Positions 1-7,008 of a DNA stretch of 7,008 nt are shown here, in pieces. The notes beneath the pieces are model-generated. The model saw nothing but the letters and a program-made list of their open reading frames with translations. It did not search any database and was not told where the DNA came from. The stretch lies in IMG/VR virus record IMGVR_UViG_2693429728_000013; one strand, 5' to 3'. How positions within the stretch are numbered: the first letter of the stretch is position 1; every line of letters begins with the position of its first letter. Source of the stretch: a virus. Lineage: Duplodnaviria > Heunggongvirae > Uroviricota > Caudoviricetes. The position numbers and the translations under genes were made by a program.

Positions 1-224
1 GCGATTACGGTAACGACTGGCAGACGCTGGAGCTGGTGTTCACCGCCGGCAGTGCCACGGTTACTCCGAAACTGAATGGAGTGGAAGGTTCGGCATTCCA
101 GGCTATAAAAGACAGTCTGACACTGGGACTGAATGCGCTGACGCTGACGGATATTACAAAAAATGCAGCGTATGGCGTTGAGATAGAAAGTCTGGTGCTG
201 GAGATAAATGCACCGGCAGCATAA
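1..224 (+). CDS. 3' end of an upstream ORF (5' part outside window); unidentified phage late-region protein, C-terminus ...LVLEINAPAA
   Basis: Frame is open from position 3 to the TAA at 222-224 (translation begins DYGNDWQTLELVFTAGSATV...). Composition is not Q-antiterminator-like (no Cys-rich zinc motif, not basic). Product not recognised. Confidence 0.4.
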   Translation, partial: DYGNDWQTLELVFTAGSATVTPKLNGVEGSAFQAIKDSLTLGLNALTLTDITKNAAYGVEIESLVLEINAPAA

Positions 225-227
225 TAA

Positions 228-256
228 AAAAGCCAGCGCCCACTCTGAAGGACGCT
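228..256 (-). terminator. Intrinsic terminator-like hairpin oriented for the minus strand
   Basis: Inverted repeat AGCCAGCG (228-235) / CGCTGGCT (249-256) around a 13-nt loop. On the plus strand it is preceded by an A6 tract, so on the minus strand the stem is followed by TTTTTTATT. No T-run follows it on the plus strand. Confidence 0.4.
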
Positions 257-330
257 GGCTAAAACGGGTAGATGTACTTCACATGATACTTATATCTGGC
301 AGTACATTTTCTGACAGACAGTGACGGATG

Positions 331-358
331 TTGTCAAGATATTGTGTCATTTATAACC
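331..358 (+). promoter_or_regulatory. Candidate sigma70-like promoter (possible late-promoter analogue)
   Basis: TTGTCA at 331-336 followed by TATAAC/ATAACC at about 352-358 (15-16 nt spacer); sits about 80 nt upstream of a strong plus-strand terminator. Motif match by eye only. Confidence 0.2.
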
Positions 359-436
359 TGAATCAGGGGTTGGTCGGAATGTTATCTGGCATTTTTAGCA
401 GAGCCTGAATGCCATAATCACGGCTCCCGGAGTTGG

Positions 437-474
437 CCGTCAGTGGGTGACACTGGCGGTTTTTTTGTTTTTCT
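437..474 (+). terminator. Rho-independent terminator immediately upstream of the holin gene
   Basis: Stem CCGTCAGTG (437-445) / CACTGGCGG (451-459) with one G-U pair, 5-nt loop GGTGA, followed by TTTTTTTGTTTTT (460-472). Confidence 0.6.
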
Positions 475-516
475 TTACTTTCATTTTCTGTCGGCGGTGA
501 CGGAGACATACATCAG

Positions 517-723
517 ATGGAAAAAATCACAACGGGTGTGTCATACACCACGTCAGCGGTGGGGACGGGATACTGGTTACTGCAGCTGCTGGACAAAGTC
601 TCTCCGTCCCAGTGGGTGGCAATAGGTGTACTGGGGAGTCTGCTGTTTGGCCTGCTGACGTATCTGACTAACCTGTATTTCAAAATCAGGGAGGACCGCC
701 GTAAGACGGCGCGGGGAGACTAA
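517..723 (+). CDS. S: Holin S, class II / pinholin family (phage 21 S21 / Stx-phage 933W type)
   Basis: 68-aa [71 protein letters not shown]: two hydrophobic helices and a charged C-terminal tail, closely resembling pinholin S21 as recalled. GGAGA 10 nt upstream of the ATG. Lies upstream of a SAR endolysin, the usual pinholin partner. Confidence 0.85.
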
Positions 724-727
724 AGCG

Positions 728-1705
728 ATGAAGAAAAAATACGAACTGGTTGTTAAAGAGATAAATAATTACCCGGATAAGATTGCTGTTACTGTGGCAC
801 TTGAAATTGGCGGGCATCCGTCGTTGTTGTTGCCACATGTGGCGATTAGTCTTGACCGTACTGAAGGTGCCACGCTGGAGTTCTACGAAGCTGAGGCGAA
901 AAAACAGGCGAAGCAGTTTTTCATGGATATTGTTGCCGGGTTATGCGAAGGGGATGAACCGTCACCGGAAAAGCGCCCCGTAATTTTAGATGCGCAGGAT
1001 GTATTGATAACCTACAAAGGAAAGCTACCGGGAAGAATTACTTGTTCTCTGAAGATGCCGCCGTCAACACTGCGGTCAGAAAAAGATGATGTTGAATCGC
1101 GTATTGAAAAACTGGAGTGCTATATCGCTGAATTGAAAAAAAGCACCCCAACAAAAAATGAGGTGCTTGCAGCAGACGAAATGAAAGAAGCTATTCCTGA
1201 TCGCGCGGCGAATCTAAGCTGCGCTTCATGGTTGAAAGAGCATCTTCAGCAGCCTGAAAAAAAACGCCGCGATGAGCAGTTTGCTGCGTTTTACGATTAT
1301 TGCCGGAAAGTGATGAGCAGAAATCTCGCAGAGTGTTTCAGTATTCATAATGATAATTTCAGTGACCTGGAATGGGAGTGTAACCGGCCATCCTTTGTTG
1401 TATCCGGTGATGCTGGGAAAATAACCATCTCAGAAAATGGAAAAGTAACACCGCCATCGCACCAGCATAGTGAGGAGCTCATTGAATTTGCCATTGATTA
1501 CCTGAAGAACAATAAAAAGCAGGGGCTGATGAAGTGCATTGGTCGTTGCATGGGATATCTGCAGATAGCTGCTGAGATTGAAGCGCTGGCCAGTGGTGCG
1601 GACAAGGATGCAGTTGTGCGGGAGGCTCTTCTTCGTGATTTTGATAATCCGCCCTTTAAAAAAAGTGCCGGCTTACTGGTTTCATCCAGGACTGACTTAT
1701 CTTAA
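728..1705 (+). CDS. Hypothetical protein, 325 aa, function unknown, embedded between holin and endolysin
   Basis: Uninterrupted 978-nt ORF. ATG lies 4 nt after the S stop (TAA 721-723) with GGGGAG at 713-718, so it is translationally coupled to S. No transmembrane segment, signal peptide or recognisable catalytic motif by eye; several Cys including a C-x3-C (KCIGRC); charged coiled-coil-like stretch (ESRIEKLECYIAELKK). Looks somewhat more AT-rich than flanking S and R by eye (not computed). Confidence 0.75.
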   Translation: MKKKYELVVKEINNYPDKIAVTVALEIGGHPSLLLPHVAISLDRTEGATLEFYEAEAKKQAKQFFMDIVAGLCEGDEPSPEKRPVILDAQDVLITYKGKLPGRITCSLKMPPSTLRSEKDDVESRIEKLECYIAELKKSTPTKNEVLAADEMKEAIPDRAANLSCASWLKEHLQQPEKKRRDEQFAAFYDYCRKVMSRNLAECFSIHNDNFSDLEWECNRPSFVVSGDAGKITISENGKVTPPSHQHSEELIEFAIDYLKNNKKQGLMKCIGRCMGYLQIAAEIEALASGADKDAVVREALLRDFDNPPFKKSAGLLVSSRTDLS

Positions 1706-1760
1706 AGGACGTATATAAGCTGGCTCGTTATCTGTTGCCGATAAATCCTGATAAATATCC

Positions 1761-2294
1761 ATGAACACCAAAATCAAATACGGCCTGTCGGCTGCTGTTC
1801 TGGCGCTGATTGCCGCTGGTGCGCCTGCGCCTGACATTCTCGACCAGTTTCTGGATGAAAAGGAAGGTAACCACACCACGGCATACCGTGATGGTGCGGG
1901 GATCTGGACCATCTGCCGTGGTGCCATCATGGTGGATGGTAAACCTGTTGTTCCAGGCATGAAGTTGTCGAAGGCAAAATGCGCTCAGGTTAACGCCATT
2001 GAGCGTAATAAGGCGCTGGCATGGGTGGAGAAAAACATCAAAGTGCCATTGACCGAACCACAGAAAGCGGGGATTGCGTCATTCTGTCCGTACAACATTG
2101 GCCCCGGTAAGTGTTTCCCGTCGACGTTTTATAAACGAATTAATGCAGGCGATCGCAGGGGGGCGTGTGAGGCGATTCGCTGGTGGATTAAGGACGGTGG
2201 CAGAGACTGCCGTATTCGCTCAAACAACTGTTACGGTCAGGTATCCCGTCGCGACCAGGAGAGTGCGCTGGCGTGCTGGGGAATTGACAGATAA
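1761..2294 (+). CDS. R: SAR endolysin R (T4-lysozyme-like, GH24 family), 933W/Stx-phage type
   Basis: 177-aa ORF. N-terminal Gly/Ala-rich signal-anchor-release helix (YGLSAAVLALIAAGAPAP) followed by the catalytic triad spacing E-x8-D-x5-T (EGNHTTAYRDGAGIWT), as in T4 lysozyme E11/D20/T26. No obvious Shine-Dalgarno upstream. Confidence 0.9.
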   Translation: MNTKIKYGLSAAVLALIAAGAPAPDILDQFLDEKEGNHTTAYRDGAGIWTICRGAIMVDGKPVVPGMKLSKAKCAQVNAIERNKALAWVEKNIKVPLTEPQKAGIASFCPYNIGPGKCFPSTFYKRINAGDRRGACEAIRWWIKDGGRDCRIRSNNCYGQVSRRDQESALACWGIDR

Positions 2295-2384
2295 GCAGAA
2301 TATTTTGCTGAAAAATGCGGTTTGCTCGCACGGACGGATAACACGAAATCCTGCGAACTGACAAAAACTAAGTGAATAAAAGTA

Positions 2385-2423
2385 AAAACCCCGTTTGTTG
2401 GCTGCAAGCGGGGTTTTGTGTTT
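2385..2423 (+). terminator. Rho-independent terminator between R and Rz
   Basis: Stem AAAACCCCG (2385-2393) / CGGGGTTTT (2409-2417), extendable through TTTG/CAAG inner pairs, followed by TTTTGTGTTT. Confidence 0.55.
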
Positions 2424-2453
2424 CCTGACTCTGGAAAAGTCAAAGGAGAAAGT

Positions 2454-2591
2454 GTGTTTGATTTTAGCAAACTGATTCGGGAGATTCGAGTGATGGCTGA
2501 AAAATTATCCACCTGGAAGTTCATTCTTATCTGGCTGGTGTTTGTGATTATGGCCTCCGGTTATTTCATCGGTCAGATACGCTGGTGGTGA
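2454..2591 (+). CDS. Possible small membrane protein (45 aa), GTG start, translationally coupled to Rz
   Basis: GTG at 2454 preceded by AAAGGAG (2442-2448, 5-nt spacer). Translation MFDFSKLIREIRVMAEKLSTWKFILIWLVFVIMASGYFIGQIRWW has one predicted TM helix. TGA at 2589-2591 lies 1 nt before the Rz ATG at 2593. Below the ORF-track length cutoff; not recognised as a known family. Confidence 0.3.
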   Translation: MFDFSKLIREIRVMAEKLSTWKFILIWLVFVIMASGYFIGQIRWW

Positions 2592-2592
2592 A

Positions 2593-3060
2593 ATGAACCG
2601 CGTACTGTGCGTGGTCATCATTGCCCTGCTGGTGGCCTGTGGTGCGCTTAGTCTGGGGCTGAATCATTACCGTGATAACGCCATAACCTACAAAGAGCAG
2701 CGCGATAAAAAAGTCAGTGAGCTGGAGCAGGCAAATGCAACCATTACTGATATGCAGCAGCGCCAGCGTGATGTTGCTGCACTTGATGCCAGATACTCGA
2801 GGGAATTAGCCGATGCGAGAGCTGAAAATGAAACTCTTCGCGCTGACGTTGCCGCTGGTCGTAAGCGCCTGCGGATCAACGCCACCTGTCCAGGCTCCGT
2901 GCGTGAAGCCCCCACCACCTCCGGCGTGGATAATGCAACCGGCCCCCAACTGGCAGACACCGTTACACGGGATTATTTCACCCTCAGAGAGCGGCTGATG
3001 ACGATGCACAAGCAACTGGAAGGGGCACAGGACTATATCCGCACTCAGTGCCTGAAATAA
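2593..3060 (+). CDS. Rz: Rz i-spanin (inner-membrane spanin subunit)
   Basis: 155-aa ORF with N-terminal TM helix and NHYRDNAITYK...DVAALDA...DYFTLRERL motifs closely matching lambda Rz as recalled; position downstream of R. Confidence 0.9.
   Translation: MNRVLCVVIIALLVACGALSLGLNHYRDNAITYKEQRDKKVSELEQANATITDMQQRQRDVAALDARYSRELADARAENETLRADVAAGRKRLRINATCPGSVREAPTTSGVDNATGPQLADTVTRDYFTLRERLMTMHKQLEGAQDYIRTQCLK
2813..2998 (+). CDS. Rz1: Rz1 o-spanin (outer-membrane lipoprotein spanin subunit), embedded in the +1 frame of Rz
   Basis: 61-aa ORF entirely inside Rz: MRELKMKLFALTLPLVVSACGS (lipobox VSAC) followed by a Pro-rich segment VKPPPPPAWIMQPAPNWQTP, as in lambda Rz1. Confidence 0.85.
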   Translation: MRELKMKLFALTLPLVVSACGSTPPVQAPCVKPPPPPAWIMQPAPNWQTPLHGIISPSESG

Positions 3061-3684
3061 GTTTTGTTGATGCGCCGTATCGTCGCTGTATTCCCTCATT
3101 AACAGAGACCGCAGCCCGACAGGGAGACTCCTCTGCGCGAGTGTGCGGGGATAATCAAAAACGATACACACTGGGGTTTACCGCGTTAACGGAGCGCGGC
3201 GTTGTCCCCTCATAGTCGCCTGTCCGGTGCGATGGTGGAAGAAGCCGGATGTTTATCACTATTAATTGATGACACAGAAATGGATTCATTGAATTTCAGC
3301 ACGTTTTTGTATTCGTGTTATTGAACATCTGTTTATTTTACTTTTAACATATTGATAATAAAAAGAGCTGTAAATCTTTAGATGAGTCGATTTTGTCCGG
3401 GGAAGTTCAAATGGATTTTATGCTGACGGTTTCTGGTGTGGTTATCCTGTCCATTGCTTATACTGCAGATAAATATGGCTGCCATTTGTTATCACGTATT
3501 GGCGCTTATTGTTCGTTGATGCTGATTTTCTCGTCGCTTTTTTTTTGAGTAAGTTATATTAATTATAACAAATAATTTTCTGTGTTATTTTTTCAGGCTA
3601 TCCCGTCAGAGGGGAAGCCTGTACTGCCGGGGAGCGAATGGAAAACTGATGTGTCCGGTAACTGCGTGTTCTGTGAACACCATG

Positions 3685-3870
3685 TTACTTAATTATGTAA
3701 TTCATACCCGAACTCTCTGTTGACAGCCTTCTTCTGCAGGCTTCAATAACCCACGCTGAAAAGTTTCCTGAACCTTTCAGATCAAGAGCGATGTTAATTT
3801 GTTCAATCATCTGGTTTGGAAATCGGATGTTGCGGGTTGTTGTTCTGCGGGTTCTGTTCTTTGATGACAT
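3685..3870 (-). CDS. Small ribbon-helix-helix-like protein (YlcI/YnfO, DUF3950-like), 61 aa
   Basis: Only minus-strand ORF in the spacer: MSSKNRTRRTTTRNIRFPNQMIEQINIALDLKGSGNFSAWVIEACRRRL... Basic N-terminus then a beta-strand/helix pattern typical of Arc/MetJ/CopG folds. Resembles the small DLP12 protein YlcI, which I recall lying just upstream of the Nu1 homologue; family assignment is from memory. Confidence 0.5.
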   Translation of the reverse strand: MSSKNRTRRTTTRNIRFPNQMIEQINIALDLKGSGNFSAWVIEACRRRLSTESSGMNYIIK

Positions 3871-4029
3871 AATGTTTCCCCATATTCAGTGTTGCTGATT
3901 TGTATTATCTGAAGTTGCTTTTACGTTAATTTGACGCAGATCAATTAATACGATACCTGCGTCATAATTGATTATTTGACGTGGTTTGATGGCGTAGATG
4001 CACGTTGTGACATGTAGATGATAATTATT

Positions 4030-4258
4030 ATCATTTTGCGGGTCCTTTCCGGCGATCCGACAGGTTACGGGGCGGCGACCTCGCGGGTTTTCGCTATTTA
4101 TGAAAATTTTCCGGTTTAAGGCGTTTCCGTTCTTCTTCGCCGTAACCTAATGTTTTTATTTAAAACACCCCCTGAAAAGAAAGGAAACGACAGGTGCTGA
4201 AAACGGGCTTTTTGGCCTCTGTCGTTTCCTTTCTCTGTTTTTGTCCGTGGAATGAACA
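4030..4258. other. cos: cos site: cosQ (about 4040-4068), cosN 12-nt cohesive end GGGCGGCGACCT (4070-4081), cosB with terminase/IHF binding sites (4082 to about 4250)
   Basis: GGGCGGCGACCT present exactly at 4070-4081, followed by CGCGGGTTTTCGCTATTTATGAAAATTTTCCGGTTTAAGG..., which matches the lambda left end as recalled. Upstream GGTCCTTTCCGG..GATCCGACAGGTTACG matches the lambda right end. Confidence 0.85.
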
Positions 4259-4804
4259 ATGGAAGTCAACAAAAAGCAGCTGGCTGACATTTTCGGTGCG
4301 AGTATCCGTACCATTCAGAACTGGCAGGAACAGGGAATGCCCGTTCTGCGAGGCGGTGGCAAGGGTAATGAGGTGCTTTATGACTCTGCCGCCGTCATAA
4401 AATGGTATGCCGAAAGGGATGCTGAAATTGAGAACGAAAAGCTGCGCCGGGAAGTTGAAGAACTGCGGCAGGCCAGCGAGACAGATCTCCAGCCAGGGAC
4501 TATTGAGTACGAACGCCATCGACTTACGCGTGCGCAGGCCGACGCACAGGAGCTGAAAAATGCCAGAGACTCCGCTGAAGTGGTGGAAACCGCATTCTGT
4601 ACTTTCGTGCTGTCGCGGATCGCAGGTGAAATTGCCAGTATTCTCGACGGGATCCCCCTGTCGGTGCAGCGGCGTTTTCCGGAACTGGAAAACCGACATG
4701 TTGATTTCCTGAAACGGGATATCATCAAAGCCATGAACAAAGCAGCCGCGCTGGATGAACTGATACCGGGGTTGCTGAGTGAATATATCGAACAGTCAGG
4801 TTAA
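4259..4804 (+). CDS. Nu1: Terminase small subunit Nu1
   Basis: 181-aa ORF MEVNKKQLADIFGASIRTIQNWQEQGMPVLRGGGKGNEVLYDSAAVIKWYAERDAEIENEKL..., essentially identical to lambda gpNu1 as recalled (N-terminal winged-HTH DNA-binding region). Immediately downstream of cosB. Confidence 0.95.
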   Translation: MEVNKKQLADIFGASIRTIQNWQEQGMPVLRGGGKGNEVLYDSAAVIKWYAERDAEIENEKLRREVEELRQASETDLQPGTIEYERHRLTRAQADAQELKNARDSAEVVETAFCTFVLSRIAGEIASILDGIPLSVQRRFPELENRHVDFLKRDIIKAMNKAAALDELIPGLLSEYIEQSG

Positions 4805-5560
4805 CAGGCTGCGGCATTTTGTCCGCGCCGGGCTTCGCTCACTGTTCAGGCCGGAGCCACAGACCGCCGTTGAATGGGCGGATGCCAATTACTATCTCCC
4901 GAAAGAATCCGCATACCAGGAAGGGCGCTGGGAAACACTGCCCTTTCAGCGGGCCATCATGAATGCGATGGGCAGCGACTACATCCGTGAGGTGAATGTG
5001 GTGAAGTCTGCCCGTGTCGGTTATTCCAAAATGCTGCTGGGTGTTTATGCCTACTTTATAGAGCATAAGCAGCGCAACACCCTTCTCTGGTTGCCGACGG
5101 ATGGTGATGCCGAGAACTTTATGAAAACCCACGTTGAGCCGACCATCCGCGATATTCCGTCGCTGCTGGCGCTGGCTCCGTGGTATGGCAAAAAGCACCG
5201 GGATAACACGCTCACTATGAAGCGTTTTTCCAATGGTCGTGGCTTCTGGTGCCTGGGCGGTAAAGCGGCAAAAAACTACCGTGAAAAGTCGGTGGATGTG
5301 GCGGGTTATGATGAACTTGCTGCCTTTGATGAGGATATTGAACAGGAAGGCTCTCCGACGTTCCTGGGTGACAAGCGTATTGAAGGCTCGGTCTGGCCAA
5401 AGTCCATCCGTGGCTCCACGCCCAAAGTGAGAGGCACCTGCCAGATTGAGCGTGCAGCCAGTGAATCCCCGCATTTTATGCGTTTTCATGTTGCCTGTCC
5501 GCACTGCGGGGAGGAGCAGTATCTTAAATTTGGCGATAAAGAGACGTCGTTTGGCCTCAA
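4580..5560. repeat. Tandem direct repeat, copy 1 (981 bp; Nu1 3' part plus A 5' part)
   Basis: Sequence from GTGGTGGAAACCGCATTCTG... through ...GTCGTTTGGCCTCAA recurs at an offset of exactly 981 bp. About six single-base differences between copies (e.g. CATCCGTGAG vs CGTCCGCGAG, CGTGTCGG vs CGTGTTGG, TACTTTATA vs TACTTCATA, CCTTCTCTGG vs CCTTATCTGG). Confidence 0.9.
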
Positions 5561-5693
5561 GTGGTGGAAACCGCATTCTGTACTTTCGTGCTGTCGCGGA
5601 TCGCAGGTGAAATTGCCAGTATTCTCGACGGGATCCCCCTGTCGGTGCAGCGGCGTTTTCCGGAACTGGAAAACCGACATGTTGATTTCCTGA
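4779..5693 (+). pseudogene. A: Terminase large subunit A, first copy, interrupted by the duplication junction at about 5560/5561
   Basis: GTG start overlapping the Nu1 3' end as in lambda. First ~264 codons read as gpA (MNISNSQVNRLRHF...KSARVGYSK...GDKETSFGLKW), then the frame runs into the duplicated Nu1 sequence out of frame (WKPHSVLSCCRG...) and stops at 5693. Confidence 0.7.
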
Positions 5694-5785
5694 AACGGGA
5701 TATCATCAAAGCCATGAACAAAGCAGCCGCGCTGGATGAACTGATACCGGGGTTGCTGAGTGAATATATCGAACAGTCAGGTTAA
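5561..5785 (+). pseudogene. Duplicated C-terminal fragment of Nu1 (about 74 codons, lacks the N-terminal DNA-binding part)
   Basis: Identical to Nu1 residues VETAFCTFVLSRIAGEIASILDG...EYIEQSG; same reading frame as Nu1 (offset 981 = 3 x 327); no native start or RBS. Confidence 0.7.
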
Positions 5786-6541
5786 CAGGCTGCGGCATTT
5801 TGTCCGCGCCGGGCTTCGCTCACTGTTCAGGCCGGAGCCACAGACCGCCGTTGAATGGGCGGATGCCAATTACTATCTCCCGAAAGAATCCGCATACCAG
5901 GAAGGGCGCTGGGAAACACTGCCCTTTCAGCGGGCCATCATGAATGCGATGGGCAGTGACTACGTCCGCGAGGTGAATGTGGTGAAGTCTGCCCGTGTTG
6001 GTTATTCCAAAATGCTGCTGGGTGTTTATGCCTACTTCATAGAGCATAAGCAGCGCAACACCCTTATCTGGTTGCCGACGGATGGTGATGCCGAGAACTT
6101 TATGAAAACCCACGTTGAGCCGACCATCCGCGATATTCCGTCGCTGCTGGCGCTGGCTCCGTGGTATGGCAAAAAGCACCGGGATAACACGCTCACTATG
6201 AAGCGTTTTTCCAATGGTCGTGGCTTCTGGTGCCTGGGCGGTAAAGCGGCAAAAAACTACCGTGAAAAGTCGGTGGATGTGGCGGGTTATGATGAACTTG
6301 CTGCCTTTGATGAGGATATTGAACAGGAAGGCTCTCCGACGTTCCTGGGTGACAAGCGTATTGAAGGCTCGGTCTGGCCAAAGTCCATCCGTGGCTCCAC
6401 GCCCAAAGTGAGAGGCACCTGCCAGATTGAGCGTGCAGCCAGTGAATCCCCGCATTTTATGCGTTTTCATGTTGCCTGTCCGCACTGCGGGGAGGAGCAG
6501 TATCTTAAATTTGGCGATAAAGAGACGTCGTTTGGCCTCAA
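5561..6541. repeat. Tandem direct repeat, copy 2 (981 bp)
   Basis: Same as copy 1 at offset +981. Junction has microhomology: CTGAAGTGG in Nu1 versus CTCAAATGG in A. Confidence 0.9.
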
Positions 6542-7008
6542 ATGGACGCCGGATGATCCCTCCAGCGTGTTTTATCTCTGCGAACATAATGCCTGCGTCA
6601 TCCGCCAGCAGGAACTGGACTTCACTGATGCCCGTTATATCTGCGAAAAGACCGGGATCTGGACCCGTGATGGCATTCTCTGGTTTTCGTCATCCGGTGA
6701 AGAGATTGAGCCACCTGACAGTGTGACCTTTCACATCTGGACAGCGTACAGCCCGTTCACCACCTGGGTGCAGATTGTCAAAGACTGGATGAAAACGAAA
6801 GGGGATACGGGAAAACGTAAAACCTTCGTAAACACCACGCTCGGTGAGACGTGGGAGGCGAAAATTGGCGAACGTCCGGATGCTGAAGTGATGGCAGAGC
6901 GGAAAGAGCATTATTCAGCGCCCGTTCCTGACCGTGTGGCTTACCTGACCGCCGGTATCGACTCCCAGCTGGACCGCTACGAAATGCGCGTATGGGGATG
7001 GGGGCCGG
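5760..7008 (+). CDS. A: Terminase large subunit A, second copy, apparently intact at the 5' end; 3' end beyond window
   Basis: GTG start at 5760 in the same context as 4779. Frame stays open to the window end and reads as gpA through ...GLKWTPDDPSSVFYLCEHNACVIRQQELDFTDARYICEKTGIWTRDGILWFSSSGEEIEPP...AGIDSQLDRYEMRVWGWGP, matching lambda gpA as recalled. Confidence 0.9.
   Translation, partial: MNISNSQVNRLRHFVRAGLRSLFRPEPQTAVEWADANYYLPKESAYQEGRWETLPFQRAIMNAMGSDYVREVNVVKSARVGYSKMLLGVYAYFIEHKQRNTLIWLPTDGDAENFMKTHVEPTIRDIPSLLALAPWYGKKHRDNTLTMKRFSNGRGFWCLGGKAAKNYREKSVDVAGYDELAAFDEDIEQEGSPTFLGDKRIEGSVWPKSIRGSTPKVRGTCQIERAASESPHFMRFHVACPHCGEEQYLKFGDKETSFGLKWTPDDPSSVFYLCEHNACVIRQQELDFTDARYICEKTGIWTRDGILWFSSSGEEIEPPDSVTFHIWTAYSPFTTWVQIVKDWMKTKGDTGKRKTFVNTTLGETWEAKIGERPDAEVMAERKEHYSAPVPDRVAYLTAGIDSQLDRYEMRVWGWGP

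Follow-up and report, generated by a model that had tools for sequence, protein, structure and literature searches.

The window, that is the whole stretch of 7,008 nt analysed here, is a lambdoid prophage late region. Its 5′ part is the 3′ end of a SASA-type esterase gene, which is followed by the holin gene S, the open reading frame (ORF) under study, the endolysin gene R, the spanin genes Rz/Rz1, a DUF3950/YlcI-YnfO gene on the minus strand between Rz and Nu1, Nu1 itself and the start of the large terminase gene. S (517–723, plus strand) codes for a phage-21-type class II holin (pinholin) of 68 aa, recognised by Pfam PF04971 (Phage_holin_2_1; E 1.4e-32) and by PHROG holin families. R (1761–2294, plus strand) encodes an endolysin of 177 aa (PF00959, Phage_lysozyme; E 2.6e-24). 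Inspection of its sequence showed a hydrophobic N-terminus (MNTKIKYGLSAAVLALIAAGAPAP) that resembles a SAR segment, and an E-x8-D-x5-T motif. The Rz spanin gene (2593–3060, plus strand; PF03245, E 2.2e-47) contains an embedded Rz1-like ORF at 2813–2998. A GC-rich hairpin of 14 pairs, terminator-like and without a T-run, lies just after R (2385–2417), and a 57-aa ORF between R and Rz (2418–2591) matches phrog_6632, a group of unknown function. A search of Rfam at gathering thresholds returned nothing within the window.

The ORF under study, assigned below to the YdfR family as a frameshifted allele of its long form, occupies 728–1705 on the plus strand, starts with ATG and encodes 325 aa. It begins 4 nt after the S stop codon and ends 55 nt before the R start, exactly as initially annotated, and the arrangement of S stop, 4 nt and ATG was conserved in all six relatives examined, K-12 Qin among them. 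The Shine-Dalgarno sequence GGGGAGA attributed to the gene was located by reading the sequence at 713–719 (plus strand), within the final codons of S. The protein has a pI of 5.7 and a maximal Kyte-Doolittle hydropathy of 1.09 over 19 residues; no transmembrane segment was detected at this segment length, in agreement with the annotation of a soluble product. The GC content of the gene is 45.4%, compared with 54% for S, R and Rz. When dN/dS was estimated by the Nei-Gojobori method against homologues from E. coli and Salmonella, values of 0.25–0.34 were obtained for the N-terminal domain, 0.14–0.31 for the C-terminal domain and 0.36–0.85 for the variable middle. By these estimates both end domains are under purifying selection, which supports the view that the ORF is a real gene.

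In a consensus scan no sigma-70-like promoter was found on the plus strand of positions 1–3400, nor a terminator-like site on that strand in the interval that separates the gene from R; overall, both kinds of site were about as numerous as expected from shuffled sequence. The gene is probably transcribed together with S, R and Rz from the late promoter, in line with the co-expression that the initial annotation had assumed, and its product is almost certainly cytoplasmic. No recognisable Shine-Dalgarno sequence precedes the ATG of R (…ccgataaatcctgataaatatccATG; 1706–1760), and the strong GGGGAGA site serves the YdfR-family gene instead. The inserted gene may therefore alter the translation of R.

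Family identity and modular architecture

The gene is almost certainly a long-form member of the YdfR/DUF1327 family, a lambdoid-prophage late-operon accessory protein family. Residues 1–100 matched Pfam DUF1327 (PF07041) with 132.2 bits against a gathering cut-off of 25 (E 8.2e-39), covering profile positions 1–88 of 93. In BLASTP the K-12 protein YdfR was 41% identical to the window protein over aa 1–74 (E 2e-17), and the RefSeq name for the homologues is 'YdfR family protein'. Every feature by which membership could be checked, namely the PF07041 score, the similarity to YdfR and the genomic slot, agreed with this assignment. The whole protein matched phrog_1085 (E 1e-168) and parts of it seven further PHROGs, all eight being listed as 'unknown function'. 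The earlier statement that the protein lacks any recognisable motif is thus superseded by the DUF1327 match.

Several other identities were considered and rejected. A holin, antiholin, spanin or endolysin does not fit the low hydropathy maximum or the lack of a match to any Pfam or PHROG lysis family. The sole NCBIfam result, HpnC at 12.8 bits, was judged a chance match. None of the families in the PADLOC-DB defence models was matched at E values up to 1, and sequence searches of the PDB, with the single protein as well as with a profile (A3), gave nothing below E 0.07. In the literature searched, no paper was found that joins DUF1327 with a holin and an endolysin, and ydfR is absent from the main text of the envelope-integrity screen to which it has been linked by citation.

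The architecture of the protein was derived from BLAST comparisons and an alignment of 120 homologues. The N-terminal DUF1327 domain (aa 1–105; 728–1042, plus strand; PF07041) is predicted to consist of three strands and a helix, with an AlphaFold2 (AF2) pLDDT of about 57–86 over aa 1–70. It is followed by a coiled-coil-like helix (aa 118–140, ESRIEKLECYIAELKK; 1079–1147, plus strand), which corresponds to the coiled-coil-like stretch of the initial annotation. This segment is predicted helical, contains the invariant residue L136 and is the sole segment that aligned across all forms. An optional insert (aa 141–180; 1148–1267, plus strand; alignment A1) occurs in some long forms only and is missing from those of 296, 287 and 268 aa. 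The conserved C-terminal domain, predicted to comprise three strands plus helices and shared with Salmonella, spans aa 215–329 in intact proteins; its in-frame part in the window is aa 215–312 (1370–1663, plus strand). No Pfam family covers this domain, which is also found as a stand-alone gene.

Among the homologues compared, the modules recombine freely. The N-domain of the window protein is 60% identical to that of the 296-aa form and the C-domain 92%; with the 305-aa form it shares 93% identity in the N-domain but no relationship in the C-terminal part. In a common variant, S is followed by a 213-aa gene comprising the coiled coil and the C-domain and then by a separate 75-aa DUF1327 gene. 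Within this one slot the N- and C-terminal modules can be joined in a single protein, encoded separately or arranged in reverse gene order, and in Salmonella they are again fused; on this Rosetta-stone evidence they would seem to act together. Odd members of the family were also seen (P0047, P0054 and P0087): tandem DUF1327 domains in one protein of 196–207 aa, and a 184-aa holin-DUF1327 fusion, which may be a read-through or assembly artefact. An internal duplication, in which one β3-α unit would have given rise to both the N- and the C-domain, was discarded at an hhalign probability of 0.2%.

An exhaustive phmmer search with residues 106–325 against 1.84 billion cluster representatives yielded 28 proteins. 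A subsequent profile search added a branch from Salmonella enterica, all members of which are annotated as hypothetical and none of which has a Pfam domain. Relatives of the C-domain were confined to prophage proteins of E. coli and Salmonella. Across both, ten columns of the domain are invariant (H, G, L, Q, A, K, W, P, Y and L). The Salmonella N-domain aligned to DUF1327 with an hhalign probability of 87% (E 4e-6). On these alignments the three-part long form is an architecture common to E. coli and Salmonella, and the short YdfR looks like a reduced derivative of it. The cysteines that the initial annotation had pointed out in the C-terminal half differ in their conservation: C274 (in GRCMG) lies in a near-invariant column, whereas C218 (in ECNRP) and C270 are not conserved beyond close E. 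coli relatives.

The AF2 model of the window protein, built from 38 E. coli sequences, reached a pLDDT of 47.9 and was too poor for a fold search; moderate confidence was attained in the N-domain alone, with its three strands and helix. The C-domain was therefore modelled on P0063, a homologue that occurs naturally on its own and shares 96% identity with window residues 177–312, with an input of 74 sequences including those from Salmonella. This model had a pLDDT of 78.7 overall and of 76–95 across the C-domain, and consists of a hairpin of helices, then a sheet of three strands and four further helices. Foldseek comparison with the PDB gave only E values of at least 1; the best match in BFVD (E 0.023 at a TM score of 0.25) is no credible relative. 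Profile and structure searches, as initially proposed, thus explain aa 1–100 as DUF1327 but provide no fold match for the C-domain. As far as the predicted model can tell, the C-domain is a conserved, unnamed unit without counterpart in PDB or BFVD.

Distribution and genomic slot

Part of the gene was matched in 2389 of 5426 complete E. coli genomes, so that the family is present in 44% of them; at least 80% of its length was matched in 491. Among 367 phage records with this S/R pair, 89 carry a YdfR-family gene, and the C-terminal domain occurs in just five phage records (87–100% identity). In the records sampled from these 367, three arrangements of the S–R span were distinguished. S and R are adjacent (about 745 nt) in 933W, VT2-Sakai and most Stx2a phages, a short ydfR separates them (about 1140 nt) in Stx1a and Stx2c phages, and a few longer forms exist besides; in the window the span measures 1778 nt. 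The notion that S and R are normally adjacent therefore applies to the 933W/Sakai types but not in general, the YdfR-family gene being common in the slot and present there in K-12 Qin (essQ-ydfR-rrrQ-rzpQ), in the same position as in the window. Compared with the gene order of 933W/Sakai-type phages, the YdfR-family gene is best described as an insertion. The initial annotation had also considered that the gene might prove a constant member of this cassette type with a known function; it is indeed a common occupant of the slot, but one from a family to which no function has been assigned.

The gene shares some traits with morons, namely its distinct GC content and its presence or absence between otherwise similar phages. 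Yet a classical moron in the sense of Hendrix and Juhala would carry its own promoter and terminator, neither of which was found in the consensus scan, and this designation was therefore dropped.

The holin-endolysin slot was kept at all E. coli loci examined. The synteny comparison differed for Salmonella, where the homologues are located between Q and the holin gene, the holin belonging to either PF04971 or PF16080. On the loci compared, the gene stays linked to the beginning of the late operon, but a position between S and R is not obligatory. At one Salmonella enterica locus (L009, 3157–4469), a pertussis-toxin-S1-like gene (faint Pfam match) and a small gene lie directly upstream of the YdfR-like gene. 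These two genes sit between the early region and the holin, where Stx phages carry stx.

In E. coli O55:H7 CB9615 (L013, 6501–6836) and strain 2014C-3061 (L014, 3733–4068), the annotation covers the first 336 nt of an intact 990-nt homologue. RefSeq/PGAP labels it a partial pseudogene, 'missing C-terminus', although the full ORF is open and has the A6 sequence described below. The RefSeq annotation of the intact long form is thus inconsistent. Several relatives have a minus-strand ORF of 86–105 aa that comes after the YdfR-like gene or overlaps it at its 3′ end (L002 6902–7189, L007 5854–6114, L009 5599–5916, L011 5849–6145 and L026 2168–2428). These ORFs do not represent a conserved partner gene: the L007 and L011 products alone are weakly similar (27%), and the window has no such ORF.

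The 3′ end of the gene and the state of the prophage

At 1658–1664 (plus strand) the window gene contains a run of seven A, one more than its relatives. Phage Stx2_95 has six A at the same site, as does every one of the 32 matches from complete genomes with 99% identity or more. The extra A shifts the frame and leads to the stop codon at 1703–1705. When one A was removed, translation gave the family tail VPAYWFHPGLTYLKGRI and an intact protein of 329 aa. The ancestral tail now lies out of frame at 1665–1718 (plus strand), within an ORF at 1578–1718, and ends with the stop codon 1716–1718. The 3′ end as initially called therefore does exist, but the family-typical end is in another frame. In the window allele the 17-aa tail is replaced. 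With it, four of the ten invariant residues (W, P, Y and L) are lost, as are a near-invariant G and the final helix of the structure prediction.

At least 22 contigs, drawn from several assemblies, encode the exact 325-aa protein (P0240), which is listed in 42 collection blocks. This rules out a one-off sequencing error; A7 is a circulating allele. Programmed frameshifting or transcriptional slippage at A7 was also considered, and no evidence for either was found; a +1 shift would be required to restore the frame. Six A-runs of 6–8 bases lie within the gene (at 734, 899, 1136, 1153, 1257 and 1658), a density that favours frameshifts. We infer that these runs probably account for the many truncated or split relatives in the databases.

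In two assemblies with the same 325-aa allele (L022 and L023, 1–6000), only about 2.5 kb separate a phage integrase gene from those of the SASA esterase and S, and neither a Q antiterminator nor an early region was called in between. Given the nearby integrase and the missing Q and early-region calls, this prophage appears degraded, with a late operon that lacks its activator. With the loss of the conserved 17-aa tail and its position in a degraded prophage lineage, the window copy is probably impaired.

The terminase region of the window contains a tandem direct repeat of 981 nt (4575–5555 and 5556–6536) with six mismatches, clustered at 4976–5085. The 3′ portion of Nu1 and the 5′ portion of the gene for the large terminase are duplicated in this way, which results in an intact Nu1 (4259–4804), a truncated terminase ORF (4779–5693), a second, C-terminal Nu1 fragment (5561–5785) and probably an intact terminase that starts near 5760. 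No such duplication is present in the closest complete genomes or in the other assemblies that share the ydfR allele; these relatives have a 6030-nt span for the 7008-nt query and a terminase of 641 aa.

These observations raise the question whether the window copy is an inert, decaying gene in a defective prophage with a silent late operon, irrespective of what the family does. We regard this as a serious possibility that falls somewhat short of even chances. The removal of the invariant tail residues speaks for it, as do the integrase close to S in assemblies of the same allele, the A-runs and the truncated relatives, and the disruptive duplication in the terminase region. Against such advanced decay, 312 of 329 residues are still in frame and include the whole DUF1327 domain, which on its own is the commonest form of the family. 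Moreover, the allele is identical to intact copies (99.9%) apart from the A-run, so the frameshift is recent.

Possible functions and comparison with known systems

Phage lysis can be controlled by accessory proteins: the soluble LydB of P1 antagonises the holin LydA, and RIII of T4 stabilises holin inhibition. The YdfR-family protein might similarly be a cytoplasmic regulator of lysis timing that acts on the cytoplasmic tail of the pinholin or on the release of the SAR endolysin. The gene always adjoins the lysis genes of the late operon, whether in E. coli or in Salmonella, and such persistent linkage in two genera would fit a lysis-related role; the Shine-Dalgarno sequence within the end of S couples its synthesis to that of S, and the insertion leaves R without an obvious ribosome-binding sequence of this type, so the ratio of S to R could change. 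However, 933W/Sakai-type phages lack the gene while their S and R are about 90% identical. Cassettes this similar indicate that the gene is dispensable for lysis. Together with the Salmonella homologues, which are located upstream of holins from two unrelated families, they argue against a core role in the process. The protein also has neither a membrane segment nor a match to a lysis family, and overproduction of YdfR caused no growth phenotype (PMC13232886). Taken together, a lysis regulator is unlikely.

A second alternative is a phage-conflict factor, involved in superinfection exclusion, defence or anti-defence and carried as cargo of the late operon. Presence/absence polymorphism, lower GC content, strong mosaicism, a variable middle and swapped modules resemble an arms-race pattern, as do N-domain alleles of about 60% identity next to C-domains of 92%; the Salmonella copy occupies the Q–S cargo position, a site of toxins. 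Yet the defence factor proposed in the initial annotation found no counterpart among the PADLOC models, and the dN/dS values indicate purifying rather than diversifying selection. Expression from a repressed prophage is improbable for a gene without its own promoter, K-12 ydfR gave almost no RNA-seq reads during standard growth (PMC13232886), and anti-defence genes are usually early, not late. This role therefore appears distinctly improbable.

Neither the sequence nor the fold pointed to a biochemical activity, and the one experimental lead comes from a 2026 study. Its two-hybrid screen, with the RNase E paralogue RNase G (Rng) as bait, yielded residues 1–72 of YdfR; RNase E (Rne) was bound more strongly (PMC13232886). 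In two-hybrid assays the fragment bound the N-terminal domains of both Rne and Rng, and full-length K-12 YdfR interacted with Rne 1–597. Strep-tagged YdfR co-purified Rne 1–598, and the YdfR eluates held DNase-resistant nucleic acid. Overproduction changed few transcripts (PMC13232886). It is this RNase E-binding fragment of YdfR that has its conserved counterpart in the window protein.

Based on these data, the N-domain would dock on the catalytic N-terminal half of host RNase E, on RNA or on both, as reported for K-12 YdfR 1–72. The coiled coil and the C-domain would supply oligomerisation or a second contact, and the YdfR-family protein would then modulate RNA decay late in infection. Conservation of the RNase E-binding region, dispensability for lysis and the variable position between genera favour such a late-expressed cytoplasmic binder of a host factor, which acts on RNase E or RNA and not on the lysis machinery. 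We put it forward tentatively, as a possibility that is well below even chances. The link to RNase E comes from one study with overproduced K-12 YdfR, to which the N-domain of the window protein is 41% identical, and the acidic pI, unusual for an RNA-binding protein, weakens the RNA-binding reading. The small number of transcripts changed by YdfR overproduction, with growth unaffected, also weighs against the proposal, as does a C-domain for which no relative in fold or sequence emerged to suggest a role.

More speculatively, and with a low probability in our view, the long YdfR proteins could serve temperate phages as two-part adaptors in the late phase. One part, DUF1327, would dock on the catalytic core of RNase E, and the coiled coil together with the C-domain of new fold would bring a second activity or partner, so that RNA decay would be reprogrammed shortly before lysis. 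If so, the long late transcript might be protected or host mRNA destroyed, and lambdoid phages would possess in these proteins an equivalent of T4 Srd or of a RapZ-type adaptor.

YdfR/DUF1327 is a catalogued prophage family, and a specialist would recognise ydfR. Modestly new are the definition of the C-terminal domain as a unit, the finding that Salmonella conserves it at another position, and the A7 frameshift. For annotation, the product should be named YdfR-family protein and the 3′ end in the window regarded as frameshifted. The gene deserves attention because its family is present in Stx1, Stx2c and some Stx2a phages and resides within the lysis cassette that also governs the release of Shiga toxin. 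The report on RNase E binding makes its function somewhat more testable.

Among known systems, T4 Srd offers a possible analogy of function only. As cited in PMC13232886, this phage protein binds the N-terminal, catalytic half of RNase E and stimulates the decay of host mRNA (Qi et al. 2015). Srd originates from a virulent phage, and any likeness to YdfR would be one of function. The Salmonella enterica prophage proteins (such as P0170, P0157 and P0132) are true relatives with the same C-domain, a divergent DUF1327-like N-domain and a central coiled coil. They are 30–45% identical, have no Pfam match and are likewise encoded in the late operon beside lysis genes, but in the interval between Q and the holin. 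YdfR of the cryptic prophage Qin in E. coli K-12 (b1555) has a homologous N-domain and the same slot, between the class II holin gene essQ and the lysozyme gene rrrQ. It comprises 103 aa, consisting of DUF1327 and one helix, whereas the window protein has about 220 residues more (coiled coil, insert and C-domain). The ydfR stop codon overlaps the start of rrrQ, whereas a gap of 42–55 nt separates the window gene from R. The closest counterparts are the long forms of Stx2 phages, Stx2_95 (BCI50300.1) and phage 86 (orf5), which represent the same gene in the same slot. The Stx2_95 copy is 96.4% identical to the window gene at the nucleotide level over its full length. Both copies, annotated as hypothetical or YdfR family, retain A6 and the intact 329-aa frame.

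Follow-up and report, generated by a model that had tools for sequence, protein, structure and literature searches.

In phage P22, the sar RNA is reportedly transcribed from a backward promoter located inside the 5' end of ant and, as the Susskind-lab papers are said to show, is complementary to the intercistronic region and the ribosome-binding site (RBS) and ends at a terminator between the sense genes. This RNA of 68/69 nt pairs with the ant mRNA (PMC12197685). The type I toxin-antitoxin modules considered here for comparison are hok/sok, symE/symR, ldr/rdl, zorO/orzO and Staphylococcus aureus sprG1/sprF1. The antisense promoter of SymR lies inside the first codons of its target, and SprG1 is made as two in-frame products, of 44 and 31 aa. 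Prophages also carry modules of this type, such as hokW/sokW on prophage Sp5 (PMC8621323). Two other kinds of phage genes are relevant: the dual-start holin/antiholin genes (lambda S105/S107, phage 21 S68/S71), which are expressed late, lie next to the endolysin gene and encode small membrane proteins from two in-frame starts differing by a charged N-terminal extension, and the morons (HK97 gp15, lambda bor/lom), which are extra stretches of DNA that separate genes adjoining each other in relatives.

The locus analysed here is a small open reading frame (ORF) between the endolysin gene R and the spanin gene Rz of a Caudoviricetes virus (IMG/VR record IMGVR_UViG_2693429728_000013); the window is the whole stretch of DNA that was analysed (7,008 nt), and its features are listed in Table 1. 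The predicted backward promoter and RBS-covering RNA of ~75 nt match the architecture of sar/ant. With the type I modules the locus shares prophage carriage, a hydrophobic peptide of less than 60 aa (45 aa in this case) with a single transmembrane (TM) helix, a predicted cis-antisense small RNA (sRNA) over the translation-initiation region, a predicted antisense promoter that, like that of SymR, lies inside the first codons and, as in SprG1, two predicted in-frame products, here of 45 and 32 aa. As in the dual-start holin genes, a small membrane protein is encoded next to an endolysin, with two predicted in-frame starts that differ by a charged N-terminal extension and with predicted late expression. 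Like the morons, this is additional DNA at a place where relatives have the two flanking genes side by side, and it occupies several late-region junctions and is also found in series of small ORFs flanked by Pseudomonas tail genes.

Table 1. Positions in the window of the small ORF, the elements of its cassette and the neighbouring lysis genes.
Feature	Position	Strand	Evidence or remark
S21-type pinholin gene	517-723		PF04971 (P21 holin S), 1.4e-32
R, phage lysozyme	1761-2294	+	Pfam PF00959, 2.6e-24; PHROG 7 endolysin; upstream neighbour, outside the cassette
Inserted stretch, 298 nt, R stop to Rz start	2295-2592		Gap-free junction in relatives
Predicted cis-antisense sRNA, ~75 nt	2378-2455	-	Both ends approximate
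G+C-rich hairpin	2385-2417		Terminator scan; predicted bidirectional intrinsic terminator, 5' end of the cassette
SL1, small stem-loop GACT(CTGGAAA)AGTC	2427-2441		Folds; directly 5' of the Shine-Dalgarno sequence
Shine-Dalgarno (SD) AAAGGAG, long form	2442-2448	+	Sequence; 5 nt 5' of GTG 2454-2456
Small ORF	2454-2591	+	GTG start; product a predicted small inner-membrane protein
Predicted extended -10 promoter, TGCTAAAAT	2461-2469	-	Within codons 3-6 (GAT TTT AGC AAA)
Predicted internal RBS	2479-2495	+	GGGAG 2479-2483, 9-nt spacer, ATG 2493-2495 (Met14)
Stop/start junction TGA-A-ATG	2589-2595	+	Sequence; TGA 2589-2591, one A (2592), Rz ATG at 2593; TGGTGGTGA is the SD-like sequence for Rz
Rz (i-spanin)	2593-3060	+	PF03245, 2.2e-47; PHROG 13 and PHROG 3198 matches; downstream neighbour
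Rz1 (o-spanin), embedded in Rz	2813-2998		

The traits by which the earlier note had singled out this ORF, a GTG start preceded by AAAGGAG behind a terminator hairpin and a stop codon 1 nt before the ATG of Rz, are all present in the sequence. In the program-made ORF list, the frame starts at GTG 2418 and is 57 aa long; the start at 2454 is favoured since the 45-position profile of PHROG 6632 aligns over its full length (positions 1-45 of 45) exactly to residues 13-57 of the 57-aa frame (E 1.4e-29, 102.7 bits). Analysis of 22 diverged representatives, taken from phages of Enterobacterales and Pseudomonas and sharing less than 93% nucleotide identity, showed that the small ORF is a real gene whose protein is under purifying selection. 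The ORF is intact in all 22 representatives and ranges from 44 to 51 aa in these and seven distant members, and its frame alone stays open, the other five having stops in most or all of the representatives. Nonsynonymous divergence was lower than synonymous (pN<pS) in 231 of 231 pairs, with a median dN/dS of 0.19, and synonymous divergence at codons 23-43 was 0.45-0.74; selection spans the whole ORF, also its TM segment, to which the predicted RNA does not extend. Conservation and codon substitution, which the earlier note had proposed as one check on this ORF, speak for a gene, and neither frame disruption nor unconstrained variation was found in the relatives. The alternative of a chance ORF within a non-coding R-Rz spacer agrees with the lack of RefSeq (PGAP) annotation there in most of the E. 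coli records listed and of any matching Pfam or NCBIfam model. Its probability is nonetheless practically nil: judging from the intact frame of 44-51 aa, the interrupted alternative frames and the uniform pN<pS, this reading is already refuted by the comparative data. A 95-aa ORF on the minus strand (2237-2524), annotated in phage CP-1639, was treated as spurious because of the stops found in most reverse frames across the representatives.

The 45-aa product (VFDFSKLIREIRVMAEKLSTWKFILIWLVFVIMASGYFIGQIRWW) is 95.6% identical to its CP-1639 relative CAH23245.1 (EC_CP1639_39, 'putative bacteriophage protein'), and by sequence the two belong to one protein family, PHROG 6632, a phage protein family with no assigned function. 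The PHROG 6632 and CP-1639 records offer a name only, with no description of function, regulation or cassette structure, and the literature searched added nothing of relevance. The single hydrophobic helix noticed earlier is borne out by the Kyte-Doolittle profile, in which the 19-residue mean peaks at 2.13 over residues 24-42, and by the AlphaFold2 model, which consists of just two helices (residues 4-17 and 20-44; pLDDT 85.8). The peptide is accordingly modelled with an N-terminal amphipathic helix, predicted by the positive-inside rule to be cytoplasmic, a TM helix spanning approximately residues 21-42 and a C-terminal tail of 3-5 residues ending in RWW. This tail (QIRWW) has one charge, and relatives end in RWW, IKG, LKS or IKQ. 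No match to the peptide was found among Pfam, NCBIfam, PADLOC and PDB sequences at permissive thresholds: there is no sequence similarity in these collections to known toxin, holin or defence proteins and no homology to the described toxin families (Hok/Gef, Ldr, Ibs, TisB, ShoB, Zor and others), which also sets the peptide apart from the type I toxins and confirms the impression, formed by eye, that it does not resemble Hok. Holin families of Pfam and PHROG likewise gave no match. A search with a hidden Markov model against a library of 1.84 billion representatives, which carries neither names nor annotation, returned only 40 matches, all of them tiny proteins of 32-86 aa.

Comparison of genomic contexts revealed that the hairpin and the leader, both conserved with covariation, accompany the ORF as it moves among unrelated phage contexts. 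The same hairpin-leader-ORF block occupies R-Rz junctions, the V-W junctions of P2-like baseplate operons (in Rac-SA53 and SEN34, baseplate V precedes it and a W-like gene follows) and morons among tail genes of Pseudomonas phages, where the copy is found within a run of small ORFs of unassigned function. An alignment of five different contexts places the left boundary just 5' of the hairpin, conservation between contexts starting there, ~70 nt before the start codon. The three elements evidently form a single mobile cassette of ~215 bp. In the window, the inserted stretch divides into an R-linked 3' flank (2295-2384) and the mobile cassette (2376-2591), and its first 95 nt are kept in more than 250 Stx phages that have no cassette. 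That nothing normally separates R and Rz, as had been remarked earlier for lambda, holds for relatives of this phage: a junction query aligns as one gap-free piece to PhiR40_1 and PhiR47_1, with the homologous R and Rz contiguous, and the Qin prophage of K-12 has no cassette, its rrrQ and rzpQ genes overlapping. The supposed post-R terminator belongs instead to the cassette of the ORF and is found without R in baseplate and tail operons.

The cassette shows a strong positional preference for the 3' end of the endolysin gene, which it directly follows in six non-homologous endolysin families (PHROGs 7, 873, 315, 1259, 465 and 181). Roughly half of the representatives have such an endolysin-adjacent cassette, copies in baseplate and tail operons having no endolysin neighbour, and the small ORF is always co-oriented with the flanking late genes. 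The tail and baseplate contexts indicate that the gene does not require a lysis cassette and is not specific to one. Among complete E. coli genomes, 903 of 5426 contain at least 80% of the cassette.

The hairpin at the 5' end of the cassette has 14 pairs, six of them G-C, and is followed by a T-run in the terminator scan; with an A-run at 2376-2388 and a T-run extending to 2424, it would give U-rich tails on both strands. Both sides had changed in a compensatory manner in 9 of 15 pairs, e.g. CCCC/GGGG to CTCC/GGAG in Edwardsiella. SL1, which in most relatives is CCTTG(7 nt)CAAGG and overlaps the SD, has compensatory changes in 8 of 9 pairs, with 92.7% of cells paired and a G.U to A.C ratio of 20:8 that favours the antisense strand. 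All cassette copies examined have a purine-rich SD at the equivalent site (mostly GGAG or GGGAG; weaker in L427). No sense-strand promoter-like site was found near the cassette in a consensus promoter scan, and the variable loops leave no conserved -35 or -10, so that the cassette apparently has no sense-strand promoter of its own. Nor is there a terminator downstream of the small ORF, where the ATG of Rz begins only 1 nt past the stop. The cassette differs in these respects from a classical moron, in which a sense promoter is followed by the ORF and then by a terminator: here the terminator is upstream of the ORF, and the only pair of promoter and terminator defines the predicted antisense RNA. 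It likewise differs from type I toxin-antitoxin modules in having a terminator upstream of the ORF instead of a toxin promoter, none of which was found.

Codons 3-5 showed zero synonymous variation among the 22 representatives, synonymous sites elsewhere being saturated. Read on the opposite strand, this region gives the extended -10 motif TGnTAnnnT, which 31 of 34 distinct modules carry, as compared with 3 of 34 in the sense-strand control. The motif survives amino-acid changes in distant members (L425 has a perfect TGATATAAT), and the S5I change, which occurs via AGC to ATC, alters only the 'n' of TGn. An RNA starting from this site would comprise, in the 5' to 3' direction, an anti-SD sequence, SL1, an A-rich (ARN)n linker, the terminator stem-loop SL2 and a U tail. 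It has a predicted fold of -21.9 kcal/mol (z -4.1), the two-hairpin shape being common to three diverged versions, and a covariance model of the sRNA strand scored 44-99 bits in every cassette locus and gave no match in the K-12 Qin and Sp9 controls. We conclude from these sequence patterns that the cassette probably makes a small antisense RNA over the RBS of the gene. A backward -10 box within codons 3-6, taken together with the start at codon 14 (see below), points to control by antisense RNA and to two isoforms; the earlier note had remarked on neither feature. Whatever the likeness in architecture, there is no sequence or Rfam similarity to P22 sar/ant; the target is a 45-aa late-operon membrane peptide as opposed to the antirepressor in immI, and the cassette is self-contained, mobile and found in many phage types. 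Rfam was scanned with the window at E<=1 and with eight related loci at gathering scores, and no family matched the cassette; the only hit in the window was a sub-threshold one to the rimP leader (29.9 bits vs a gathering score of 47), driven by the terminator.

A simpler reading, which we consider unlikely, is that of a plain late-gene moron, a real membrane protein co-transcribed with the late genes without any antisense RNA. The hairpin would then act on the sense strand only, as a terminator, an attenuator or a 5' stabiliser of the mRNA, and the conservation of codons 3-6 would reflect a constraint on the initiation region, for instance from an RNase E or Hfq site or from a start that has to be AU-rich and unstructured. 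Several observations agree with it. In the terminator helix, the G.U and A.C counts favour the plus strand; on the antisense strand, A.C (36) exceeds G.U (20), so the hairpin is at least equally good as a sense-strand terminator. The -35 of the predicted antisense promoter is poor (3/6), the consensus promoter scan reported no minus-strand site at the -10 box of codons 3-6, and the sRNAs recorded by Hfq-CRAC in strain Sakai include none at the family-B cassette of prophage Sp4, a relative of the present one; the constant co-orientation with late genes is also expected of a plain moron. However, conservation falls on precisely those positions that carry the information in an extended -10 (T-15, G-14, T-12, A-11 and T-7), whereas the positions in between vary. 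The same leader is also followed by the motif in ORF families without demonstrable homology: in families B and C, TATACT or TAATAT stands at a roughly equal offset. The U-rich tail on the antisense side of the hairpin stands at a constant distance of ~75 nt from the -10 box, and the Pseudomonas phage copy retains GAT TTT AGC, codons that are rare in its G+C-rich host.

It could also be supposed that the sRNA is the main product, acting in trans on mRNAs of the host or the phage through its anti-SD 5' end in the way of HnrS, AgvB and AsxR, with the ORF being secondary. EHEC prophages have many trans-acting sRNAs (PMC4104026, PMC13502914), the predicted RNA has a class-II-like layout with its (ARN)n linker and U tail, and the hairpin-leader-minus-10 module is kept while the ORF downstream of it is swapped (families A, B and C) or displaced. 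The clear purifying selection over the whole ORF, up to the TM segment beyond the RNA, as well as the lack of an Hfq-CRAC peak at the Sp4 copy and of a matching Rfam family, make this supposition highly unlikely. Known sRNAs were considered as candidates for the predicted RNA and rejected: HnrS (EcOnc10-12) has Sakai coordinates downstream of Rz on the minus strand, equivalent to window positions ~3135-3182, and none of the other EcOnc Hfq-bound sRNAs lies in the R-Rz gap of Sakai Sp4. Another antisense promoter-like site from the consensus scan (2576-2547) was discarded, its -10 not being conserved in SPN3UB and the number of such sites equalling chance expectation. In some derived cassettes (L010/Sp4-type and L306), the ORF starts 25-33 nt beyond the proximal -10 box, so that the predicted RNA would miss the start codon.

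The internal start is conserved as well. Met14 is ATG in all 22 representatives, and Glu10, in the SD-like element, is GAG in all 21 that have Glu there, the remaining one having GGG. An SD-like element followed by ATG is kept in 7 of 7 distant members (AAGGAG in L422 and L428), which makes the internal SD and the ATG at codon 13/14 a conserved feature of all members examined. The second product predicted from it (2493-2591) has 32 aa, and some gene callers start at Met14 (P0021-P0023, with 32 aa in P0022 and P0023). An mRNA hairpin around the internal SD, pairing codons 7-9 with codon 13, was dismissed since no consistent compensatory pattern was seen by eye.

At the other end of the gene, the 1-nt gap between the stop and the start of Rz recurs in SPN3UB (TAA-C-ATG), Citrobacter braakii (L016; TGA-C-ATG), L237 and L247, and is also found before Rz in the family-B cassettes L010 and L309. 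As this junction recurs in independent R-Rz contexts, translational coupling of the small ORF to Rz is plausible.

A lysogenic-conversion or superinfection-exclusion protein in the manner of HK97 gp15, Cor or SieB, with which the prophage would keep out the DNA of incoming phages or modify the envelope, would fit a small inner-membrane protein (by hydropathy and AlphaFold2), the moron-like insertion at several permissive late junctions, including the small-ORF run among Pseudomonas tail genes, and the wide occurrence in E. coli prophages, its late-operon position being incidental. We regard it as distinctly unlikely, since the cassette apparently lacks a sense-strand promoter and has a terminator immediately 5' of the ORF, the predicted antisense RNA would silence the ORF in lysogens, the cassette strongly prefers the 3' ends of six endolysin families, and PADLOC gave no match.

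On balance, we are inclined to interpret the gene, with somewhat more confidence than doubt, as encoding an antisense-gated, late-expressed, membrane-active peptide that resembles a type I toxin or P22 sar/ant. According to this antisense model, codons 3-6 would house an extended -10 promoter for sigma-70 that fires on the opposite strand, and the resulting sRNA of ~75 nt, whose complementarity to the SD and the start region is complete, would end at the hairpin. In a lysogen, the hairpin would stop read-through from R, and the antisense RNA would block translation of any leaked mRNA and may also provoke cleavage by RNase III. After induction, Q-antiterminated late transcription would pass the hairpin, outnumber the antisense RNA and collide with its promoter; the peptide would then be made from GTG 2454 and ATG 2493 and insert into the inner membrane, and terminating ribosomes could reinitiate at the ATG of Rz. 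In the most speculative step, membrane perturbation by the peptide, comparable to that by a Hok-type toxin or a holin/antiholin, would tune the firing time of the S21-type pinholin and SAR endolysin system. From its N-terminal sequence, which includes a Gly/Ala-rich hydrophobic segment, and from the established features of R21, we take R to be a phage-21-like endolysin of the SAR type. Against the antisense model, a terminator in the non-lambdoid tail operons would lower the expression of downstream genes.

The function of the peptide is, as our best guess, that of a lysis modulator or toxin. The earlier suggestion of an antiholin-like lysis modulator or Hok-like toxin survives in this form, in view of the position directly behind six unrelated endolysins, while membership in an antiholin family does not. 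Holins have a charged cytoplasmic C-terminus, whereas the peptide has a single TM helix followed by the short QIRWW tail; it has no holin homology; its two forms differ by 13 residues and those of lambda and phage 21 by 2-3; the gene is also found in tail operons; and the window already encodes an S21-type pinholin.

A more far-reaching reading, put forward tentatively, is that this is an undescribed mobile 'antisense-locked' cassette of ~215 bp, composed of a bidirectional terminator, a structured leader, a buried sar- or SymR-like promoter and a dual-start single-TM peptide, which may represent a new lysis-timing or toxin class. Its preferred site would be the endolysin-spanin junction of unrelated lysis cassettes, with tail operons as further sites, in phages of Enterobacterales and Pseudomonas, and one 5' RNA module would serve three or more peptide families without demonstrable relationship (A, B and C), sometimes in tandem arrays. 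If so, it would be a compact natural toxin or lysis peptide behind two locks, the upstream terminator and the cis-antisense RNA, spread over very different phages; the antisense RNA would set the late-mRNA threshold for the peptide and, in R-Rz contexts, for the coupled spanin. About one in six complete E. coli genomes has the cassette, mostly unannotated, many Shiga-toxin prophages being among its carriers, and any effect of the peptide and antisense RNA on the timing or efficiency of lysis of induced prophages would affect the release of phage and Shiga toxin.

Peptide families B and C sit behind the same leader as the present family A and are not demonstrably related to it. Since hhalign gave a probability of only 20% for families A and B, their homology was rejected and they were treated as unrelated peptides with a common 5' module. 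The combination of one 5' RNA module with different peptide families suggests a general rule of phage moron organisation that is directly testable, and the hairpin, SD, opposite-strand TGnTAnnnT and 40-60-aa ORF with one TM helix provide an annotation signature for missed small genes. One distant family member is located within an island of type II toxin-antitoxin genes, a further likeness to toxin-antitoxin systems.

The window comes from a lambdoid E. coli prophage of the Shiga-toxin type and represents its late region. Around the small ORF that separates the lysozyme gene R from the spanin gene Rz, 306 nt show 97–99% identity to CP-1639, H-19B and many Stx1a, Stx2a and Stx2c phages. The strong Shine–Dalgarno (SD) sequence, GTG start and stop codon 1 base before the Rz ATG described in the earlier note are all in place. 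A mechanical ORF call starts at GTG 2418, within the hairpin; the PHROG 6632 profile (45 positions) aligns exactly from residue 13 of that longer frame, that is, from GTG 2454. The ORF is annotated in the CP-1639 record (CAH23245.1, 'putative bacteriophage protein') and left unannotated in H-19B and in the majority of E. coli genomes in RefSeq. Of 5426 complete E. coli genomes, 903 contain 80% or more of the 213-bp cassette (hairpin, leader and ORF).

Features of the window and their coordinates
Feature	Position	Remarks
S21-type pinholin	517–723	PF04971, 1.4e-32
DUF1327/YdfR-family ORF, 325 aa	728–1705	between pinholin and R
R, phage lysozyme	1761–2294	PF00959
R-linked flank	2295–2384	non-coding
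Predicted antisense RNA	~2455 to ~2380	minus strand, ~75 nt, to hairpin U-run
Terminator hairpin	2385–2417	14 pairs and T-run
SD of small ORF	2442–2448	AAAGGAG, 5 nt 5' of GTG 2454
Small ORF	2454–2591	45 codons, between R and Rz; stop TGA 2589–2591
Codons 11–12 of small ORF	2484–2489	ATT CGA in window
Predicted short form	2493–2591	32 aa
Rz	2593–3060	PF03245; ATG 2593
Rz1	2813–2998	embedded in Rz
Sp9-like segment	3052–3249	just 3' of Rz
Probable hnrS copy	~3135–3182	minus strand
61-aa ORF	3685–3870	minus strand, opposite to late operon; between lysis and terminase genes
Small terminase subunit (Nu1-like position), then large subunit start		from gene order and annotation of related prophages, not domain search
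Direct repeat	4575–4874 and 5556–5855	perfect, 300 nt, spacing 981 nt
Fused ORF, 304 aa	4779–5693	

The comparison with relatives that had been proposed as a check favours a coding function. Loci gathered from collections of phages, genomes and viral contigs numbered about 300 and yielded 281 instances, with 64 different cassettes and 34 different proteins. From these we chose 22 representatives sharing less than 93% nucleotide identity; they belong to phages of Escherichia, Salmonella, Citrobacter, Edwardsiella, Yersinia, Sodalis, Brenneria, Pantoea, Symbiopectobacterium, Providencia, Trabulsiella and Pseudomonas. Each of the 22 keeps the frame intact, and stops interrupt the other five frames in most or all representatives. 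pN was lower than pS in all 231 pairs, with a median dN/dS of 0.19; the mean pS was 0.64, so that synonymous sites are close to saturation. At codons 23–43, 45%–74% of same-amino-acid pairs differ in codon. The safest statement is that the small ORF is a genuine, conserved, largely unannotated gene for a small inner-membrane protein.

The product has the single hydrophobic helix expected of it (residues 24–42, KD maximum 2.13), preceded by a predicted amphipathic helix (residues 4–17, muH ~0.5) and a break at Ser/Pro19, and followed by a tail of 3–5 residues, usually ...RWW. An N-in orientation is predicted, since five of the six basic residues precede the transmembrane (TM) helix. When 1.84 billion representative proteins were searched with an HMM, only 40 relatives emerged, all of 32–86 aa, and searches of Pfam, NCBIfam, PADLOC and PDB with the peptide gave no match; a literature search on the gene or the predicted RNA returned no paper or data set. 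In size and shape the peptide resembles a type I toxin, and it may be a lysis-timing modulator or a membrane toxin, as suggested only by shape and neighbourhood. The earlier impression that it does not resemble Hok agrees with the failed membership tests for Hok-type toxins, and membership tests for holins failed too, leaving the antiholin-like identity considered alongside unsupported as family membership. The test for a classical moron layout also failed, and the small ORF is therefore placed in no named family. We file it as a putative addition to a broad class, that of small phage membrane peptides under antisense regulation.

The terminator that had been assigned to the end of R is present, but it belongs to the small ORF, and the whole is a mobile, compact, late-region unit. 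In an alignment of five contexts, conservation begins ~10 nt 5' of the hairpin and stops at the stop codon; these contexts were R–Rz junctions of E. coli and Salmonella phage SPN3UB, the junction of baseplate gene V with the next baseplate gene in Rac-SA53 and SEN34, and a run of small ORFs between tail genes of a Pseudomonas phage. The R stop is followed by a separate flank of ~90 nt, kept at 86–91% (83–85% in a handful of records) in over 250 Stx phages without the cassette; these phages have different inserts, e.g. ant. In PhiR40_1 and PhiR47_1 the homologous R and Rz genes directly adjoin each other, and in K-12 Qin they overlap; hence the 298 nt between R and Rz in the window are inserted DNA. 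Among the neighbours of the representatives, the cassette lies directly 3' of endolysin genes from six families without mutual homology (PHROGs 7, 873, 315, 1259, 465 and 181), 5' of spanin or terminase genes, and the remaining copies occupy baseplate or tail-fibre junctions, a dual preference for endolysin 3' ends and tail junctions.

Synonymous variation is uneven along the gene and absent at codons 3–5 (GAT, TTT/ATT/CTT, AGC) of the 22 representatives. Read on the minus strand, codons 3–6 are TGCTAAAAT, an extended -10 element and thus a predicted promoter. The prediction, set beforehand, that tolerated Ser5 substitutions fall on the 'n' of TGn was borne out by seven far more distant members fetched afterwards. 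The minus-strand element is TGATAAAAT in L421 and TGATAAACT in L422, both with Ser to Ile via AGC to ATC, TGATATAAT (perfect consensus) in L425, TGCTAATGT in L427, TGCTAGAAT in L428 and TAAGAT, with a 2-nt shift, in L424; L430 has a weak match and also lacks the hairpin. Overall, TAnnnT ends 0–12 nt 5' of the start-codon complement in 31 of 34 distinct modules (at exactly 4 nt in 23; TG also present in 27 of the 31), compared with 3/34 in the same window of the sense strand. In some cassettes the ORF start is displaced past the proximal -10 box.

The predicted minus-strand RNA would comprise a 5' anti-SD, a small stem-loop (SL1), an A-rich (ARN)n linker, the terminator hairpin (SL2) and a U tail, with fold z-scores of -3.0 to -4.1 in four diverged versions. 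A covariance model of this strand scored 44–99 bits in every cassette locus and found no match in the K-12 Qin and Sp9 controls. In an alignment fitted to the model, so that the counts lean towards structure, 17 of 24 pairs changed on both sides, 89.8% of cells were paired (36–54% with slid partners) and none of 500 shuffles reached the observed values. The G.U:A.C ratio on the antisense strand is 20:8 in SL1, which favours antisense, and 20:36 in the terminator, which favours sense; the simplest reading is that the terminator is truly bidirectional. The best-supported mechanism would be a double lock in the lysogen, formed by the terminator and the cis-antisense sRNA, from which antiterminated late transcription would free the small ORF, whose translation would be coupled into Rz. 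The predicted architecture parallels those of P22 sar/ant and symE/symR.

Met14 is ATG in all 22 representatives, and Glu10 is GAG in all 21 that have Glu there (GGG in the 22nd). GGAG, GGGAG or AAGGAG lies 6–9 nt 5' of Met14 in nearly every member, distant ones included, and is weak in L427. An internal start is thus predicted to give a short product besides that of 45 aa. Of the 22, 21 have GTG or TTG as the long-form start, which in L247 is mutated to GCG; five of the seven distant members use ATG. With its end near +1, the predicted antisense RNA would overlap the long-form SD and leave the short-form SD free. Codons 11–12, mostly TTG CGA, also show no synonymous variation among the 22; this invariance is relaxed in distant members and not universal. 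Among Arg codons, CGA is rare. The invariance is explained neither by the -10 box nor by the internal SD; it could stem from a -35 region or from the spacer within the internal ribosome-binding site.

A leader pattern search, followed by inspection of downstream ORFs, showed that the same hairpin and leader precede other small single-TM ORFs: family B (M[AG]KYKRILLRLTMKNG..., 50–60 aa; PHROGs 1115, 4493 and 3246), whose versions from Salmonella and O157 finish with AIRWW*, 1 nt short of Rz, and family C (VKALELFERSK...VVRWW). Mosaics of these families occur behind the shared module, and TATACT, TACACT, TACAAT or TAATAT is found on the minus strand in the first codons of these other ORFs. Family B has no demonstrable homology to family A, that of the window (hhalign probability 20%). 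The Hfq-CRAC listing has no peak at the Sp4 family-B cassette. Tandem two-module arrays were found in L424, a metagenomic phage tail region (1101–1175 and 1425–1503), and in L428 (1416–1499 and 2120–2205), a distant member in a prophage island with flanking ParE, RelB, YafQ and HicB-type modules; behind each hairpin–leader module lies a small single-TM ORF, and three of the four end in AIRWW, the exception being P0057 of L424 (...WDKFL). The R–Rz gap is a hotspot for uncharacterised small membrane proteins. A further family of 43–48-aa single-TM ORFs (MSDKLI...SSGLLG, PHROG 4906, ECs_5722) lies immediately 5' of Rz in other E. coli prophages (L008 2708–2839, L009 2769–2900 and L011, Sakai Sp9, 1827–1973).

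HnrS (EcOnc10–12, a multicopy EHEC sRNA) was considered as the predicted RNA and rejected because it maps downstream of Rz. This prophage sRNA of 66 nt depends on Hfq and is reported to repress hha (PMC13502914). The Sp9-like segment of the window is 93% identical to the Sakai Sp9 segment with EcOnc12/HnrS, and probably includes an hnrS copy. In Rac-SA53 (L006), Rfam sRNA-Xcc1 (RF02221) matches the minus strand at 4060–4143 (78 bits, gathering score 53), ~900 nt 3' of the cassette, between ant and a hypothetical gene.

The ORF between pinholin and R matches DUF1327 in its first ~100 residues, has several PHROG matches and is ~3 times as long as K-12 ydfR (312 nt including the stop). The 61-aa ORF lies where related prophages annotate a YlcI/YnfO-family (DUF3950) gene. 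The direct repeat marks a ~981-bp tandem duplication across the 3' end of the small terminase gene and the 5' portion of the large one, so that both gene ends occur twice and the fused ORF arises. The duplication could be real or an artefact of assembly.

Follow-up and report, generated by a model that had tools for sequence, protein, structure and literature searches.

The YlcI and YnfO proteins of Escherichia coli K-12, encoded in the DLP12 and Qin prophages, respectively, belong to the same family (DUF3950). Their genes lie between the lysis genes and a Nu1 homolog (nohD/nohA), on the opposite strand, and K-12 ylcI has been listed as overlapped by convergent transcription with ybcW (PMC12288877). 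The literature was searched for experiments on the function of DUF3950, YlcI or YnfO and none was found; the names occur in gene lists and mutation tables only. Phage lambda carries a 64-aa homolog in the same place and orientation, between lambdap79 (ybcW-like; a different, plus-strand ORF) and cos. The older DE3 annotation, in which the lambda gene numbering is followed, does not include this lambda ORF; some recent records call it.

The DNA analysed here, a stretch of 7,008 nt (the window), comes from a lambda-like E. coli prophage and covers its late region. The gene order is holin, a 325-aa ORF, lysozyme (1761-2294), Rz/Rz1 (2593-3060), a spacer, a minus-strand ORF, cosN, Nu1 (4259-4804) and terminase A. 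The 12-base cohesive-end sequence of cosN, GGGCGGCGACCT, is located at 4070-4081 on the plus strand and is given as context, being outside the feature under study. The whole of cos is about 200 bp long, in the order cosQ-cosN-cosB, with the 120-bp cosB on the other side of cosN (PMC4669245).

The nearest complete genomes are those of Shiga-toxin-type E. coli (99% identity). They are without a 981-bp tandem duplication (4571-5567 and 5552-6548) of the Nu1 3' part and the terminase A 5' part, and their match spans 6030 bp vs. 7008 bp in the window. At the duplication junction is a short shared AAGTGGTG; the copies are distinguished by 6 internal positions (4976-5085), and the first terminase A copy is truncated and fused (ORF 4779-5693). 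Between Rz and the minus-strand ORF is a small hydrophobic ORF (3393-3548, plus strand, 51 aa), followed by a T-run, which may be another small independent gene; its RefSeq version is a hypothetical protein of 45 aa. Just left of cos, a promoter-like GTGACA-16-TATCAT (10/12 matches; 4007-4034, plus strand) is directed at cosQ/cosN.

The minus-strand gene and its family

The ORF at 3685-3870 on the minus strand begins with ATG and encodes 61 aa. A preliminary description of the locus, made from the sequence alone, had placed it in the spacer immediately before cos as the only minus-strand gene of the window, and this was confirmed: the gene is 200 bp from cosN, and of the 11 features that RefSeq annotates in a 99%-identical relative no other CDS is on the minus strand (product, 'YlcI/YnfO family protein', WP_001329960.1). 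The remaining long ORFs on this strand of the window run antisense to Rz and to terminase A. The comparison with DUF3950 and YlcI/YnfO profiles proposed in that description gave scores over the curated cut-offs for both Pfam DUF3950 (PF13132; 67.5 bits, cut-off 25, E 9e-19) and NCBIfam YlcI_YnfO_N (NF041551; 35.2 bits, cut-off 30), and phrog_949 was matched at E = 9e-32. The family core IRF(P)...I...NFSAWV..AC is present, as are all of the columns invariant across 40 diverse members (I15, R16, F17, I25, F37, W40, V41, C45). Since the YlcI/YnfO family is without demonstrated function, the match names the gene and leaves it unexplained.

Within this uncharacterised family the ORF is a real prophage gene, conserved and very common, whose placement and orientation are likewise established. 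The region was matched in 4174/5426 complete E. coli genomes, at up to 12 places per genome. Clustering at 50% gave 106 family representatives at E up to 0.001, and the named members seen were all from Enterobacterales. The gene is under purifying selection, judging from its codon differences from lambda (10 synonymous, 3 non-synonymous). The first ~52 residues of the protein are ~88-92% identical to YlcI and YnfO. Homology with lambda (92% DNA identity) runs from 3736 through cos, the 3' side of the gene is common to phages with HNH-TerS packaging genes, and the last ~10-25 residues vary between alleles (SSGMNYIIK in the window protein; longer tails in YlcI and lambda). A mosaic junction was therefore placed inside the 3' end of the gene, in the part encoding the variable C-terminal tail (3685-3735, minus strand).

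In many Stx phages and other prophages the encoded protein is 93% identical and has the same residues in the N-terminal arm and the strand. These phages have in common with the window only 3736-3879; upstream, an HNH endonuclease gene is divergent from the gene and is followed by one for a Terminase_2 small subunit. Lambda-type and HNH-TerS-type phages alike have a lone gene of this kind, on the opposite strand, directly in front of the packaging genes.

Members at 50-60% identity in Rouxiella (L124 3001-3180) and Tatumella (L131, L134, L150) appear to lie outside recognisable prophages, as chromosomal orphans; the Rouxiella gene directly follows a cytochrome bd-like gene pair. Lambda right-end DNA was also encountered as short contigs (L089-L123) in assemblies labelled Kitasatospora, Cohnella, Pedobacter, Enterococcus and others, and in many error-laden 3.5-kb 'ena' contigs. 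The stray contigs look like control or spike-in lambda DNA, and inflate the apparent diversity of the family via frameshifted proteins.

The preliminary description had also read the protein as an Arc/MetJ-like ribbon-helix-helix protein; the predicted topology and the best structural neighbours agreed with this reading, while statistical significance was not reached. A basic N-terminal arm is followed by a predicted strand RNIRFP (13-18) and helices at 19-32 and 37-52. The AlphaFold2 model, built from a 40-sequence alignment (mean pLDDT 71), was extended at 13-18 and helical at 19-32 and 37-52; no strand was assigned by DSSP because the partner subunit is missing from the monomer model. The top Foldseek matches in the PDB were the ribbon-helix-helix proteins NikR, Arc (1par), MazE, HicB and ParD2 (query TM-scores 0.55-0.62), and a plant TCP DNA-binding domain was also among the matches; all E-values were at least 1.2, so the similarity is not significant. 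Foldseek against viral models gave nothing significant, a few of the named matches being CopG-type.

The register found by hhalign placed NIRFP on NLRWP of Arc and on NikR's first strand, with probabilities of 1-5% (Arc, 4.6%); against typed Arc, NikR-N and CopG sequences the register was correct and the scores were not significant. In the Arc-operator structure, Asn11 and Arg13 of the NLRWP motif contact bases. Weak matches were obtained to HicB-like families (phrog_497, E = 0.012; PF15919 in 2/40 family members) and to the RHH_1 profile (E = 0.24), and a PDB sequence search with the protein alone and with the 40-member profile gave no relevant match. From the predicted topology and the structural neighbours, a ribbon-helix-helix fold is likely, not statistically proven.

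The inverted repeat and the conserved island

The 8-bp inverted repeat with a 17-nt spacer that had been reported at 3932-3964 is perfect. The arm near the ATG, TGACGCAG, occupies 3932-3939 and the arm far from the ATG, CTGCGTCA, occupies 3957-3964 (both as read on the plus strand), which puts the repeat 62-94 nt before the ATG and 106-138 bp to the left of cosN. The ATG-proximal arm overlaps TTGACG at 3931-3936. A second perfect 8-bp dyad, ATCAATTA (3940-3947) and TAATTGAT (3965-3972), is interleaved with the first and has the same 17-nt spacer, the two together forming a conserved 41-bp island (3932-3972). The island is 97.6% identical to lambda, with one base different, vs. 87-88% for the flanks (61 and 67 nt). 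Each 8-bp arm is non-palindromic by itself and the arms are 25 bp apart, a separation that is unusual for ribbon-helix-helix operators. A third exact copy of TGACGCAG is found within gene A (6593-6600).

Perfect 8-bp inverted repeats with a spacer of up to 30 nt were counted in dinucleotide shuffles of the 200 bp from the ATG to cosN. One such repeat arose by chance in 6% of shuffles, so that a single repeat is, alone, borderline. The 200-bp region contains three such repeats (P = 0.0035), and two interleaved perfect dyads within 120 bp were reached in 0.75% of shuffles.

The perfect repeat was present in 24/83 of the lambda-type loci that were fetched; the remaining form, CTGCATCA in gene orientation (7/8 matching), was present in 59/83, which include lambda (carrying TGATGCAG) and K-12 ylcI. 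The difference is at C3935, which is T in lambda and most relatives, and a compensating change is absent from the 7/8 allele. Because the identical 61-aa protein accompanies both alleles, the repeat and the protein do not covary; the covariation that the preliminary description had put forward as a check was thus absent, in a comparison that had no power, since the lambda-type loci comprise two alleles one base apart. Neither 8-mer occurs upstream of the 93%-identical protein of the HNH-TerS-type phages, and the repeat is therefore not a constant partner of the protein. At one locus (L005, ~1330-1500) an insertion-sequence-like segment stands in place of everything past the conserved island, with its junction immediately outside AATCAATTATGACGCAGG, and the gene is thereby cut off from cos.

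Phage phi80 has sequence in common with the window only over 4019-4069, annotated as cosQ/R4. The repeat lies outside cos, and a role as a cos subsite was ruled out by its position and by the extent of the phi80 homology. Inspection by eye gave no match to the IHF or FNR consensus, nor to the YdaT site TTGATT-N6-AATCAA (PMC9986795).

On the minus strand, a Shine-Dalgarno-like GGGG is situated 8-11 nt before the ATG (3878-3881), and a -10-like hexamer GATAAT (3904-3909), without a good -35 partner, is a candidate weak promoter; a promoter scan of this strand returned no sigma-70-like promoter. A hairpin over the stop codon, followed by a weak U-run (3658-3688, minus strand; fold z = -2.8), is a possible terminator of the gene.

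As RNA, the region 3920-3980 folds on the plus strand with -15.8 kcal/mol (z = -4.6; 0/200 shuffles as stable) and more weakly on the minus strand (z = -3.0), where the fold in a 120-nt context was not exceptional (z = -1.3). The change of C3935 to T leaves a G.U pair on the plus strand and A.C on the minus strand, which is a single datum. Scanning the complete window against Rfam 15, with E up to 1, gave no match over 3900-3990, the only matches being sub-threshold chance matches elsewhere.

The inverted repeat is a weak candidate binding site of the protein. Specific binding of the protein to the island at 3932-3972 is possible, and we lean towards doubting it.

Relatives in phage satellites

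Members of DUF3950 at 36-45% identity were found in phage satellites (PICI and capsid-forming PICI) of Klebsiella, Serratia, Proteus, Xenorhabdus and E. coli, which carry genes for an integrase, AlpA and a primase, and in many cases capsid genes as well. The satellite gene stands alone on the opposite strand, divergent from the primase operon, and upstream of it are element-specific 12-bp boxes, GTG-N6-CAC, mostly direct and 23 bp apart. In capsid-forming PICI-type satellites (L126-L168; e.g. L137 2890-2940, L156 2915-2945, L132 2890-2930) the boxes, two strong and one weaker per element, lie over the divergent promoter that separates the DUF3950 gene from the primase operon. Covariation was seen between boxes 1 and 2, which are 10.7/12 identical within an element and 7.6/12 between elements. 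Box similarity tracks the DUF3950 N-terminus (rho 0.64) more closely than AlpA (rho 0.27), a relation that physical linkage could explain. The boxes abut an invariant GTCAA at about -64, the complement of which, TTGAC, can be read as the -35 element in the leftward promoter of the primase operon, TTGACG-16-TATAxG.

Like the satellites, the window has a lone opposite-strand gene and a similar ribosome-binding region, with a motif resembling the GGGG at the same position in the satellite homologs. It also has the GTCAA, at -65 inside the ATG-proximal repeat arm; this motif is invariant in 22/22 aligned sequences, and the repeat arms of the window align with satellite boxes 1 and 2. Unlike the satellites, the window has neither the TTGACG-16-TATAxG promoter nor GTG-N6-CAC boxes, and it is without ~9 nt of the satellite promoter spacer.

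In one E. coli satellite, the gene of a 60-aa member has upstream of it two perfect 12-bp palindromes, TGGTACGTACCA, which are 33 bp apart with a TATAAT between them. A second paralog in the same satellite is fused to a small-terminase helix-turn-helix domain and has its own GTGTTTAACAC repeats. Four such fusions, joining DUF3950 to the N-terminal helix-turn-helix of the Terminase_2 small subunit in ~120-129 aa, were collected (P0193, P0222, P0226, P0246). That of P0246 (L084 4001-4363) is in a PICI-like satellite, adjoins integrase and AlpA-like genes, and is preceded by GTGTTTAACAC repeats. By analogy, the fusions could be Rpp-like packaging-redirection proteins for helpers of the HNH-TerS type.

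In some satellites the whole DUF3950 gene is covered, on the antisense strand, by a long ORF of 324-331 aa that is called as a gene (L164 4634-5608, L139 2625-3599, L158 2451-3446; all minus strand). It is probably spurious, because it is broken into short pieces in the close relatives L165, L166 and L168. The PICI literature found describes induction through the activator AlpA and mentions no repressor. Taken as an analogy, the satellite boxes and palindromes support a general model of a repressor with nearby repeated operators; the operator of the window is not thereby identified.

Proposed function and comparison with known systems

The product of the ORF would be a small dimeric ribbon-helix-helix DNA-binding protein, made from a small separate transcription unit that is on the other strand from the late operon, where the lysis and DNA-packaging modules meet. 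Because this unit opposes the late operon, we propose that the protein is made mainly with late transcription off, i.e. in the lysogen. A two-stranded ribbon formed by the N-I-R-F strands of two subunits would read short repeated DNA boxes near the gene's own start, and the bound protein would repress transcription there; the best local candidate site would be the 41-bp island (3932-3972), the reported repeat included. Here we infer the fold, from the motif and the structure prediction, and likewise DNA binding and repression; most inferential of all is which site serves as the operator. That the gene encodes a small ribbon-helix-helix regulator, in an antisense unit of its own at the lysis/packaging boundary, which binds short repeats near its start, we hold to be slightly better than an even proposition. 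The autoregulated regulator binding the repeat that was envisaged in the preliminary description is supported in part: the gene, its family and the predicted topology agree with it, while repeat and protein did not covary and the scan gave no promoter on the minus strand.

The repeat may have no function, as a chance dyad or the remnant of an ancestral divergent promoter in a region conserved otherwise, with the protein acting on host or other prophage targets. The 6% frequency of a single repeat in shuffles, the minority status of the perfect allele, its absence from HNH-type phages and the further exact TGACGCAG within gene A are all consistent with this, as is the alignment of TTGACG with the -35 of the satellite primase promoter, in whose spacer the window is ~9 nt short. 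The rarity of two interleaved perfect dyads in shuffles (0.75%) and the distinctly better conservation of the 41-bp island than of its flanks argue against it, and we consider it unlikely, though deserving of some weight. The repeat could also act at the RNA level, as a hairpin of the plus-strand late transcript (e.g. for processing or stability) that has nothing to do with the minus-strand protein. The plus-strand fold is the more stable of the two (z = -4.6 vs. -3.0) and the C3935-to-T variant keeps its pairing, as G.U, on that strand only. With a single variable position there is, however, no compensatory change to test; no Rfam family was matched, the minus-strand fold is unexceptional in the 120-nt context (z = -1.3), and no known role for such a lambda site was found in the literature. 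An RNA element of this kind has a slim chance of being the explanation.

Placement bears on a different reading, in which the protein is an accessory DNA-packaging factor that binds the island left of cos, or an equivalent site, and helps or modulates the small terminase subunit, not transcription. The gene is always directly before the packaging module, in two unrelated types (Nu1/A with cos; HNH with Terminase_2), natural fusions of DUF3950 to the small-terminase N-terminal helix-turn-helix recur, and the conserved island is 98-138 bp left of cosN. Yet every packaging gene is expressed from the late operon, to which the gene runs antisense; cos function has been mapped to ~200 bp (PMC4669245), and the phi80 homology covers only 4019-4069. 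In addition, HNH-type phages with the same protein have no island, and capsid-forming satellites place the gene beside the primase operon, not the terminase genes. We judge a packaging role to be quite improbable. The weak HicB-like matches (phrog_497, PF15919), the presence of MazE, HicB and ParD2 among the structural neighbours and the variable C-terminal tail would fit an orphan antitoxin-like ribbon-helix-helix protein, the remnant of a type II toxin-antitoxin module. No co-oriented partner ORF was present up- or downstream in the window or in RefSeq relatives, nor in the satellite loci; in the window no minus-strand ORF of at least 40 aa was found between 3290 and 3684 or directly upstream of the gene. 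PADLOC returned no defence-system match. We regard this reading as extremely improbable, and it was ruled out because there is no partner gene.

A wider form of the regulator proposal, drawn by analogy, is that YlcI/YnfO proteins are widespread, overlooked ribbon-helix-helix repressors, each encoded by a lone antisense gene at the entrance of a packaging or replication operon in lambdoid phages and PICI-type satellites. The sites bound would be the GTG-N6-CAC boxes over the primase promoter in satellites and, in lambda-type phages, the 41-bp island by cos, the TerS fusions adding a second, Rpp-like redirection of packaging. In this full extent the proposal is speculative, and we think it rather unlikely to hold.

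For the window itself the significance is modest, being that of a known, already annotated family member with a candidate operator. The main value lies in an unstudied conserved gene of lambda and most E. coli, and in satellite relatives with a clear, testable operator-like architecture. The gene is present in lambda, the best-studied phage, where classic annotations omit it, and the region is matched in some three-quarters of the complete E. coli genomes, often as multiple copies, with no functional paper found. A demonstration that the protein is a DNA-binding repressor, with its targets identified, would fill a gap in the lambda gene map. It could also reveal how satellites keep the replication and packaging operon silent; on the wider proposal, their DUF3950 proteins would be a repressor layer for Gram-negative PICIs.

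Among known systems, the Rpp (redirecting phage packaging) proteins of E. coli PICIs resemble the DUF3950 proteins in coming from mobile elements linked to cos packaging, and the satellite DUF3950-small-terminase fusions recall the Rpp mimicry of that DNA-binding domain. The Rpp fold is a winged helix-turn-helix like that of lambda TerS, not a ribbon-helix-helix (PMC6739421). The window protein, unlike Rpp, is without a terminase-like domain, and a relationship between the two was rejected on account of the winged helix-turn-helix fold of Rpp. The satellite DUF3950 proteins share the domain itself, and their repeated boxes are at the positions of the window's repeat arms.

Arc and Mnt of phage P22 (1par) are of the same size class as the window protein, with the strand-helix-helix order that is predicted for it and an N-[IL]-R-[FW]-P motif at the DNA-reading strand, and Arc is likewise a small phage-encoded protein, a repressor that binds its operator. 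They differ in that no significant sequence or profile similarity to Arc was detected (hhalign probability 4.6%). Arc has a compact operator of 21 bp in which the half-sites are close together, whereas the arms of the candidate site in the window are 25 bp apart and its binding is putative. By this analogy, the proposed mode of action is most like that of Arc- or Mnt-type phage repressors, with membership of the superfamily not statistically established.

Follow-up and report, generated by a model that had tools for sequence, protein, structure and literature searches.

A doubled segment across the Nu1/A terminase boundary of a lambdoid Escherichia coli prophage joins two natural alleles at one novel joint

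Introduction

In bacteriophage lambda, the cohesive-end site cosN lies upstream of Nu1, which is followed by A, and the product of A combines a GpA ATPase domain with a nuclease domain. Tandem duplications and hybrid genomes that arise by illegitimate or unequal recombination occur in lambdoid phages and in the prophages of pathogenic E. coli; as a rule, resident prophages recombine homologously, without a duplication being left behind. The motifs of the lambda large terminase subunit (TerL) have been described as a Walker A sequence, KSA-R79-VGYS, and a Walker B sequence, VAGYD, followed by the catalytic residue E179 (PMC6379665).

Here, we analyzed a stretch of 7008 nt (hereafter, the window), which is the whole of contig CYFF01000051.1 of the draft assembly GCA_001285365.1 and represents the packaging module (cos-Nu1-A) of a lambdoid prophage from E. 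coli. The module agrees with the lambda terminase operon in its cosN sequence GGGCGGCGACCT upstream of Nu1, in a Nu1 that matches PF07471 over its full length and in an A with the GpA ATPase and nuclease domains; the Walker A motif KSARVGYS at residues 76-83 and the motif VAGYD-E at residues 174-179 are exactly as described for lambda TerL (PMC6379665). The 85 nt that flank the junction analyzed below are 97.6% identical to nu1 of lambda (J02459). However, whereas lambda and 5,426 complete E. coli genomes carry one Nu1 followed by one A, a block across the Nu1/A overlap is present twice in this window.

Results

Layout of the window

The features of the window are summarized in Table 1. Both ends of the contig lie inside multi-copy prophage genes. 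The contig starts within a multi-copy esterase gene, and several related draft contigs begin within ~100 nt of that point; at the right end, comparison with five relatives revealed no divergence point, the next difference being located 126 nt further on. The cosN sequence, which we take to be identical to the left end of lambda, was found 189 nt upstream of Nu1, and the inverted repeat in cosB presumably corresponds to the R2 and R1 Nu1-binding elements of lambda.

Table 1. Positions and supporting evidence for the features of the window
Feature	Position	Strand	Basis or remark
Prophage SASA-family carbohydrate esterase, 3' end	1..224	+	Alignment to annotated CDS, 2014C-3061 and OkiPb01680 (1374/1545-3224)
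Lysis cassette	517..3060	+	ORFs and Pfam PF04971, PF07041, PF00959, PF03245; context, outside the duplication
Class II holin	517-723	+	Lysis cassette
325-aa DUF1327/YdfR-family protein	728-1705	+	Lysis cassette
Lysozyme	1761-2294	+	Lysis cassette
Rz-type lysis protein	2593-3060	+	Lysis cassette
cosN cohesive-end sequence GGGCGGCGACCT	4070..4081	+	Single exact match in the window, 0.03 expected by chance
Inverted repeat in cosB, 26-nt arms, 85% complementary	4178..4234	.	Repeat search
Nu1, small terminase subunit, intact, 181 aa	4259..4804	+	PF07471 profile match
Repeat copy 1: Nu1 codons 107-181 and A codons 1-261, allele 'a' (I69, L103)	4578..5560	+	Offset comparison
Truncated large terminase A', 304 aa	4779..5693	+	ORF list; PF05876
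110-nt patch with all six copy differences	4976..5085	+	Counterpart in copy 2 at 5957-6066
Repeat copy 2: Nu1 codons 107-181 and A codons 1-261, allele 'b' (V69, I103)	5559..6541	+	Offset comparison
Junction, A sequence ...GGCCTCAA joined to Nu1 sequence GTGGTGGAAACC...	5559..5564	+	
Nu1 C-terminal fragment ORF, residues 108-181, nominal GTG start	5561..5785	+	ORF list; PF07471 109-164 only
Second A gene, open for 416 codons to the contig end	5760..7008	+	PF05876 at 47-285, PF20454 at 322-416

A 981-nt tandem repeat with six differences

We compared the window base by base with itself and found a direct head-to-tail repeat with a period of 981 and no spacer, the copies being contiguous with one novel joint between them. 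Each copy consists of 983 nt, including a 2-nt 'AA' overlap that the two share. The identity between the copies is 99.4%, which is far beyond chance, and outside the repeat span the identity at an offset of 981 drops to background. A repeat of this period exceeds the maximum that Tandem Repeats Finder handles (500), and the program accordingly returned no hit; the offset comparison was used in its place. The earlier note had placed a tandem duplication at 4580-6541 with a junction at 5560/5561, which proved correct to within 2 nt.

Exactly six mismatches were observed between copy 1 and copy 2 (4976 C/T, 4983 A/G, 4988 T/C, 5018 C/T, 5057 T/C and 5085 C/A), of which two are nonsynonymous (I69V and L103I) and four synonymous; this agrees with the diverged copies, with about six differences and I/V and L/I exchanges in A, that had been noted before. 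The 110-nt patch that holds them might be read as a later gene-conversion tract, and this version is counted under the favored explanation below.

Genes of the doubled segment

The first Nu1 matches the entire PF07471 (Phage_Nu1) profile (positions 1-164 of 164, E = 3.9e-101, 336 bits against a cut-off of 30), and its counterpart in relatives is annotated as a DNA-packaging protein. It is located directly downstream of cos, and its stop codon (4802-4804) overlaps the A gene, which starts at 4779. The A' product that begins there comprises native residues 1-262 followed by 42 out-of-frame codons that run through Nu1 sequence to a TGA at 5691-5693. A' matches the PF05876 ATPase domain at residues 47-273, and a Pfam profile search found no match to the nuclease domain PF20454 in it. 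As the native sequence ends at residue 262, the lid subdomain (residues 327-364), the nuclease domain and the C-terminus are missing; lacking the lid and nuclease domains, A' is a fragment and not a functional member of the gpA/TerL family. Both A copies carry KSARVGYS at 76-83 and VAGYDE at 174-179, and the first of these motifs, which the earlier note had named as a gpA ATP-binding motif kept in the truncated copy, is indeed the Walker A motif of lambda TerL (PMC6379665).

No Shine-Dalgarno sequence was evident upstream of the Nu1 fragment ORF. The second A has its GTG start 66 nt after the stop codon of A'; it covers the ATPase domain completely and the nuclease domain over its first third (PF20454 profile positions 2-100 of 294). 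The Z1322HEC0001 allele, which is identical to the second A as far as the contig reaches, is a full 641-aa gene. Thus, the previously proposed order of an intact Nu1, a truncated A, a Nu1 fragment and a second, open A holds, except that the native part of A' comprises 262 residues and not ~264.

Parental alleles of the two copies

Each copy, together with its flank, was identical to a different natural prophage allele. Positions 4207-5560 (copy 1 and the left flank) showed no difference from the 1.80-Mb prophage of MB06102, and positions 5561-7008 (copy 2 and the right flank) showed none in 1448 nt from the prophage of Z1322HEC0001 and one from the 3.31-Mb allele of MB06102. MB06102 therefore carries both allele types in separate prophages, which indicates that one strain can hold both. 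Both SNP haplotypes are widespread in A genes of the usual single-copy kind: 197 records match the copy-2 patch in the band of at least 99% identity, and the Leu103 variant of copy 1 has a full-length 100% match in at least nine records. Judged from these identities, the two copies are two natural alleles and not diverged daughters of one duplication, and the structure is an end-to-start join of two prophage packaging modules. These results bear out the view that this is not a fresh slippage duplication. They also support the two-parent origin in the proposal that two related prophage terminase regions were joined at a short microhomology or merged artefactually; the artefact alternative stays in play because the window is the whole of a 7-kb contig from a draft assembly.

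A second unique allele combination was found in the same contig, in which a 2014C-3061-type cos region is combined with an MB06102-type A allele across 677 shared nt. Among complete genomes, no match above 99.5% was obtained for positions 4100-5560. The contig accordingly consists of three haplotype segments, with markers split by shared stretches of 677, 475, 397 and 942 nt. In related short-read assemblies, contigs end precisely at polymorphic sites of this module, at the equivalents of window positions 4165 and 4978.

Sequence of the joint

The parental sequences at the joint are AAATGG (A) and AAGTGG (Nu1), that is, AA and TGG around one mismatch, with an exact microhomology of 2 nt and five of six bases in register. 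Among 200,000 random breakpoint pairs, an exact microhomology of 2 nt had a chance of P = 0.16 and five of six bases in register a chance of P = 0.025. The latter agreement, found in 2.5% of random pairs, fits a polymerase- or recombination-mediated join.

We further compared the repeat borders with nine related alleles and found no difference at either border. On the Nu1 side, the nearest allele difference lies 22-28 nt upstream and occurs in one allele only (the 3.31-Mb allele of MB06102); for Z1322HEC0001, the closest upstream difference is ~180 nt away. On the A side, the nearest differences lie 13 nt upstream and 16 nt downstream, in another allele class than the one on the Nu1 side, and no allele varies between alignment columns 1449 and 1476, around this border.

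Occurrence of the joint

Beyond its source contig, the joint was absent from 5,426 complete E. coli genomes, from phage and plasmid records, and from GTDB representatives, IMG/VR and JGI metagenomes, and no protein spanning it was found among 5.8 billion protein clusters. It is a singleton, known from one contig of one draft assembly, and the collections searched gave no evidence of selection, transmission or a second occurrence. All close relatives carry one Nu1 and one 641-aa A. An exact look-up of the 304-aa fusion ORF, with Met or Val as the first residue, returned no record; this negative is weak because the index is incomplete for that protein and misses the listed gene of the source contig itself. 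In the assembly collection, 643 blocks list the 74-aa Nu1 fragment ORF, and no duplication was present in the ten assemblies examined, where Nu1 is normally placed but fragmented, mostly with other prophage genes also split, which resembles indel errors. Poultry strains in which a piece of A adjoins a piece of Nu1 were considered as carriers of the same duplication; this candidate was rejected, as they carry a Nu1-A deletion remnant with different breakpoints.

Discussion

The doubled segment reflects either an assembly error or a single, unremarkable rearrangement, and not new biology. Between the two, we lean toward a real, strain-specific illegitimate recombination, and infer that the joint was present in the sequenced DNA. 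Two natural alleles of the same Nu1-3'/A-5' segment would then have been joined end to start, the left allele contributing Nu1 through A codon 261/262 and the right allele everything from Nu1 codon 107/108 on through A. A single RecA-independent illegitimate recombination or template switch, mediated by the AA.TGG microhomology, might have produced this arrangement from two lambdoid prophage genomes that were co-resident, lay in tandem or replicated together; alternatively, a simple duplication could have arisen first and then acquired a short gene-conversion patch from a second prophage. The product would be an intact Nu1, a dead-end A' fragment, a Nu1 remnant with little or no translation, and an A that looks full-length and has its own start. 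Such a joint would probably be a neutral-to-harmful, recombinationally unstable lesion without a function of its own.

The repeat and the junction are exact in the contig, which counts in favor of a real joint. In a de Bruijn graph, every join must be backed by k-mers, and scaffolders or gap closers either require ~10-15 nt of overlap or insert Ns, of which this contig has none. To our knowledge, none of these tools can invent a joint with a 2-nt overlap unless reads contain it; on such general grounds, an assembler would have needed reads that contain the joint. Moreover, the repeat borders match no divergence point among the alleles examined and are not branch points of the best-matching alleles, although this is not decisive for the source strain, whose own alleles may differ from the nine compared. 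Finally, the path through the contig takes each allele a single time and every shared block two times, as the simplest route around a true loop would.

We nevertheless take seriously the possibility, which we hold to be somewhat short of even, that the contig is an assembly or scaffolding chimera of two or three near-identical prophage modules, each with a normal Nu1 and A. The end of one allele might have been stitched to the start of another by the assembler, during scaffolding or gap closing, or through a family of chimeric reads, in which case the 981-bp 'duplication' would reflect two overlapping allelic copies and have no counterpart in the cell. This would suit a whole short draft contig that ends on both sides within repeated prophage genes, a joint that is a singleton in every collection searched, and close relatives that all have the single-copy arrangement. 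The copies correspond exactly to two alleles from different prophages, both of which are found in MB06102, and a further haplotype switch occurs in the same contig across the 677-nt shared stretch; markers spaced 397-942 nt apart are poorly phased by short reads, and it is in the cos-Nu1-A module, at polymorphic sites, that short-read assemblies of related strains break up. The SNPs specific to the 3.31-Mb allele of MB06102 lie just 22-28 nt upstream of the Nu1-side border. Two further points count against a real joint: a 2-nt exact microhomology is not unusual by chance (P = 0.16), and sequences that share kilobases of homology should recombine homologously far more often than illegitimately.

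A same-molecule tandem duplication by replication slippage in one prophage, with copies that later diverged by point mutation, is very improbable: it would account for the head-to-tail geometry without a spacer and the short microhomology, but all six differences lie within 110 of the 983 nt and reproduce the natural alleles of the 1.80-Mb MB06102 prophage and Z1322HEC0001 (no differences over more than 1.3 kb each), whereas independent mutations would scatter and be mostly private, and a 981-nt direct repeat is normally lost by homologous recombination long before 0.6% divergence. Divergence by point mutation after one duplication was therefore rejected, and the allele identities, as far as sequence comparison goes, effectively refute this reading.

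The interference with packaging that the earlier note suggested for the truncated A is speculative. Were the joint real and stably maintained, the products of the doubled segment could be imagined to act as a terminase poison or packaging-interference module, which we regard as extremely unlikely. A' residues 1-262 would keep the N-terminal Nu1-binding region and the Walker A and B motifs without the lid and nuclease, and A', with or without the Nu1 fragment, might titrate the almost identical Nu1 and A subunits of co-resident or superinfecting lambdoid phages. The singleton status of the joint argues against such a role.

The genes concerned are those of a textbook lambda-type terminase, with thousands of annotated copies that share at least 99% identity, and the finding carries little biological weight. 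If real, the favored recombination event would illustrate, on a small scale, how co-resident lambdoid prophages can be joined without homology, and the joint would probably be lost quickly through recombination between its 981-nt repeats. A caution also follows for strains with several lambdoid prophages, in which short draft contigs of the cos-Nu1-A module can chain segments of different alleles. 'Truncated terminase' or 'Nu1 fragment' genes in this module, of which the 74-aa Nu1 fragment ORF is one example, need read support before they are interpreted.

The two leading explanations both have counterparts among known systems. Lambdoid recombination products share with this locus a head-to-tail repeat, a very short microhomology and related parent modules able to co-reside. 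Recombination among resident prophages differs in that the joint here connects non-homologous positions 981 nt apart. Mis-joined prophage contigs likewise resemble the present one, which consists of multi-copy prophage genes throughout, combines three haplotype segments, with shared stretches between them that exceed the length of a read, and contains a singleton joint. However, a typical graph mis-join reuses existing k-mers, whereas the joint here is new sequence with a 2-nt overlap and lies off the branch points examined.

A related rearrangement of the same two genes is the Nu1-A deletion remnant of the three poultry strains (H1-H3), which likewise has a non-homologous joint between Nu1 and A. 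This remnant belongs to a defective lambdoid prophage beside a tRNA-Arg gene and fimZ, and is annotated by PGAP as a Nu1 'missing C-terminus' that adjoins a gpA 'missing N-terminus'. The deletion joint is present in three complete genomes, whereas the duplication joint is present in none. The remnant reflects the opposite event, namely, a deletion that joins Nu1-5' to A-3', with breakpoints at approximately window positions 4682 and 5491, whereas in the present contig the 5' part of A runs into the 3' part of Nu1.

Structure of the tandem repeat

The region examined here belongs to a lambda-like prophage and forms its packaging module. A repeat search revealed a direct, head-to-tail repeat (period 981 nt) across the boundary of the small (Nu1) and large (A) terminase genes. 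The two copies share a 2-nt AA at the joint and are 99.4% identical over the 981-nt repeat, with six mismatches (4976 C/T, 4983 A/G, 4988 T/C, 5018 C/T, 5057 T/C and 5085 C/A, copy 1/copy 2) and perfect agreement otherwise; on both flanks, identity at an offset of 981 drops to background. Tandem Repeats Finder reported no repeat in the window, because its maximum period was 500. Two of the six differences are nonsynonymous (I69V and L103I) and four synonymous. The earlier note had placed the duplication at 4580-6541 with a junction at 5560/5561 and about six differing positions, some changing the A protein, all of which the base-by-base offset comparison bears out; its order of parts and truncated A also stand, and only a trivial detail differs (262 native residues, rather than about 264).

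Features of the packaging module and the tandem repeat
Feature	Position	Length	Description
GGGCGGCGACCT	4070-4081		exact match to the lambda cohesive-end sequence (cosN)
Inverted repeat	4178-4234		repeat search; taken to match the cosB R2/R1 elements
Nu1	4259-4804	181 aa	full-length PF07471 match
Repeat copy 1	4578-5560	983 nt	each base compared with the base 981 positions downstream
A' (truncated first A)	GTG 4779 to TGA 5691-5693		native residues 1-262, then 42 codons of wrong-frame Nu1 sequence
Repeat copy 2	5559-6541	983 nt	each base compared with the base 981 positions downstream
Nu1 remnant	5561-5785		Nu1 residues 108-181
Second A	from GTG 5760		open for 416 codons, up to the contig end

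The truncated frame A' keeps KSARVGYS at 76-83 and VAGYD-E at 174-179. The former, which the earlier note had described as the gpA ATP-binding region (KSARVGYSK), is indeed the Walker A of lambda TerL, and the latter is likewise a TerL motif (PMC6379665). Lambda TerL has its lid subdomain at residues 327-364, and its nuclease domain lies in the C-terminal half (PMC6379665); A' therefore lacks both. In the second A the ATPase domain is complete, and the nuclease domain is represented by its first third, where the contig ends. No ribosome-binding site was evident upstream of the Nu1 remnant.

Two other genes of the window were noted. On the minus strand at 3685-3870, the lysis cassette and cos are separated by a 61-aa DUF3950 (YlcI/YnfO family) gene, as in relatives; it is ordinary lambdoid context. 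Between the holin and lysozyme genes, an intact 325-aa ORF (728-1705) matches DUF1327/YdfR (PF07041) over its first 100 residues alone, its C-terminal extension of 225 residues having no Pfam match; the assembly collection indexes this exact protein in 42 blocks, and PGAP annotates the counterpart in the closest complete genomes only as a 336-nt pseudogene ('YdfR family, missing C-terminus'), with no annotation for the remainder.

Two natural alleles in one contig

We aligned both window halves with nine related single-copy loci. Positions 4207-5560, which take in Nu1 in full together with the truncated A, and with them copy 1, showed no differences from the prophage at 1.80 Mb of strain MB06102. 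Positions 5561-7008, which hold copy 2 and the remaining part of A, were identical over 1448 nt to strains Z1322HEC0001 and Z1323HEC0009 and differed at one site from another MB06102 prophage, located at 3.31 Mb. A match to the copy-2 haplotype in the ≥99% identity band is present in 197 complete-genome records, and at least nine records match the less common copy-1 haplotype (Leu103) at 100% over its full length. Since both haplotypes occur in single-copy natural loci, the six differences are not post-duplication mutations; by this sequence comparison, they mark two pre-existing alleles able to co-reside in one chromosome.

Window positions 1 to approximately 4883 are of the type of strains 2014C-3061 and OkiPb01680, which differs from the window at 12-13 sites in 4884-5547. 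The left part thus changes haplotype, from that type (cos markers 4140-4206) to the MB06102 1.80-Mb type (first marker 4884), across 677 nt common to both; this change is either natural mosaicism or mis-phasing.

Occurrence in other genomes

The three closest complete genomes (99.1% identity) match the window as two pieces spanning approximately 6030 nt, and therefore carry a single copy. Apart from genes fragmented by nanopore-type errors, every draft or complete relative sharing the lysis cassette has a single 181-aa Nu1 and a single 641-aa A. None of 5,426 complete E. coli genomes, 50,697 phage records and 72,556 plasmids matched a 160-nt junction query in one piece; neither a 40-mer nor a 24-mer, each centred on the junction, was found in GTDB species representatives, IMG/VR or JGI metagenomes. 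Among 5.8 billion protein clusters, none covered both halves of the junction-spanning peptide, the best matches being frameshifted Nu1 genes or ordinary A fragments.

Several other loci were noted. As a called gene, the 74-aa Nu1 C-terminal ORF is indexed in 643 assembly-collection blocks; the ten chromosome-scale assemblies shown all have Nu1 in pieces, and most also have broken A, portal and capsid genes, which looks like indel error of long-read assemblies, not biology. A 48,499-bp Paenibacillus sonchi 'plasmid' (NZ_CP068597.1; lambda-type nu1 match, 97.6% over 85 nt) has almost exactly the size of the phage lambda genome and seems to be lambda control DNA submitted under a plasmid label. 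Three poultry E. coli strains (e.g. NZ_CM142767.1, locus positions 3682-5312) carry a defective lambdoid prophage remnant adjoining a tRNA-Arg gene and fimZ, with iss just upstream, in which Nu1 without its C-terminus is fused directly to gpA without its N-terminus. We rejected these strains as a second duplication; their joint is a deletion in the same gene pair, with other breakpoints (approximately window-equivalents 4682 and 5491).

Origin of the joint

We lean towards the joint being real in the sequenced DNA. It comprises the 2-nt exact overlap, one mismatch and then TGG; five of six bases in register occur in 2.5% of random breakpoint pairs, although a 2-nt exact overlap occurs in 16%. 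Neither k-mer graph assemblers nor scaffolders or gap closers that rely on overlaps are known to make such a joint unless reads contain it. Precisely this arrangement would result if A codon 261/262 of one lambdoid genome had been joined to Nu1 codon 107/108 of another in a single non-homologous exchange or template switch guided by microhomology. As parents, tandem lysogens are conceivable, as are prophages resident in one chromosome or phages replicating together; locally, the outcome would look no different from a near-unit-length deletion between a pair of tandem prophages. Alternatively, a simple duplication may have come first, and a second prophage may then have donated a conversion tract of at least 110 nt.

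An assembly or library artefact is nevertheless quite possible. A look-up of the exact 325-aa DUF1327 protein leads to contig CYFF01000051.1 of draft assembly GCA_001285365.1; at 7008 bp this contig has the window's length, and the window is therefore all of it. The contig is short and bounded by multi-copy prophage genes, ending on the left inside the 3' end of a SASA-family esterase gene and on the right inside A. It is composed of three haplotype segments separated by allele-shared stretches of 677, 475, 397 and 942 nt, which short reads phase poorly; its left combination of cos type and A allele (4100-5560) is absent from complete genomes, the best match being 99.5%, and the joint is a singleton in the collections searched. 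Short-read contigs of related strains stop at polymorphic sites, L018 at window-equivalent 4978 and L020 and L021 at 4165, each exactly one base before a site polymorphic among lambdoid alleles; several near-identical cos-Nu1-A modules therefore appear to be present in those genomes, and assemblers normally stop at such sites in multi-module genomes. However, the joint is new sequence in a contig with no Ns, the repeat borders match no divergence point among the alleles compared, and each allele is used once and each shared block twice, as in a true loop. Simple slippage followed by divergence is ruled out, because both copies match pre-existing alleles; the earlier note, which had argued against fresh slippage and for two parents, was correct in its observation and sound in its interpretation.

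If the joint is real, the repeats should readily recombine to a single mosaic A gene, and such ready loss fits its being a singleton. Nu1 is intact and the second A retains its own start codon and upstream sequence; the A' stop, 66 nt upstream, replaces the Nu1-frame overlap, and therefore expression of full-length A may be altered. Judging from its sequence, A' cannot be a working ATPase or nuclease; that A' or the Nu1 remnant might bind partner subunits and interfere with packaging is speculation.

Relation to known systems

The joint did not recur in the collections searched, and neither a new system nor any function was indicated. As members of the lambda Nu1 and gpA families the genes are ordinary, although the first A copy, being truncated, does not have the full set of gpA domains. 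The type of event is well known, whether it is an illegitimate joint that yields a tandem repeat or a faulty join among repeated prophage modules.
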